From the NCBI GenBank assembly GCA_964022095.1, contig CAXHZO010000004.1:1-64000 (forward strand): a stretch of 64,000 nt of DNA, written 5' to 3'. Under the pieces are notes generated by a model, which saw only the letters and a program-made list of their open reading frames with translations, searched no databases and was not told the origin of the DNA. Shown one piece after another: positions 1-64,000 of this stretch. The stretch's first letter is position 1, and each line of letters begins with the position of its first letter. The DNA comes from an uncultured Arcobacteraceae bacterium (GTDB taxonomy: Bacteria; Campylobacterota; Campylobacteria; Campylobacterales; Arcobacteraceae). The position numbers and the translations under genes were made by a program.

Positions 1-236
1 AAGATAGAAAGCATTGCTTCTATTCTTTCGGGTTTTATATCTGTCATATCTTCTCTGCTCTTGTTTTCTAATGAGATGTATTCATTTCCACTGCTATCAA
101 TTCCTTGAATATAGTTTCTAACAGTTTGAGGATCTTTGTAGTCTTTAAAAACCTCTTTAAAATCCTTACTTTCTAACTTAAGATAAACAAATTCTGATAG
201 AAGTCCATTTTCTTTTAATTCTTTAATAACATTCAT
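1..236 (-). CDS. Second paralogous lipase-like effector, N-terminal 78 aa only (continues beyond window start; not in ORF track)
   Basis: Manual translation MNVIKELKENGLLSEFVYLKLESKDFKEVFKDYKDPQTVRNYIQGIDSSGNEYISLENKSREDMTDIKPERIEAMLSI matches the N-terminus of 950..2407. Nucleotides 1-55 are identical to 2118-2172. ATGA overlap with the stop of 233..934. Confidence 0.9.
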   Translation of the reverse strand, partial: MNVIKELKENGLLSEFVYLKLESKDFKEVFKDYKDPQTVRNYIQGIDSSGNEYISLENKSREDMTDIKPERIEAMLSI

Positions 237-934
237 TTTTTATCCTTTATTCCTATTGTTTCTAATAAAGTTTCTTTTGCATTATGCCCTATATTAGGAA
301 GACTATGTAGACTATGACCAGTTCCACCTACCATCTGTAAAATATTTGTTCTAAAGTAGTTCCCAAATTTATTAAAGTATACATAGTAACTTTCTATCAT
401 TGGCTTCTTTTTATTTGTATCTACTATTTTTAAACTACCAAATTTATAATAGAAAGTTGTAAGCTTATCTTCTGTAATTATTTTATATCTAGCAGTAGAT
501 TTATCTGATAAGTTAAATTCATAGTTACCTTGAGATAGTTTTTTAATTTTTAAAATTTTATAGTTACCTTTTTCATCTTTTACATAAAACTCTAAAAAGT
601 TATTTACTAAATTAAATTCATCTTCATAATATTTGTCAAGCTTTTCTCTTGTATAGCTTTTTAATGGATAACCATAAAGAATATAAGCAATACTATCAAC
701 CTTGCCATCTTTGTCAAGTTTTGCTTTTTCATAAACTTTATACTCAGGATATACTAATTGATAATATATAGCAGTACCTTCTTGTAGAAAGATATCCCAA
801 AAAGGGAATACTAAACAAAAAGTTAGAAATAGCCTTGAAATTAATTTCTTTTTAAATATCTTAAATATTAATTTAGATAGAAAATATGCTACTACTATAT
901 ATAATATGAGTAAAAAAGTGATTATTATGCCCAT
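233..934 (-). CDS. Two-TM membrane protein with soluble C-terminal domain; putative immunity protein (copy 2)
   Basis: 233 aa with two N-terminal hydrophobic segments. About 77% identical (hand count 180/233, gapless) to 2404..3105. Lies immediately upstream of a lipase with an ATGA overlap. Immunity role is inferred. Confidence 0.65.
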   Translation of the reverse strand: MGIIITFLLILYIVVAYFLSKLIFKIFKKKLISRLFLTFCLVFPFWDIFLQEGTAIYYQLVYPEYKVYEKAKLDKDGKVDSIAYILYGYPLKSYTREKLDKYYEDEFNLVNNFLEFYVKDEKGNYKILKIKKLSQGNYEFNLSDKSTARYKIITEDKLTTFYYKFGSLKIVDTNKKKPMIESYYVYFNKFGNYFRTNILQMVGGTGHSLHSLPNIGHNAKETLLETIGIKDKK

Positions 935-949
935 AGTTTTTCCTTTTTG

Positions 950-2407
950 TTAACTCATAGTTTGGATGTTAGAGTTAGAATTGTTAGTTTCATTATTTTG
1001 TAAAGATTGAGCAAAAGAGGGCTTGTATTCTTCTTGGGAGTTAAAAGAGTCTAAATTAAAATTAGGATTAATTTGAATACTAAATATCTCAGTAGAAGAT
1101 AAAGAATTGCCTTCGTTAGAAATAACCTTATCTTGATACTGAGAAATAAATTGTTTGCAATAGTTATTTTCAAAAGAACTAGACAAATCAGTACTAGATA
1201 ATAAAGTAAGCTTGTCTTGTGTAGTATCTAAAGAATTGATTTGAGTAAAAAGATTATTTATATTTTCTAATTTTTCTTCTTTGTTAGATTCAAAATCATT
1301 GATGTATGTATTGAGCGTATCTTCAAATTGTTTAATACCATCAGTAGAACTTAAACCTAAACCATAGCCATTTTTAATAGCTTGTGCTTTTTGTTCTGGT
1401 GTCATCTCTTGCCAGTCTTTTAGTTTTTGAGAATGAGAGTTTGATTGGCTTTGTTCTATCACTTCTTGATTGTATTTATTAATGTCTTCAAGTGATGAAA
1501 TATTATCCTTATCTAGTTTTTCAAGAAGTATATTTGAAGGAATAATACTATGAGCATCAAACCCAAGATTTTCACCGTAAACTTCAATAACTTGACCTAA
1601 ATGTTTAGAACCCTTTATTGTAGTAGCAAGATTAGATAAAACATCTCCGTTTAATAACCCAGTGTCTTGATAAGAGATAATAGAGATATTTTCATTTGCA
1701 AATTTAGACATAGGAGAAGTATATATGTTAGCTTCTTCTAAAACTCTAAAAGCTTTAGGGAATACAGGATGAACTAAATCATAAGAACCTAAAGGGTTGT
1801 ATGCATAACCCTTTATTCCTAAAGTAGAACCAACCTCTTGAACTAAAATACCTCCTAGTGAGTGGCCAGTTAAAGTTAAGTCTTCTTTTTTGATATTATG
1901 CTTTTTTATAGAATTTTCAACAAACTCAATAGCCTCATTGTATTGAACATTGTGATTAGAAGCAATTATACCATCAACAAGCCAGTCTTTTTTACTTTCA
2001 GTACCTCTAAAAGCTATTGTATATTGAGCTGTTTCCTTGTTTTTTAAAAGCATAGCTTGAAAATCAGATCCAAAGAGTCCATCATCAGAAGAGAATTCTT
2101 TAATATCATATTTATCTAAGATAGAAAGCATTGCTTCTATTCTTTCGGGTTTTATATCTGTCATATCTTCTCGTTGTTCTTCTGTTATGGGGTTTTCCTT
2201 TCCTTCTTGAGTAAAAGGTTCTTTCCCTTCTTTTTGTAGTCCTTGAATATAGTTTTTTATGGTTTGAGAACTTTCTCCATTTTTTAAGAAGTCCTCATAG
2301 GTCTCTCCTTTATTTATAAAAGACTTTTTAAAATCATAACTCTCTAACTTAAGATAAACAAATTCAGAAAGAAGTCCATATTCTTTTAATTCTTTAATAA
2401 CATTCAT
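950..2407 (-). CDS. Alpha/beta-hydrolase lipase (Lipase_3/DUF2974/Tle-like) with ~190-aa polar C-terminal extension; putative secreted toxin
   Basis: Motifs IAFRGTE, LTGHSLGG (nucleophile), GDVLS (candidate Asp) and DAHSI (candidate His). No signal peptide. C-tail is Q/N/S/E-rich and ends SLQNNETNNSNSNIQTMS. Confidence 0.8.
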   Translation of the reverse strand: MNVIKELKEYGLLSEFVYLKLESYDFKKSFINKGETYEDFLKNGESSQTIKNYIQGLQKEGKEPFTQEGKENPITEEQREDMTDIKPERIEAMLSILDKYDIKEFSSDDGLFGSDFQAMLLKNKETAQYTIAFRGTESKKDWLVDGIIASNHNVQYNEAIEFVENSIKKHNIKKEDLTLTGHSLGGILVQEVGSTLGIKGYAYNPLGSYDLVHPVFPKAFRVLEEANIYTSPMSKFANENISIISYQDTGLLNGDVLSNLATTIKGSKHLGQVIEVYGENLGFDAHSIIPSNILLEKLDKDNISSLEDINKYNQEVIEQSQSNSHSQKLKDWQEMTPEQKAQAIKNGYGLGLSSTDGIKQFEDTLNTYINDFESNKEEKLENINNLFTQINSLDTTQDKLTLLSSTDLSSSFENNYCKQFISQYQDKVISNEGNSLSSTEIFSIQINPNFNLDSFNSQEEYKPSFAQSLQNNETNNSNSNIQTMS

Positions 2408-3105
2408 TTTTTATCCTTTATCTCTATTTCATCAAGTAAATGACTATTACTATTAGAAGGTATATTTGGTAGTCTATGAAGACTATGTCCTGTTCCACCT
2501 ACCATCTGTAAAATATTTGTTCTAAAGTAGTTTCCAAATTTATTAAAGTATAAGTAGTAACTTTCTATCATTAATTTATTTTCTTTGGTATCTATGATTT
2601 TTTTGTATCCAAATCTATGGTAAAAACTTGTAGTTTCATCTTCTGTAAATATTTTATATCTAGCAGTAGATTTATCTGATAAATTAAATTTATAGTTACC
2701 TTGAGATAGTTTTTTAATCTTTAAAATCTTTTCTTTACCATGTTTATCTTTTACTTTAAATTCTAAAAAGTTATTTACTAAGTTAAATTTTTTGGAATCA
2801 TATTTGTCCAATTGTTCTGGAGTATAATATTTCATTTTATCAGGGTATAAAAGGTATGCTATACTATCAACCTTGCCATCTTTGTCAAGTTTTGCTTTTT
2901 CATAAACTTTATACTCAGGATATACTAATTGGTAGTATATGGCAGTACCTTCTTGTAAAAAGATATCCCAAAATGGGAAGATAAGACAAAAACTTAAAAA
3001 CAATCTTGAAATTAGTTTCTTTTTAAAGATTTTAAATACTAGTTTCGAAAGAAAGTATACTATTGCTATATATATAAATAATATGAAAAAAATTACTATA
3101 CCCAT
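2404..3105 (-). CDS. Two-TM membrane protein; putative immunity protein (copy 1)
   Basis: Paralog of 233..934. Starts 3 bp after the coupling-protein stop and overlaps the lipase start (ATGA). Confidence 0.65.
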   Translation of the reverse strand: MGIVIFFILFIYIAIVYFLSKLVFKIFKKKLISRLFLSFCLIFPFWDIFLQEGTAIYYQLVYPEYKVYEKAKLDKDGKVDSIAYLLYPDKMKYYTPEQLDKYDSKKFNLVNNFLEFKVKDKHGKEKILKIKKLSQGNYKFNLSDKSTARYKIFTEDETTSFYHRFGYKKIIDTKENKLMIESYYLYFNKFGNYFRTNILQMVGGTGHSLHRLPNIPSNSNSHLLDEIEIKDKK

Positions 3106-3108
3106 CTA

Positions 3109-5004
3109 TTATCCTTTATCCCAATGTTTTTTGTTTTCTTCTATTTGTTTAAAAAACTCTTTTTTATTCATATATTGTGTTAAAGGAATTTTTTTATTTA
3201 AATCTTTTCCTTCGTAAGTTACAACTTTTCCTTTTTGTATAACATTTCTCTCTGCATGTGCTACAGCTTTATAAATATTCCCATCGGTTAGAACTAACAT
3301 CTCTCCACTATTCATTTTTTCGATTTCATGATGTTTTATAGCATCTTCTTGTAAAACTTGAAAGTTGTCTTCTGCACTAGTTGTTCCAAATGAACCATTT
3401 CTTTTTTCTTGATAGGTTCTATCTAAATATCTATTTTGTTTAATTTTCTTATTTATCATCTCCGTAACATCAGAACTAGTAACTTTCATTATAATTAAAG
3501 TACCAGTTACATCTAACATTTGTTTCGTTTCTAATCCTTTACCATTATCAACAATATCAATTTGTGCAAAAGATTGAAAGATAGGGATAATTGAAATTCC
3601 TAATGATCTACATTTTGACATTAGTAATCCAAAACCATTAATAATATAAGAACCTATTTCATCAAACACTGCTAAAAATGGTATTTCTGGTTGTATTGCA
3701 AATTTTGCTTTTTGTTGAGCAACGCCTTTTAGTAGTCCAAGCATTAATCTTCCTAATTCTTTTGGTGTTGTATCCGAATCCATTGTTGGTAATGTAACAA
3801 ATAGAATTTTATTATGCTGAATAACTTCCCATAAATTTGTACTAGGATCTTTTGTATTAAATACATTTTTATAATCACTTCCAAGTGTTGTGAGTATTCC
3901 TCTCCAAGCATTTATACTTACGCTAACATCATAAATCCCCTGATTACGCTCAGAATTATTTAATTTCGAATAAATATTTTCTAAAAACTTATTGTTTTGT
4001 GTTGTAATTTTACCTTTTGGATATATTTCAGGATCTTTACTTGTATCAATATCAAATGGAGAGCTTAGAAATTCATTATGATCTATTGATATAGTAGAAG
4101 AGATGTATTTGACAAAATCCATTAATGATGAATTCTTTTTTGCTTCATCTCTATATAAAAGTGCTTCTTCAACAAGCTTAGATAAAGTCATGAATTCAGT
4201 AAGTAGTGAAAAGTTTAAATTAATATTCTCATAGTCACGTTTGTATACAAGAAGTTTCAAAACATTTTTCATAAACTCTTTTTGTTTTGCTTTCCATTGG
4301 TCTTCCTCTCCTATAAGTAAAGAAATTAAAATTTCATATAAAGAGTTTACACTACCACTTTGTAGGGGATTAATAGAATGAGTGTTATCCATATCTAATA
4401 AATTAATATGAATAAAGTCCTTTTCTCTTCCATAAAGTTTTGATAAAGCAAACATCTCTTTTGCAAATTCAGATGTACCTTTACCATCAATTATAAATGC
4501 TCCTCCTCCTAATATAATTTGTTGCTCAGCTAATCCTTTCATTAAAAATGTTTTTCCTGCACCTACTGTTGCAAGTATCATCATGTGTCTTTTGAATTTC
4601 TCAGAATTAAATAATAATGGTCTAATGATATTATTTTTTATATAACTTTTCTTTGCATTACCATAAAATTTTTTAACTTCAACACCTACTGAAAGTAAAT
4701 ATTTATTTTCAGACGAATTTTCAATTATATTCTCATCTTCTTTTTTTGTTTTTTTATTAATAAAAAGTAAAATTGATGTACTTAATGCAATAAATAAAGA
4801 TAAATATGAAAAGTATTTTTCTTTCATTCCATAATTATAATAATCGTAAGCACAATATGCTGTAATAAGAATTCCTATAAAAACAATAGATTTTATTGAA
4901 TATTGTAATAGTTTATTGGATTTAAAAAAATCTGCAAAATTTTCTCTTCTTGGTTTAAAAACTCTTTCTTGTAAATTTTCATGTACTATATTTTCATTAC
5001 TCAT
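3109..5004 (-). CDS. Type IV secretion coupling protein (VirD4/TraD superfamily), DotL/IcmO/TrbC-like
   Basis: Two N-terminal TMs, Walker A ATVGAGKT, FIIDGKG, and Walker B region AVFDEIGSY..GFG..SKCRSLGISIIPIFQ. VTLPTMD..ELGRLMLGLLKG resembles type IVB coupling proteins as recalled. Confidence 0.85.
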   Translation of the reverse strand: MSNENIVHENLQERVFKPRRENFADFFKSNKLLQYSIKSIVFIGILITAYCAYDYYNYGMKEKYFSYLSLFIALSTSILLFINKKTKKEDENIIENSSENKYLLSVGVEVKKFYGNAKKSYIKNNIIRPLLFNSEKFKRHMMILATVGAGKTFLMKGLAEQQIILGGGAFIIDGKGTSEFAKEMFALSKLYGREKDFIHINLLDMDNTHSINPLQSGSVNSLYEILISLLIGEEDQWKAKQKEFMKNVLKLLVYKRDYENINLNFSLLTEFMTLSKLVEEALLYRDEAKKNSSLMDFVKYISSTISIDHNEFLSSPFDIDTSKDPEIYPKGKITTQNNKFLENIYSKLNNSERNQGIYDVSVSINAWRGILTTLGSDYKNVFNTKDPSTNLWEVIQHNKILFVTLPTMDSDTTPKELGRLMLGLLKGVAQQKAKFAIQPEIPFLAVFDEIGSYIINGFGLLMSKCRSLGISIIPIFQSFAQIDIVDNGKGLETKQMLDVTGTLIIMKVTSSDVTEMINKKIKQNRYLDRTYQEKRNGSFGTTSAEDNFQVLQEDAIKHHEIEKMNSGEMLVLTDGNIYKAVAHAERNVIQKGKVVTYEGKDLNKKIPLTQYMNKKEFFKQIEENKKHWDKG

Positions 5005-5797
5005 TATTTAAATCTTTCTTTTCCATAAATTTTTTGTACTTATAAAGTAAGTATGAGCCATTAAGTTTGATTACATTTAGATTGATATTATCTAAGGCAT
5101 TTATAAACTCTCGGTCATTAGAATCATTTATTACTAATGTTTCTAATTGTCCAATTCCTATGTTAAATTCTTTTGTATACTTACTCCATAAATAAATTAA
5201 AAAGAAATCTAAATTATTTTCAAGTTTGTTTAAAGTGTCGTTATAGTTTATAAATATTTCTTTTTCTATTTCTATATAATTTAATAGTTTATTGAATATT
5301 TTATCTTTTAGAGGGTATTTTTTTATTTCATCAATATTTTTGACATATGTATAACAATAGTTTTTATTCATATTTTTTAGATAACTAATTGTATTAGGGG
5401 ATATCGTTTTGTTTGAGCTAGTATAAATATATAATTCATTCTTATCACATGGTACTTCAATTCTATCTGATTTTTCTATTGCATATGATGAAAACGTATT
5501 TATAACTTCTTCTTTATCTATTCCCCAATAGTTTTGTTGTTTTGCATATATTTTTCTAGAGTCAGCATCTTTACTAAAATTAAATATATAGTAAAGTGAT
5601 AGACAAAGAATACATAAAATAAGAATTAGTATATAAATTGCTGTTCTTTGATAGTCAATTATCATATATAAACCCCAAATAAATGATAAAGAATAAAGTG
5701 TTATTAGTAGAACAAGTTCTTTTGATTCTTTTTTATATTTATTTAATCCATAGAAAAATAATATTAGTAGTGAAAATAAAATGCACATTGTAAGCAT
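4997..5797 (-). CDS. Hypothetical membrane protein (3 N-terminal TMs plus soluble domain), coupled to the coupling-protein gene
   Basis: Three hydrophobic segments in the first ~75 aa; 8-bp overlap with the T4CP start. Confidence 0.6.
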   Translation of the reverse strand: MLTMCILFSLLILFFYGLNKYKKESKELVLLITLYSLSFIWGLYMIIDYQRTAIYILILILCILCLSLYYIFNFSKDADSRKIYAKQQNYWGIDKEEVINTFSSYAIEKSDRIEVPCDKNELYIYTSSNKTISPNTISYLKNMNKNYCYTYVKNIDEIKKYPLKDKIFNKLLNYIEIEKEIFINYNDTLNKLENNLDFFLIYLWSKYTKEFNIGIGQLETLVINDSNDREFINALDNINLNVIKLNGSYLLYKYKKFMEKKDLNNE

Positions 5798-5812
5798 AGT
5801 TAAAATCTCCTT

Positions 5813-6199
5813 TTAATATAAGTATGAGAATATTGATAAAACTATAGAGCACGTACTTATAATTATTAAAGAAATAATAAGGGAATTTTTTTGATTTTTT
5901 AGTTTTAGTTTTTCAATCTCAAATTTTCTTTCAAATTCATTTTTTAAATCTTTAGTAAGGTGTTCTTTCATACTTTCAAATTCTGAAGATAAGTAAAGAG
6001 ACATTATCTCATCATTAATGTTAGAAGAAGAAGTATTATTCTTAATTGTATTTACTTTATTATGTATATTTAGTAGCTCTTTAGATATTTTTTCTAAAGA
6101 TGTTAAGTATGTAATTTTATCTTTTTGATATTGTATAGTTATTTCTTGAAACTCATGAGATAACTTGTCCTTTGTATCAGATATTTTTTGTATAAGCAA
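5813..6199 (-). CDS. Hypothetical coiled-coil protein with C-terminal membrane anchor
   Basis: 128 aa, TTG start with upstream GAGGG, helical charged body, hydrophobic C-terminal 20 aa. Confidence 0.6.
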   Translation of the reverse strand: MLIQKISDTKDKLSHEFQEITIQYQKDKITYLTSLEKISKELLNIHNKVNTIKNNTSSSNINDEIMSLYLSSEFESMKEHLTKDLKNEFERKFEIEKLKLKNQKNSLIISLIIISTCSIVLSIFSYLY

Positions 6200-6242
6200 G
6201 TTTTTCCCTCAAAATAATTTTTTAGTATAATATCTATTATTT

Positions 6243-6260
6243 ACTTATTTTAAAATAAGT
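6243..6260. promoter_or_regulatory. Perfect 18-bp palindrome in the divergent promoter region (candidate operator)
   Basis: ACTTATTTT|AAAATAAGT. A second palindrome AAATTTTA-AA-TAAAATTT lies at 6315-6332. Both are AT-rich, so chance occurrence is possible. Confidence 0.35.
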
Positions 6261-6358
6261 TTTTAAGTTATAAATACAGAATATATCTAAAATAATTTTC
6301 AAGAGTATCTAAGCAAATTTTAAATAAAATTTAAGCAATCAGTAAAAGGGGTTTTTAA

Positions 6359-7024
6359 ATGTTTAGAAATTTAGTAAAAGTTGGAGTTAGTGCAACTTTG
6401 TTAGCTCTAGTTGTAACTGGATGTAGCTATAAAAAAGAGGTTACAAGTACAACAGTAAATGACGAAGTTTTAAAAGAGTACAATAAAGTACAAACGACTA
6501 AGCAACACTTAGAAGTAGCTGCAGATATGCAAAAAAATGTAACTACACAAACAGATTTAGAATCAACTATTGCTTCACTTGCAACACAAATGATGCAAAA
6601 TAAAAAAATGGATACCAGAAAGCCAGTATTAATCACTTCTTTTGTTAGACTTGATCAATTTAAGAAAACTACAGAATTTGGTAGAATTGTAAGTGAGAGT
6701 TTAATTAATGAAATGTCAAATAGAGGATTTAATATCATTGAATATAGAGGTCAAATGGCTGTTTCTATAAATGATCAAGGTGAATACTTTATTACAAGAA
6801 AACCCCATAATTTAAAAGATAAAATACCAAATACTTACGTTGTTGTTGGTACATACTCAAGACAACTTGGTAAAATTATGTTAAATGCAAGAGTGATTGA
6901 TAATATCACTGGAAAAATCATTACAAGTGCAAGATCAACTTATAATCATGGGTACGTAAATGATTGTTTAATCTTCAAAGATTGTAGACCTGCAAGAACT
7001 ATTAAAATTATAAAAGAAAAATAG
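6359..7024 (+). CDS. FlgO-family outer-membrane lipoprotein
   Basis: Lipobox VTGC; ITSFVRLD..FGRIVSESLI..RGF..EYR; VVGTYS..LNARVID..IITSA are FlgO-type motifs. Confidence 0.75.
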   Translation: MFRNLVKVGVSATLLALVVTGCSYKKEVTSTTVNDEVLKEYNKVQTTKQHLEVAADMQKNVTTQTDLESTIASLATQMMQNKKMDTRKPVLITSFVRLDQFKKTTEFGRIVSESLINEMSNRGFNIIEYRGQMAVSINDQGEYFITRKPHNLKDKIPNTYVVVGTYSRQLGKIMLNARVIDNITGKIITSARSTYNHGYVNDCLIFKDCRPARTIKIIKEK

Positions 7025-7029
7025 TACAG

Positions 7030-7620
7030 ATGATAAAAATATTTAATATAAAAGTAATATCTCTTTTACTTTTATCAATGTTTTTAACATCGTGTTCATA
7101 CCATAAAATCCCAGTAACTTTTCAAACAGGTGCTAATGACTTTCATTCACTTGTTTCAAAATTAGTTGATGAGTCAGCAGAAAAAATTAAAACTAAAGTT
7201 AAAAAAGATGATATTGTTTTAGTTTCAGATTTTGTGAATTTAGATAAATTAAAAAATAGATCACAATTAGGCTTTTTACTTTCAGATATTTTAAAAGATA
7301 AATTAGTCTCTTTAGATATTGTTGTAAGAGAAGTAGAAATAGGAAAACAGTTTGAACTTGGTTCTACTGGTTTTAATATGCTAACAAGAAACAAAAATGA
7401 AATTATTAGTGATAATATTACTGATAATCAAAGATATGCAGTTGTTGGAACATACTCTATTACTAGTAAAAGTTTAAATGTATTTATTAAATTAATTGAT
7501 ATAAGAACAGGAAATATTTTATCATCATCATATGAAAGAACAGATGTTGATAAAGAAATTATGCAATTAGAAGGACAAGATAATTATAATCCTGTACTTC
7601 GTCCAAATGTAGTTTTATAA
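7030..7620 (+). CDS. FlgO-family outer-membrane lipoprotein (paralog)
   Basis: Lipobox LTSC; VSDFVNLD..LGFLLSD; VVGTYS..IKLIDIRTGNILSS. Confidence 0.75.
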   Translation: MIKIFNIKVISLLLLSMFLTSCSYHKIPVTFQTGANDFHSLVSKLVDESAEKIKTKVKKDDIVLVSDFVNLDKLKNRSQLGFLLSDILKDKLVSLDIVVREVEIGKQFELGSTGFNMLTRNKNEIISDNITDNQRYAVVGTYSITSKSLNVFIKLIDIRTGNILSSSYERTDVDKEIMQLEGQDNYNPVLRPNVVL

Positions 7621-9180
7621 AATATCTTGAATTAAAAATTGAGGAGTTACTTCTCCTCTAAATTCATTTTTACTTACAGTTACAACTAAATCTAAACTAT
7701 TTGGTAAGTTTGTATTATCATCATTGAATTTTAAAGCTTCAAAAACTACCCCATCACTATTTAGAGTTAGTTTTAAATGGTTTTTTTCTTTACCTATTAA
7801 ATCATATTTTACTAAAGTTGTATTAGATAGCTTAAATATAGGTCTATGATTCTCTAAACCATATGGTTCAAACTGCTCAATAATAGATAAGAATTCTAAA
7901 TCAACACTTGATACATCAAGTTCACCTAATGTAATTGGTTCAATATGTAAATCTTCTTTTGCATTTTGAAGTTCTTCATTTATAATTGTTTTAAAATCTT
8001 CTAGATTTTCTTCTTTCATAGATAATCCAGCAGCATTTTTATGTCCACCATATCCTAATAAAAGATGTGATGCTTTAGTGATGATATCATATAGATTTAT
8101 ATTTGCATTCGCTCTTGCACTTCCTTTTGCAATTCCATTATTTATTGAAAATATAAAAGCAGGTTTTTTATGTGCATTTGAAAGTTTTGAAGCAACAATC
8201 CCTATTACACCCTCATGCCAAGAATCACCCCAAACGATAACTGCATTATCTTCACTATTAGTTTTTTGGTCTGCTTTTTTTGATATTTCTTCTTGTAGAG
8301 ACTTTCTAAAGTTGTTTAACTCTTCAAGTAAATCTAAACCTTCATTCGCTTGTGCTGAGGTTTTTGAAAGTAAAAACTCTAAAGCAATTGAAGCATCATC
8401 CATTCTTCCTGCACTATTTATTTTTGGAGCAATAAAAAAACCAATGTCATCGGAAACAAATACTTGTTTTGGCATGATTTCATTTATTTTTCTAAATGCT
8501 GCTCTATTTGATATTTTTAGTTTTTTTAAGCCTTGCTTTACCATTGTATAATTAAGTGCTGTCATAGGCATAATATCTGCAATAATAGCTACACAAAGTA
8601 AGTCTAAAAATTCACCCATAGCTACATCTAAATTTAGCTCTTTTTTAATAGCAGCGCATAAATACCATGCAACTTGTGCACCACAAATATCTTTGAACTC
8701 AAAGTTACAATCAGCTTGTTTAGGATTTACTATTGCATGTGCAATTGGAAGTTTATCACCTACTGTATGGTGATCTGTGATAATTAAATCAATGCCTTTT
8801 TCTTGAAGTTTTACGCTTGCTGGATATGCAGAGATTCCATTATCAACGGTAATTACTAATCCACTATCAATCATCTCAACAATTTTAGGACTTAGTCCAT
8901 ATCCATGAGTAAATCTATTTGGTATGATGTGATTTACCCTTACATTGATTTTCTCAAAAAAATCTAACATAATAGTAGTTGAAACAATTCCATCTACGTC
9001 ATAATCTCCAACAATAGTTATTGTTTCATTTTCTAAGATGGCTTTTTTAATTCTTGTAGTAGCTTTTTTAATATCTTTAAAATTATTTGGAGAGGGGATA
9101 TCTGCAAGGCGAGAATAAGGATTATTCGTATGCCTTGCACTAAGAAGCTCAAAGAGCCTATTTTTAGTTATCTTTGACAT
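7615..9180 (-). CDS. recJ: ssDNA-specific exonuclease RecJ
   Basis: GDYDVDG, ITVDNG, ITDHH, PKINSAGR, GSAR and GGHKNAAG (DHH family). Confidence 0.97.
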   Translation of the reverse strand: MSKITKNRLFELLSARHTNNPYSRLADIPSPNNFKDIKKATTRIKKAILENETITIVGDYDVDGIVSTTIMLDFFEKINVRVNHIIPNRFTHGYGLSPKIVEMIDSGLVITVDNGISAYPASVKLQEKGIDLIITDHHTVGDKLPIAHAIVNPKQADCNFEFKDICGAQVAWYLCAAIKKELNLDVAMGEFLDLLCVAIIADIMPMTALNYTMVKQGLKKLKISNRAAFRKINEIMPKQVFVSDDIGFFIAPKINSAGRMDDASIALEFLLSKTSAQANEGLDLLEELNNFRKSLQEEISKKADQKTNSEDNAVIVWGDSWHEGVIGIVASKLSNAHKKPAFIFSINNGIAKGSARANANINLYDIITKASHLLLGYGGHKNAAGLSMKEENLEDFKTIINEELQNAKEDLHIEPITLGELDVSSVDLEFLSIIEQFEPYGLENHRPIFKLSNTTLVKYDLIGKEKNHLKLTLNSDGVVFEALKFNDDNTNLPNSLDLVVTVSKNEFRGEVTPQFLIQDIL

Positions 9181-10796
9181 TAGTCTTTTTGATTTGCTTG
9201 TTTTACAAACTCTAAGATAATTGGATTTGGTGTTTCAAGATGAGATGTAAATTCTGGGTGGAATTGAACACCTACAAACCATGGATGATCTTTGATTTCA
9301 ACTGCTTCAATTAAGCCTTTTGATTGACCAGAAATAATCATTCCTGCTTCTTCTAATCTTTCTCTATAAGCTGGATTTGCTTCATATCTATGTCTATGTC
9401 TTTCATTATATACTTCTTCATTTCCATATGCTTTTTGTAAATTAGAACCTTTTAATGGCTCAAATGGATACTCTCCAAGTCTCATTGTTCCACCCATTGG
9501 TGATTTATGAGTTCTTAATTGTTTTTCTCCACTTTGGTCAATAAATTCATCAATTAAGTAAATTACTGGGTTTTGTGTATTTTCATCAAACTCTACTGAG
9601 TTTGCATCTTCAATACCAAGTACATTTCTACAGTATTCAACAATTGATAGTTGCATACCAAGACAGATACCTAAGTAAGGGATTTTATTCTCTCTTGCAT
9701 ATTTAATAGCTTCAAGTTTACCTTCAACACCTCTGTGTCCAAATCCACCCGCAACTAAAACTGCATCAGAGTTTCCAATTACTTCATATGCTCCAACATC
9801 TTCGATTCTTTCACTATCACACCAGTTGATGTTGATCTTTGTATTAAGATGAGCTCCTGCATGAATTAATGCTTCAATAAGTGACTTATATGACTCTTTT
9901 AATCCTAAGTATTTACCTACAAATGCAATTGTAACTTCATTTTGAGGTACTAAAATATTTTTAACTAAAGTATCCCATTTCTCCATATTTGGTTTGATTT
10001 TTATATTGAAGTGTTCTGATAATGGGTTTAAAATTCCTTCTTTGATAAAGTGTAAAGGAACTTGATAAATTGATTGTGCATCACCAGCTTCAATTACTGC
10101 TTTTCTATCAATATCACAAGATAATGCTAATTTATCTTTTAAGTTTTTTGGTAACTCTTGTTCTGTTCTACAAACTAACATATGTGGTGTAATACCAATT
10201 CTTCTTAACTCTTGTACTGAGTGTTGAGTTGGTTTTGTTTTAAGCTCACCTGCTGCTTTAATGTATGGAATTAAACTTACATGAATATTCATAGTATTTC
10301 TTTTATCTAACTCATGTCTAATAGCTCTAATAGCCTCCATAAATGGTAAACCTTCGATATCACCAACTGTTCCACCAAGTTCAATAATTAAAAAATCATT
10401 CTCATCTGCTGCTGCATAAATTCTTTTTTTAATTTCATCAACTACATGGGGAATCACTTGAATAGTTTTACCTAAGTATCCACCTTCTCTTTCTCTTTTG
10501 ATAACACTTTGATAAACTTGTCCTGTTGTAAATGAATTTTTACTGCTTAGTTCTTTATCAATAAATCTTTCATAGTTACCTAAATCAAGGTCTGTCTCTG
10601 CACCATCAGCTGTAACAAAAACTTCTCCATGCTCTAGTGGACTCATTGTTCCTGGGTCTACATTTAAGTAAGGGTCGATTTTTAACATGCTTACGTTAAA
10701 ACCTGATTGTTTTAAAATTGTTGCAATAGATGCTGATGTAATACCTTTTCCAAGTGAGCTTAAAACTCCACCCGTTACGAAAATGAATTTTGTCAT
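9180..10796 (-). CDS. pyrG: CTP synthase
   Basis: [34 protein letters not shown] and QFHPE. Confidence 0.99.
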
Positions 10797-10898
10797 TAGT
10801 GATTCTCCAAAAATAATAGTTGTGTAAATTGTAAATATATTTCGCGATTTTATCTAAGTTTTGTTGATAAGTAAGTTAATTTAGTGAGGGGATTTTAT

Positions 10899-10924
10899 CT
10901 AAGTAGGAAAAATGTCCTACTTAG
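10899..10924 (-). terminator. Hairpin downstream of ccoG
   Basis: CTAAGTAGGA-N6-TCCTACTTAG, 5 bp past the ccoG stop. Confidence 0.55.
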
Positions 10925-10929
10925 TAATT

Positions 10930-12312
10930 TTATTTTAATTTATCTGTTCTTGGATAAATAAATACTGCTTTTCTTGTTACATTTACTTTTTCAGGATCTT
11001 CTTTTGCATAAGCTCTTAATGTAACTGATATAGGAGTATCTTTTGAACTATCAGTAACTAATACTTTGCTAGTTTCTAATATCATAACTTTTTTGGCCAT
11101 TTTCCCTGGATTTAGAGTAAATGGCTTAAATCTTTTAATTTTGATATCTGGATTGTCAACTACTTCTAATTCATATGTTAATGGTTTTGACTCAGTATTT
11201 TGGAATAATAATAAGAAGTTATTTGATACAACATTATCTTCTTTTACTTTATATAATTGAGTTGTTTTATTAACATTTAATAACATGTACTCTTTTTCTC
11301 CACCCATAACAAATAATAACCCAACAACAACTAATAGTGCAACTGAATACATGATAGTAGATTTTCTTAACATTTTTGTTGGTTTATTATGTACTATCTC
11401 ATTTGTACTTGACCATTGCACAAGTGATGGTTTCCCAAGTTTCCCCATAACTGTAGTACATGCATCTACACACTCTAAACAGTTAATACACTCAAGTTGT
11501 AAACCTTTTCTAATATCAATATGTGTTGGACAAACTGTTACACAGGCTTCACACGTTGTACATTCGTTTGAAGTATCTGGTAAATCTTTTGCTTTGAAAA
11601 TCATTTTTTCTTTGTTTTCATTGTATATTTGACCACCTCTATTATTTGAATAAATAGCTTGAAGTGTATCATCATCATATAAAACAGATTGAACTCTTGA
11701 GTAAGGACAGATATATACACAGAAGTTCTCTTGTAAGAAAACTACATCATATACTAAAAATGCAGCAACAATTAGAACAAACCCAATTAAAAATGTATGC
11801 TCTGTAGGGTCTTGTAAATATGCGAAGAAATCTTCAGGTGGAACAAAATACCACATGAAATTTGATGCAGCAAGTAGTGACAATAAAGCCCAAATAGCTA
11901 TACCTGTTACTTTTTTAGACTTATTAGAAGCCTTTGACCAATCAGGGTCTTTTTGTTTGTTTTTAATTCTTCTAAGACCTAAAAGTTTTCCTTCAATGAA
12001 GTCTCTGTAAACAACTCTAAAAATAGTTTGAGGACAAGACCATCCACACCAAGCTCTTCCACCAAGAGAAGTTGCAGCAAAGATTCCTAAAAATAGAAGC
12101 ATTAGTAAAAACGGCATCATATATAGTTCTTGCATATCAAATGCAGTACCAAATAGGTGCAATTGTTTTTTATCAAATGACAATAAAAAGATATGATTTT
12201 CATTAATCTTAATGAAAGGAGTGATAATTACCATTAATGTTATTAATGCGTAAACATAGTATCTCTTTATTCTAAAAGGAGTTTTGCTTAAGTATTCATT
12301 TTTTTCGCTCAT
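10930..12312 (-). CDS. ccoG: Cytochrome c oxidase accessory protein CcoG/FixG
   Basis: GRAWCGWSCPQT, FCVYICPY, CTTCEACVTVCP and CINCLECVDAC; multiple TMs. Confidence 0.95.
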   Translation of the reverse strand: MSEKNEYLSKTPFRIKRYYVYALITLMVIITPFIKINENHIFLLSFDKKQLHLFGTAFDMQELYMMPFLLMLLFLGIFAATSLGGRAWCGWSCPQTIFRVVYRDFIEGKLLGLRRIKNKQKDPDWSKASNKSKKVTGIAIWALLSLLAASNFMWYFVPPEDFFAYLQDPTEHTFLIGFVLIVAAFLVYDVVFLQENFCVYICPYSRVQSVLYDDDTLQAIYSNNRGGQIYNENKEKMIFKAKDLPDTSNECTTCEACVTVCPTHIDIRKGLQLECINCLECVDACTTVMGKLGKPSLVQWSSTNEIVHNKPTKMLRKSTIMYSVALLVVVGLLFVMGGEKEYMLLNVNKTTQLYKVKEDNVVSNNFLLLFQNTESKPLTYELEVVDNPDIKIKRFKPFTLNPGKMAKKVMILETSKVLVTDSSKDTPISVTLRAYAKEDPEKVNVTRKAVFIYPRTDKLK

Positions 12313-12412
12313 TATAAGCCCTTTAATATATGTTATAATAGAATTTTATATTAAAGTACCTTATAATTAGCATAAGTAAATATAACTATTTCTTATAATA
12401 AAACAATAAATA

Positions 12413-13249
12413 TTAGTTATTAGTTAATTTATTAAATTGTTCAATTTTTGTTTTTATTTCATTTACTATTTTTTTAGTATCTGCTATTTGGAAGTTTCTT
12501 ATTTCAGGGTAGTCATTAATAATTGTATTAAACTGCTTAATTACCTCATTTAAATCAGCTTTTGAAATAGTAGGGATATTTAAACATTTGATAAGTTCAT
12601 CATCATATTTTTTATCTTCTCTTATTAAAAGTACTGGACTATTTCCACATGAAATTGATTCTAATGCTGATTGAATTGAACCTGTTAAAAGATATTTACT
12701 ATTTTGTATTGTTTCAACATATTCTTCTTCATCAATCACATTTTCAAAATGTTGAGTAAATATTTTTTCATTTCCTAAAAAGAAATAGTGACCCATTAGT
12801 AGGTTTAAATCATATTTATCAGAGTTTTGAGTCATGCCTAAAAATATATTATTGTAATCATCATCTCCAAAAAAGATAGTCTTTTCTAAGTTTTGATTTG
12901 ATTGTTTATAATAAAGCTCTTCATCAACAATAATTTTGTCTAAGTCAGTATTTAAATCAACTGCGATACTACAAAAGTCATTCATATCGTTTTTCATATC
13001 TTCATTTGCTTCTGGAGTATCAAATAGTAAAATATCTCTTCTTTGCATCATATTGGTTAGGTTTCTAACTACATCTACATTTACATATTTTTTTACACCT
13101 AGTAAATCTTTTGCAAATGCCCCAGCTCTAAAATCACTTGTGCATAAAATTGGATCAAAATCTTTTAGTATATTTGAAATTGCAGCACATCTTTTTGCTG
13201 CTTCTAATCCAACTGTATGTCCACTTTTTGCATATAAGTATACATTCAT
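12413..13249 (-). CDS. Hypothetical protein, possibly a degenerate PseG/SpsG-like GT-B fold
   Basis: N-terminus YAKSGHTVGLEAAKRCAAI resembles the PseG G-x-GHxxR motif without the His. IFFGDDD and TGSIQSALESISCG also fit. Weak call. Confidence 0.45.
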   Translation of the reverse strand: MNVYLYAKSGHTVGLEAAKRCAAISNILKDFDPILCTSDFRAGAFAKDLLGVKKYVNVDVVRNLTNMMQRRDILLFDTPEANEDMKNDMNDFCSIAVDLNTDLDKIIVDEELYYKQSNQNLEKTIFFGDDDYNNIFLGMTQNSDKYDLNLLMGHYFFLGNEKIFTQHFENVIDEEEYVETIQNSKYLLTGSIQSALESISCGNSPVLLIREDKKYDDELIKCLNIPTISKADLNEVIKQFNTIINDYPEIRNFQIADTKKIVNEIKTKIEQFNKLTNN

Positions 13250-13434
13250 AGTCTAACCTTTAAAAAATATTAATAATTTATATTAATTAAATTTTATAAA
13301 AAATTTATAAATAAAGCCCTTAAAATGTTTAAATATGTATCAATTAAAAAAATATCTATAATTTTCTTCTCATTAAAATATTATGCTTTTATATTTATAA
13401 TACAATTAATTATAAATATAAATAAGGAAGAGTT

Positions 13435-14451
13435 ATGAATCGAATATTAAAAAATATTATGCTGATAATGTTTTTGTCATTTTTTAGTAGTATTTTATTT
13501 GCTAAAGAAGGAAAAATTGTAGGTGGAGAAATGCATGAGGTTCCAAATTGGTTTAAAGAGAGTTTCTTAGATATTAGTGAAGATGTTGAAGAAGCAAAAG
13601 AAAATAATAAACATATCATGTTATTTATGGATTTAGATGGATGTCCATACTGTACAAAGATGTTAGATGAAAACTTTATTGCAAAAAATAAAACAAGTGA
13701 GTTTATCAAAAAATATTTTGATGTTATTGATATAAATGTAAAAGGTAGTAGAGAAATTGTTTGGGATGAAGATACAGAGTTAACAGAGAAACAATTAGCT
13801 GAGAAGTTAAAAGTACAATATAGTCCGACAATTTTATTTTTTAACTATGATAAAGAAGTAGTAGTAAGAGTAAATGGATATAGAAGCCCTGTTAATTTTA
13901 AATATATTTTAGAGTATGTTCAAGGTAAACATTATGAAAACATGAGTTTAAGTGAATATGCAAATAAAATTACAAAAGAGAATCTTTATACTTTTAAAGA
14001 TAATAAAATGTTCAAAGACATAACTGATTTATCAAAAATTGACTCGCCTCTTGCACTTATATTTGAAGATGGTAGTTGTACTCAGTGTGACTATTTTCAC
14101 AATAGAGTTTTAAAAGATAAAGATGTAATAAGTGAAATCAGTAAGTTTACTGTTGTAAGACTTGATGCAAAATCTACAAAAGAGATAATTGATGTAAATG
14201 GAAATAAAACAACTCCTAAGAAAATGGTTGAAACTCTAAACTTAGATTACAGACCAGGAGTCTTACTATATGATAATAAAAAACTAATCTCAACTGTAGA
14301 TGCTCTTTTGTATCCATTCCATTTTAAAGAGATACTAAGATATGTAAGTGGAAAATTTTATGTACAATATCCAGTGACTTACTTGGATTATTTAAGAGTT
14401 AGACAAGATGAACTTTTAAAACAAGGTATTAATATAGATTTAGGAGAATAG
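13435..14451 (+). CDS. Exported tandem thioredoxin-fold protein (SoxW-like)
   Basis: Signal peptide; CPYC and CTQC motifs; YSPTILFF..RVNGY. Confidence 0.8.
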   Translation: MNRILKNIMLIMFLSFFSSILFAKEGKIVGGEMHEVPNWFKESFLDISEDVEEAKENNKHIMLFMDLDGCPYCTKMLDENFIAKNKTSEFIKKYFDVIDINVKGSREIVWDEDTELTEKQLAEKLKVQYSPTILFFNYDKEVVVRVNGYRSPVNFKYILEYVQGKHYENMSLSEYANKITKENLYTFKDNKMFKDITDLSKIDSPLALIFEDGSCTQCDYFHNRVLKDKDVISEISKFTVVRLDAKSTKEIIDVNGNKTTPKKMVETLNLDYRPGVLLYDNKKLISTVDALLYPFHFKEILRYVSGKFYVQYPVTYLDYLRVRQDELLKQGINIDLGE

Positions 14452-14465
14452 TATAGTATATAAGT

Positions 14466-14506
14466 CTTAATGAATTTCATTATTGATAAAATGAAAATTC
14501 ATTAAG
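14466..14506. repeat. Long imperfect inverted repeat between the SoxW-like and DUF59 genes
   Basis: CTTAATGAATTTCATT ... AATGAAAATTCATTAAG (one bulge). Confidence 0.55.
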
Positions 14507-14522
14507 TACTATAGGATATACC

Positions 14523-14861
14523 ATGCAATTTAATAAAGAAGAAATAGAACAAAAAGTAATAGAAAAACTAAAAACTATAAAAGACTCAGAATTACCAATA
14601 AATATCTACGATTTAGGATTAATTTATAAAATAGATTTAATCAAAACTGACAAGAATATACAAGCAAATTTAGAAATGACAGTAATAAACTCAAGATGTG
14701 CAAGTACAAAGTCATTTACAGATTTGATAAAAGAAAGAGTAACAAGTGTTGATGAAGTAGATTCTTGCCAAGTGAAATTTGTATTTTCTCCTAAATGGGA
14801 TGTAAAAATGATTAGTGAGGAAGGTTTAGAAATGTTAAGAGAGGCAAATGCCTCTCAATAA
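14523..14861 (+). CDS. DUF59/SufT/PaaD-family metal-sulfur cluster assembly protein
   Basis: LKTIKDSELPINIYDLGLIY, MTVINSRC and VFSPKWDVKMISEEG. Confidence 0.85.
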   Translation: MQFNKEEIEQKVIEKLKTIKDSELPINIYDLGLIYKIDLIKTDKNIQANLEMTVINSRCASTKSFTDLIKERVTSVDEVDSCQVKFVFSPKWDVKMISEEGLEMLREANASQ

Positions 14862-14869
14862 TGGTTATT
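14837..14869 (+). repeat. Direct repeat copy A (33 bp, contains hairpin GAGAGGCA-AA-TGCCTCTC)
   Basis: AAGAGAGGCAAATGCCTCTCAATAATGGTTATT; 29/33 identical to 17126-17158. Confidence 0.85.
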
Positions 14870-14918
14870 CTCACTTAAATTGAGCAATTTGTGAGTCATT
14901 TGTTTGTTATAATAATTT

Positions 14919-15704
14919 ATGAGTTGTAATAATATTATTAAATCAAGACTATCAATGGTTTTATCAAAAGATAAACAAAGAGCTAAAAAGTTAGAGAGTG
15001 TATTAGATATCATAGCTAGAAAAGATTATGAAGAGTTAGAGAAAAATATTTTAAGCTTGCAACAACAAGTAAATATGGCTAGCTATAAAGTACAAGAATC
15101 TCAAAAAAGAAAAAATGAACTAAAAAAAGAGAAATCATCTTTTACAAATCAATTTAAAGATACAAAATACCAAGAACTACAAACTATACAAAAAGAAGCA
15201 AGAAACTTAGAATCCCAAATTAATGCAATAAAATTCCAAAATCAAAAACAATCTATTGTATCTCCTACAGATGGATATGTAGCAAAACTAATGATAAATA
15301 CAATAGGTGGAGTAGTAACACCAGCAGAAAAACTAATCTCAATAGTTCCAAAAGATTCACCTCTTATAGTAAAAGTAAATGTACTAAATCAAGATATAGG
15401 ATTTGTAAAAAAAGATATGAATTCTAAAATCAAAATAGATACCTTTTCTTTTCAAAAGTATGGATTTTTCGAAGGAAAAATAATCAATGTAGGAAATTTC
15501 TCAATTGATGATGAAAAACTAGGACCAGTTTATGAAGTAAAGATAGAACCAAATGGAAAAACATTAACTGTAGAAGGACAAGAGAGATACCTAGAAGCAG
15601 GAATGAGTGTAACAGCTGAAATTAAAGTAGGTAAGAGAAGAGTTATTGAGTTTTTCATTTATCCAATTATTAGATATTTGGATGAAGGATTGAGTGTAAG
15701 ATGA
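14919..15704 (+). pseudogene. 5'-truncated HlyD-family T1SS membrane fusion protein
   Basis: Intact C-terminal motifs (IVSPTDGYV, GGVVTPAEKL, DIGFV, FQKYG, GMSVTAEIKVGKRRVIEFF). Only 261 aa, with no N-terminal TM, no clear RBS and no ABC transporter nearby. Confidence 0.8.
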
Positions 15705-15743
15705 TAGGGTTTGATATAAAAATAGATTTAGAGAGGTTTTAAA

Positions 15744-16220
15744 ATGGCAGAAATAGAAGAGGAAGATAACTTTTGTATAAAGTATCCAAATGATTCATTA
15801 TTTTTAATCATAAAGATTATATTTATTTTATCTTTAATACTTGTATTTGGGTATTTAACATATAACGCTCAGCAAGAAAATAGGATTTGGCATTATGTTG
15901 CAATACTTATAATAGTTCTATTCTTATTATTAGAATTGTATCAAACAATACTTAGATTAATAAAATATGATGAAATTTGTATAGTTGATAATTACTTTAT
16001 AGTGAAAAAGAAAAATAAAATTATAAGTAAAACTAAACTTGAAGATATTGATGTTGTTCAAAGTAGACCTTGGTTTGAATTTTTTGGAATATCTTCAATA
16101 TTAGTTAGATATGAGGGGAAATGGTTATTTCAGTATAAAACAAATGAACTATTAAAAGAAGATAATGAAAAATTAATAAATAAATTAAAAGAAGGAGTAA
16201 AATTATGGGAGCACAAATAG
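15744..16220 (+). CDS. Hypothetical two-TM membrane protein (possible orphan immunity of a T1SS toxin locus)
   Basis: 158 aa, two hydrophobic helices, GAGG RBS, directly after hlyD. Confidence 0.6.
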   Translation: MAEIEEEDNFCIKYPNDSLFLIIKIIFILSLILVFGYLTYNAQQENRIWHYVAILIIVLFLLLELYQTILRLIKYDEICIVDNYFIVKKKNKIISKTKLEDIDVVQSRPWFEFFGISSILVRYEGKWLFQYKTNELLKEDNEKLINKLKEGVKLWEHK

Positions 16221-16228
16221 TTATATAG
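16205..16228 (+). pseudogene. Seven-codon stump (MGAQIVI*) of a downstream gene truncated at the transposon-like end
   Basis: Strong RBS AAGGAG (16192-16197), ATG at 16205, and a stop TAG whose G is the first base of GGGGTCAGG. Confidence 0.45.
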
Positions 16229-17150
16229 GGGTCAGGTGATAACGATAAGATAATTTATTTCTATTTAAAAGTTTAGTAAAAAATATTGCAAAATGTAAAT
16301 TTTTTTAGAATAAATAAATATTTTTGTTATTATCTTTTATCTTTAATAAGGATAAAATATGCCAAGAAGACCAAGAATTGAAATATCAGGTTTCTATCAT
16401 GTAGTTAATAGAGGTGTAGAAAGAAGAGTAGTATTCTACGACAGATACGATTTTGAATATTTTATAATTCTACTTTCAGATGGATGCGAAAAGTTTAATA
16501 TAACTTTACATAATTATTGTTTGATGAATAATCACTATCATTTATTGATTGAACTAAAAGATGAGAACCTTTCAAAGTTTATGAGATACCTTAACTCAAC
16601 ATATGCAATTTATTTTAATAAAAAATATAAAAGAGTTGGTCACTTGTGGCAAGGAAGATTTAAATCTTGGTATGTAGTAAATGAAACGTATTTATATACA
16701 TTGATTAGATATATTGAACAAAATCCATTAAAAGCAAAACTAGTGGAAAAGATTGAACACTATCCTTTTAGTTCAAGTTATTATTTTTTTAAGGAAGAAA
16801 TACCAAATTATTTAAAAGATTCATGGATAGTAAATACTTTTGGGAAAAACGTAAAAAAGATAAATGAGTTTTTTAGTTTGGAAATAGAAAATACAAATTT
16901 AAAAGAATTAACAAAAGCTTCAACTTTAGTTGATGCCCCAAATATAGATAAAAAATTAGATGAAGAAAAACTTATTAAACTTTTTAATGGTATAGCTGAT
17001 AAACAAACAAGAAATAAGTGTATATTAGAAGCATATAATCAAGGTTATTCACAATATATGATTGCTAAAAATATTGGGATATCACAACCAGCAGTAAATG
17101 GAATTATAAAAAGACTGGAAAAAGAAAGAGAGGCAAATACCTCTCAGTGA
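16228..17150 (+). mobile_element. RAYT/IS200-like Y1 element with one candidate terminal motif GGGGTCAGGTGATAA and no matching right end
   Basis: G-rich motif at 16228-16242 upstream of the transposase in an otherwise AT-rich region. The reverse complement is not seen downstream. Confidence 0.55.
16359..17150 (+). CDS. REP-associated tyrosine transposase (Y1 HUH) with C-terminal HTH
   Basis: MPRRPR..YHVVNRG, YCLMNNHYHLL (HUH), GHLWQGRFKS, RYIEQNP (catalytic Tyr), YPFSS, and HTH YSQYMIAKNIGISQPAV. Confidence 0.92.
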   Translation: MPRRPRIEISGFYHVVNRGVERRVVFYDRYDFEYFIILLSDGCEKFNITLHNYCLMNNHYHLLIELKDENLSKFMRYLNSTYAIYFNKKYKRVGHLWQGRFKSWYVVNETYLYTLIRYIEQNPLKAKLVEKIEHYPFSSSYYFFKEEIPNYLKDSWIVNTFGKNVKKINEFFSLEIENTNLKELTKASTLVDAPNIDKKLDEEKLIKLFNGIADKQTRNKCILEAYNQGYSQYMIAKNIGISQPAVNGIIKRLEKEREANTSQ

Positions 17151-17158
17151 TGGATATT
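17119..17158 (-). terminator. mnmG intrinsic terminator, which is also direct repeat copy B (17126-17158)
   Basis: Minus strand reads GAGAGGTA-TT-TGCCTCTC followed by TTTCTTTTT, just after the mnmG stop. Confidence 0.8.
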
Positions 17159-19026
17159 TATTTTTTCCCTAAAGTATTTAAATGTAAATGAATAATATCA
17201 ACAGCAGCTGGAGTGATACCCGATATTTCACTTGCATTGAATAGTGTAGGTGGCTTAAACTTTTCAAGCTTTTCGATTGCTTCATTTGAAAGACCAGAAA
17301 TTCCTTTGAAATTAAAGTTTTCAGGTATTTTCATTTTAAGCATTTTTTTCATTTTTTCAATTTGTTTTTGTTGTTTTTGAATATATCTATAATATTTTGC
17401 TTCGATTAAAACTTGCTCTTTTAGGTAATCATCAAGTTGCGCAAAACTTGGAACTAATTTATCAAACTTTTCTTTTGTAACTGTATTTCTACCAACTACA
17501 TCGATTAATAAAGCTCTATCTTTGATTTTATCTTCGCCTAACTCTTCTAATAATTCTAGGTTTTCTTTTTTTGAAGTAAACCATTCATTTGACATAAACT
17601 CAACTGCATCTGCTAAAACTTTACTTTTGTTTTCAACTTTTGCAAAAGTTTCATCATCAATTAGTCCAAACTCATGACCGTAAGCTGTTAATCTCATATC
17701 GGCATTTTCTTCTCTTAAAAGAAGTCTATATTCTGCTCTTGAAGTAAACATTCTATATGGTTCATTAGTTCCTTTTGTAACTAAATCATCAATTAAAACT
17801 CCAATATATGCTTCATCTCGTCTTAGTACAAATGGTTCTTTCCCATCAATTGCTAAACATGCATTGATACTTGCCATAAGTCCTTGAGATGCTGCTTCTT
17901 CATAACCAGTAGTTGCGTTGATTTGTCCTGCGTTATAAAGGTTTTTAACCTTTTTAGTTTCTAATGTATGTTTTAATTCTGTTGGGTCAACATAGTCATA
18001 CTCAATGGCATATCCATATCTAATGATTTTTGCGTTTTCTAATCCAACAATAGAGTGAATCATTTGCTTTTGAACATCAATTGGTAATGAAGTTGATAAA
18101 CCATTTATATAGTATTCTGTACACATTGCTGTTTGTGGCTCTAAAAACAATTGGTGTCTATCTCGTTCTGCAAATCTATTTACTTTATCTTCAATACTTG
18201 GACAATATCTAGGACCTAGACCCTCAATTTGACCTGTAAATAGTGGTGCTCTAAAGAAGTTTGATCTAATAATCTCATGTGTTTTTTCACTAGTGTATGT
18301 GATATAACAAGGGTATTGAGTAGGACTAAAGTTTGACTTATCAGTTCTAAATGAAAATGGTGCAGGCTTTGGATCTCCTCCGTGCATATCCATAACAGAA
18401 AAGTCAATACTATCTCCATCAAGTCTTGCAGGAGTTCCAGTTTTTAATCTTCCAACTCTAAGACCAAGCTCTTTTAACTGAGTAGATAAAGTACTTGATG
18501 GTAATTCCCAAGCTCTTCCAGCTTCATATTGACTCTCTCCAATATGAACTAAACCTTTCATAAAAGTACCAGTTGTAATAATCACTTTTTTAGCTTCAAA
18601 CTCTTCACCAAGTTTTGTTTTAACTCCGTGAACTTCATTTTCGTTTTTAACAAGTAAACTTGATACTTCATCTTGATATACTTCAAGATTAGGAGTATTA
18701 TGACAAACTTTTCTCATATAAGTTCTATACTCATCCATATCGATTTGAGCACGACTTCCTTGAACAGCTGCTCCTTTTGAAGCATTTAATATTCTAAACT
18801 GAATACCAGTTGCATCAGTACAAAGACCCATTTCTCCACCAATAGCATCAAGTTCTCTTACTAAGTGCCCTTTTGCAAGTCCACCAACAGCAGGATTACA
18901 AGAAGCTGCACCTATTTGTTCAACTAACATAGTAATTAGTAGAGTCTTTTTACCCATTCTAGCTGCTGCTAGGGATGCTTCAATACCAGCATGTCCCCCA
19001 CCAACAACGATTACATCATATTCCAT
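17158..19026 (-). CDS. mnmG: tRNA uridine-5-carboxymethylaminomethyl modification enzyme MnmG/GidA
   Basis: [39 protein letters not shown] and [12 protein letters not shown]. Confidence 0.99.
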
Positions 19027-19052
19027 GAATTTCCTTTTAAAGTTTCAAATGG

Positions 19053-19096
19053 AAATTTCTTAGATAAATGTTTTCTTCCACTTATCTAAGAAATTT
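19053..19096. promoter_or_regulatory. 15-bp perfect inverted repeat in the mnmG leader / mnmG-ribC divergent region
   Basis: AAATTTCTTAGATAA (19053-19067) and TTATCTAAGAAATTT (19082-19096). Confidence 0.55.
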
Positions 19097-19170
19097 TCTT
19101 TAAGAGCCTAAAATTAGCTTCTTAACATTTTTTGGCTATTATACCTAAAATTTAGAAAAAGGTTTTTTAA

Positions 19171-19791
19171 GTGTTTACTGGACTTATAAGAGAAATGGCA
19201 AAAGTTGTTAGTTTTCAAAACAATTACATGACATTAAAAGCTAAATACCAACCAAAAATTGGAGATTCGATTGCTATAAATGGAGCTTGTTTAACTGTTG
19301 TTAGAATCGCTACAGGGACATTTACAGTTGAGCTTTCACCTGAATCTCAAAGTATATTAGCAATGGAAAATTATAAAGATGAAGTACATATAGAACCTGC
19401 TATGATGATGGGTGATAGATTTGAAGGTCATATTGTTCAAGGACATGTTGACTGTTTAGGAACTATCACTAACATAAAAAAAAGTGGTAACTCAACAGAT
19501 TTTTTTATATGCTTACCAAGTGAATATTTAAAATATATTATTCCAAAGGGTAGTGTGACTATAGATGGTGTTTCATTAACTGTTAATGAAGTTTTAAAAG
19601 ATAGTTTTAGGCTTACTATCATTCCCCATACAATTGATAATACACTATTTAAAAGATATAAAGTAGGAACAAAAGTGAATCTTGAAACAGATATGTTTGC
19701 ACGATATGTTTACAATATGTTCAAAGGTCAAAATGAGAAAACAAGTGATTTATCTTGGAGTGATGTAGACAATATTATGGCTAGGTATTAA
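19171..19791 (+). CDS. ribC: Riboflavin synthase (alpha chain)
   Basis: MFTGLI, GDSIAINGACLTV, GHIVQGHVD and KGSVTIDGVSLTVN; GTG start. Confidence 0.97.
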   Translation: MFTGLIREMAKVVSFQNNYMTLKAKYQPKIGDSIAINGACLTVVRIATGTFTVELSPESQSILAMENYKDEVHIEPAMMMGDRFEGHIVQGHVDCLGTITNIKKSGNSTDFFICLPSEYLKYIIPKGSVTIDGVSLTVNEVLKDSFRLTIIPHTIDNTLFKRYKVGTKVNLETDMFARYVYNMFKGQNEKTSDLSWSDVDNIMARY

Positions 19792-19798
19792 GTTTAAA

Positions 19799-20578
19799 TT
19801 ACTTTTTATTGGTTTTCGCATCTAAGTGCTCATAAGTATAAAAATACTTTTTTTCAAGTACATTTGCATAAGGTCTTAAAGTAGCTATTTTCATATCAGG
19901 TAGCGTTGTTATCTCAGTAATTCTACCTACTTTTAGTCCCTCAAAAAAGATATTGTCCATTCCTGAAGTTATAACTTCATCACCTTTTTTTATCTCGCTC
20001 CAAATTGGTATAAACTTTATTAGCATACTTTTTCCATCTTTTGAAGAAGTGATGATTCCTGGGACTTTATTTTTACCTATGAAAACTGCATATGAACACT
20101 CTTTATTCCCATTTAACAATGCTATTGCTCTATCATCTTTCTTTACAACTATACCTGCTGCATAGTTTTCAGTGATAAGTCCTAATATTTTTTCATCATC
20201 TTTTTTTTGATCAAGCCAAACTTTTGTAAAATCGTTGAAGTTTATATATGATAGAACTTTTACAAGTTCGATTTTTGGACGAAGCTCTGATGGATCTAGC
20301 CCTATGATAAGTTCTTTTAGTGTATCAAGTTGCTTTTGAGTTGATGTATATAAAATCTTATACTCTTTTAACTCTTTATTCTCATTTTTTAAGTACTCAA
20401 TTGTAGTTGCTTGATTAAAATACTTTTCTACTGTTGTTGATAGATGTATTACTTTATCTATATATGAAAGTTTTAAGTCATTAAAAAAAGAGAATTTTTT
20501 CGCAATAAGCTTATCTACTTCAAATAAGTAAAGTAAGCCTATTGCTATAAAAATAATTAAAAATATCAGTTTACGCAT
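19799..20578 (-). CDS. mreC: Rod shape-determining protein MreC
   Basis: N-terminal TM, coiled coil LKNENKELK, GDEVITSGMDNIF; follows mreB. Confidence 0.92.
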   Translation of the reverse strand: MRKLIFLIIFIAIGLLYLFEVDKLIAKKFSFFNDLKLSYIDKVIHLSTTVEKYFNQATTIEYLKNENKELKEYKILYTSTQKQLDTLKELIIGLDPSELRPKIELVKVLSYINFNDFTKVWLDQKKDDEKILGLITENYAAGIVVKKDDRAIALLNGNKECSYAVFIGKNKVPGIITSSKDGKSMLIKFIPIWSEIKKGDEVITSGMDNIFFEGLKVGRITEITTLPDMKIATLRPYANVLEKKYFYTYEHLDAKTNKK

Positions 20579-21602
20579 TAGTGATTAGTTTAAGTAAATC
20601 TTCCTCGTCTAATACAGCACTAGTACCATAAGCAACAGATAATAGTGGCTCTTCCGCAATTTTTACAGGAAGTTTAATAATATCAGCTAAATATTCATCT
20701 AATCCTCTAATTAGTGCTCCACCACCTGTTACAATTACACCATTATCAACAATATCACTTGCTAAATCTGGAGGCATATTTTCAAGTACTGCTTTAATAG
20801 CACTAACGATTTCTTTTAATGGTTCTTTAATTGCAGTTCTAACACCTTCGCTTCCTAATTCAATAGTCGAAAGTAATCCAGAGTTATCTCTACCTTTTAC
20901 TTTGATTTTTAATTCAGTATCAAGTTTAATTGCAGTTCCGATTTCTATTTTAATATTCTCAGCAGTTCTTTCACCAATGTATAAATTATAGTTTTGTCTA
21001 ACATATTCAATAATCGATTTATCGAATCTATCACCTGCAACTTTAATAGATCTACATAATACAAGACCGCCAAGTGAAGTTACACCAATCTCAGTAGTAC
21101 CCCCACCAATATCAACTACAACATATCCAGAAGGATCAGATACAGGAACTCCCGCTCCAATTGCTGCTGCCATTGGCTCTTCTACTAAATAAACATCTCT
21201 TGCTCCTGCACTCATAGCAGATTCTTCTACAGCTTTCTTCTCAACTTGAGTAATCCCATAAGGAATACAAATGATAATTCTAGGTCTAATAAATGACTTT
21301 CTTGAATGAGCTTTTTCTATAAAGTATCTAATCATTCTTTCTGTCATTTCAAAGTCAGCAATAACACCATCTTGCATTGGTCTAACTGCTTGAATATTTA
21401 ATGGTGTTTTACCAATCATCTGTTTTGCTTCTTGACCGACAGCTAAGATTTTATCTTTGCCATATTTGTCTTTTTGAACTGCAACAACTGAAGGTTCATT
21501 GATAATAATACCTTTACCTTTTACTGAAACAATAGTATTTGCTGTACCTAAATCTATTGCCATATCGTTAGAAAATAGACCTACTAACTTATCTAATATC
21601 AC
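20571..21602 (-). CDS. mreB: Rod shape-determining protein MreB
   Basis: IDLGTANT, EPMAAAIGAG, VDIGGGTTE and TGGGAL. Confidence 0.99.
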   Translation of the reverse strand: MILDKLVGLFSNDMAIDLGTANTIVSVKGKGIIINEPSVVAVQKDKYGKDKILAVGQEAKQMIGKTPLNIQAVRPMQDGVIADFEMTERMIRYFIEKAHSRKSFIRPRIIICIPYGITQVEKKAVEESAMSAGARDVYLVEEPMAAAIGAGVPVSDPSGYVVVDIGGGTTEIGVTSLGGLVLCRSIKVAGDRFDKSIIEYVRQNYNLYIGERTAENIKIEIGTAIKLDTELKIKVKGRDNSGLLSTIELGSEGVRTAIKEPLKEIVSAIKAVLENMPPDLASDIVDNGVIVTGGGALIRGLDEYLADIIKLPVKIAEEPLLSVAYGTSAVLDEEDLLKLITNA

Positions 21603-21617
21603 TTTGTCTTCCTTTTT

Positions 21618-22838
21618 TTAAGCTACTTTTGGTTCTTGTTCTTTTAAAACAACTTCTTTTGTAATAGTTATTGTCTTATTTCTATAATTTGGAAGATCAA
21701 ACATAATATTTAACATAATATCTTCTAAAATAGATCTAAGACCTCTAGCTCCTGTTTTTCTTTCAATAGCTAATTTTGCTAACTCTTTAAGTGCATCTTT
21801 TTCGAATTCTAAATTAACTTCATCCATAGCAAAAAGTTTGATATATTGTTTGATTAAAGCATTTTTAGGCTCAGTTAAAATATGAACCATATCATCTTCT
21901 GTTATTTCATTTAAAGTTGCAGTCATATGAAGTCTACCAATAAGTTCAGGTATTAAGCCATATTTTATTAAGTCGTCTGTCTCAACTTTTGAGATAATTT
22001 TGTCATGATCACTTTTAGATTTCTTATCTTGATTAAATCCAAGTACATTTGCACCTTGTTTTTTCTTAATAATATCTTCTAATCCATCAAATGCTCCACC
22101 ACAAACAAATAAGATATTTGTAGTATCAACTTGAAGTGCATCTTGTCCAGGGTGCTTTCTTCCACCTTTTGGTGGAACATTTACAACACTTCCTTCAACA
22201 ATTTTTAAAAGTGCTTGCTGTACTCCTTCACCTGATACATCTCTTGTAATAGATCTATTTTCACTCATTCTAGCTACTTTATCAACTTCATCAATAAAGA
22301 TAATTCCTCTTTGAGCTTTTTCTATATCTCCATTTGCTGCTTGTACTAATCTTGTAACAACATTTTCAACATCATCACCCACATATCCAGCTTCTGTTAA
22401 AGAAGTCGCATCTGCAATTGCTAATGGAATATCAAGATATTTAGAAATAGTTTGAGCAAGTAAAGTTTTACCTGAACCAGTTGGCCCAATAAGTAAAACA
22501 TTTGATTTATTTAACTCTGTATCATCATCTATTTCATTGTGTCTAAAAATTCTTTTATAGTGATTATAAACTGCAACTGATAAAACTTTTTTAGCAGTAT
22601 CTTGTCCAATTACATACTCATCTAAAATATCTTTTAACTCTTTAGGTGATTTTAATTGTATCTCTTCTTTTTCTTGTGTTGTTGTATTTTCTTGTTGTGT
22701 TTCTTCTGGCTCATTTCCATTCATAATATCATGGGCTGCTCCAATACAAGCTTTACAAATGCATGCATTGTCTCCTGAAATTACTGGGTTATCAACTGAG
22801 TCTGTAGCTCCACAAAAATCACATATTATTTTACTCAT
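21618..22838 (-). CDS. clpX: ATP-dependent Clp protease ATP-binding subunit ClpX (start reassigned to ATG at 22838)
   Basis: Zn finger [24 protein letters not shown] and [10 protein letters not shown]. The ORF-track start lies inside lpxA. Confidence 0.97.
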
Positions 22839-22842
22839 TTTT

Positions 22843-23625
22843 CTACTTTCTATTAAATGGAATTCCACGTTGTGTATCAGCAACAAATTGTGCTAAATGT
22901 AAAACGTGTTCATTTTTACTGTTTTGTAATATCTCTGTTGCACTTTCTTGTAAAGGATTACCTGAACTAAATAGTTCTTTATATGCATTTTTAATTGCAT
23001 TAATATCTTCTCTATTTTCAAATCTTCTTCTTAATCCGTTTAGGTTAAGTCCTCTTAAAACTGCTTTATTTCCTTCTGCCAAACAGTATGGTGGAATATC
23101 TTGAACAACAACAGAACCTCCACCAATCATAACATGACTACCAATTTTACAGAATTGATGAATAGGAGTTAATCCTCCAACAACTACATAATCCCCACAC
23201 TCAACATGACCTGCAAGTGTTGCAACATTAGCAAATACACAGTTGTTTCCAACTATTACATCATGGGCAACATGAACATATCCCATAAATAAGTTGTTAG
23301 AACCAATGATAGTTTTACTTCCACCACCTTGAGTTCCTGGATTAAATAGTGTGTATTCTCTGATTTTATTATTGTCACCAATAATTAGTTCAACATCTTC
23401 ACCCTCAAACTTTAAATCTTGGGGAGCAGTACCGATACTTGCATGAGAAAAGATATGATTACCTTTTCCAATAGTTGTTTTGCCATCAATTAGTGTGTGC
23501 GAATCAATAACTGTTCCATCACCGATTTTAACGTCTTTCCCAATAATAGTATATGCTCCAATTGTGATATTATCACCTAGTTGTGCACCATCTTCTATTA
23601 TTGCTGTTTTGTGAATGTTATTCAT
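22843..23625 (-). CDS. lpxA: UDP-N-acetylglucosamine O-acyltransferase
   Basis: Hexapeptide repeats, PQDLKF, HVAHD and IHQF. Confidence 0.97.
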
Positions 23626-23637
23626 ACTTTACCTAAA

Positions 23638-24081
23638 TTATTTATCGACGATCATAGCTTTTAGTTCAGCTTCTGCAACAAGTGCATCATCAACATAAGC
23701 TTTACCATCAAGTACTATTAACGTTCCTCTTAATTTTTTAACTTCGATTCTATACTCTAATTTATCACCTGGTTTAACAGGATTTCTAAATTTTGCTTTA
23801 TCAATACTCATGAAATAGATTACTTTATTTGCAATCTCTTCTTTTGATAAATCATTGCTTTTTAGTGCTAAAACTCCACCAGCTTGTGCCATACCTTCTA
23901 AAATTAAAACACCTGGATAAATTGGGTGTCCTGGGAAGTGACCCATAAAAGCAGGTTCACTAATTGATATATTTTTATAACCAACAATAGATTTTCCTTT
24001 ATCCATATCAGTTATTCTATCAACTAATAAGAATGGGTATCTATGTGGAAGTATTTCTTGAATCTCGTTTACATCTAACAT
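23638..24081 (-). CDS. fabZ: 3-hydroxyacyl-ACP dehydratase
   Basis: [12 protein letters not shown] and [20 protein letters not shown]. Confidence 0.98.
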
Positions 24082-24133
24082 TTATTATCCTATAAATTTT
24101 TCTAAAATGGTAAATATTATAGCTAAATAAAAG

Positions 24134-25177
24134 TTAGTTTTTTATTATCTTTGCAACGTTTTTTGAACTTCCGTTTTTTAAGTATTCTCTTAAAAGTTTT
24201 GAATCGTTAAAAAACTTATTTTTATCTATGTTTTCATAGTCACTTAATAGGTTTTGCACTGTAACATTTTCTTGTAGAAATTCACTATGAATTTGATTTT
24301 TCCCCATCTTTTCAAAAAAGATATTTGCAAGTCCAACAAAGTTTAGTTTTACAAACATACTTCCTAAAAAATAATCAAACTTTTTAGCTATATAACTTAG
24401 TGTAAAAGGTGTTCCAATTAGTGCTGCTTCAAGTGTAGCAGTACCAGAACAAATAAAAGCATACTCACTTTCTTGTAGAGTTTTATGAGCAGATTTGGAG
24501 ATAGTAAAACCTGAGATATCACCATAAATTTTTTTGATATATTTATCATCAAATTTTTCGGGAATGATTAAAATATGCTCTTTATTTGGAATTCTTGAAG
24601 CTAATTCTTTAAATATAGGCATATGATTTTTAATCTCAGTTTTTCTACTTCCAGGCATAAAAGCGATTTTATTTGAGCTTGTTAATTCTTCTTTAAAATG
24701 ATGAATTTCATCAAGTAGTGGATGTCCCACATAAGTGATTTTTTCTTTATCATTATATATTTCACTTTCAAAAGGAATGATAGAGCAAAGCTTAGTACAA
24801 TAAGCTTCTAGCTTTTTAACTCTCCCTTTCTTCCAAGCCCAAGCTTGAGGCAAGATATAGTAAATAATCTCTTTATTTGGATATTTTTCTTTTAGCTTTT
24901 TTGCAAGTGGCAAGTTAAATCCTGAGCTATCCATTAATAAGACTTTATCACAATCAGCAGCAAGTTCTACTAGTTCATCTCTTAGTTTAAAAAAGAATCT
25001 AAGTTTCTTTAGTGCATCAACAAATCCCATAATAGCAAGTGCAGTTAAATCATAAAGTGGAGTTCCTAATTCTTTATCAAAAACTCCAACTAATTGTATA
25101 TCACCATCAAGATGTTTTTTAAGCTCTTTTAGGTGAATATTTGATGATGTTTCTAAGGCACTTACTAATATTTTCAT
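24134..25177 (-). CDS. lpxB: Lipid-A-disaccharide synthase
   Basis: PQAWAWK, YVGHPL, MPGSRKTEI and SGTATLEAA. Confidence 0.96.
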   Translation of the reverse strand: MKILVSALETSSNIHLKELKKHLDGDIQLVGVFDKELGTPLYDLTALAIMGFVDALKKLRFFFKLRDELVELAADCDKVLLMDSSGFNLPLAKKLKEKYPNKEIIYYILPQAWAWKKGRVKKLEAYCTKLCSIIPFESEIYNDKEKITYVGHPLLDEIHHFKEELTSSNKIAFMPGSRKTEIKNHMPIFKELASRIPNKEHILIIPEKFDDKYIKKIYGDISGFTISKSAHKTLQESEYAFICSGTATLEAALIGTPFTLSYIAKKFDYFLGSMFVKLNFVGLANIFFEKMGKNQIHSEFLQENVTVQNLLSDYENIDKNKFFNDSKLLREYLKNGSSKNVAKIIKN

Positions 25178-26247
25178 ATAATTTCTTCTTTCACGTCTTC
25201 GTATGTTTTTCCATCAATTGTTATTTCATATTTTTCATCAATAACTTCATTTAGAACTATTACTGCACTTAAATCAAATGGATTATTTGTAATCTTATTT
25301 CTAATTTCAAGCTCTTCATAAAATTTAGGTGGCATATACATAAGCTCGTTTACATCTTTATATGAAGTATTGGCAATAGTATTAAAAGTGTTAATATCTA
25401 ATACTTTTACTTCATTTCTATTTAGATAGTTTATACCCTCTTTTTCATAATCAATTCTGCCATTCATACTATTTCTTTGAATAGTTGAATAGCATAAAAT
25501 ATATGATGGAATTATTTGTTTTTTTATTTTTACAATACCACTTAAAAGTCTGTAGTTTAAAAATCTTTGTTTAATGATTTTGTACTTTTCTCCACTATCT
25601 TCAAGGGTATTTCTTTTTTTGTAAAGCTCTAATCTCTCTTCGATTGATTCTGGCATTATTTGATTAGAAATAGGATTAAACATCTCATCCATAATCTTTT
25701 TTTGCTGTTCTCTTTGGGCACTAAGACCAAATAAACAACCACAATAATTCTGTCTATAAAGTGAATTTTCTTTTACTTTTTCACCTTGAATTTGACCACC
25801 ACTTCCACTTCTATAATCTCTAAAGATAAACTCAACACCAGTGTTTTCTTGAAGGTAACCACCAATTTTCTCTAGCTTGTCTTGAGATTTTTTAGGAGAG
25901 ATTAGTAGAGTTGAAGTAAACTTATCATGACCTAACTCTTGGGCTTTTTTAACAGTTGTTTCAAGTCTATCATCATAACAAACTGTACATCTATCACCTT
26001 TTTCTGGAAGATGCTCCATACCTTTTACTTTTTTTAACCACTCTTCTAGATTATAAGCTCCTTCAATAAGCTTAATACCTAACTTTTTACATGAGTATTC
26101 TACGTCTAAGTATCTAAGTCTATATTCACTATATGGATGAATATTAGGGTCATAAAAATAACCTACTAATTCTTCATTTGGATATTCTTCTTGTATTCTT
26201 TCTAAAAAATAGTGACTATCGACTGCGCAACAAATATGTACTAACAA
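25174..26247 (-). CDS. queH: Epoxyqueuosine reductase QueH (DUF208) with C-terminal extension; likely TTG start at 26247
   Basis: LVHICCAVD, YDPNIHPYSEY, RCTVCYDDRL and LYRQNYCGCLF. Confidence 0.9.
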   Translation of the reverse strand: MLVHICCAVDSHYFLERIQEEYPNEELVGYFYDPNIHPYSEYRLRYLDVEYSCKKLGIKLIEGAYNLEEWLKKVKGMEHLPEKGDRCTVCYDDRLETTVKKAQELGHDKFTSTLLISPKKSQDKLEKIGGYLQENTGVEFIFRDYRSGSGGQIQGEKVKENSLYRQNYCGCLFGLSAQREQQKKIMDEMFNPISNQIMPESIEERLELYKKRNTLEDSGEKYKIIKQRFLNYRLLSGIVKIKKQIIPSYILCYSTIQRNSMNGRIDYEKEGINYLNRNEVKVLDINTFNTIANTSYKDVNELMYMPPKFYEELEIRNKITNNPFDLSAVIVLNEVIDEKYEITIDGKTYEDVKEEII

Positions 26248-26313
26248 TAAATAACCTTTAATAATATAATTTAGAGATATTATAGTAAAATAAATCAAAA
26301 CAAAGGATTAGGT

Positions 26314-26697
26314 ATCAAACAATTAACTATTTTATTCTTATCAATATTTTTATTTACAGGTTGTTTTACTACTTCCCCAAGTATTAGTTCTAGTGCTACA
26401 ATCTTATTAAAAACACCAAGTATGAAGTTTTATGATAGAGGGTTTATCTTTAAGTATGACACTTACACACAAGTTCAAATATTTAGTGCAGGTACTGCTG
26501 TATTAGACATGAAAATATACGATAATAGAGTTTGTAGTTCAACTTTTGAATGCCAAGATTTTAAAACATTTAATAAGCAGAATTTACATAGTTCATATAA
26601 TGATAGTTTTATAAAAGATTTATTTGAAAAAAAACAAAAAGAGATTATCCATAGGGATAAAGAGCATGGAATATTAATAAAGATAAAAAGGGATTAG
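26314..26697 (+). CDS. Hypothetical lipoprotein; frame extends upstream of the ATG at 26422 to a signal peptide beginning at ATC 26314
   Basis: In-frame IKQLTILFLSIFLFTGC lipobox; AAGGA at 26303-26307; no ATG/GTG/TTG between the upstream stop (26272) and 26422. Confidence 0.6.
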   Translation: MKQLTILFLSIFLFTGCFTTSPSISSSATILLKTPSMKFYDRGFIFKYDTYTQVQIFSAGTAVLDMKIYDNRVCSSTFECQDFKTFNKQNLHSSYNDSFIKDLFEKKQKEIIHRDKEHGILIKIKRD

Positions 26698-26712
26698 CCT
26701 ATCCCTTTTTTT
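26685..26712. terminator. Bidirectional intrinsic terminator
   Basis: AAAAAGGGAT-TAGCCT-ATCCCTTTTTTT between convergent genes. Confidence 0.75.
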
Positions 26713-26714
26713 AA

Positions 26715-27917
26715 CTACATCTTTTTTAGTTTGTTGTAACCTTTTTTTATCAGCTTAATTAATGGTTTTCTATATGAACTAAATACATATTTTTTAATTT
26801 CATATGCAAGTCTACCTTTTACAGTAATTAATCCCATAATATCACCAGCAGCATATTTACCACCAAGTGCAATTAAAATACCATCTAGTTTTGGTTTACA
26901 AACACCCATAGGTTTACCAGCAATCATTTGAAGTACATTTTTACCAGCAAGTGCTCCACTAATTCTAGCAATAGTTACATTTGGAGGCATGATTTCACCT
27001 TCAGTATTTTTAATCTCAGCTATATCACCAACTGCAAAAATATTTTCATGTTTGTCAGTTTGTAAATATTCATTTACAACAATTTGACCTCTATCATTTT
27101 TAGCTACATCGTCAAGTTCTGATGAAATAGTTGAAGCTTCAACCCCACCAGTAAATACAACAAATGAGTGACTAATTTTAGTACCATTTGATAAATGACA
27201 CCAACCATCTTCAACTTTTTGAAGTTTTGTTCCTGTGATTAGATTAATTCCTAGGGCTTTTAATCTTTTTTGAGAAATATTAATTAAATCTTGTGAAAGT
27301 CCAGGAAGAATAGCTGCTGAACTACTTACTAGAGATATTTTTAAGTTATCACAACTAAAGTTACCTCTTTCAAAGAATTTATTTGAATAGTTTGCCATTT
27401 CTGCTGCTATTTCAACTCCTGATAAACCAGCACCAACAACTACAATATGTGTATCCGCACATTGTCTTGCTTCATCTTTGATTTTTTGGAAAAGTTGAGA
27501 TTCAAAGTGTTGTTTAAAAGTAATGGCTCTATGAAGTTTTTTAATATCATCAGCACTATTTAATCCTGGAATTTGAGGAGGGAAATAAGTTCTTGTTCCT
27601 GCTGCCATAATTAAGTAATCAAATTCTACTATTTCTTCTTCTTCTGTATAGATTTTTTTTGAATCTTGATCTATTTGTCTAACTTTTAAATTTTTGTACT
27701 CTAAATGCTCGTGATTAAATCCTAAACATAATGTTGTTAAGTCAATTGTAACATCTGCAAAGTTTGATTTATTTGCGATTAAATCATAAACTTCTGGTTG
27801 TAAGTTATGATATGTGTGTTTGTCTATCAAAGTGATTTTTATATTTTTATTTTTTACTAATTCTCTTAGGGCATAAATTCCTGCATACCCACCACCAATA
27901 ATTACAACTTTCTGCAT
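26715..27917 (-). CDS. Type II NADH dehydrogenase-like FAD-dependent oxidoreductase
   Basis: VIIGGGYAG, VVVGAGLSGVEIAAE and IFAVGD. Confidence 0.85.
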   Translation of the reverse strand: MQKVVIIGGGYAGIYALRELVKNKNIKITLIDKHTYHNLQPEVYDLIANKSNFADVTIDLTTLCLGFNHEHLEYKNLKVRQIDQDSKKIYTEEEEIVEFDYLIMAAGTRTYFPPQIPGLNSADDIKKLHRAITFKQHFESQLFQKIKDEARQCADTHIVVVGAGLSGVEIAAEMANYSNKFFERGNFSCDNLKISLVSSSAAILPGLSQDLINISQKRLKALGINLITGTKLQKVEDGWCHLSNGTKISHSFVVFTGGVEASTISSELDDVAKNDRGQIVVNEYLQTDKHENIFAVGDIAEIKNTEGEIMPPNVTIARISGALAGKNVLQMIAGKPMGVCKPKLDGILIALGGKYAAGDIMGLITVKGRLAYEIKKYVFSSYRKPLIKLIKKGYNKLKKM

Positions 27918-28136
27918 ATTAGAGATACCTTTTTTTTATGTTTTTCTTAATTTAGCTTTTTTATTAATTTTTTGTATCTTTTTCTTCAAGATTTTAAATC
28001 AATAAAACAACCAACTGTGTAATAATACTTAAATTTTATAGCCTAGATGTAGCGACTAGTCAAATAACTTCTGAAATTTTATACTTAGCCATTTTAGGAT
28101 AAGATAAAAATCTTAAATACTTAAGACTTAATTTCA

Positions 28137-28159
28137 ATAGTGTATATATATTACACTAT
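28137..28159. promoter_or_regulatory. Inverted repeat upstream of nfo
   Basis: ATAGTGTA-TATATAT-TACACTAT. Confidence 0.4.
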
Positions 28160-28210
28160 ATTAAGATTAAAATAACTTAAAATAATAAATTATATGTATA
28201 GGAATTTAAT

Positions 28211-29056
28211 ATGAAATATGTAGGAGCACATGTAAGTGCTAGTGGAGGAGTATTTAATGCTCCAATTAATGCAAGAGAAATTGGTGCAAAAGCATTTGCT
28301 CTATTTGTAAAAAATCAAAGACAATGGGCTGCAAAAGATTTTGATACAAAAACACTTGATAAGTGGTTTGAAGAGATGGATAAAACAGGGATTGAAGCAA
28401 AACATATTTTACCCCATGATTCATACTTGATTAACTTAGGACATCCAGAAGAAGAAAAAAGAGAAAAATCATTAAATGGATTTATTCATGAAATTCAAAG
28501 ATGTGAAATATTAAAACTTGATAGATTAAATTTTCATCCAGGAAGTCATTTGAGAAAAATTAGTGAAGATGAATGTTTAGATAGAATTGCATTATCACTA
28601 AATCAAGCAATTGATGCAACAAGTGATATCAAAATGGTTATTGAAAATACAGCAGGTCAAGGTAGTAACTTAGGATATAAATTTGAGCATTTAGCACATA
28701 TTATTGATAAAGTTGAAGATAAAAGCAGAATTGGTGTATGTATAGATACTTGTCATATGTTTACTGCTGGATATGATATTAGAACACGTGAAGCATATGA
28801 TAAAACTTGGAAAGAGTTTGATGATATTGTTGGAAGAGAATATTTAATGGGTATGCACTTAAATGACTCGAAGCCTGAATTAGGAAGTAGAGTTGACAGA
28901 CATGATTCACTTGGTGTTGGTAAAATTGGTTGGGATGCATTTAAGTTTATTATGAATGATGATAGAATGGATGATATTCCAATGGTTTTAGAAACTATTG
29001 ATGAAGAGATCTGGCCTGAAGAAATTCAAGCCTTATATGACTTAGTAGAAAAGTAG
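28211..29056 (+). CDS. nfo: Endonuclease IV
   Basis: [37 protein letters not shown] and LET. Confidence 0.97.
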
Positions 29057-29074
29057 GAGTGATCCTACTTTTTT
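29049..29074. terminator. Bidirectional intrinsic terminator
   Basis: AAAAGTAGGA-GTGA-TCCTACTTTTTT between convergent nfo and the Sel1 gene. Confidence 0.75.
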
Positions 29075-29693
29075 AAAGTTGATAAATTTTATAGTTTAAA
29101 TCTTCTGATTTATCATTTCTAAGCTTATCCCAGTAAGTTGCTTTTTTAGAATCCTTTTTTATACCAAACTTACCTTTTGAATATATTGTGTAAAGTTGAT
29201 TTTGTGCAGCTTTCATATTTTTATTTGCTGCAAACTCTAATAAAGATAAACCTTTTTCAGTATTTTTTTCTGTTTCTATTCCTTGCATGTAAAATCTCGC
29301 AAGTTGATATGAAGCATTTGGATCTATAGATGCTGAATTTTTTAATAATTTAAAGGCTTTTTTTAAATCTTTTTGTTCACCTTCTCCTCTATAATAAGAG
29401 TAAGCTAAGGCTAGATTAGAGTAAGAGTTTTTATTTGCATTTGATTGTTTTAATAAAGGAATTGCTTTATCAAAATCTTTTTTTTCAAAGAAATAAATTC
29501 CTAATCTTAGTTGTGCATATGAGTTTGTTTCCTTTATCTTGTCATAACATAAAAGTTTTTCATCTTTTGCTTGTAATTTTTGACATAAATTTGCTTGTGT
29601 TAATTCATCTTCTAAATTAAAACTTGAATCTTTAAAAGAACAAGCAGAAAAAAGAAAAACAAATATAGTTGTAAATAAAATTTTGTAAGTCAT
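29073..29693 (-). CDS. Sel1-like repeat lipoprotein
   Basis: Lipobox FSAC; repeats such as LAYSYYRGEG..DLKKA and ASYQLARFYMQG. Confidence 0.85.
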   Translation of the reverse strand: MTYKILFTTIFVFLFSACSFKDSSFNLEDELTQANLCQKLQAKDEKLLCYDKIKETNSYAQLRLGIYFFEKKDFDKAIPLLKQSNANKNSYSNLALAYSYYRGEGEQKDLKKAFKLLKNSASIDPNASYQLARFYMQGIETEKNTEKGLSLLEFAANKNMKAAQNQLYTIYSKGKFGIKKDSKKATYWDKLRNDKSEDLNYKIYQL

Positions 29694-29696
29694 AGG

Positions 29697-30314
29697 TTAT
29701 ATCCCATATATTTTTGTAATAAAACTATTTGATTTATCTTCATATTTTTCAAACCAAGTTTTACTTTTTTCAATATTTACTTTTGTGATTTTACCTTCAC
29801 TATAGATTTTGTATAGATCATATTGTGCTTTTTTAACATTGTTTAATGCCGCAAACTCTAAAAGTTCAATTGTTTCTTTATAATCTTTTTTATTCATGTA
29901 ATAATAAGCAAGTTTATATGCAGCAATAGGATCAACATCATCTACGTCTTTTAATAAGTCAACAACTTTTTCTTTATCTTGTTTAACTCCATAACCTTTG
30001 TTGTATAAATCAGCTAATAAGGCGTTTGCATAAAAATTACCTTTTTGTTGTGCTAGTGTGTATCTTTGAAAGGCTTCTTGATAAGAGCTTTTTGATTGAG
30101 CTTTAATACCAAGTCTAATTTGTGCAAAACTATTTTTATAAGCTATTAAGTCATAGCAATCATTTTCAAAGCTTTTATTTTTGTTTTTACAATCATCAGC
30201 TATTGCAAGTTCATTTGGTAAAACTTTTAATGCCTCTTTATGATTTGAACAACCAGTGAAAATTGCTGTAGCTAAAACAGTAGTTGTTAATAGTGAAGTT
30301 AATGACTTCTTCAT
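29697..30314 (-). CDS. Sel1-like repeat lipoprotein (paralog)
   Basis: Lipobox FTGC; LADLYNKGYGVKQD; shares C..CYD..NS(Y/F)AQ.RLG and LLEFAA with its neighbour. Confidence 0.85.
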   Translation of the reverse strand: MKKSLTSLLTTTVLATAIFTGCSNHKEALKVLPNELAIADDCKNKNKSFENDCYDLIAYKNSFAQIRLGIKAQSKSSYQEAFQRYTLAQQKGNFYANALLADLYNKGYGVKQDKEKVVDLLKDVDDVDPIAAYKLAYYYMNKKDYKETIELLEFAALNNVKKAQYDLYKIYSEGKITKVNIEKSKTWFEKYEDKSNSFITKIYGI

Positions 30315-30337
30315 TCTTACCCTTTTGTAATTTTATT

Positions 30338-30359
30338 AATTGATAATATTTTATCAATT
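30338..30359. promoter_or_regulatory. Palindrome overlapping the probable -10 of the Sel1 operon; Fur/PerR-box-like
   Basis: AATTGATAA-TATT-TTATCAATT; the minus strand contains gaTAAAAT. Confidence 0.4.
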
Positions 30360-30421
30360 TTATTATTCATATGTAGTTAAGAGATTTTGGTGTAAGATGT
30401 TACTTATATATAGGAGTATAA

Positions 30422-30772
30422 ATGATATTTATTGCTGTATTTGTAATTATTGCAGTAGTCGTAATAGGTTTAAACTTTCATGATTCATCAAATTTAGAAA
30501 AAATAGAAAATCATTTAAAGCAAGAAAACTGTGCAGAGTTTTTTTACTCAAGAGGCTCGTATAAGGCTTTATGTGAAAATAGAGTTTTAGAAATTCAAAA
30601 TAGTTTTTCAGTTGATTTAGAAAAAGACTCAAAAGAGATTTACTACAAAGATATTAAAAATTTAGAAATTCAAAAACAAAATATAATTATTAATGATAAT
30701 AAAAAATTAGAGTTTAAACTAGAAGATGAAGCAAAAAATTTTTACAAAGATTTAAAAAACAAATTAAAATAA
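30422..30772 (+). CDS. Hypothetical protein with N-terminal membrane anchor
   Basis: AGGAG RBS, hydrophobic N-terminus, 116 aa. Confidence 0.75.
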   Translation: MIFIAVFVIIAVVVIGLNFHDSSNLEKIENHLKQENCAEFFYSRGSYKALCENRVLEIQNSFSVDLEKDSKEIYYKDIKNLEIQKQNIIINDNKKLEFKLEDEAKNFYKDLKNKLK

Positions 30773-30788
30773 TAGGATTTAATCTAGA

Positions 30789-32522
30789 ATGAAAGAAGTT
30801 ATTGATTTTATCAATTCACAAGATATAGAAAAAACAAATTTTTTCACACAATTAAAATGTAGTGTTGAAGAAGCAAAAATTTTACAATTTATGACAAAAG
30901 AGTATGTGTCAGGTCGTGATACATTAAGTATTATAGAAATTCTTAATGAATTTTATGATGTAAAAGCCTTTGAGCATTTGGAAAAACTTGATTTAATTAA
31001 ATCTCTTTTAGAGTTTGGATGGCTAGTTCAAGTCTCTTTTGATCAAATAAAATTAAGTGAAGTATCAAAATTAGAACTTATTAACTCAAGTGTTTCACTA
31101 TCAAGTTCATATTTAAAGATGTTAGAAAGTGGAGCAAATGATTTTGTTCTTCCAGAAATAAAAACATATACAGATCATTTAGAGTATTTACAAGATCAAT
31201 TTTTCAGAATTGATTTAGCACAACAACTAAATATAGTAAGAAAAAACTTTGATGTTAATTCACCAAGTTCAAATAGACTACAATCAAAACTTGTATTACT
31301 TGAAAATAGAATCAAAGAGAGAGTTAAAGTAACAAATAACTCTATTATGTTAGTTGATTTTTTTAAAGATAATACTTTAAACGATCAAGAACAAACACTA
31401 TTTTTAGCACTATTAAAAGAAGAGTATTCAGGGGGTGATGGTTCTATTAGAGATATGAATGCATTAATTGAATTAATCTCAAATGATGATTATGAAAAAA
31501 TCAAATATAGAAGTTTACTTGAAGAAAGTTCTGCATTAGTTTCAAAAGGTTTAGTTGACTATGATGAGGTATTAACACCTTTTGGTGGAATAAATAGAAA
31601 CTTCTATATTCCAGATGAAGTTTTATATAAAATTTCTCATCCAACTAAGAAAAAATCTAGTGTGGGTAAAATAAAACTTGATGCTGTAATAAAAGAGCAA
31701 GAGATGTTTGAGTTAATTTCTACTAATAAAACACTTGATGATGTGGTTTTAAATGATAAAACAAAAGAGACTTTAAACTCACTTTTAAAACAAGTTGATA
31801 AAAATGTAGTGAATAGATTAAAGCAATGGGGAATTAAAGATAAGAAAAAAGGCATTGAGGCTAGAATTATTTTTTATGGAGTAGCAGGAACGGGTAAAAC
31901 TTTAACTGCTCTTGCCCTTGCAAAATCTCTTAAAAAAGAAGTACTTAGTTTTGATTGTTCAAAAATCTTATCAATGTATATTGGTGAGAGTGAAAAAAAT
32001 GTTAGAAATATTTTTGATAAATATTATGAATTAAGAAGCGAAACAAAATCTGACCCCGTTTTACTTTTAAATGAAGCTGATCAATTTTTAAGTTCAAGAA
32101 CTGCTGGAGGGATGAGTAGTAGTGATAAAATGCATAATCAAATGCAAAATATCTTTTTAGAGCAAATTGAAAGATTTGATGGAATATTAATAGCTACAAC
32201 AAACTTACTTGAAAATCTTGATAAAGCATTTTCTAGAAGATTTAACTATAAAATTGAGTTTATGAAGCCAAATAAATCTCAAAGAATAAAACTATGGGAA
32301 AAACTACTTCCTCAAAATCTGCCATTAGTTGAAGGTTTTGATATTGAAGAATTGGCGAAATATGAGTTAACTGGTGGGCAAATTGAGCTAGTAATTAAAA
32401 ATACTGCATATAAAATCGCAGTTAGTGAAGATCCTGTCTTCAAGATAGAAGATTTTAAAGAGCAAATTACTAAAGAGCAAAAAGGTCAATTTGATAGCGA
32501 GACTAAAGTAGGGTTCTTTTAA
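30789..32522 (+). CDS. AAA+ family ATPase
   Basis: Walker A GVAGTGKT, SMYIGESEKN, Walker B variant LLNEAD, and ATTN..LDKAFSRRF. Confidence 0.9.
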   Translation: MKEVIDFINSQDIEKTNFFTQLKCSVEEAKILQFMTKEYVSGRDTLSIIEILNEFYDVKAFEHLEKLDLIKSLLEFGWLVQVSFDQIKLSEVSKLELINSSVSLSSSYLKMLESGANDFVLPEIKTYTDHLEYLQDQFFRIDLAQQLNIVRKNFDVNSPSSNRLQSKLVLLENRIKERVKVTNNSIMLVDFFKDNTLNDQEQTLFLALLKEEYSGGDGSIRDMNALIELISNDDYEKIKYRSLLEESSALVSKGLVDYDEVLTPFGGINRNFYIPDEVLYKISHPTKKKSSVGKIKLDAVIKEQEMFELISTNKTLDDVVLNDKTKETLNSLLKQVDKNVVNRLKQWGIKDKKKGIEARIIFYGVAGTGKTLTALALAKSLKKEVLSFDCSKILSMYIGESEKNVRNIFDKYYELRSETKSDPVLLLNEADQFLSSRTAGGMSSSDKMHNQMQNIFLEQIERFDGILIATTNLLENLDKAFSRRFNYKIEFMKPNKSQRIKLWEKLLPQNLPLVEGFDIEELAKYELTGGQIELVIKNTAYKIAVSEDPVFKIEDFKEQITKEQKGQFDSETKVGFF

Positions 32523-32535
32523 ACCCTAATTTAGT

Positions 32536-33237
32536 ATGAAAACACTATTCCTTCTACTAACATTAACTTCTTTATCTTTTTCCCAATCAAAACAGATAGT
32601 TTTTGTTTTGGCAGATAGTTTTGATTCTACATCTGCAAAACTTGTAAGATATGAAAAAGTTGGAGATATTTATCTTCAAATCTCGAAGCCCATAAATGTG
32701 AATCTTGGAAAAAAAGGTTTAGCTTGGGGCTTATCTGATTATAAATTTAAAAAGCCATCTTTTACTCCCATTAAACAAGAGGGAGATAAGAAAGCTGTTG
32801 TTGGAGTTTTTGCTTTATCTAAGATATATACTTATCATGATTTTATAAAAACAAAAATGCCATATGAAAAATCAACAAATCAACACATCTGTATTGATGA
32901 TACAAAAAGTAACAACTATAATAAAATTATAAAAACAAAAAATAAGAAAAAATACAGTAGTTTTGAGAATATGCTCTTAAAAAATGAAACATATGAATAT
33001 GTGATTGTTGTACAACACAATAAAAAACAAGTTGAAAAATCTGGCTCATGTATTTTTCTTCATGTTCAAAACCCTCAAAAAAAACAGACTAGTGGATGCA
33101 CTTCAATGAAGAAAAACCACATGATTAAAATAGTACAATGGCTAGATATAAATAAGGAACCTATCCTAATCCAAACACCTAAAAAAGCCTGTTTTTCTTT
33201 TAAAAAAGAGTATCCATTTATAAATTGTAATTTATGA
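32536..33237 (+). CDS. L,D-transpeptidase (YkuD-like) family protein
   Basis: Signal peptide; KQEGDKK; GSCIFLH..TSGC catalytic motif. Confidence 0.8.
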   Translation: MKTLFLLLTLTSLSFSQSKQIVFVLADSFDSTSAKLVRYEKVGDIYLQISKPINVNLGKKGLAWGLSDYKFKKPSFTPIKQEGDKKAVVGVFALSKIYTYHDFIKTKMPYEKSTNQHICIDDTKSNNYNKIIKTKNKKKYSSFENMLLKNETYEYVIVVQHNKKQVEKSGSCIFLHVQNPQKKQTSGCTSMKKNHMIKIVQWLDINKEPILIQTPKKACFSFKKEYPFINCNL

Positions 33238-33549
33238 ATCAATATTCAATAAATAAGTTCTGAAATAATTCTTTTATGATTAAGATAAAGAATTAATTTT
33301 ATAATTTTATTTTTTTATAAGAAATATAGCCATTCTTTTTAGTGACTTCGATTTTTTTATAAGAATTATAGTGTTTCTTTTTGTACCACTGAAAATCTAA
33401 TTCTTAGAAAAACATTAATTTTAAAGCTTATTTTTCACAGATTAGTTTATTATTTGCTAATAATTTTTGTAATTGGGTATTTATTACAAATTAGATAATA
33501 TTAATAGTAAATACAAATTGATATATTAAGTATAAAAAAGGATATATAA

Positions 33550-33939
33550 ATGACACACATGGATTTTGCTCATCCTTATTTTGGTGCATTTGTAATGTTT
33601 GTTGTGACTTTTTCAGCATTCTTCGCGACAGTATGGCTTTCGCGATATATTAGTAGAAAAATCGCTAGACTAGATACAGAGAAACTAAAAACAACTCTTT
33701 ATGAGTGTGGACCTGAGGTTACTAAACAACCTAATACAATCTCTACGCAGTTTTATTTAATTGCATTATTGTTTATTTTATTTGATGTTGAGATCATATT
33801 TATGTTCCCATGGGCTATTAACTTTAAACTACTTGGATGGTTTGGCTTTGTAGAGATGTTACTATTTATTACACTACTAGCAATAGGATTTTTATACGCA
33901 TGGAAAAAAGGAGCCCTTGAATGGCACAGCATAAAATAA
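33550..33939 (+). CDS. nuoA: NADH-quinone oxidoreductase subunit A
   Basis: [12 protein letters not shown] and WKKGALEW. Confidence 0.97.
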
Positions 33940-34430
33940 ATTACTTACAAGATAATGGTACTGCTGTAAAGCTAACTACAATTGATAAGTTAGTTAACTT
34001 TGGTAGGTCGAATTCTTTATGGCCTATGACTTATGGATTAGCTTGTTGTGCTATTGAAATGATGGCAACTGGTGCTTCAAGATATGACTTTGATAGATTC
34101 GGTACTATCTTTAGAGCAAGTCCAAGACAATCAGATGTTTTAATTATCGCTGGAACATTAACAAAAAAACATGCTGAGTTTATGAGAAGATTATATGACC
34201 AAATGCCAGATCCAAAATGGGTTATCTCAATGGGATCATGTGCAAATACAGGTGGAATGTTCAATACTTATGCAACAGTTCAAGGTGCTGATAGAATTAT
34301 TCCCGTTGATATTTACTTACCAGGTTGTGCTCCAAGACCTGAAACTTTACAATATGCCCTTATGACACTTCAAAAAAAGATTAGAAAAGAGTCAATCTTT
34401 AGAGCCCACAAAAAGAAGAGGTTAGTTTAA
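33921..34430 (+). CDS. nuoB: NADH-quinone oxidoreductase subunit B
   Basis: [16 protein letters not shown] and PGCAPRPE. Confidence 0.98.
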
Positions 34431-35233
34431 TGAGACCGTATAAAAATAAAGATGATGTACAAAGAAAATCATACTTCTCAGATAGATTTTTTGTAGGGCC
34501 AACAGTTCCTAGAATGGATCCTTCAAAAGATGAAATATTTGCAAAAGACTTTGAAGAAATAAACTACTCAATTCACTTAGAAGCTGCTTATATTGAGCAT
34601 ACACACTTAGTTTTAAATATTGATAAGAGTTTCTTAACTGCATGTGTAAAACTTTTAAAAAATACATTAGAATATGACATGCTAATGGAACTTTCTGCAA
34701 TTGATTATTTAGCCTCAAAAGGTGGCTATGAATTATTCTATGAATTCCTTTCACTTTCAAAGCACAAAAGAATTAGAATCAAATGTTTCTTACCAAAAGA
34801 TGAGTATATAGACTCATTAACTCCATTTTTTGATTCAGCAAACTGGAGTGAGCGAGAAATGTATGACATGTTAGGTGTTAAAGTTACTGGACATCCTAAT
34901 ATGAAAAGAATTATTATGCCAGATGATTGGTATGATCACCCACTTAAAAAAACTTACCCACTTCAAGGTGATGAAGCTGCTTCTTGGTATGAAGTTGACA
35001 AAATATTTGGAAAAGAAGCAAGGGATGTTATAGGACCTGAGCAAAGAGATCCAGCTGCTATTGATAGATACGATACTACAAGATTCGCAAGACTTGGGCA
35101 TGAGGTTCCTTTTGATACTGATATTTCTGAATTTGAACCTGAAACTTCTATTTCTTATGAAGAGGAAGAGGGCAATACACTAATTAAAAAATTAAAACCT
35201 GAAGAATCAGTAGTTTTAAAAAGAAGAAGGTAA
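34430..35233 (+). CDS. nuoC: NADH-quinone oxidoreductase subunit C
   Basis: ANWSEREMYDMLG..GHP and HPLKKTYPL. Confidence 0.95.
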   Translation: MRPYKNKDDVQRKSYFSDRFFVGPTVPRMDPSKDEIFAKDFEEINYSIHLEAAYIEHTHLVLNIDKSFLTACVKLLKNTLEYDMLMELSAIDYLASKGGYELFYEFLSLSKHKRIRIKCFLPKDEYIDSLTPFFDSANWSEREMYDMLGVKVTGHPNMKRIIMPDDWYDHPLKKTYPLQGDEAASWYEVDKIFGKEARDVIGPEQRDPAAIDRYDTTRFARLGHEVPFDTDISEFEPETSISYEEEEGNTLIKKLKPEESVVLKRRR

Positions 35234-35239
35234 ATAAAT

Positions 35240-36466
35240 ATGCAACAACCAAATAGATTAAAACCTTTTTTTGAAAATATAAACTTCGAGCGTGAAGATA
35301 ATACAATGACTGTAAACTTTGGGCCTCAACACCCATCAGCTCATGGTCAATTAAGATTAGTATTAGAGCTTCAAGGTGAAGAAGTAGTTAAATCAATACC
35401 AATGATTGGATACCTTCACAGAGGTATGGAAAAAATGGCAGAGAATATGATTTATAATGAGTTCTTACCAACTACAGATAGAATGGATTATATTGCTGCA
35501 ACTTCAAATAACTATGGCTATGCTTTAGCAATTGAGCAACTACTTGGTATTGAAGCACCTAGACGTGCTGAAGTAATTAGAACTATGTTACTTGAGTTAA
35601 ATAGAATTACATCTCACCTGTTCTGGTTAGCAACACATGCCCTTGATGTTGGTGCTATGTCAATGTTCTTATACTGTTTTAGAGAAAGAGAGTATGCAAT
35701 TGATTTAATTGAAGATTATTGTGGTGCTAGACTTACTCACAGTGCAGTTAGAATTGGTGGAGTTCCTTTAGACTTACCTTCTAATTGGATTGATGATTGT
35801 ATGAGTTTCTTAGAAGTTTTAGAAACGGAATTAGAAACTTACGAAGGTTTATTAACAGAAAATAGAATCTGGAAAATGAGACTTGAAAATGTAGGTATTA
35901 TTACTCAAGATATGGCAAAAAGCTGGGGCTGTTCAGGAATCGCTTTAAGAGGAAGTGGTATCAAATGGGATTTAAGAAAAGAGATGCCTTATGGCCTTTA
36001 TCCAGAATTAGACTTTGATGTACCTGTAGCTTATACAAATGATTCATATGGAAGATATAAAATCTGTATTGCAGAGATGAGAGAATCTGCAAAGATTTTA
36101 AGACAGCTAGTTCCAATGTACAAAGAATCAGATACTCAGTTAATGGCACACGCTCCTGAGTATATTTCAGCTCCAAAAGAGCAAATTATGACTCAAAACT
36201 ATTCATTAATGCAACATTTTGTTTTAGTAACTCAAGGTATGAGACCGCCAGTTGGTGAAGTATATGTTGCAACAGAATCACCAAAAGGTGAACTTGGATA
36301 TTTCGTTTGTAGTGATGGAAGTCCATATGCTTATAGAATGAAAATTAGAACACCAAGTTTCCAACATACAGCTATTTTAGAAGAGTTATTAGTTGGATTA
36401 CAATTAGCCGATGTTGTTACTATTATTGGTAACTTGAATATTGTATTCGGTGAAATTGACCGATAA
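35240..36466 (+). CDS. nuoD: NADH-quinone oxidoreductase subunit D
   Basis: [28 protein letters not shown] and GEIDR. Confidence 0.98.
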
Positions 36467-36481
36467 TTATTAGGAGTTATT

Positions 36482-36754
36482 ATGAAAAGATTTGATTTAA
36501 GACACTTAAAAAATGACTTCTACGACAAAATGTTAGAGTTAATGGATAAGCAAATTGCTCCAGAAGAAACTGCAATTATTATGTTTGAAATTGGTGATTT
36601 TGAGAATGTTCAAAAAAGTGCAGATGTAATTTATGAAGCTGGTTATACATTAATGAACTCTATTAAGTTTAATGAAGTTGATTGGACGTTAGTTGTAAAA
36701 AAAGTTAAGCCAGAGCCTAAAGAGATTGAGCAAGAGGAATCAGTAAATGAGTAA
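36482..36754 (+). CDS. Campylobacterota-type NuoE replacement subunit (NuoX-like)
   Basis: 90 aa, MKRFDLRHL..LMNSIKFNEVDW, no Cys for a 2Fe-2S cluster; occupies the nuoE position. Confidence 0.8.
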   Translation: MKRFDLRHLKNDFYDKMLELMDKQIAPEETAIIMFEIGDFENVQKSADVIYEAGYTLMNSIKFNEVDWTLVVKKVKPEPKEIEQEESVNE

Positions 36755-37547
36755 ACTTGAGCAAATAGCAAACAGTGATTTTATAATCACTTTTGGAACT
36801 ATGTTAGCTGATAATAAAGAGAACTATAGAGATAGTATTATTGAATCAATTGCAAAAAATGACACTCAATTTATCTATATGCATCCAGTTGATAATATTG
36901 ATTTAAAACTTTACTACAACCAATTTATTAAATATGAAGTTGGTAGTGAAGAGGGTGTTTGTGCACTTTTACTTGATACTTTTGTTAAAGACTCAACTCC
37001 TACAATTCAAGAATATATTGATGATTTAGATTTAGGTTATATTTCAGCTGAGAGTAGTGCAGGGGAAGAAGAGTTTGAAGAAGCATGTGAAAAAGCAGCT
37101 CAATTTTCAACTAAAACTTTGATAATTGGTGATGATTTAATTGAACATGAACGAATTGAAAACATAGTTAAATTTTTAGCAATTATCAAAAAATACTCTG
37201 ATTTAAATGTAGTTGTATTGAATGAGAGTTTAGAGCAGAAGATTAATTCTTGTGAAAACTTTGATTTACAAGAAGTTGAGGACTTAAAATCTTATGATGG
37301 AACACTAGTTTATAAGTTAATTGACGAAAATGAAAAAGATGAATTAATTGCTAGTCAAACTTTTGCTAATGTTGCGAAAGTTCAAGATGGTAATAAAATT
37401 GTTATTAATACTTCTAGTGAAAAAATTGAAAAAACTATTAAAGTTGATGACAAGTTACATGGAACTGTTGCGATTTTAAAAACAAATGAAAATATTTTAG
37501 ATGGTTATAGATATAAACAAGTAAAAATTGAAAAGGTTGGCGCATAA
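36747..37547 (+). CDS. Campylobacterota-type NuoF replacement subunit (NuoY-like)
   Basis: KYEVGSEEGV and DLDLGYISAESSAGEEE; no FMN/NADH/FeS motifs; occupies the nuoF position. Confidence 0.75.
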   Translation: MSKLEQIANSDFIITFGTMLADNKENYRDSIIESIAKNDTQFIYMHPVDNIDLKLYYNQFIKYEVGSEEGVCALLLDTFVKDSTPTIQEYIDDLDLGYISAESSAGEEEFEEACEKAAQFSTKTLIIGDDLIEHERIENIVKFLAIIKKYSDLNVVVLNESLEQKINSCENFDLQEVEDLKSYDGTLVYKLIDENEKDELIASQTFANVAKVQDGNKIVINTSSEKIEKTIKVDDKLHGTVAILKTNENILDGYRYKQVKIEKVGA

Positions 37548-40024
37548 TGAGCGAGATGATTACACTTACAATTGATGGTAAATCTGTTCAAGCTAAAGAG
37601 GGTGAAACAATTCTAAATGTAGCAAGGGCAAATGATACTTTTGTTCCTGCTGTTTGTTATTTAACAAGATGTTCACCGACATTAGCATGTAGATTGTGTT
37701 TAGTTGAAGCTGATGGAAAGCAGGTATATGGCTGTAATACTAAAATTAAACAAGATATGGAAGTTACAACTGTAACTGAAAACATTGCAAAAGAAAGACG
37801 TGCAATTATGGAGGTTTATGATGTAAACCACCCATTACAGTGCGGTGTTTGTGATCAAAGTGGTGAATGTGAATTACAAAACTACTCTTTATATATGAAA
37901 GTTGATTCTCAAAGTTATAGTATTAAAGATATTCATAGACCTACACAACATTGGGGAGTTATGAACTATGACCCAGGATTATGTATTGTTTGTGAAAGAT
38001 GTGTAACTGTATGTAAAGATATGGTTGGATCAAGTGCTTTATCTACTGTAAAAAGACCAAGTGACGCTATTGATAAAACATTTAAATCAGAAATGCCAAA
38101 AGATGCATATGCAATGTGGAACAAACTAAACAAATCACTAATTGGTTATGATGCTGATTCCTGTGTTAACTGCGGTGAGTGTATAGCAGCCTGTCCTGTA
38201 GGAGCACTTGTAAGTCATGACTTCCAATATACTTCAAATGCTTGGGAATTAAAGAAAGTCCCAGCAGCAAATCCTCATTCATCTGATTGTGCATTTATGT
38301 ATTATGATGTAAAACATGAATCAATTGACAACCACACTCAAAAGAAAATCTACAGAGTAAATAGTGAACCACATTTTTCAACTGTAAATGGAGCAGGTAG
38401 ATTTGGATATGACTTTGAAAACAAAGTTGAATCTAAAGATTATGAAGCTTTCAAAAAAGCAGTTGAAGCTCTAAGTATGGCAAGAACAATTAAATTTAAC
38501 TCTTTTATTACAAATGAAGAAGCATATTTATTACAAAAAATTGCAGATCATAGAGGTGCAAGATTAGTAAATGAAGATGCAAGAAGATATCAAAAATTCT
38601 TAGAAAACTATTCACAAACTTCTGGTACATCTTTATACTCTTCAACTTTAAGTAATGTATTAAATACAGACTTTGTAATCTCAGTTGGATCTTATTTAAA
38701 ATCAGATTTACCTAATGCTAGATATGCTTTTAATAATCCAATTACTATTAATAAAGGTGCAGGTTTATATTTCCATCCAATTGTTGATCCTTTAATGGAA
38801 AAAATTGGTAAAAAAGGTAAAACAACTGACTTTATTTATCATGATCCAATGGCTGAAGAAGCAATTTTATATTTCATTTTATATAAATTTGGAAAAGATT
38901 TACCAAGAGATGTAAAAAATTACTTAGATTCACTAACACAAAAAAGAACTAAAACTGTAACTGAAACTATTAAAGAACAAGTTGTTGAGATTGTAAAAGA
39001 TGAAGAGACTGGTGAAGAAAAAGAAGTTAAAAAAATGGTTCCTAAAAAAGTTTCAACTGAAGTTGAATTTGAATACATCTCACTTCTTGAAGAGTTCGGA
39101 AAAGATGAAACATTTGTTGAGCTAATTGATTCAATGTTAGCTAAAAAAGAGACATTTTCATTAATAGTAGGTGAAGATTTAATTACTCACCCAAATGCAG
39201 AAAATTTAGCAAAACTTTGTGGTTTAATTGATAGATTTACTGACTTTAATATTGTAATTATTCCAACTCAAACAAATACACTTGGAGTTGCTCAAATTTG
39301 TAAATTAAGTGATGAAGAGACTGGATTTACTGTTGGATACAATGAAAAAGCTGACTTAGAAATTTCTGCACTTGGTGATGGAGATATTGATGTTCCTGCA
39401 CTTAACCAACAAGAAGGGACATTTACAAATATTGATAAAAAAGTAATACCAACAAATGCAGCGCTTGCATTTAAAGGTTACACTTTGAATGATATGGCAA
39501 ATGAAATCTTAGGGACTGAAATTGAATATACAATAGAGTATACAAAACAGCTTCCAGTTGAAAAAGGATTTAGAGCAATTGATTTTGATGATTTACCAAA
39601 TGAGTTTGGAAATGATCAAGTAGAAAGAAGAGGTTATGATATTGTATCAGTTGATATTCCTCAAACTATAAATAATGTAAATGAACTAACAACTGAAAAA
39701 ATTACTTTAAATGAAGAAGAAATTTTAATTTATAGAGCTAATCCAATTAATCAATTTAATGAATTTACTGCAATTGCACATGAGTTTAAAGATGATTTAA
39801 AAGATGGAATTTTCTTCTCAAAAGCATCTTATGAAAAACTTGAATTAGTTGAAGGCGATAAAGTAAAAGTTGAGGCAAATGGAATAACTTTAGAGTTAGA
39901 TGCTCACTGTGATATCCAAATTGATGGTGATATTCCTTATGTTTCTACATATATGAAAAATTCACCTTCAAGAGCTTTATTTAATACATACAGATTTAAT
40001 AAAGCAAAAGTGACAAAGGCGTAA
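37547..40024 (+). CDS. nuoG: NADH-quinone oxidoreductase subunit G
   Basis: CRLCLVE, HPLQCGVCDQSGECELQ, CIVCERC and CVNCGECIAACPVGAL. Confidence 0.95.
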   Translation: MSEMITLTIDGKSVQAKEGETILNVARANDTFVPAVCYLTRCSPTLACRLCLVEADGKQVYGCNTKIKQDMEVTTVTENIAKERRAIMEVYDVNHPLQCGVCDQSGECELQNYSLYMKVDSQSYSIKDIHRPTQHWGVMNYDPGLCIVCERCVTVCKDMVGSSALSTVKRPSDAIDKTFKSEMPKDAYAMWNKLNKSLIGYDADSCVNCGECIAACPVGALVSHDFQYTSNAWELKKVPAANPHSSDCAFMYYDVKHESIDNHTQKKIYRVNSEPHFSTVNGAGRFGYDFENKVESKDYEAFKKAVEALSMARTIKFNSFITNEEAYLLQKIADHRGARLVNEDARRYQKFLENYSQTSGTSLYSSTLSNVLNTDFVISVGSYLKSDLPNARYAFNNPITINKGAGLYFHPIVDPLMEKIGKKGKTTDFIYHDPMAEEAILYFILYKFGKDLPRDVKNYLDSLTQKRTKTVTETIKEQVVEIVKDEETGEEKEVKKMVPKKVSTEVEFEYISLLEEFGKDETFVELIDSMLAKKETFSLIVGEDLITHPNAENLAKLCGLIDRFTDFNIVIIPTQTNTLGVAQICKLSDEETGFTVGYNEKADLEISALGDGDIDVPALNQQEGTFTNIDKKVIPTNAALAFKGYTLNDMANEILGTEIEYTIEYTKQLPVEKGFRAIDFDDLPNEFGNDQVERRGYDIVSVDIPQTINNVNELTTEKITLNEEEILIYRANPINQFNEFTAIAHEFKDDLKDGIFFSKASYEKLELVEGDKVKVEANGITLELDAHCDIQIDGDIPYVSTYMKNSPSRALFNTYRFNKAKVTKA

Positions 40025-40025
40025 T

Positions 40026-41018
40026 ATGGAAACAGGTATTATTATTGAAACTATCGTAAAAGTAGTCGTAGTGCTTACAGTTTTCTCTGCACTTGCTGGG
40101 TTTACTACATATATAGAAAGAAAAGTATTAGCATTTATGCAAAGAAGATTAGGGCCAACTAATGTTGGTCCTTATGGTTTACTTCAAATTGCAGCTGATG
40201 GTATAAAATTATTTACAAAAGAGGATTTTATTCCAGCAAATGCTAATAAACCAATATTTATGATTGCTCCTATAATTACAGCAGCAACTGCGTTTATAGC
40301 TATGAGTGCAGTTCCTTTCTTACCAGAATTTGAAATGTTTGGATACACAGTAAGGCCAATTATTAGTGATGTAAATGTTGGTGTACTTTTTGTTATGTCT
40401 GTTGGAGCAATTGGATTATATGGCCCACTTTTAGGTGGTATGAGTAGTGCTAATAAATGGGCATTATTAGGTGGGGCTAGAACTGCTATTCAACTTTTAT
40501 CTTATGAGGTTGTATCTGGATTATCTTTATTAGCTCCATTAATGATGGTTGGTTCATTATCTTTAATTGATATTAATAATTATCAAGCAGGTGGAATTTC
40601 AAATTGGATTATTTGGTATCAGCCTTTAGCATTTATTTTATTTACAATTGCAGGATATGCAGAAACTAATAGAACGCCATTTGATTTATTAGAGCATGAA
40701 GCTGAATTAGTTGCTGGATATGCAACTGAGTATTCAGGTATGAGATGGGGAATGTTCTTCATTGGTGAGTATGCAAACTTATTTACAATTTCATTCTTAA
40801 TTGCTTTAATTTTCTTAGGTGGATTCGAACCATTATGGTTTATTCCTGGAGGACTAGCAATTGTTCTTAAAGTTATGTTATTAATTTTCATATTCTTATG
40901 GACAAGAGCATCTTGGCCACACATTAGACCTGATCAGTTAATGTGGTTATGTTGGAAGATCTTAATGCCATTAGCAGTACTAAATATTTTAGTTACTGGT
41001 TTTGTGATGATGTTTTAG
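40026..41018 (+). CDS. nuoH: NADH-quinone oxidoreductase subunit H
   Basis: ERKVLAFMQRRLGP and AETNRTPFDL.EHEAELVAG. Confidence 0.98.
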   Translation: METGIIIETIVKVVVVLTVFSALAGFTTYIERKVLAFMQRRLGPTNVGPYGLLQIAADGIKLFTKEDFIPANANKPIFMIAPIITAATAFIAMSAVPFLPEFEMFGYTVRPIISDVNVGVLFVMSVGAIGLYGPLLGGMSSANKWALLGGARTAIQLLSYEVVSGLSLLAPLMMVGSLSLIDINNYQAGGISNWIIWYQPLAFILFTIAGYAETNRTPFDLLEHEAELVAGYATEYSGMRWGMFFIGEYANLFTISFLIALIFLGGFEPLWFIPGGLAIVLKVMLLIFIFLWTRASWPHIRPDQLMWLCWKILMPLAVLNILVTGFVMMF

Positions 41019-41027
41019 GAGTTGATG

Positions 41028-41648
41028 ATGGGTTTTAATGAATTTAAAAATAGAAATATTTCAGAAGATTATGTAACAGTTCAAGAAGATAATTATCCTA
41101 AAACATCTTGGGAAACTTTTAAGCAAGTTATTTCAAGATCTGTTAAGGGTGAGCTGTTTGTTGGTTTAAAAATCACATTTGGAATTATGTATAAAGCACT
41201 TTTCAAAGGTGAAATGGCAACTGTACAATATCCAAAAGAGAAATTACCAATTGGTCCTAGATATAGAGCAGTACATAAACTTCTTAGACTATTAGAGTCA
41301 GGTGAAGAGAGATGTATTGGTTGTGGACTTTGTGAAAAAATATGTATTGCAAATTGTATTAGAATGGAAACTAAAATAGATGAAAACTCTAGAAAAGTTG
41401 CAACTCAATATACAATTAATATGGGTAGATGTATTTTTTGTGGATACTGTGCTGAAGTTTGTCCAGAACTTGCAATTGTTCATGGTGGAAGATATGAAAA
41501 TGCAAGTGAGCAAAGAGCTCACTTCTCATTAAAAGAAGACATTTTAACAAGTGCAAATGGTTTAGGTGCTCAATTAGAGTTTGATGGGTTTGGTTCTGTA
41601 TCAACTGATGCAGACAAAAAAATCAAAAAAACACCACTATCATACTAA
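41028..41648 (+). CDS. nuoI: NADH-quinone oxidoreductase subunit I
   Basis: CIGCGLCEKIC and CIFCGYCAEVCP; start chosen by AGGAG spacing. Confidence 0.96.
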   Translation: MGFNEFKNRNISEDYVTVQEDNYPKTSWETFKQVISRSVKGELFVGLKITFGIMYKALFKGEMATVQYPKEKLPIGPRYRAVHKLLRLLESGEERCIGCGLCEKICIANCIRMETKIDENSRKVATQYTINMGRCIFCGYCAEVCPELAIVHGGRYENASEQRAHFSLKEDILTSANGLGAQLEFDGFGSVSTDADKKIKKTPLSY

Positions 41649-41657
41649 GGAGAATAG

Positions 41658-42233
41658 ATGTTTGAACAAGTAGCTTTTATAATATTTGCTGTTTTAACTA
41701 TTGGTATGTTTAGTATTACAGTTTTAACTACAAATGCTTTATATGCACTAAGTGCTTTAGCAGCGGGAATGATTTTTATCTCTGCATTTTTCTTTTTATT
41801 AGATGCAGATTTTTTAGGTGCTGTGCAAATTGTAGTTTACACAGGTGCAATTATGTCTTTATATGCCTTTGGAATGATGTTCTTTGACACATTAGCTGAT
41901 GTAAAAGAAAATGTAAAAAACCCCAGATTGGTATTTTTATTATCAGGAATGGTAGCAGTAATTTTAGTTGTAGTATTTATGGCTCCTGTTATTGGAGAAA
42001 ATTTAACTGCAAACTATCCAGTTAATCCAGAATATGGAAACTCTGTTGATGTTGGTTTAGTATTATTTACTAAATATTTAGTTCCATTTGAAGTTGCAGC
42101 TATTATGCTTTTAGTTGCCATGATTGGTGGAATTGTATTAGCAGGTAAAAAAATGAATGAGTCTTACTCAGAAATGAAAGAGGATGAGATTGATGAAAAA
42201 CTTGAGCTTGATTCTTCAAAGGATGTTAAATGA
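41658..42233 (+). CDS. nuoJ: NADH-quinone oxidoreductase subunit J
   Basis: QIVVYTGAI and YLVPFEVAAIMLLVAMIG. Confidence 0.95.
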   Translation: MFEQVAFIIFAVLTIGMFSITVLTTNALYALSALAAGMIFISAFFFLLDADFLGAVQIVVYTGAIMSLYAFGMMFFDTLADVKENVKNPRLVFLLSGMVAVILVVVFMAPVIGENLTANYPVNPEYGNSVDVGLVLFTKYLVPFEVAAIMLLVAMIGGIVLAGKKMNESYSEMKEDEIDEKLELDSSKDVK

Positions 42234-42529
42234 CACTTAATGCTTATTTAATATTATCAACAATTCTATTTTGTATTGGATTAATTGGTGTAATCAAAAG
42301 AAAAAATGTTTTAATGCTTTTCTTTTCAACGGAAATTATGTTAAATGCAGTAAATGTTGGACTTGCAGCTATTTCTAAATTCCATGGAGATTTAACAGGT
42401 CAAATGTTTGCATTCTTTATTATTGCAGTTGCTGCTAGTGAAGTTGCAATTGGTCTTGGATTACTTATTATGTGGTACAAAAGAACTGGTTCTATTAACT
42501 TAGATGATATTGCTGGAATGAAAGGATAA
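42230..42529 (+). CDS. nuoK: NADH-quinone oxidoreductase subunit K
   Basis: EIMLNA and VAASEVAIGLGL. Confidence 0.97.
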   Translation: MTLNAYLILSTILFCIGLIGVIKRKNVLMLFFSTEIMLNAVNVGLAAISKFHGDLTGQMFAFFIIAVAASEVAIGLGLLIMWYKRTGSINLDDIAGMKG

Positions 42530-42531
42530 GA

Positions 42532-44391
42532 ATGGAAAAATATATATACATTGCACTTTTTGCTCCATTAGTAGGTTCTTTAGTAGCAGCGCTTTTTTCA
42601 ACTCAAAAGAAAACTCTATTTACTGGTGTATTTACATCATTTATGTTAGCTGTTTCAATGGTTGCTTCATTAAATTTACTCCATCATGTTTTCACAACAG
42701 ATGAAACACTTCATACAAATTTATTTGATTGGATTGTTATTGGAAATCTAAATATTCCATTTGGATTTGTTGTTGATCACGTATCAGTTGTTATGATGTC
42801 AGTAGTAACTGTTGTTTCAACAATGGTTCACATTCACTCAATTGGTTATATGGAACATGATAAAGGTTTTAATAGATACTTCTCTTACCTATCAGCTTTT
42901 GTTTTTTCTATGTTAGTTCTTGTTATGTCTGATAACTTTGCAGTCCTATTTATTGGATGGGAAGGTGTTGGAGTTTGTTCATGGTTATTAATTGGTTTTT
43001 GGTATCACAAAGAATCAGCATCATGGGCAGCAAATGAAGCTTTCATTATGAATAGAGTTGGAGATTTAGGATTACTTCTTGGTATGTTCTTATTATATTG
43101 GAATCTTGGTACTTTACAATATGATGCAGTATTTGCACAAATTTCGACTTTAGAAACATCTACTCTTATTTGGATTGGGTCATTGTTATTCCTTGGAGCT
43201 ATGGGTAAATCAGCGCAATTCCCACTTCATACTTGGCTTGCAGATGCAATGGAAGGACCAACTCCCGTTTCAGCATTAATTCACGCAGCAACAATGGTAA
43301 CAGCAGGGGTTTACTTAGTAGTTAGATCAAATGAATTATATGTATTAATTCCAGAAGTCGGATATGCAATAGCAGCACTTGGTGCATTTGTTGCAATATT
43401 TGCTGCAACTATGGCATTAGTTAATAATGATATGAAAAGAATTATTGCTTACTCAACACTATCTCAACTTGGATATATGTTTGTTGCTGCTGGGCTTGGA
43501 GCTTATTGGGTTGCACTATTCCATCTTGCTACTCATGCATTTTTTAAATCAGTATTATTTTTAGGTGCAGGTAATGTTATGCATGCTATGGATGATGAAC
43601 TTGATATTAGAAAAATGGGTGGACTTCATAAGAAAATGAAAGCTACATCATATATTATGATTATAGCTTCACTTGCCCTTGCTGGTATTTTCCCACTTGC
43701 AGGGTTCTTCTCAAAAGATAAAATTTTAGAAGCAGCATTTAATGGTGATGCAATTGTATTATGGGCTATCTTATGGATAACTGCTGGTTTAACTGCATTT
43801 TATTCATTCAGACTCGTAATGAAAATATTCTTCGGAGAGCAAAATTATAGTGACGAAGAATTCCATCCTCATGAAGCTAAAAATTTCGTGATTGCTGCAA
43901 TGATTCCATTAGCCGTTCTTGCTGTAATTGCAGGATGGTTCGAACATTCATTTATTGATTTTGTTACAAAGACACTTCCAACTTGGGAAGCAAATAATAT
44001 ATCACATGGAACAGCATGGATATTAATTTTAGTAACAAGTGCTGTTGCGATACTTGGTATTGCAGTTGCAGTAGTGAAATATAGAAATGGAGGGTTTAGT
44101 AAATCTTGGGAAGATACAGCAGTTTATAAATTGCTTTCTAATCAATATTATATTCCAAAATTCTATGAAGTATTTATTTCAAAACCATACTATGCATTTT
44201 CAGTTTGGGTATGGAAAGTGATTGAAATTAAATTAATTGATAACTCAGTTGATAATATAGCACATTTTATTAACAAAATGGGTGTAAAAGCAAGACTAAT
44301 TCAATCAGGTAATTTATCAACAGCCTTAAGACTAATGGTAGTAGGACTAATCTTAGGATTAGTATTTGCATTAGTTTTATCGGTATTATAA
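42532..44391 (+). CDS. nuoL: NADH-quinone oxidoreductase subunit L
   Basis: GKSAQFPLHTWLADAMEGPTPVSALIHAATMV and HAFFK. Confidence 0.98.
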   Translation: MEKYIYIALFAPLVGSLVAALFSTQKKTLFTGVFTSFMLAVSMVASLNLLHHVFTTDETLHTNLFDWIVIGNLNIPFGFVVDHVSVVMMSVVTVVSTMVHIHSIGYMEHDKGFNRYFSYLSAFVFSMLVLVMSDNFAVLFIGWEGVGVCSWLLIGFWYHKESASWAANEAFIMNRVGDLGLLLGMFLLYWNLGTLQYDAVFAQISTLETSTLIWIGSLLFLGAMGKSAQFPLHTWLADAMEGPTPVSALIHAATMVTAGVYLVVRSNELYVLIPEVGYAIAALGAFVAIFAATMALVNNDMKRIIAYSTLSQLGYMFVAAGLGAYWVALFHLATHAFFKSVLFLGAGNVMHAMDDELDIRKMGGLHKKMKATSYIMIIASLALAGIFPLAGFFSKDKILEAAFNGDAIVLWAILWITAGLTAFYSFRLVMKIFFGEQNYSDEEFHPHEAKNFVIAAMIPLAVLAVIAGWFEHSFIDFVTKTLPTWEANNISHGTAWILILVTSAVAILGIAVAVVKYRNGGFSKSWEDTAVYKLLSNQYYIPKFYEVFISKPYYAFSVWVWKVIEIKLIDNSVDNIAHFINKMGVKARLIQSGNLSTALRLMVVGLILGLVFALVLSVL

Positions 44392-44403
44392 GGGGTTTCG
44401 TAA

Positions 44404-45930
44404 ATGGAAAATATTTTATCAATGCTTATATTCTTCCCAGCAGCAGCTGCAACATTAGGGTTTTTAATTGACAAAAACTCTATGAGACAGTTTGGTGTAG
44501 TTGTTACAGTTGTGGAGTTTGTATTAGCGATTCTTTTATGGTACCACTTTGATATCAATGTAGCTGAGATGCAGTTTGTTCAATCACTGCCACTAATTAG
44601 TGAGTATGGTATTACATACACAGTTGGGGTTGATGGTGTATCTCTTTTCTTAGTTGTAATGATTACTTGTGTAACTATGATAGCAGTTATAGGATTAACA
44701 GTTAAAAAAGGTATGAAAAACTTAATTATCTCTATTTTATATTTAGAGATGACTATGGTTGGGGTTTTTGTATCACTTGATGTTATTATGTTCTATATCT
44801 TCTGGGAGTTAACACTAATTCCGATGTTCTATGTAATTGGATTTTGGGGAGCTGAAAAAAGGTTTTATGCGGCAATTAAATTTTTCTTATATACATTTGT
44901 AGGTTCACTTGTAATGCTAGTGGGTATTTTATATTTTGGATATATATATCATCAAACTACAGGAACATGGAGTTTTAGTCTATTTGATTGGAATAGTATT
45001 ATTTTACCATTTAATGCACAAATGTGGTTATTTATTGCATTCTTCTTTGGTTTTGCAGTAAAAGTACCAATGTTCCCATTCCATACATGGCTTCCATTAG
45101 CTCACGGTCAAGCACCAACAATTGGTTCTATTATGCTTGCAGCTATTTTACTTAAAATGGAAACATATGGATTTATTAGATTTTCATTACCATTGTTTCC
45201 TGATGCGTCAGTTTATTTTGTACCATTTATGGCAACACTAGGACTTATTGCAATTATTTATACTGCAATGGTAGCTTATGCACAAGAAGATATGAAGCAA
45301 ATGATTGCATACTCTTCAATTTCACATATGGGTGTAATTACACTTGGGGTGTTTGCATTAAATGTTGAAGGTATTGCAGGATCGGTTTATTTAATGATTG
45401 GACATGGTATTGTTTCAGGTGCACTATTTATGGCTGTTGGTATTTTATATGACAGACGACAAACTAAGATGATTGGTGCTTTTGGAGGACTTGCTAATAA
45501 TATGCCTTTATTTGCATTATTTTATGCAGTTATTTTAATGGCATCTATTGGTTTACCTTTAACAGTAGGATTTATTGGTGAATTCTTGTCATTACTTGGA
45601 TTCTTTAAATTCTCTCCAATTTTAACTGTAATTGCATCACTTACTATTGTATTAAGTGCAGTTTATATGTTAGCAATGTACAAAAGAACATTCTTTGGTA
45701 AGTTGGTAAAACCTGAAAATAAATCTTTAAAAGATATTTTTGGTAGAGAGTTAGTTGCTCTTGGGTCATTAGTTGTATTAACTATTGCACTTGGTATTTA
45801 TCCAAAAATTATACTTGATCCTTTAAATACAACTGTAACAAATCTTACAAAAGTAATGGAAATTAAAGCAGTGAATGAAGAGACAAAAGAAAAACTTAGA
45901 GCGTTAAACTCTATTGGGGAGGTTAAGTAA
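44404..45930 (+). CDS. nuoM: NADH-quinone oxidoreductase subunit M
   Basis: KVPMFPFHTWLPLAH, AYSSISHMG and GFIGEF. Confidence 0.97.
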   Translation: MENILSMLIFFPAAAATLGFLIDKNSMRQFGVVVTVVEFVLAILLWYHFDINVAEMQFVQSLPLISEYGITYTVGVDGVSLFLVVMITCVTMIAVIGLTVKKGMKNLIISILYLEMTMVGVFVSLDVIMFYIFWELTLIPMFYVIGFWGAEKRFYAAIKFFLYTFVGSLVMLVGILYFGYIYHQTTGTWSFSLFDWNSIILPFNAQMWLFIAFFFGFAVKVPMFPFHTWLPLAHGQAPTIGSIMLAAILLKMETYGFIRFSLPLFPDASVYFVPFMATLGLIAIIYTAMVAYAQEDMKQMIAYSSISHMGVITLGVFALNVEGIAGSVYLMIGHGIVSGALFMAVGILYDRRQTKMIGAFGGLANNMPLFALFYAVILMASIGLPLTVGFIGEFLSLLGFFKFSPILTVIASLTIVLSAVYMLAMYKRTFFGKLVKPENKSLKDIFGRELVALGSLVVLTIALGIYPKIILDPLNTTVTNLTKVMEIKAVNEETKEKLRALNSIGEVK

Positions 45931-47432
45931 TGATTGAGCCTATTAATATTAGTTTAGAAAGTCTAAACTTAGCTACAATAGCACCAGTTTCTATCGCAAT
46001 TCTTGGTGCATTAGGAATTTTATTAACTGACCTTTTTAATAAAGATAAAGATAAATCACTTTATGTAGTTATTGTTGCATTGTTCTTGATTTTTGACTTA
46101 TTTACGTTATTAGCATTTAACTCTGATGAGAGAGGTTTATTTGATTTAATGCTTATTGATGGTATTTCAATTATATCTCAGTGTGTTATTTTAGTTGGCG
46201 CATTGATGTTTATTTTCTTAGGTGTTTCAAAACTAAGATTCCAAGAGTTTAGGTATGCTGAATTCTTTGCATTGTATTTATTCGCAATAGCAGGTTTTCA
46301 GTTTATGGTAAGTACAGACTCATTAATCTTAATTTTTGTTGGACTTGAAACATCATCTTTAGCACTGTATACAATGATTGCAATGCACAATAGAATGGTT
46401 TCTATTGAAGCTGCAGTTAAATACTTTACTATGGGTGCATTAGCAGCTGCTTTCTTTGCCTTTGGTTCTATGATGTTCTATGCAATTACAGGTTCTGTTG
46501 AATTAGCACAAATTGCTCAAGTATTAAATGAACAAAACTTCTTCTCACGTGAAAACTATAGTAACTACATCTTAATGTTAGTTGGTTTTGTATTTATGTT
46601 TGCAGCACTTGGATTTAAACTATCTCTTTTCCCCTATCATACTTGGGTTCCTGATGTTTATCGTGGTTCGACTTCTGCAATGGCAGGGTTCTTATCAGTT
46701 GTTCCAAAAATGGCAGGTTTTGTTGTAGCATTAAGATTCTTTGAAATCTTTATTCAAGCAGATGATATTATTATTCAAACAATGCTTTATACAACTGTCG
46801 TTTTAACAATTACGATTCCAAACTTAATTGCGCTGCAGCAAACAGATATTAAAAGGATGCTTGCGTATTCATCAATTTCAAATGCTGGTATGGCAATGGC
46901 AGCAATAGTAATTGGAACACATCAAGCTACAAATGCACTATTTTTATACTGGGTACTATTTGCAATCACTAATTTTGGAGCATTTGGTATGTTATGGTTA
47001 AATAGAGGTAAAGAGTATAAAGATTATGATTCACCATATGATTTTAAAAAGTTTTCTGGACTTGCTCAAATTTCACCATTCACAGCTTCAATTTTAGGAA
47101 TGTTTTTATTTGCATTAACTGGACTTCCTCCTTTTGCACTATTTTGGGGAAAAATGTATATCATTGCAAGTGCTGTAAATGCAGGTCATATTGCCTTAGC
47201 AATTATTATTGTATTAAACTCAGCAATTGCTGCATACTATTATTTAAGACCAGTATCATATATGTTCTTAAGAGATCCAGATGGTGAGTTAAAAACTAGA
47301 TTTATGCAAAATGGGTCAACTACTATGAAAGTGGCTATTGGAATTGCTGTATTCTTAACACTAATTTCAGTATTTTTAATTGATCCTCTATTAAGTACTA
47401 TTTCTACTTACGTGTCTAGCGCAGGATACTAA
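45930..47432 (+). CDS. nuoN: NADH-quinone oxidoreductase subunit N
   Basis: EAAVKYF, GFKLSLFPYHTWVPDVY and KRMLAYSSI. Confidence 0.97.
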   Translation: MIEPINISLESLNLATIAPVSIAILGALGILLTDLFNKDKDKSLYVVIVALFLIFDLFTLLAFNSDERGLFDLMLIDGISIISQCVILVGALMFIFLGVSKLRFQEFRYAEFFALYLFAIAGFQFMVSTDSLILIFVGLETSSLALYTMIAMHNRMVSIEAAVKYFTMGALAAAFFAFGSMMFYAITGSVELAQIAQVLNEQNFFSRENYSNYILMLVGFVFMFAALGFKLSLFPYHTWVPDVYRGSTSAMAGFLSVVPKMAGFVVALRFFEIFIQADDIIIQTMLYTTVVLTITIPNLIALQQTDIKRMLAYSSISNAGMAMAAIVIGTHQATNALFLYWVLFAITNFGAFGMLWLNRGKEYKDYDSPYDFKKFSGLAQISPFTASILGMFLFALTGLPPFALFWGKMYIIASAVNAGHIALAIIIVLNSAIAAYYYLRPVSYMFLRDPDGELKTRFMQNGSTTMKVAIGIAVFLTLISVFLIDPLLSTISTYVSSAGY

Positions 47433-47437
47433 AAAAA

Positions 47438-47473
47438 ATAATTCTAACTATTTGAAATGATAGTTAGAATTAT
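47438..47473. terminator. 14-bp perfect hairpin at the end of the nuo operon
   Basis: ATAATTCTAACTAT-N8-ATAGTTAGAATTAT; no clear U-tract on the plus strand. Confidence 0.55.
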
Positions 47474-47487
47474 AGTACAATATTTTT

Positions 47488-47976
47488 ATGAAAAAAATAT
47501 TGTTTTGCTTGTTTATCTTTACCTCTTTACTTTACTCAAACTCTTTAGGATTAACTTCCAAAGATATAATTAGTTTAAAAAAGATAAGATCTTTGGCAAA
47601 TGAAAATATGATGAAATACTCTTTAATGGCAATTGCTATAAAAGAATCTTCACTTGGAAAAAATCAAATAAATCATAGAACAAAAGATTATGGCCCATTT
47701 CAAGCAAATATTAAAACAGTATTATCTAGACAAAAAGTAGCAGATACTCCTGAAAATAGAGCCTATTATTCAAACAAACTATTAACAGATGTAGGTTTCG
47801 CAACCGCAAATGCAATTATAGAATTAAGGTATTGGAAAAAAGTTCATAAAGATAACTGGGCAAAAGTCTGGGCAAGTTATAACACAGGATATAGATACAA
47901 AAGTAATACTGGATATAAATATGCACAATCAATATTTAAGATTATAAAAAAGCTAAAAGTAGAGTACAGGTTATAA
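47488..47976 (+). CDS. Exported lytic transglycosylase-like (SLT/lysozyme fold) protein
   Basis: Signal peptide; IAIKESS (catalytic Glu), YGPFQ and ASYNTG motifs. Confidence 0.75.
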   Translation: MKKILFCLFIFTSLLYSNSLGLTSKDIISLKKIRSLANENMMKYSLMAIAIKESSLGKNQINHRTKDYGPFQANIKTVLSRQKVADTPENRAYYSNKLLTDVGFATANAIIELRYWKKVHKDNWAKVWASYNTGYRYKSNTGYKYAQSIFKIIKKLKVEYRL

Positions 47977-48043
47977 ATCAATTATAATCAAAGCATAAAG
48001 GGAAAGTAGATAGAATCCTACTAGAAAAGATGAAGGAATAAAT

Positions 48044-48907
48044 TTGAAAAGAATTAGTGTAGCTCACTCTCCAGATGCAGATGACATTTTTATGTATTAT
48101 GCTATTAAGTTTGGTTGGGTAACTGCTAAAGATGCAGTATTTGAAAATATCGCTGATGATATTGAAACTTTAAACCAAGCAACTTTAAGAGGCGAATATG
48201 ATATTTGTGCAATTTCTTTTGCTTTATATCCGCTGATTAAAGATGATTTTGCACTTTTAAAAACTGCTGTTTCTTTTGGTGAAGGTTATGGTCCTAAGCT
48301 TATTAAGAAAAAAGGTACTAAGTTAAAAAGAAATTTTAAAGTTGCACTTAGTGGAGAGTTTACTACTAATGCATTATTATTTAAAATAGCTTATCCTGAT
48401 GCAAGAATCACATATATGAATTTCTTAGAAATTGAAGCAGCTGTACTTGATGGAACAGTTGATGCTGGTGTTTTAATTCATGAATCAATTCTAAATTATG
48501 ATGAAGCATTAGAAGTTGAGAAAGAGATGTGGGATGTTTGGGTTGATCTTAGTGGTGGAGATTTACCCTTACCACTTGGTGGAATGTGTATTAGAAGATC
48601 AATTCCCCTTCATAGTGCAATAGATTATGAAAACACTTTAATAAAAGCAGTTGATGTAGCAAATAAAAATAGAAATGTATTAGCTCCGATGCTTCTTGAA
48701 AAAGGTTTAATAAGAGTTGATGCAAGTACCCTTGATACATATTTAGATCTTTATGCAAATGATAATTCAGTACAATTAAGTGAAATACAATATCAAGCTT
48801 TAGATAAATTATATGAGTTAGGTTATAAACACGGTTTTTATGAAAATTTAATAAAAGCAAAAGATTTTTTAATTCCTAGTGAATACGAAGAATTAAGGGC
48901 TCAGTAG
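48044..48907 (+). CDS. mqnD: 1,4-dihydroxy-6-naphthoate synthase (futalosine pathway)
   Basis: AHSPDADDIFM, DIETLN, GEGYGP, GVLIHE and LPLPLGG. Confidence 0.9.
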   Translation: MKRISVAHSPDADDIFMYYAIKFGWVTAKDAVFENIADDIETLNQATLRGEYDICAISFALYPLIKDDFALLKTAVSFGEGYGPKLIKKKGTKLKRNFKVALSGEFTTNALLFKIAYPDARITYMNFLEIEAAVLDGTVDAGVLIHESILNYDEALEVEKEMWDVWVDLSGGDLPLPLGGMCIRRSIPLHSAIDYENTLIKAVDVANKNRNVLAPMLLEKGLIRVDASTLDTYLDLYANDNSVQLSEIQYQALDKLYELGYKHGFYENLIKAKDFLIPSEYEELRAQ

Positions 48908-49693
48908 TTGAAAAACACAACTAAAACAATAGATTTTAAAAGATACTCATCAATAAAAATTGGTCCAGTATTAGATGTATTAGTTATAAATGAGATTGGA
49001 GATTATAGTGATTACCAAATAATTGGAAAAGCTAATAATTTGCTAGTTTCACCTAATACTAAAAAAAAATTTGCTGTTTTAGGTGAAGAGTTTGATTATA
49101 TAAAAAAAGAGGGCGATTTACTTTATGTAGGTTGTGCAACAACTTCTGGTAAACTACTAGCGTATTGCAAAAAAAATGATATATCAGATTTAGAATTTTT
49201 AGCTAAGTTACCTGGAAATTTAGGTGGTTTAGTTAAAATGAACGCAGGTTTAAAATCTTGGGAAGTATTTAACTATATTAATAGTATAAAAACTAAAGAT
49301 GGATATATCAAAAAAGAAGATATAAAGTACTCTTATAGAAATACAAAAATTGATACAATAGTTTATGAAGTTGTGTTTAATTTAAATTATGGATTTAGTA
49401 AAGAAGACTTAGCAAAATTTGATGAGATGAGAAATAACCAACCTAGAGTTCCTAGTGCTGGTAGTTGTTTTAAAAATCCAAAAGATGATTTTGCAGGAAG
49501 GTTAATTCAAGAAATTGGATTAAAAGGTCTAAAAAAAGGTAATATGAGTTTTTCAGAACAACACGCTAATTTTTTAGTAAATTATGGCGATGGAACATTT
49601 GAAGATGCGATTTATTTAATAGATTTAGCCAAAAAAAAGATAAAAGAGCAGTTTGATATAGATATTAAAGAAGAAATTATAATTTATAAGTAA
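48908..49693 (+). CDS. murB: UDP-N-acetylmuramate dehydrogenase
   Basis: LPGNLGGLVKMNAG, SAGSCFKNP and HANFLVN. Confidence 0.95.
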   Translation: MKNTTKTIDFKRYSSIKIGPVLDVLVINEIGDYSDYQIIGKANNLLVSPNTKKKFAVLGEEFDYIKKEGDLLYVGCATTSGKLLAYCKKNDISDLEFLAKLPGNLGGLVKMNAGLKSWEVFNYINSIKTKDGYIKKEDIKYSYRNTKIDTIVYEVVFNLNYGFSKEDLAKFDEMRNNQPRVPSAGSCFKNPKDDFAGRLIQEIGLKGLKKGNMSFSEQHANFLVNYGDGTFEDAIYLIDLAKKKIKEQFDIDIKEEIIIYK

Positions 49694-49748
49694 TATTAAT
49701 TAATTTATGTTAGAATGCAAAAAATTTAAAATAGTGTAAGGTTTTTTA

Positions 49749-52112
49749 GTGAAAAATTTAGTGATAGTGGAGTCCCCAGCAAAAGCAAAAACAATATCAA
49801 AGTTTCTAGGAAGTGATTTCAAAGTAATGGCATCTATGGGCCATGTAAGAGATTTACCTAAATCAAAATTAGGATTTGATCCAGAGAATAATTTTGAACC
49901 AAAATATCTTGTCTCAACGGATAAGAAAAAAGTTATTGCAGACTTAAAAAAACAAATTACTAAAGATACTACTATTTACCTAGCGGCCGATGAGGACCGA
50001 GAGGGAGAAGCTATTGCGTGGCACTTAATTCCTGCACTAAAAATAGAGAAAAACCCTATAAAAAGAATTGTATTTCATGAGATTACGAAAGATGCTATTT
50101 TAAAAGCTCTAGAGAGTCCTAGGGATGTTGACCAACACTTAGTTGATGCACAACAAGCAAGAAGAATATTAGATAGAGCAGTTGGATATGAACTGTCACC
50201 ATTATTATGGAAAAAAGTAAGATATGGTTTAAGTGCTGGTAGAGTTCAATCAGTAGCTGTTAGAATTATTGTTGATAGAGAAAATGAAATTAGAGCTTTT
50301 GTTCCTGAAGAGTTTTGGAAAATAAAAGCAGATTTTATAGATCCTGAATTAAAATCAGAATTAGCAAAAATCAATGGCAAAAATCAAAAAGTACCAAATG
50401 AACAAGAAGCAAGAGCTATTGAAGCTTCTTTAAATCAAGGTCAGTATGAATTAGTTGATATTGAAGAAAAAGAGAGTAAAAGAAACCCTGCTGCTCCATT
50501 TACTACTTCAACACTACAACAAGAAGCATCTAGAAAACTTGGCTTTTCTGTTAAGCAAACAATGATTATTGCTCAGCAATTATATGAAGGAAATGTTGGA
50601 AATATCCCAGGACATACTGGTGGTTTAATTACTTATATGAGAACTGACTCATTAAATCTTTCAACAGTTGCTACAAGTGCTGCTAAGAAGGTAATTGAGA
50701 CTGAATATGGTAAAGATTACTCTTTAGCAAAACCAAGAGCATATAAATCTAAAGCAAAAGGAGCACAAGAAGCTCACGAAGCGATTAGACCTGTTAATTT
50801 AGCACTAAAACCAAGTGATATTAAAGCATATGTAGATTCATCACAATTCAAGTTATATAGTTTAATTTGGAAAAGAACATTAGCAACACAAATGGCAGTT
50901 GCAAAAATTGCAAACACTACTTATAAAATTCAAGCTGGTAAAGATGGTGAATTTGAGTTCCAAACAAAGGGACAAAGAATTATATTCCCTGGATTTATGA
51001 AAGCATATACAGAAGGTAGTGATAATCCAGAAGCGGCATTAGATAGTAGTGAAAAAATCTTACCAAATATTAAAGTAGGAACTATTTTAAATTTAGAAAA
51101 ATTAGAGTGTGAACAAAACTTTACTAAACCACCTGCAAGATATACAGAAGCCTCACTTGTTAAGAAATTAGAAAGTGAAGGTATAGGTAGACCTTCTACT
51201 TATGCACCAACAATTTCAACTATTCAGCAAAGAGAGTATGTTTCAAAAACTGAGGATAAAAAATTAATACCAACACCAACTGGTGAAATTGTTAATAGTT
51301 TCTTAGTTGATCACTTCTCTCATATTGTTGATTTAGGTTTCACTGCAAAGATTGAAGAAGAGTTTGATGAAATTGCAGAAGGTAAAATTGCTTGGGAACA
51401 AGTAATGCAAGACTTTTACGGTGATTTTAAAAAGACTATTTCTGAAAAAGAAGAGAGTGTTAATAAAGAAGATTACCTACAAGTAAGAGAACTTGGAACT
51501 GATCCAAAATCAGGGAAGCCAGTAAGTGCTAGAGTTGGAAGATTTGGTCCATTTATTCAAATTGGAACAAAAGATGATGAAGAAAAACCAAAGTTTGTAG
51601 CAATTCCAGAAGATAAAAATATGGATACAATCAGTTTAGATGAGGCATTATTCTTATTTACATTACCAAGAGTTGTTGGACAAGATAGTGAAGGTAATGA
51701 TATAAAAGCAAATATTGGAAGATTTGGTCCATATTTACAAATTAAAACAAAATACTACTCACTAAAAACAGATGACCCATATAAAATAGAGTTACCAAGA
51801 GCCTTAGAAGTAATTAAAGAGCTTGATGAAGCAAAAGCAAAAGCAACTATTAAAGAGTTTGAAAAAGAGAAAATTCAAGTTCTAATTGGTAGATATGGTC
51901 CATATATTAAACAAGGTAGAAAAAACTTTAAAATACCAAAAGGTTTAGAAGCTGAAGATTTAACTTTAGAGGAATGTGAAGAGATTATTGCTAAAGATCC
52001 AAAATCTAAAACTACAGCAAAAAAAGCTCCTGCAAAAAAAGCACCAGCAAAGAAAACGACTACAAAAAAAACTACAGCAAAGAAAGCACCAGCTAAAAAA
52101 ACTGACAAATAA
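49749..52112 (+). CDS. topA: DNA topoisomerase I
   Basis: IVESPAKA, DEDREGE, SAGRVQ and LITYMRTD; GRFGPF/GRYGPY C-terminal repeats and a Lys-rich tail. Confidence 0.98.
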   Translation: MKNLVIVESPAKAKTISKFLGSDFKVMASMGHVRDLPKSKLGFDPENNFEPKYLVSTDKKKVIADLKKQITKDTTIYLAADEDREGEAIAWHLIPALKIEKNPIKRIVFHEITKDAILKALESPRDVDQHLVDAQQARRILDRAVGYELSPLLWKKVRYGLSAGRVQSVAVRIIVDRENEIRAFVPEEFWKIKADFIDPELKSELAKINGKNQKVPNEQEARAIEASLNQGQYELVDIEEKESKRNPAAPFTTSTLQQEASRKLGFSVKQTMIIAQQLYEGNVGNIPGHTGGLITYMRTDSLNLSTVATSAAKKVIETEYGKDYSLAKPRAYKSKAKGAQEAHEAIRPVNLALKPSDIKAYVDSSQFKLYSLIWKRTLATQMAVAKIANTTYKIQAGKDGEFEFQTKGQRIIFPGFMKAYTEGSDNPEAALDSSEKILPNIKVGTILNLEKLECEQNFTKPPARYTEASLVKKLESEGIGRPSTYAPTISTIQQREYVSKTEDKKLIPTPTGEIVNSFLVDHFSHIVDLGFTAKIEEEFDEIAEGKIAWEQVMQDFYGDFKKTISEKEESVNKEDYLQVRELGTDPKSGKPVSARVGRFGPFIQIGTKDDEEKPKFVAIPEDKNMDTISLDEALFLFTLPRVVGQDSEGNDIKANIGRFGPYLQIKTKYYSLKTDDPYKIELPRALEVIKELDEAKAKATIKEFEKEKIQVLIGRYGPYIKQGRKNFKIPKGLEAEDLTLEECEEIIAKDPKSKTTAKKAPAKKAPAKKTTTKKTTAKKAPAKKTDK

Positions 52113-52115
52113 ACA

Positions 52116-52631
52116 ATGAAAATAGGAATCTTATCGGATAGTCATACTAAAATTGACTATACCGAGGATGTTATCAATCATCTAAAAGAAAATGGGGCTG
52201 AATATTTAATTCATGCTGGGGATTTATGTATTGAAGAAAATCTTGAACTTTTAGAAAAATCAGGTTTAAAATATGTTAGTGTGTTTGGAAATAATGATTA
52301 TAGATTACTTGAACTTTCATCGAAGTATTTTATAAAAACAGAACCATATTACTTTAAAATAAAAGATATAAAGTTCAAACTTATGCATTTGCCTTATCAT
52401 TTAACACCTGATAGCGATGTTGTAATTTTCGGGCATACACATGAGTTCTCTCAAGAATATATAAATAATACCCTTTTCCTAAATCCAGGTGAAGTTTGCG
52501 CAAGAGAGAAGCCACTCATTGAATGTGTAATACTAGAAATTAAAGAAAATGAGTATATAATCTCATTCTATTTTAAAAATACAAAAGAAAATTTTTTCAG
52601 GAAAGAAGAGTATAAATATGAACGAAAATAA
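52116..52631 (+). CDS. YfcE-family metallophosphoesterase
   Basis: SDSH, HAGD, GNND, FGHTH and NPG. Confidence 0.9.
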   Translation: MKIGILSDSHTKIDYTEDVINHLKENGAEYLIHAGDLCIEENLELLEKSGLKYVSVFGNNDYRLLELSSKYFIKTEPYYFKIKDIKFKLMHLPYHLTPDSDVVIFGHTHEFSQEYINNTLFLNPGEVCAREKPLIECVILEIKENEYIISFYFKNTKENFFRKEEYKYERK

Positions 52632-53469
52632 TGAGATTTTTTTATGTGCAATTTGTAATATTGAAAGTGGAACATGTAATGAAGATTGTAAGTTCTGTAC
52701 ACAAAGTGTAAAATATAAAGCAGAAATTCAAAGATATAAACAAAAAGAGATTGATCAAATTGTTGAAGAAGCAAAAAGAGCAAGAGCAAATAATGCTAAT
52801 GGTTTTTGTTTAGTAACAGCTGGAAAAGGATTGACTCCAAAAAGATTAGAGTATGTTTGTGAAGCTGCAAAGGCTATTAAAAAAGAGAAATTAGGTTTAA
52901 TCTTAATTGCTTGTAATGGAATAGCAACAGTTGAACAACTTCAAACACTTAAAGATGCAGGAGTTGATGCCTATAATCACAACTTAGAAACTGCAAGAGA
53001 CTTCTATGAAACAATTTGTACAACGCATCCATGGGATGATAGATATCAAACTTGTTTAAATGTAAAAGAAGTTGGATTAAGATTAGTAACTGGTGGGATT
53101 TTTGGAATGGGTGAAACTCAAGAGCAAAGAATTTCTATGTTAGAATCTTTAGCTTCATTAGATCCAATGAATGTACCATTAAACTTCTTCCACCCAAATG
53201 ACGCATTACCAATAGTTGAAAATACAATTACAAGAGAAGAAGCCTTCGAATTAATTACACTTGCTAGAAAAATGATTCCAAATGCAATGAAAATTATGGT
53301 TGCTGGTGGAAGAGAAGTTATGTTTGGAGATGAACAATATAAAATCTTTGAAAAAGGTGCTAATGCATTTGTAATTGGAGATTATTTAACAACTTCAGGT
53401 AAAACTCCTGCTGATGATATTGAAGAGCTTGAAAAACACGGATATAAGATTAAAAGAGAAAGAGACTAG
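52618..53469 (+). CDS. bioB: Biotin synthase
   Basis: CNEDCKFCTQS, YNHNLET and VPLNF. Confidence 0.93.
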   Translation: MNENNEIFLCAICNIESGTCNEDCKFCTQSVKYKAEIQRYKQKEIDQIVEEAKRARANNANGFCLVTAGKGLTPKRLEYVCEAAKAIKKEKLGLILIACNGIATVEQLQTLKDAGVDAYNHNLETARDFYETICTTHPWDDRYQTCLNVKEVGLRLVTGGIFGMGETQEQRISMLESLASLDPMNVPLNFFHPNDALPIVENTITREEAFELITLARKMIPNAMKIMVAGGREVMFGDEQYKIFEKGANAFVIGDYLTTSGKTPADDIEELEKHGYKIKRERD

Positions 53470-53481
53470 GTAGGTATATCA

Positions 53482-54642
53482 ATGAGTGAAGAAATTTTAA
53501 TAATCATATCCCTATCATTAATAATATTTACTTCACCATTAATTTCAAAATTAACTAGATTACCTACAATCCCTGTTGAAATTATGATGGGTGCTATTGC
53601 TGCATATTTTGCTCTCATAAGTGATCATGCAATACTACATTTAGTTGCAGAGCTTGGTTTTTTATACTTGATGTTTCTAGCAGGGCTTGAAATTGATCTA
53701 AAAAAACTTTTATCTATATCTCCTACGATGTTGAAAAAGTCTCTTTTATATAATGTTATTCTCTTTGCGACCTCTATTTTTATAACACTTTATTTTGATT
53801 TAGGGAAAATATTTATTGTTATCTTACCTTTAATTTCTATTGGTGTACTAGCTGCTCTTAAAAAAGAGTATGGTGAGACAGAATGGATAAAAATGGCATT
53901 TATTGTTGGTCTAATAGGGGAGATTGTTTCTATTTTTGCCCTTACAACAGTGTCTGCAGTTTTAGAATATGGTGTTAGTTATGACTTTTATAAAACAATG
54001 GCATTATTTGTTTTATTCTTAATTGTTATGTTATTTGTTTATAAAATATTTCATAATCTTATTTGGTGGTTTCCTGAGATTAAAAGTTATTTAATGCCTC
54101 AAGAGGATCATCAAGAACAAGATATTAGAATATCAATGGCAATATTTTTCTTAATGATTACTGTTATGATGTATTTACATTTAGAAGTTGCTTTTGGTGC
54201 TTTTATTGCTGGAACTTTTATTACAACATTCTTTGAAGAACACAATAAGCAACTTCCTCACAAGTTAGAACACTTTGGTTTTGGTTGGTTAGTTCCTATA
54301 TTTTTCATCTCTGTTGGATCATCCCTTGAAATTGATGCATTATTAAATAGTGACTTAGTTTTAAAAGCGTTTTTAATCACATTAGCTATGATCATAATTA
54401 GGTTAATTGCATCATTGTTATTCGTTAAAGAAATGGGTTGGAATAGATTTTATATGTTGGGACTTTCACATGCTATGCCATTAACTTTATTGATTGCAGT
54501 TACAACAATAGCTTATAATAATCATTCAATTACTCAAGAGTATTATTACGCATTTATTTTGGCATCTATTTTAGAAGTACTAGTAGTGATGATACTAATT
54601 AGAGTTATAAATAACCTAATTAGTTTTAGAAATAGTAATTAA
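53482..54642 (+). CDS. Cation:proton antiporter (CPA2 family)
   Basis: About 12 TMs; LMFLAGLEID, FGAFIAG and VPIFFISVG. Confidence 0.9.
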   Translation: MSEEILIIISLSLIIFTSPLISKLTRLPTIPVEIMMGAIAAYFALISDHAILHLVAELGFLYLMFLAGLEIDLKKLLSISPTMLKKSLLYNVILFATSIFITLYFDLGKIFIVILPLISIGVLAALKKEYGETEWIKMAFIVGLIGEIVSIFALTTVSAVLEYGVSYDFYKTMALFVLFLIVMLFVYKIFHNLIWWFPEIKSYLMPQEDHQEQDIRISMAIFFLMITVMMYLHLEVAFGAFIAGTFITTFFEEHNKQLPHKLEHFGFGWLVPIFFISVGSSLEIDALLNSDLVLKAFLITLAMIIIRLIASLLFVKEMGWNRFYMLGLSHAMPLTLLIAVTTIAYNNHSITQEYYYAFILASILEVLVVMILIRVINNLISFRNSN

Positions 54643-55350
54643 TTTATCTTTGTATGTTACTTCAAAGTTTGAAGGTTTAGAGTTAAGTTCAATTACTACT
54701 CTGTAGTATTGCTCTTTTTTATGATTTCCAATTGCAATTTTTTTAAAATTTTTAGACTCTAAAGAATCTCTTTTTGTGTAGAAGTTCTTTTTAGCTTTAT
54801 AGTCAACGATAATTTTATTTTCTTTATCTAATGTGAATTTTTTAGAAATTTCACTATCGGTTTTTATAATTAGTTTATCATCATTATATTCTATAGTAAC
54901 AAAAGGTAAAAGCTCTTTTGTTACTAGCTCATCTTCAATGATATCTGGTCTTGGTTTTACATAAACAACTTGTGTTGGTTTTTCAACTTGTGTTGTTTGT
55001 AACTCTTTTTTTATGATTTGTTTAGCTTTATATTCTGTTTGCTTTTTAGTTTTATGAATAAGCTTATCAACTTCTTTTTTTGTATAAATTTTTTCTTTTG
55101 ATTTTTTTTCTTTTATTTTTGGAACAATTTTCTTTATGGCATCTTCAATTTTAGGTTGGTTTTGCATCTTTTCTTGCATCTCTTTAATATATGCAGCTTC
55201 AGTCATTGCTTCTTCAATAGAGGCCTCATTTGTTTCAATAATTCTTGCGGCTTCTTCTTCATAAGCGTTTGTCATCTCAAAAGGATTTTCTCTTGCATGT
55301 AGACTAAGTGCAGTTATAACAGATAAAGTTAAAAAAGATAGTTTTTTCAT
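54616..55350 (-). CDS. AMIN-domain exported protein
   Basis: Signal peptide ending in ARENPF; KIIVDY..IAIGNH..YYRVVIEL; follows eno-ftsB. Confidence 0.75.
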   Translation of the reverse strand: MKKLSFLTLSVITALSLHARENPFEMTNAYEEEAARIIETNEASIEEAMTEAAYIKEMQEKMQNQPKIEDAIKKIVPKIKEKKSKEKIYTKKEVDKLIHKTKKQTEYKAKQIIKKELQTTQVEKPTQVVYVKPRPDIIEDELVTKELLPFVTIEYNDDKLIIKTDSEISKKFTLDKENKIIVDYKAKKNFYTKRDSLESKNFKKIAIGNHKKEQYYRVVIELNSKPSNFEVTYKDKLITISKTN

Positions 55351-55589
55351 TCTTCAGGCTCCAAGTTTTTTAATTCGAAATACTCTTTTTGCAAATATGC
55401 ATTATGCTTTTGCAGTCGTGAAATCTCATTTTCTAGATACTCTTTTTTATATTTCAATGAATTATAAACTTCTAAAGAGTTATCTCCAAAAAGAATATTT
55501 GCTACATGATAACTAAGAAACAGTGTAATAGCAACTGAACCCAGTGCTATTACAAAGAACTTCTTATAAAAATGTAGTTTTTTTTTCAT
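55347..55589 (-). CDS. Septum formation initiator (FtsB/DivIC-like)
   Basis: One TM, LFGDNSL, then a coiled coil; directly downstream of eno. Confidence 0.75.
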   Translation of the reverse strand: MKKKLHFYKKFFVIALGSVAITLFLSYHVANILFGDNSLEVYNSLKYKKEYLENEISRLQKHNAYLQKEYFELKNLEPEE

Positions 55590-55592
55590 AAA

Positions 55593-56879
<1,287 letters not shown>

Positions 56880-56980
56880 CTATTATCATAATTTATAATA
56901 TTATAGCTAATTTTAAATTGTTGTTTGCTTTTATGGGGATTGTTATTAAGTTTTTTTAGAGTTGTATTTTTAGATAGGAT

Positions 56981-57009
56981 ATAAGTAAAGAGGAAATCTC
57001 TTTACTTAT
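56981..57009 (-). terminator. Hairpin at the recA stop
   Basis: ATAAGTAAAGAG-GAAAT-CTCTTTACTTAT (12-bp stem). Confidence 0.65.
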
Positions 57010-58043
57010 TCTTCGTCTTCATCTTCTGTAGTTTCTGTCGCTGTTTCAGTATCATTTACACCCATTGCTGCAAGAATTTTTTCTTCAACTTCTTTAGCAA
57101 TTTCTGGGTTGTCTTTTAAGAATACTTTTGCATTTTCTTTACCTTGACCAATTTTTTGATCTCCATAACTAAACCACGCACCAGCTTTATCTACAATATC
57201 AAGTTTTACACCATAATCAACTAGCTCACCCATTTTCGAAATACCTTCTCCAAACATAATATCAAATTCTGCTTGTTTAAATGGCGCTGCTACTTTATTT
57301 TTAACAACTTTTACTTTTACTCTATTACCAATTGAGTTCTCACCTTGTTTTAGTGTTGCAATTCTTCTAATATCAAGTCTAACTGATGAGTAGAATTTTA
57401 GTGCATTCCCTCCAGTTGTTGTTTCAGGACTTCCATATCCTGTCATACCAATTTTCATTCTAATTTGGTTAATAAAGATTACTGTACAGTTCATTTTATT
57501 TAATAAACCAGTAATTTTTCTAAGAGCTTTTGACATTAATCTTGCTTGAACACCAACTTGTTGGTCATCCATATCTCCATCAATTTCTACTTTTGGAGTA
57601 AGTGCTGCAACTGAGTCAACTACTACTAAATCAACAGCTCCTGATCTAATAACAGTCTCTAAAATTTCTAAAGCTTGCTCACCAAAATCTGGTTGGGAAA
57701 CTAATAAGTTATCAATATCTACACCAATATCTCTTGCATATTTTGTATCTAAAGCATGCTCAGCATCGATAAATGCACAAACACCACCAGCTTTTTGACA
57801 CTCAGCAATTGCATGTAAAGTTAATGTAGTTTTACCTGATGATTCTGGACCATAAATTTCAATTACTCTTCCCTTTGGAAGTCCTCCAACACCAAGACCT
57901 AAATCAAGACCTAATGAACCTGTACTAATTGAATCAACTGGGATAACTTCTTTGTCTCCAAGTCTAATTAATGTACCTTTACCAAATGTTTTGTCTATTT
58001 GTTTTATTGCTAAGTCTAGTGATTTTTTTTGATTATCATCCAT
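57006..58043 (-). CDS. recA: Recombinase A
   Basis: [18 protein letters not shown] and GGNALKFY; no intein. Confidence 0.99.
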
Positions 58044-58139
58044 TTTTGTTTTCCTATTTGAAATTGTTTATTTAAATTATGATGGGATTTTATCAGATTT
58101 TATTTGAAGTTCTTATTTTTATTGCAAATTGTAATATTT

Positions 58140-58346
58140 TTATTTTTCTGTTTTTTCATTTTGTGATAGTTTTTGTATATTTTCAATTGTTTTAATATGT
58201 GAAATAACTCTTCTTTTCATGGTATGCTGTTTTACATGCTTCGCAAGAATTTTTGTATATTTATTATAATTTCTACTTCCTTTTTCAAAAGTAGCTAATT
58301 TTTTTTGAATTTTTATTATATCTGATGGTATTGCATTGTTTTCCAT
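58140..58346 (-). CDS. Small basic hypothetical protein
   Basis: 68 aa, AGG RBS, non-overlapping. Confidence 0.55.
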   Translation of the reverse strand: MENNAIPSDIIKIQKKLATFEKGSRNYNKYTKILAKHVKQHTMKRRVISHIKTIENIQKLSQNEKTEK

Positions 58347-58413
58347 AGTAAAACCTAATTAATATTTAGGTAGATTATTACATAGAAAACTTAAATATAA
58401 TATTAGGAATAAC

Positions 58414-59151
58414 TTGAATAATTTTATTGTTTCTGAAAATACGTCTATTATTGATGCTTTAAAGAAAATAGATAATAACAAAAAAAATTTTTTAATTGTT
58501 TTGTCATCTAAAGAAATTTTACTTGGGGTATTAACTGAAGGTGAATTAAGAAGAATGCTTATAAATGGTAGCTCTTTACGTGACAAAATAATTTATAATG
58601 AAAATTATGTGTTTATTAATGAAAATGAGCCATTTACTAATTTATTCAAATATTTCAAATCTGAAAAAATAAATTTTATACCAATTATAAATAATGAAAA
58701 AAAATTGATAAATATTGTATCAAAAAAACAATTTTATGTATTATTATTAAATGATATAGAATATAATTTAAAAAAACTACCCAATGTAGATGAAAATGGT
58801 TTAGATTATGAAGTTTTTCCTAGACCTTGGGGTTTTTATAAAAGCACATTACTGGCAAATCATGTTCAATCTAAAATAATTACAGTTTTCCCAAGGGAAG
58901 AATTGAGTTTACAAAAACATAAGAGAAGAGAAGAACATTGGATAATTATCAAAGGTGAAGGAAAAATAATACTTGAAGAATCTATTTTAGATGTCTATCA
59001 AGGTAAATATATTTACATACCTAAAGGTTGTAAACATAAGATAATTAATACCTCTGCTTGTGATAATTTAGTTTTTGCTGAAGTACAATTAGGTGATTAC
59101 TTTGGAGAAGACGATATAATAAGATATGAAGATAAATATGGGAGAGTTTAA
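58414..59151 (+). CDS. CBS-pair plus cupin (type II mannose-6-phosphate isomerase-like) fusion
   Basis: N-terminal CBS (LLGVLTEGELRR, FIPII); C-terminal RPWGFY, LSLQKHKRREEHW, IPKGCKH and EVQLGDYFGEDDIIRYEDKYGR. Confidence 0.85.
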   Translation: MNNFIVSENTSIIDALKKIDNNKKNFLIVLSSKEILLGVLTEGELRRMLINGSSLRDKIIYNENYVFINENEPFTNLFKYFKSEKINFIPIINNEKKLINIVSKKQFYVLLLNDIEYNLKKLPNVDENGLDYEVFPRPWGFYKSTLLANHVQSKIITVFPREELSLQKHKRREEHWIIIKGEGKIILEESILDVYQGKYIYIPKGCKHKIINTSACDNLVFAEVQLGDYFGEDDIIRYEDKYGRV

Positions 59152-60032
59152 TGGCATTTAATTTTGATTACAAAAAGCCAAAAGTAATAGCAGAAATCGG
59201 TTGTAATCACATGGGTGATTTTAATATTGCAAAAGAATTAATATCTCTAGCAAAACATAGCGGCGCGAAATACGTAAAGTTTCAAAAAAGAAATAATAAA
59301 GAACTATTGACTAAAGAACAGTATGAAGCTCCTCATCCTGTACCTGAGAACTCTTATGGAAATACATACGGAGAACATAGAGAGTTTTTAGAATTTAGTA
59401 AAGAACAACATAAACAATTAAAAGAATATTGTGATTCGATTGATGTTATTTATTCTACTTCAGTTTGGGATGTAACAAGTGCTAAAGAGATGATTGATTT
59501 TGAACCAGAGTTTCTTAAAGTACCTTCTGCTTGTAACAATAATTTTGAAATGTTAAGAATTTTAAGGGATGATTTTAAAGGACAAGTTCAATTATCAATT
59601 GGTATGACAAGTCGTGAAGAGGTTGAAGAAATAGTTAAGTTTTTTGAAGAGACTAATCAAGCGAAATCTAGGCTCCTTATTTATTCTTGTACGTCAGGGT
59701 ATCCTGTACCTTTTGAAGATGTTTCTTTATTGGAAATAAATTGGCTATATGAAAATTATGAAAATAGAATATATGAGATAGGTTTTTCAGGGCATCATTT
59801 AGGAATAGCTGTTGATGTCGCTGCTTACACATTAGGAGCTAGATGGATTGAAAGGCATTTTACAAAAGATATTAAATGGAAAGGAACTGACCATAGTGCT
59901 TCCTTAATGCCTGATGGTTTAAGAAGATTAAATAGGGATTTAAATGCTACATATAAAGCTTTGAATTTCAAATCTAACGATATTCTGCCAATTGAACAAG
60001 TTCAAAGAGATAAACTAAAGAATAGAAAGTAA
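59151..60032 (+). CDS. NeuB-family nonulosonate synthase lacking the C-terminal AFP/SAF domain (candidate KDN-9-P synthase)
   Basis: IAEIGCNHMG, VKFQKR, CTSGYP, GFSGH, IERHFT and GTDHSAS; ends at 293 aa. Confidence 0.85.
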   Translation: MAFNFDYKKPKVIAEIGCNHMGDFNIAKELISLAKHSGAKYVKFQKRNNKELLTKEQYEAPHPVPENSYGNTYGEHREFLEFSKEQHKQLKEYCDSIDVIYSTSVWDVTSAKEMIDFEPEFLKVPSACNNNFEMLRILRDDFKGQVQLSIGMTSREEVEEIVKFFEETNQAKSRLLIYSCTSGYPVPFEDVSLLEINWLYENYENRIYEIGFSGHHLGIAVDVAAYTLGARWIERHFTKDIKWKGTDHSASLMPDGLRRLNRDLNATYKALNFKSNDILPIEQVQRDKLKNRK

Positions 60033-60035
60033 ACT

Positions 60036-60884
60036 ATGCAATGTTATTTATGTAAGAGTGAAGATCATAAAAAAAGAGATGGAAGTGTCAGAGATAATAA
60101 GAAACTAGATATTTTAGAATGTAATAATTGTGGTTTAGTTTTTCTATCTGATGATAAGCATATTGACAATAACTTTTATGAAGAATCTAAAATGCATAAA
60201 GATTTTGATTTTTCAAAATGGAGAAAGCAAACATTACAAGATGATAGTAGAAGATTTGAATTTTTAAAAAACAGTATTTCAAATAAAACTATTTTAGATT
60301 TTGGAAGTGGAAATGGTGGTTTTTTGAATTTGTCAAAAGAATTAGCATTAGATGTTTGTGGAGTTGAGTTAGAAGTAGCCGTAAAGTCTTATTATGAAAA
60401 AGAAGAGATAAAATTAATTAAGAGTCTTGATGAGTGTAAAAATAAATATGATTTGATTACTTCTTTTCATGTTATTGAGCATCTAAAAGATCCGATTAAT
60501 ATTTTAGGGAAGTTAAAAGATCTTCTATATGATGATGGAACGATTATTATAGAAGTTCCTAATGCAAATGATGCTTTATTAAGTATATATAATAGTGAAT
60601 CTTTTTCTCATTTTACTTATTGGAGCTGTCATTTATATCTTTTTACTTCATTTACATTAGAACTATTAGCTAAAAAAGCAGGTTTAAAAGTTGAATTTAT
60701 AAAGCATATTCAAAGATATCCTCTTTCAAACCATTTGTATTGGTTGAGTAATAATAAACCAGGTGGTCATGAAAAATGGGGAAGTTTTATTGATTCTAGT
60801 GAGTTATCAAATGCATATGAAAATCAGTTAGCCTCACTGCAAGCAACTGATACTATTATTGCAAGTTTTAAAAAGGAATCTTAA
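60036..60884 (+). CDS. Class I SAM-dependent methyltransferase with N-terminal CxxC/CxxC
   Basis: CYLC..CNNCGLVF, ILDFGSGNG, FHVIEHL and IEVPN. Confidence 0.88.
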   Translation: MQCYLCKSEDHKKRDGSVRDNKKLDILECNNCGLVFLSDDKHIDNNFYEESKMHKDFDFSKWRKQTLQDDSRRFEFLKNSISNKTILDFGSGNGGFLNLSKELALDVCGVELEVAVKSYYEKEEIKLIKSLDECKNKYDLITSFHVIEHLKDPINILGKLKDLLYDDGTIIIEVPNANDALLSIYNSESFSHFTYWSCHLYLFTSFTLELLAKKAGLKVEFIKHIQRYPLSNHLYWLSNNKPGGHEKWGSFIDSSELSNAYENQLASLQATDTIIASFKKES

Positions 60885-62050
60885 TGAATATAGCATTTAT
60901 ACCTCTTAGATGTGGGAGTAAATCAATTCCTTTTAAAAATATAAAAGAGTTTTGTGGTAAACCTTTGGTTTATTGGAATCTAAAAGCAATTGAAGAATCA
61001 AAATTAATTGATATTGTTTATGTTGCTACAGATTGTGAAGAAGTTGTTGCAGAAATTAATAAATTTAATTTTTCAAAAGTTGTTTTATATAAAAGAGATG
61101 AAGAAAATGCAAGGGATACATCTCCTACAGAAGATGTAATGATAGAATTTTTAACTAAGAATAAACAAAATGATGAAGATTTATTTTTATTAGTTCAAGC
61201 AACTTCTCCAATTACACAAAGTTATGATTTTGATAATGCTATTATGCAGTTAAAAGACTCAGATAAAGATTCATTATTAACTGTTGTAAATGAAAAAAGA
61301 TTTTTTTGGAATAGTGATGGTACACCTTTAAATTATGATTATAAAAATAGACCAAGACGTCAAGATTTTGAAGGTTTATATTTAGAAAATGGAGCTTTTT
61401 ATATTAATAAAATAAAAAATATTTTAAAGGATAATAATAGATTGTCTGGAAAAATAGATTTATATATTATGAATGATTATACTTCAATTGAAATTGATGA
61501 GCCTCTTGATTGGAATATTGCTGAGAGATATATGCAAGAGCATATTCTGTCAAAAAAAGAGAATAAATTAAAAAAGAAAATAAAACTTTTTTTGAGTGAT
61601 GTTGATGGAACTTTAACTGATGCTGGTATGTATTATGATGTCAATGGAAATGAGTTGAAAAAATTTAATACTCATGATGGCAAAGGTTTTGAATTACTAA
61701 GAAATGCTGGAATTAAAACAGGGATTTTAACTAGTGAAAATACTAAGATTGTTGAAAATAGAGCAAAAAAATTAAAAGTTGATTATTTATACCAAGGTGT
61801 TGGTTATAAAGGTAAACTTGAAGTTGCAAAAGAAATTTGTAAAAAAGAACAAATAAGCTTAGATGAAGTTGCTTATATTGGAGATGATGTTAATTGTAAA
61901 GAACTTTTATCAAATGTTGGAATTGCAGCTTGTCCTTCAAATGCAATAAGCGAAATTAAAGAAATGTACAATATAATTAATTTAAATAAATCAGGTGGTA
62001 ATGGTGCTGTTCGAGAATTTATTGATTTATTAATGAAAGAGAATATTTAA
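60884..62050 (+). CDS. Bifunctional CMP-nonulosonate synthetase (NeuA) plus KdsC-type HAD phosphatase
   Basis: PLRCGSKSIPFKN, QATSP, RPRRQD, ENGAFY and EIDEPLD, followed by DVDGTLTD, FNTHDG, YIGDDVN and GGNGAVRE. Confidence 0.92.
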   Translation: MNIAFIPLRCGSKSIPFKNIKEFCGKPLVYWNLKAIEESKLIDIVYVATDCEEVVAEINKFNFSKVVLYKRDEENARDTSPTEDVMIEFLTKNKQNDEDLFLLVQATSPITQSYDFDNAIMQLKDSDKDSLLTVVNEKRFFWNSDGTPLNYDYKNRPRRQDFEGLYLENGAFYINKIKNILKDNNRLSGKIDLYIMNDYTSIEIDEPLDWNIAERYMQEHILSKKENKLKKKIKLFLSDVDGTLTDAGMYYDVNGNELKKFNTHDGKGFELLRNAGIKTGILTSENTKIVENRAKKLKVDYLYQGVGYKGKLEVAKEICKKEQISLDEVAYIGDDVNCKELLSNVGIAACPSNAISEIKEMYNIINLNKSGGNGAVREFIDLLMKENI

Positions 62051-64000
62051 TGGAAAATAATAAATTAGAAGTTCAATCTCAATTATCTGAGTTAATTCAA
62101 CAAGACTTAGTAAATATTATTACTGATTATTCAAAAACTTCAATGCTAAATCTTGATTTAGTTGTAACATTAGTACAAGATATTAACCTATTAAAGACAT
62201 ATGATGTTAAGTATATCCATAATGAAGAGTTAAATGAGATTATCTCTTTAATGAAAGAAGAATTAAAGAATAGATCACAAGCTAGAGTTATTGCTTTATT
62301 AACAGTATTTGACTTTATTGAAAATCCAGTTGAAGATTTCAAAAAGCTAATTTATATTAATTTATCATTAAAAGTTTCGTCTGAATTTTTTATTGAATCT
62401 TTTAATTTCTTTAATGTACTTGCTGGAAGTGTTAAAGAATTATTTGAAGATTTTGTTAAGTATATTTTTAATGATAATTTTTTAGATGTTGATAAAAACC
62501 TTCAAATAGAAGTGATTTTTAAACTATGGGGTATGTCTTTACAAGTTTATCATGATAATGAAGCTTCATCTCATGCTTATTGTTTATTAAAAGAATTATT
62601 TAATAAAGCTATAAAGAAAGAAAAAACAGAAGTAGCTTTTTGGCTTTACTATACTCCTTTACATTATTTCCATTCTGGAACGGGAAATGATATTGATAAA
62701 CTTAATGAAAAGTTTAAAAATGAAATAGAAAAACCTCTTGAAGAGTATATTCTAAAAAAATTAGTACCGAAATATCAAATTAAACCAAATACAAATAAAA
62801 TAAATAAAAATGGAAAAGTAAAAGTTGCCTTTGTAATGCAAAGAATAATAAGACACTCAACAACAAATGTTTTATATTCTTTACTTAAAAACTTAATGAG
62901 AATAAACAGTGAAAAATATGAATTTATCTTATATGATTTATCTTTTCCTGAAGCAGGTGGAAGTCAACAAGATTTTGTTGAAGAGTTTATAGCTTTAGGT
63001 GTAAAATATATTAATCTTCATAGTGAAACTATGGGTGAAAATAATGCTACTTATTCTTTATTTGAAAAATGTATTAAAACTAGAGAAAGATTAATTGATG
63101 ATAAAATTGATATTTTAATTGGTTTACACACAAGAGTAGAATATATATTCTTATATGCTACAAGAACAGCTCCCGTGCAGATATACTGGTACCATAGTAG
63201 TAATGCTGTATACGATATAGTTGGAATTGATGAGATAATCTCTCATACTGAAACAAATAAAAAGAGTTTAAACAAAAATATATTTAGTTTGCCTATTGAT
63301 TTAGAAGAATATAATAAAAAAGTAAACTCACAAGAAGTTATAAATATTAAAAATAAATTTGGAAAAAATAAATTTATTCTAGGCTATATTGGTCGTTTGA
63401 TTAAGATAGATGATAATAGATATTTGAATTGTGTAAAGCAAATATTAGATAAAAATCAAAACACAGTATTTCTTGCTTGTGGAGATGGCGATACTTCTTC
63501 AATTAGAGAAAAAATTAAAGATTTAGGAATTGAAGATAGATTCTTTTTTGAAGGTTTCATTAATACAGATATTTATGGGCACGTAATAGATTTATTTTTA
63601 GCTTCTTTTGTAAACGGAGGAGCTGCTTTACAAGAATTTATTTATAAGAAAAAACCTTATGTGATTAGATATAGTAATTTTGAAAATATTGTAGCGTTAT
63701 ATAATAAAAATCCTATTATTGATAAATTGAAAGTTGATAATGATAGTTTTATTTTAAAAAGTATTTATACAAAAGAAGATGTAGGAAACTTAACTAATAA
63801 AGGGTATTTATTTGAAGACAACCCTTACTTCCCAACCTATTCAGGACTTCCTTTTGTTAAAGATGAAGAAGCCTTTATTAAAGTTGCTAATTTCTTTATT
63901 AATAATCCTTCTATTTGTGAAAAAATAGGTGAAGAAACTTATTATAAAGCAATTAAGAGTGAAGAAATAAGAAAATATTCTTTTTTAAAGGTTCTAGATG
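62050..64000 (+). CDS. GT41/OGT(SPINDLY)-like GT-B glycosyltransferase with helical N-terminal domain; partial, runs off the window (not in ORF track)
   Basis: ATG at 62050 overlaps the neuA stop. The frame reads MENNKLEVQ... with KVKVAFVMQRIIRHS, DKIDILIGL..ATRTAPVQIYW, LGYIGRLIKI and DRFFFEG..IDLFL, and is still open at 64000. Confidence 0.75.
   Translation, partial: MENNKLEVQSQLSELIQQDLVNIITDYSKTSMLNLDLVVTLVQDINLLKTYDVKYIHNEELNEIISLMKEELKNRSQARVIALLTVFDFIENPVEDFKKLIYINLSLKVSSEFFIESFNFFNVLAGSVKELFEDFVKYIFNDNFLDVDKNLQIEVIFKLWGMSLQVYHDNEASSHAYCLLKELFNKAIKKEKTEVAFWLYYTPLHYFHSGTGNDIDKLNEKFKNEIEKPLEEYILKKLVPKYQIKPNTNKINKNGKVKVAFVMQRIIRHSTTNVLYSLLKNLMRINSEKYEFILYDLSFPEAGGSQQDFVEEFIALGVKYINLHSETMGENNATYSLFEKCIKTRERLIDDKIDILIGLHTRVEYIFLYATRTAPVQIYWYHSSNAVYDIVGIDEIISHTETNKKSLNKNIFSLPIDLEEYNKKVNSQEVINIKNKFGKNKFILGYIGRLIKIDDNRYLNCVKQILDKNQNTVFLACGDGDTSSIREKIKDLGIEDRFFFEGFINTDIYGHVIDLFLASFVNGGAALQEFIYKKKPYVIRYSNFENIVALYNKNPIIDKLKVDNDSFILKSIYTKEDVGNLTNKGYLFEDNPYFPTYSGLPFVKDEEAFIKVANFFINNPSICEKIGEETYYKAIKSEEIRKYSFLKVLD

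Follow-up and report, generated by a model that had tools for sequence, protein, structure and literature searches.

A plasmid-derived type IV secretion system packed with tail-sharing toxin-immunity pairs is probably a contact-dependent antibacterial weapon of an Arcobacteraceae bacterium

Organization of the locus

The window analysed is a stretch of 64,000 nucleotides from the genome of an uncultured Arcobacteraceae bacterium (G000). In the list of open reading frames, positions 1–6199 hold a minus-strand run of seven co-directional genes, cc, tm3, T4CP, tm2A, lipA, tm2B and lipB, separated in this order by gaps of 15, −8, 3, −4, 15 and −4 bp. The run and its order, described in an earlier, sequence-only reading of the DNA, were confirmed (gaps of −8 to +15 bp). 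That reading took lipB to be cut by the window edge, which is correct, but because the window starts with the first base of contig C4, the gene is also truncated by a break in the assembly, which falls at a repeat; the remainder of lipB lies beyond the contig break.

The divergent intergenic region (6200..6358, no strand) separates cc on the minus strand from the first flgO gene on the plus strand in the ORF map, and forms the right-hand boundary of an island. It is the likely site of the operon promoter; a GAGGGA ribosome-binding-like motif precedes a TTG start, and a promoter scan gave 48 sites versus 45 expected. Synteny with G001, a complete genome of the same genus, picks up again at about position 6290. 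The island sits between flgO and core genes. In G001 it is absent, and flgO runs straight into DNA matching C29:5237–12494 (86%).

Positions 1–6199 are the end nearest the promoter of an island on the chromosome that measures roughly 40 kb at least; in the assembly it is spread over C4:1–6300, the whole of contig C25 and C29:1–5236. The left end of C25 matches the lipA linker with an exact 55-nt overlap, and paralogous ankyrin-repeat (Ank) genes are broken at the right end of C25 and the left end of C29. We infer the following order: flgO / cc, tm3, T4CP, tm2A-lipA, tm2B-lipB, a gap, Ank-RTX650, lipoprotein-P0003, about 20 type IV secretion system (T4SS) genes, further immunity-toxin pairs, a second gap, Ank, two genes for secreted proteins, and a Tle1-type phospholipase gene / core genes. 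As the island is split across contigs, a relaxase or ABC exporter gene could sit in the gaps. In a metagenome locus with a T4CP that is 79% identical (L072), cc, tm3, T4CP and C25-type genes form one uninterrupted run, spaced by −8 to 19 bp. Another locus (L071) has a lipase gene followed by an Ank gene and an RTX650 homolog, as at the right end of C25. Judged from gene order, the layout is conserved in a second organism, a relative known from metagenomes.

The coupling protein and its upstream genes

The first gene of the operon, cc (5813..6199, minus strand), encodes a tail-anchored coiled-coil protein of 128 aa with a single C-terminal transmembrane segment (TM; residues 106–124 by hydropathy) and no match at cut-off among the Pfam and NCBIfam profiles. 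A homolog, 57–62% identical, occupies the same position in L072, and homologs are absent from the plasmid-borne T4SS clusters (best E 0.2). On these sequence comparisons cc is confined to the toxin-bearing lineage, and it is a candidate adaptor.

The next gene, tm3 (4997..5797, minus strand), encodes 266 aa with three N-terminal TMs (hydropathy) and a cytoplasmic domain; a profile search against the PDB gave no match, DotM included. Homologs lie upstream of T4CP in G046, L008, L009, L015, G116, L030 and L072, and tm3 is a conserved T4SS-cluster gene, placed immediately upstream of T4CP in all versions of this type of T4SS. The sequence-only reading had seen no relaxase or channel gene between T4CP and flgO. 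No gene there matches such a family, but with tm3 the interval does contain a T4SS-cluster gene.

T4CP (3109..5004, minus strand) encodes a coupling protein of 631 aa with an N-terminal TM, a Walker A motif (GAGKT) and a Walker B motif (FDEIGS). It matches the Pfam families TraG-D_C (4.5e-10, 40 bits against a cut-off of 22) and TrwB_AAD_bind (1.6e-5, 24.4 bits against 20.5). The best HMM match is NCBIfam TrbC_conju (1.3e-31), yet its 110 bits fall far under the family cut-off of 800, and the sole match among PDB sequences is DotL (6sz9, 1.4e-19). By sequence, the nearest relatives of T4CP are DotL/IcmO and TrbC and not VirD4, as had been proposed. An insertion of ∼21 aa at about residues 318–340 is present also in L072 and missing from six plasmid and MAG homologs (alignment A5). 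In whole-genome scans T4CP was the only coupling protein of G000. Together with tm3 it is a core gene of the T4SS type, located inside the cluster on plasmids, and the earlier view of a coupling module dedicated to effectors does not hold.

Two pairs of a candidate immunity protein and a lipase

The candidate immunity protein encoded by tm2A (2404..3105, minus strand) has 233 aa and an N-terminal TM hairpin (residues 1–19 and 31–49 by hydropathy, with a KKK-rich loop); its ∼180-aa domain is predicted to face the periplasm. Searches with family profiles matched no named family. Its paralog tm2B (233..934, minus strand; also 233 aa with two N-terminal TMs), the second candidate immunity gene, is 77% identical.

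The candidate toxin encoded by lipA (950..2407, minus strand) is a class-3 (Mbeg1-like) lipase of 485 aa, composed of an N-terminal alpha/beta-hydrolase domain (about aa 1–320), a linker and a C-terminal tail. It scores 21.2 bits for Pfam Mbeg1-like (cut-off 21.1) and 19.6 for Lipase_3, which is under the cut-off of 22. The protein has a GHSLGG motif, and in an alignment of 32 sequences S183 is invariant and D255 and H286 are nearly so. The AF2 model (pLDDT 87.5) has as its top PDB match a T6SS lipase effector (9cys_A, E 2e-6), in line with the earlier assignment as an effector-type lipase. Neither a signal peptide nor a TM is seen in lipA by hydropathy, and the available part of lipB likewise has no TM. 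This part (3..236, minus strand) covers the first 78 aa of the second lipase, open at the edge, and is 58% identical to the N-terminus of lipA.

The pairing recurs elsewhere: tm2 homologs lie directly 5' of lipase homologs in G002, G003 and L071, and stand-alone (orphan) tm2 homologs are found in 9 of 400 other genomes of the order. In the relative G002, a T6SS locus contains tm2-lipase and immunity-glycine-zipper cassettes, flanked by VgrG-DUF2169 on one side and a PAAR-Rhs gene on the other, and elsewhere the lipase domain is the N-terminal part of a PAAR-Rhs protein. A T6SS was not found in G000 (TssC and Hcp absent; genome 99.99% complete). Directly 5' of every candidate toxin of the island is a gene for a 2-TM, lipoprotein-like or signal-peptide protein. 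The proposed layout of an immunity gene 5' of the toxin therefore holds on genomic evidence.

A C-terminal tail shared by the candidate toxins

The tail of lipA (953..1339, minus strand; aa 357–485) is a candidate T4SS translocation domain. At the DNA level it is 92–97% identical to the tails of two C25 genes over ∼370 nt; the similarity stops ∼12 nt past the stop codon and, at this level, is limited to the tail region of the toxin genes. Carriers are lipA, P0005 (glycine zipper), P0003, P0002, RTX650 (diverged) and the Tle1-type protein on C29 (PF09994, 3.8e-18, 66 bits against 27). At least seven candidate toxins, among them class-3 lipases, a Tle1-type phospholipase, glycine-zipper and RTX proteins and proteins without an assigned type, are predicted to end in one tail of ∼125 aa. 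The earlier picture of a lipase arsenal was thus too narrow; the common feature of the set is the tail, which the sequence-only reading had no means of seeing.

The predicted structure of the tail is a confident helical bundle (residues 1–90), followed by a disordered end of which the extreme C-terminus is conserved. Its fold had no PDB match (of the 82 matches listed, 0 reached E≤0.001), and Pfam gave no match; the tail is a new C-terminal domain shared by toxins. Unitigs from other runs showed three differing upstream continuations at the tail boundary. In the wider family the N-terminal domains are lipase, Tle1, glycine-zipper, P0002-like or of no assigned type, and the extreme C-terminus is again conserved; P0088 is a small ORF with little beyond the signal domain. 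Strong matches occur in 1 of 401 genomes of the order. With profile A6 the tail was found in none of five other T4CP-positive genomes, so it is not a general substrate signal for this T4SS type. The link between tail and T4CP is one of gene neighbourhood in two related, non-independent organisms.

The T4SS of the island and its relatives on plasmids

Whereas the sequence-only reading placed the T4SS elsewhere in the genome, T4SS genes lie just past the contig break, in the same island. C4 itself ends at the window start, to the left of which that reading proposed to look for additional pairs and channel genes; further pairs and the T4SS genes are on C25 and C29. The T4SS genes include those for an AAA+ ATPase, an SLT transglycosylase (VirB1-like, 4e-13), a VirB4-class ATPase and a pilin-like protein (weak match, 6e-4). 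The 795-aa ATPase is structurally nearest the VirB4, TraC, TrsE and IncI1 TraU clusters (TM-score 0.53–0.58 by query).

Homologs of T4CP and tm3 lie within C25-like clusters in G046, on a 31-kb Campylobacter corcagiensis plasmid and in Campylobacter MAGs, and T4CP homologs with 43–54% identity are carried by 10 Campylobacter and Helicobacter plasmids of 31–123 kb. Judged from these comparisons, the machine belongs to an unclassified type of T4SS that is known otherwise from such plasmids. On NZ_CP063077.1, for example, which MOB-suite types as 'non-mobilizable', gene set and order are homologous, with identities of 27–54%. The common set comprises the pilin-like protein, tm3, T4CP, a multi-TM protein of 700–770 aa, the AAA+ ATPase, SLT and the VirB4-class ATPase. 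Only the plasmid versions have ParA, Rep (a RepB fragment), ImmA/IrrE, Fic, AbiEii and 579-aa and 265-aa genes, which are absent from the island, whereas they have no cc, T4CP insertion, tail or toxin-immunity pair.

Comparison with known systems

In the Xanthomonas X-T4SS, effectors have a ∼120-aa C-terminal VirD4-binding domain, effector domains include Lipase3, DUF2974 (PF11187) and DUF2235 (PF09994), and immunity genes lie 5' (PMC6536674). The island resembles the X-T4SS in being chromosomal, in having some toxin-immunity pairs inside the T4SS locus, in variable N-terminal enzymatic domains (class-3 lipase/DUF2974, DUF2235/Tle1), in one common C-terminal domain of similar length with a disordered, polar end (here predicted), in envelope-located immunity genes directly 5' of the toxins, and in small ORFs of little more than the signal domain (here P0088). 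Unlike the X-T4SS, the island machine has no detected class-A VirB/VirD4 families, its T4CP is nearest DotL/TrbC, it has an additional classical AAA+ ATPase, and its host lineage is Campylobacterales; the island system is known from prediction alone. The tail, without a Pfam or PDB structural match, is not the XVIPCD.

Contact-dependent bacterial killing has been shown experimentally for a horizontally acquired type IVB island, kib of Pseudomonas putida IsoF. It has 17 recognisable Dot/Icm homologs, among which are DotH, DotG, DotF and DotD, whose genes were deleted in that study; its single effector-immunity pair is cytosolic, and a common signal domain is lacking (PMC9519443). Both are horizontally acquired non-class-A T4SS islands with effector and immunity genes inside, the present one known from its genes. 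Unlike kib, it has no detectable Dot/Icm family except T4CP, at least seven pairs, envelope-located immunity proteins and toxins with a common modular tail.

The likeness of T4CP to the DotL/IcmO-TrbC branch (Dot/Icm, IncI plasmids) extends to the gene for a small membrane protein, tm3, directly 5' of it; icmP(dotM)-icmO(dotL) and trbA-trbC presumably have the same arrangement. With only 631 aa, T4CP lacks the long C-terminal adaptor-binding extension of DotL, and the IcmS, IcmW and DotN families were not found with the island T4SS. The toxins themselves resemble T6SS lipase effectors (Tle1/DUF2235; Tle-Tli of E. cloacae, PDB 9cys/7ubz) in the PF09994 domain of the C29 protein, the lipA fold, the adjacent cognate immunity gene and the homologous cassettes in G002. 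Unlike these effectors, they end in the C-terminal tail and are encoded within a T4SS operon, with no PAAR, VgrG or adaptor genes near them.

Proposed function and alternative explanations

The genomic evidence suggests that the island encodes a divergent T4SS with at least seven toxin-immunity pairs. In keeping with the interbacterial toxin system that the earlier reading proposed, the island is probably a weapon that acts on other bacteria upon contact, and we consider it moderately probable that it is a bacteria-killing T4SS analogous but unrelated to the X-T4SS. The toxins, made in the cytoplasm without a signal peptide, would be bound at their ∼125-aa C-terminal tail by the DotL/TrbC-like coupling protein, recognition possibly involving the lineage-specific T4CP insertion, tm3 or the lineage-specific cc. 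The T4SS would inject them upon contact into neighbour bacteria, where lipases, phospholipase and membrane toxins would attack the envelope, and immunity proteins of membrane or lipoprotein type, products of the gene immediately 5' of each toxin, would shield sister cells. The machine would descend from a Campylobacterales conjugative plasmid T4SS, and the toxin modules would be common to the T6SS arsenals of relatives.

Type I secretion signals are C-terminal and uncleaved, and the tail could be one, with one of the HlyB/HlyD/TolC systems of G000 exporting diffusible or surface-acting bacteriocin-like toxins and the position of the toxins in the T4SS island reflecting co-mobilisation. We regard this as unlikely. 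RTX repeats occur in RTX650 (6.9e-14) and a 418-aa protein (8e-7), and P0005 has a degenerate repeat immediately ahead of the tail, but Pfam finds none in lipA, P0002, P0003 or the Tle1-type protein. Relatives of the lipase family are fused to long RTX arrays (P0020, P0027, P0032, P0043, P0050), and in G003 a tm2-lipase-RTX pair lies downstream of an HlyD_3 gene. G000 has two complete type I systems (OMP-ABC-MFP), yet both are far from the island, one beside a giant adhesin-like ORF and the other at a contig edge, and no ABC, MFP or TolC gene was found in the assembled island, L071 or L072. The toxins of G000 lie within the T4SS operon, immediately after T4CP, and their periplasmic or membrane immunity proteins and T6SS-type families suggest injected rather than free toxins. 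As an integrative conjugative element, possibly in decay, the island would use its T4SS and T4CP to move DNA such as the relaxase islands on C10 and C12, and its toxin-immunity pairs would be addiction or exclusion cargo and not T4SS substrates; we consider this reading quite unlikely. T4CP homologs are mostly on lipase-free plasmids, and the G116 version adjoins a TraI-like relaxase-helicase (1e-13 to F TraI); the ancestral family is thus conjugative, with DNA transfer an ancestral and possibly current function and the toxin association a feature of one lineage. A coupling protein always with a relaxase and only sporadically with lipases, the pattern that the sequence-only reading associated with conjugative cargo, is therefore seen in part. 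T4CP is present in only 2 of 184 genomes of the family, as a mobile element predicts, and two orphan PF03432 relaxases of G000, in the small C10 and C12 islands, have no T4CP of their own. However, the C10 island (one of two paralogous) has no proteins related to the plasmids or the T4SS island, the assembled island has no detected relaxase, integrase, replication or partition gene, and DNA-processing genes are missing, in that the plasmid-specific 579-aa, 265-aa and ImmA/IrrE genes gave no tblastn match anywhere in G000. A cargo role would also not account for the single recombining C-terminal domain, conserved at its terminus, of unrelated toxins, or for the restriction of cc and the T4CP insertion to the toxin-bearing lineage. 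Conjugation and bacterial killing could coexist as a dual function.

Very unlikely, in our view, is a Dot/Icm-like injection into eukaryotic cells (protist grazers or a host), with the upstream genes serving as chaperones or self-protection only. Phospholipases are frequent among anti-eukaryotic effectors, T4CP is nearest DotL, the island has two ankyrin-repeat genes, and sequencing runs from marine and seawater samples repeatedly contain the organism. Beyond T4CP, however, no Dot/Icm component family was detected in the island, and every toxin is paired with an envelope-located partner, homologs of which are orphans in other bacteria. The same cassettes lie in the antibacterial-type T6SS VgrG/PAAR-Rhs island, and each Ank gene precedes a toxin or a group of toxins, in the place of an immunity gene.

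Organization of the window operon

The left end of the window carries seven genes on the minus strand. In the order of transcription these are cc (5813-6199; 128 aa), a tail-anchored coiled coil with one C-terminal transmembrane (TM) segment; tm3 (4997-5797; 266 aa, three N-terminal TMs); the coupling protein T4CP (3109-5004; 631 aa); tm2A (2404-3105; 233 aa, two N-terminal TMs), a candidate immunity protein; the GHSLGG lipase lipA (950-2407; 485 aa); tm2B (233-934; 233 aa), which is 77% identical to tm2A; and lipB (3-236), of which the first 78 aa are present and are 58% identical to the N-terminus of lipA. The gaps from cc to lipB are 15, −8, 3, −4, 15 and −4 bp. The ORF map agrees exactly with the seven-gene run that had been read from the sequence alone. 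That reading had also attributed the truncation of lipB to the window edge; the gene is indeed cut, but base 1 of the window is base 1 of the contig (C4), so that lipB is interrupted by an assembly break. The G+C content is 0.21–0.30 over window positions 1-6500, compared to 0.28–0.32 in the recJ/pyrG genes to the right. A promoter scan returned 48 sites versus 45±7 expected, which is not above chance. Two tandem genes for FlgO-domain lipoproteins (window 6359-7620; PF17680, 4e-35 and 4e-15) flank the island to which the operon belongs, and the same two genes are found, without the island, in the complete genome G001 of the same genus.

The operon and a second contig form one predicted machine

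When the operon proteins were compared with the complete set of contigs of the genome (G000) by tblastn, the last ~130 residues of lipA were found again, at ~90% identity, on contig C25. This 28.4-kb contig is a single long run of genes on the minus strand, encoding a protein with a weak T4SS-pilin match, an SLT/VirB1-like transglycosylase, a 795-aa ATPase, a classical AAA+ ATPase (PF00004) and ~15 small secreted or membrane proteins without a family; RTX, glycine-zipper and ankyrin (Ank) proteins sit at both of its ends. Sequence comparison takes the 795-aa ATPase no further than the HerA/FtsK superfamily (E of at least 0.04 in a single-sequence search), and a 3-sequence profile retrieved HerA, FtsK and EccC entries alone. 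Its affinity to VirB4 comes solely from a structure look-up in the ESM Atlas, where the nearest clusters were of the VirB4 class (P-loop_TraG/TraC-like, TrsE, a VirB4-family cluster and IncI1 TraU; TM 0.53–0.58 by query). Pfam and NCBIfam revealed no class-A VirB families in the island proteins beyond the weak SLT/VirB1-like and pilin matches, and neither PF03135 nor PF02534 occurs anywhere in G000.

Two further features of C25 concern its ATPases. The AAA+ ATPase (C25:22565-23698, equivalent to L002:8565-9698; PF00004, 2.9e-19) is kept in every version of the T4SS cluster, with homologs in G046, L015, G116 and L072. Together with the lack of a match to a VirB11/DotB-type family among the island proteins scanned, this makes the ATPase complement unusual for a T4SS. 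The SLT gene is separated from the VirB4-class ATPase by a gene for a 312-aa protein (C25:15487-16425), a paralog of the N-terminal part of that ATPase; the product matches plasmid VirB4-like proteins at 26–27% over ~310 aa, and this extra gene is missing from the 31-kb plasmid introduced below.

In G046, on a 31-kb C. corcagiensis plasmid and on Campylobacter MAG contigs, homologs of T4CP (46–51% identical) and tm3 are located inside a C25-like cluster. A metagenome contig, L072, is closer (T4CP 79%, tm3 56%, cc 57–62% identical). Its order is an ORF consisting of the tail only (the C-terminal domain common to lipA and other island toxins), cc, tm3 and T4CP, followed by homologs of C25_24024, of C25_23710, of the AAA+ ATPase and of the next seven genes of C25; neighboring genes are −8 to 19 bp apart through the whole run. 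By placing T4CP and tm3 inside C25-type clusters, the relatives thus show the window operon and C25, at the level of gene order, as parts of one predicted machine. Contig L071, from the same sample, carries, in this sequence, a Tle1-type protein with tail; a lipoprotein and a P0003-like protein with tail; a tm2 and a lipase with tail; and an Ank protein and a homolog of RTX650 (a 650-aa RTX toxin on C25). This order indicates that lipase, Ank and RTX650 span the gap between the left end of C4 and the right end of C25. The metagenome relatives were obtained with protein P0006 as query; a scan with profile A7 yielded no relative among 593 pattern matches.

Affiliation of the coupling protein

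The T4CP has the membrane anchor and the FtsK/HerA-type NTPase of the coupling-protein superfamily, with Walker A and B motifs and TraG-D_C and TrwB-type domains. Hydropathy places the TM at residues 64-82, and Walker A (GAGKT) and Walker B (FDEIGS) are invariant across alignment A5. The Pfam cut-offs are passed for PF12696 (TraG-D_C, 40 bits versus 22) and PF10412 (TrwB_AAD_bind, 24.4 versus 20.5). The best NCBIfam model was TrbC_conju (1.3e-31; 109.8 bits against a cut-off of 800); SXT_TraD (2.1e-19), TOL TraD, CD1115 and F-type TraD followed, all far below their equivalog cut-offs, and no VirD4 model was among the matches listed. The sole PDB sequence match was DotL/IcmO (1.4e-19), with the best stretch at query residues 128-278; T4CP is 631 aa long versus 783 aa for the DotL chain. 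Since the scores are far below the equivalog cut-offs, including the curated one for DotL/IcmO-TrbC, the sequence points to a distant coupling protein that has DotL/TrbC as its nearest known branch and stands outside that family. The earlier description of the protein as type IVB-like rather than VirD4 is supported as regards the nearest branch.

Among the island proteins scanned, no Pfam or NCBIfam match to IcmS, IcmW or DotN was found, in a search where family models may miss remote homology, and a 5-sequence profile of tm3 gave no DotM match in the PDB, just a spurious hit to YajC (E 1.3). An insertion of ~21 aa between Walker A and Walker B is also present in L072 and is missing from all six plasmid/MAG homologs in A5. 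A defence-system reading was rejected. It rests on a single match of T4CP to mad8 of the MADS system (PADLOC, 8e-18), which reflects P-loop similarity; the other five operon proteins match no mad model.

Lipase and candidate toxin–immunity pairs

With lipA as query, an exhaustive HMMER search returned 450 proteins at E≤0.001, and the family members described here are from the best 150 of these 450. Residues 1-350 of lipA were aligned with 31 of them (~250–600 aa, domain covered). S183 in the G-H-S-L-G-G motif is invariant in the 32 sequences, and conservation reaches at least 90% for D255 and H286. The PF11187 score was 21.2 bits versus a cut-off of 21.1, and PF26363 is listed for lipA in the protein database. 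An AF2 model (pLDDT 87.5, pTM 0.87) gave 96 PDB matches at E≤0.001, the first being a T6SS lipase effector of E. cloacae (9cys_A, E 2e-6); feruloyl esterases and class-3 lipases of fungi come next. With a GxSxG elbow, a predicted Ser-Asp-His triad and a modeled alpha/beta-hydrolase fold, lipA has the appearance of a class-3/Mbeg1-like lipase.

Directly before each tail protein stands a small 2-TM, lipoprotein-like, signal-peptide or Ank protein, with start and stop codons that overlap or nearly abut. The tail proteins themselves show no signal peptide or TM by hydropathy, apart from glycine-zipper segments. A tm2 gene is found directly upstream of a lipase twice in G000 and also in G002, G003 and L071; the protein combines a TM hairpin with a predicted extracytoplasmic domain (hydropathy). 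The conserved adjacency, and the predicted location of the candidate immunity protein where the toxin acts, are those of a putative toxin–immunity pair. Homologs of tm2 occur in 10 of the 401 genomes of the order, G000 counted, and several stand alone (in G092, G003 and others), in the manner of orphan immunity genes. Within the island, a second lipoprotein-like gene (C25:5086-5667) is a copy of the one that precedes P0002 (C25:578-1147); it is not followed by a toxin, adjoins the last T4SS genes and is a candidate orphan immunity gene.

Related cassettes are found beside other secretion systems. In the complete genome G002, where the T4CP query found no match, a tm2 homolog and a truncated lipase lie between a VgrG-DUF2169 and a PAAR-Rhs gene, in one interval with a C25_4226 homolog and a glycine-zipper toxin, and with TssA, TssB, TssC and TssF a few kb away. 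In G003 the tm2-lipase pair has RTX repeats and comes after toxin fragments and an HlyD-family gene; a PAAR-Rhs protein (P0008) and RTX proteins elsewhere begin with the lipase domain. In G000, a genome that is 99.99% complete, neither TssC nor Hcp was found. From these T6SS and RTX contexts, and with no T6SS in G000, the cassettes appear to be of the kind used in interbacterial antagonism and to move between delivery systems, and the T4SS is the sole injection machine in G000.

A C-terminal domain shared by the toxins

The tail (~125 aa) ends lipA, P0005 (465 aa, glycine zipper), P0003 (362 aa) and P0002 (325 aa, full length taken from another assembly). RTX650 likewise ends in a tail (a diverged copy), as does the Tle1-type protein on contig C29, and lipB presumably carries it too. 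The tail DNA of lipA, P0003 and P0005 is 88–97% identical over ~370–470 nt (92–97% for the two pairs that contain lipA), and the homology ends ~12 nt past the stop codon. The high DNA identity and the sharp end after the stop codon indicate a discrete module that would have been exchanged recently. In unitigs of marine/seawater runs, three different sequences are present upstream of the tail boundary and the depth increases ~5.7-fold over the tail, a summed contig depth that is not equal to copy number.

Among the best 150 of the 450 matches to lipA, P0007 is a full-length lipase-plus-tail relative (56%), and tail-only matches were seen for P0096 (glycine zipper), P0108 (P0002-like), P0117 (PF09994, 3.8e-24), P0113 and P0127 (unknown N-domains) and P0124 and P0088, which are the tail alone. 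The extreme C-terminus is strongly conserved and consists of an Asn/Ser-rich stretch followed by I-Q-T/A-M/I-S/G/N. In an AF2 model from an 11-row alignment, residues 1-90 form a helical bundle (pLDDT >90) and the last ~40 residues are disordered. None of the 82 listed PDB matches (Foldseek) reached E≤0.001 (best E 2.3, TM at most 0.31), and no Pfam family matched at E≤0.1.

Profile A2, which recovered the tail copies of G000, had strong matches in 1 of the 401 genomes of the order; matches of 20–25 bits in six other genomes, none of them T4CP-positive, were taken as coiled-coil noise. With profile A6, in a scan that had no positive control of its own, the tail was found in 0 of 5 other T4CP-positive genomes. 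A complex prediction for T4CP 95-631, tm3 75-266 and the tail, run without controls, scored 0.00 against a mark of 0.32, which has no bearing on binding in either direction. A ~15-residue C-terminal motif is common to the truncated lipase and the glycine-zipper toxin of the G002 T6SS island (L068:14600-15196 and L068:15686-16750); it differs from the G000 tail and may be a further system-specific tag or the scar of a recombination event.

Distribution and plasmid relatives of the T4SS

With G000 counted each time, T4CP was present in 3 of 61 genomes of the relatives, 2 of 184 of the family and 6 of 401 of the order. Homologs 43–54% identical are encoded on ten Campylobacter/Helicobacter plasmids of 31–123 kb. 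The 31-kb C. corcagiensis plasmid (L015, NZ_CP063077.1; 31,089 bp) consists nearly entirely of the T4SS cluster together with ImmA/IrrE, Fic and a fragment of RepB; MOB-suite types it as 'non-mobilizable'. These plasmids (L015 and nine others) are annotated almost wholly as hypothetical despite being mostly T4SS cluster. The G046 contig adds ParA and AbiEii, and G116 has a distant version in which T4CP (33% identical) lies beside a protein matching the helicase part of F TraI (1e-13). The plasmid homologs and this TraI-like neighbor indicate that the T4SS family is associated with conjugation, and the plasmid family is probably an unclassified conjugation (MPF) type with an unrecognized relaxase. 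A relaxase candidate is the 579–613-aa protein upstream of the AAA+ ATPase; it had no PDB or Pfam match, and the 613-aa protein of G046 gave nothing in the PDB.

The plasmid genes for the 579-aa and 265-aa proteins (upstream of the AAA+ ATPase) and ImmA/IrrE have no tblastn match anywhere in G000. Conversely, lipase (beyond weak core matches), tm2 and tail were not on the plasmids searched, and no cc homolog was found in the plasmid clusters. As cc, the T4CP insertion and the tail are missing from the plasmid versions, the toxin association, cc and the insertion appear to be features of one lineage.

Two of the three marks of a conjugative element, a T4CP and a VirB4-class ATPase, are present in the island. 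No relaxase family matched in the assembled island, in which assembly gaps remain; PF08751 is absent from the genome, and the two PF03432 relaxase genes of G000 are on other contigs. The latter belong to paralogous ~8-kb islands (C10:57468-65134 and C12:2208-10343; 74–81% DNA identity), each combining a PF03432 relaxase of 528–529 aa with a small gene upstream of it and with secreted or membrane proteins, but without T4CP or VirB4. As candidate mobilizable elements, both islands would depend on a T4SS supplied in trans.

Proposed function and alternatives

The best-supported interpretation is that the island encodes a contact-dependent antibacterial T4SS, with the tail as the substrate signal. 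The coupling protein would recognize the tail of the toxins, the T4SS would translocate the tail-bearing proteins into contacted bacteria, and the toxins would act in the target, with the partner proteins conferring immunity. Going further, it is a close call, leaning slightly against, that this is a third, independent bacteria-killing T4SS, derived from an unclassified Campylobacterales plasmid machine with a DotL-like T4CP and an AAA+ ATPase, which gained the tail, the cc adaptor, the T4CP insertion and cassettes from T6SS arsenals, its toxins being re-addressed between secretion systems by a swap of the delivery tag.

The main rival is export of the toxins by type I systems. RTX repeats are present in two tail-related proteins (RTX650 and a 418-aa protein), RTX fusions occur among the lipase relatives, and G000 has two complete T1SSs. 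These two systems are, however, remote from the island and seem to be tied to adhesins; RTX repeats are missing from most tail proteins, and in two organisms the toxins sit within the T4SS operon. For lipA, no HemolysinCabind match was found, nor an ABC/MFP gene in the island, which is not decisive for the tail. It is also possible that the T4SS moves DNA with the toxins as cargo, or that the system has a dual function, in line with the plasmid ancestry of the family and the two small relaxase islands that have no T4CP of their own; the shared tail would then be left unexplained, and the proteins of the C10 island are without relatives on plasmids. Injection into eukaryotic cells is argued against by the immunity-type partners of the toxins and by the T6SS context of the cassettes.

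Interbacterial killing is described for two types of T4SS, the X-T4SS of Xanthomonadales and the kib T4BSS of P. putida (PMC6536674, PMC9519443), the kib island being a non-class-A T4SS able to kill bacteria (PMC9519443). As described in PMC6536674, an X-T4SS is defined by (i) a chromosomal location, (ii) a VirB7 with a C-terminal N0 domain, (iii) twelve class-A VirB/VirD4 subunits and (iv) effectors with XVIPCD, a ~120-aa C-terminal domain that binds VirD4; Lipase3, DUF2974 and DUF2235 are among the domains of these effectors, with immunity genes upstream of them. The logic here, predicted from the genes, is alike (a C-terminal signal read by a coupling protein, lipase-type effectors, immunity upstream). 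The island differs from this definition (PMC6536674) in that no VirB7 or other class-A VirB family was matched beyond the weak SLT/VirB1-like and pilin matches, and its toxins bear a different common C-terminal domain. The tail was ruled out as an XVIPCD for want of a Pfam or PDB fold match.

Searches of open-access text found no description of a bacteria-killing T4SS in Campylobacterota, of this tail or of this plasmid T4SS type, and Campylobacter is unmentioned in the passages searched of a 2025 T4SS nomenclature review. T4SS-delivered antibacterial toxins are already known; this machine and its signal domain are not, as far as open-access text goes. If the proposal holds, this third machine and its different signal domain would mean that conjugation systems were turned into antibacterial weapons several times. 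The tail would be a new and easily recognized translocation tag for finding T4SS toxins in genomes, and the island an actual example in which one kind of toxin-immunity cassette moves among T6SS, T4SS and possibly T1SS. The analysis also exposes a Campylobacter/Helicobacter plasmid T4SS family that current typing tools call non-mobilizable.

Extent and occurrence of the island

The flgO-recJ-pyrG region of G001 is 86% identical to the window, and ~0.6 kb past flgO the G001 sequence matches C29 from position 5237 onward. Because the flgO region of G001 runs into this match, the island is placed between window position ~6300 and C29:5237 and is missing from G001. With flgO-recJ-pyrG on one side and DNA syntenic with the G001 chromosome on the other, we infer, across the assembly gaps, a chromosomal location, as in (i) of the X-T4SS definition. 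The assembled parts sum to ~40 kb. The left end of C25 is an exact 55-nt overlap with the lipA linker and thus reflects a k-mer break at a repeat.

The C29 part (C29:1-5236) contains a second Ank gene that breaks off where the one at the right end of C25 does (90.5% identical to it in DNA over 283 nt), a pair of paralogous signal-peptide proteins and a 593-aa T6SS_Tle1-like protein (PF09994, 3.8e-18; 66 bits versus a cut-off of 27) that ends in the terminal signature of the tail. A possible further member, at the outer border of the island, is the gene for a 444-aa protein (C29:3932-5266), in which many TMs are fused to a spermine/spermidine-synthase-like domain; the local G+C is as low as 0.18–0.26, and synteny with G001 does not start again before its 3' end (C29:5237).

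Near-identical sequence to window 1-6400 (at least 0.90 of the sampled words) was found in marine/seawater metagenome runs from four studies, one of which may be the source of G000 itself; the organism and its island thus recur in marine samples.
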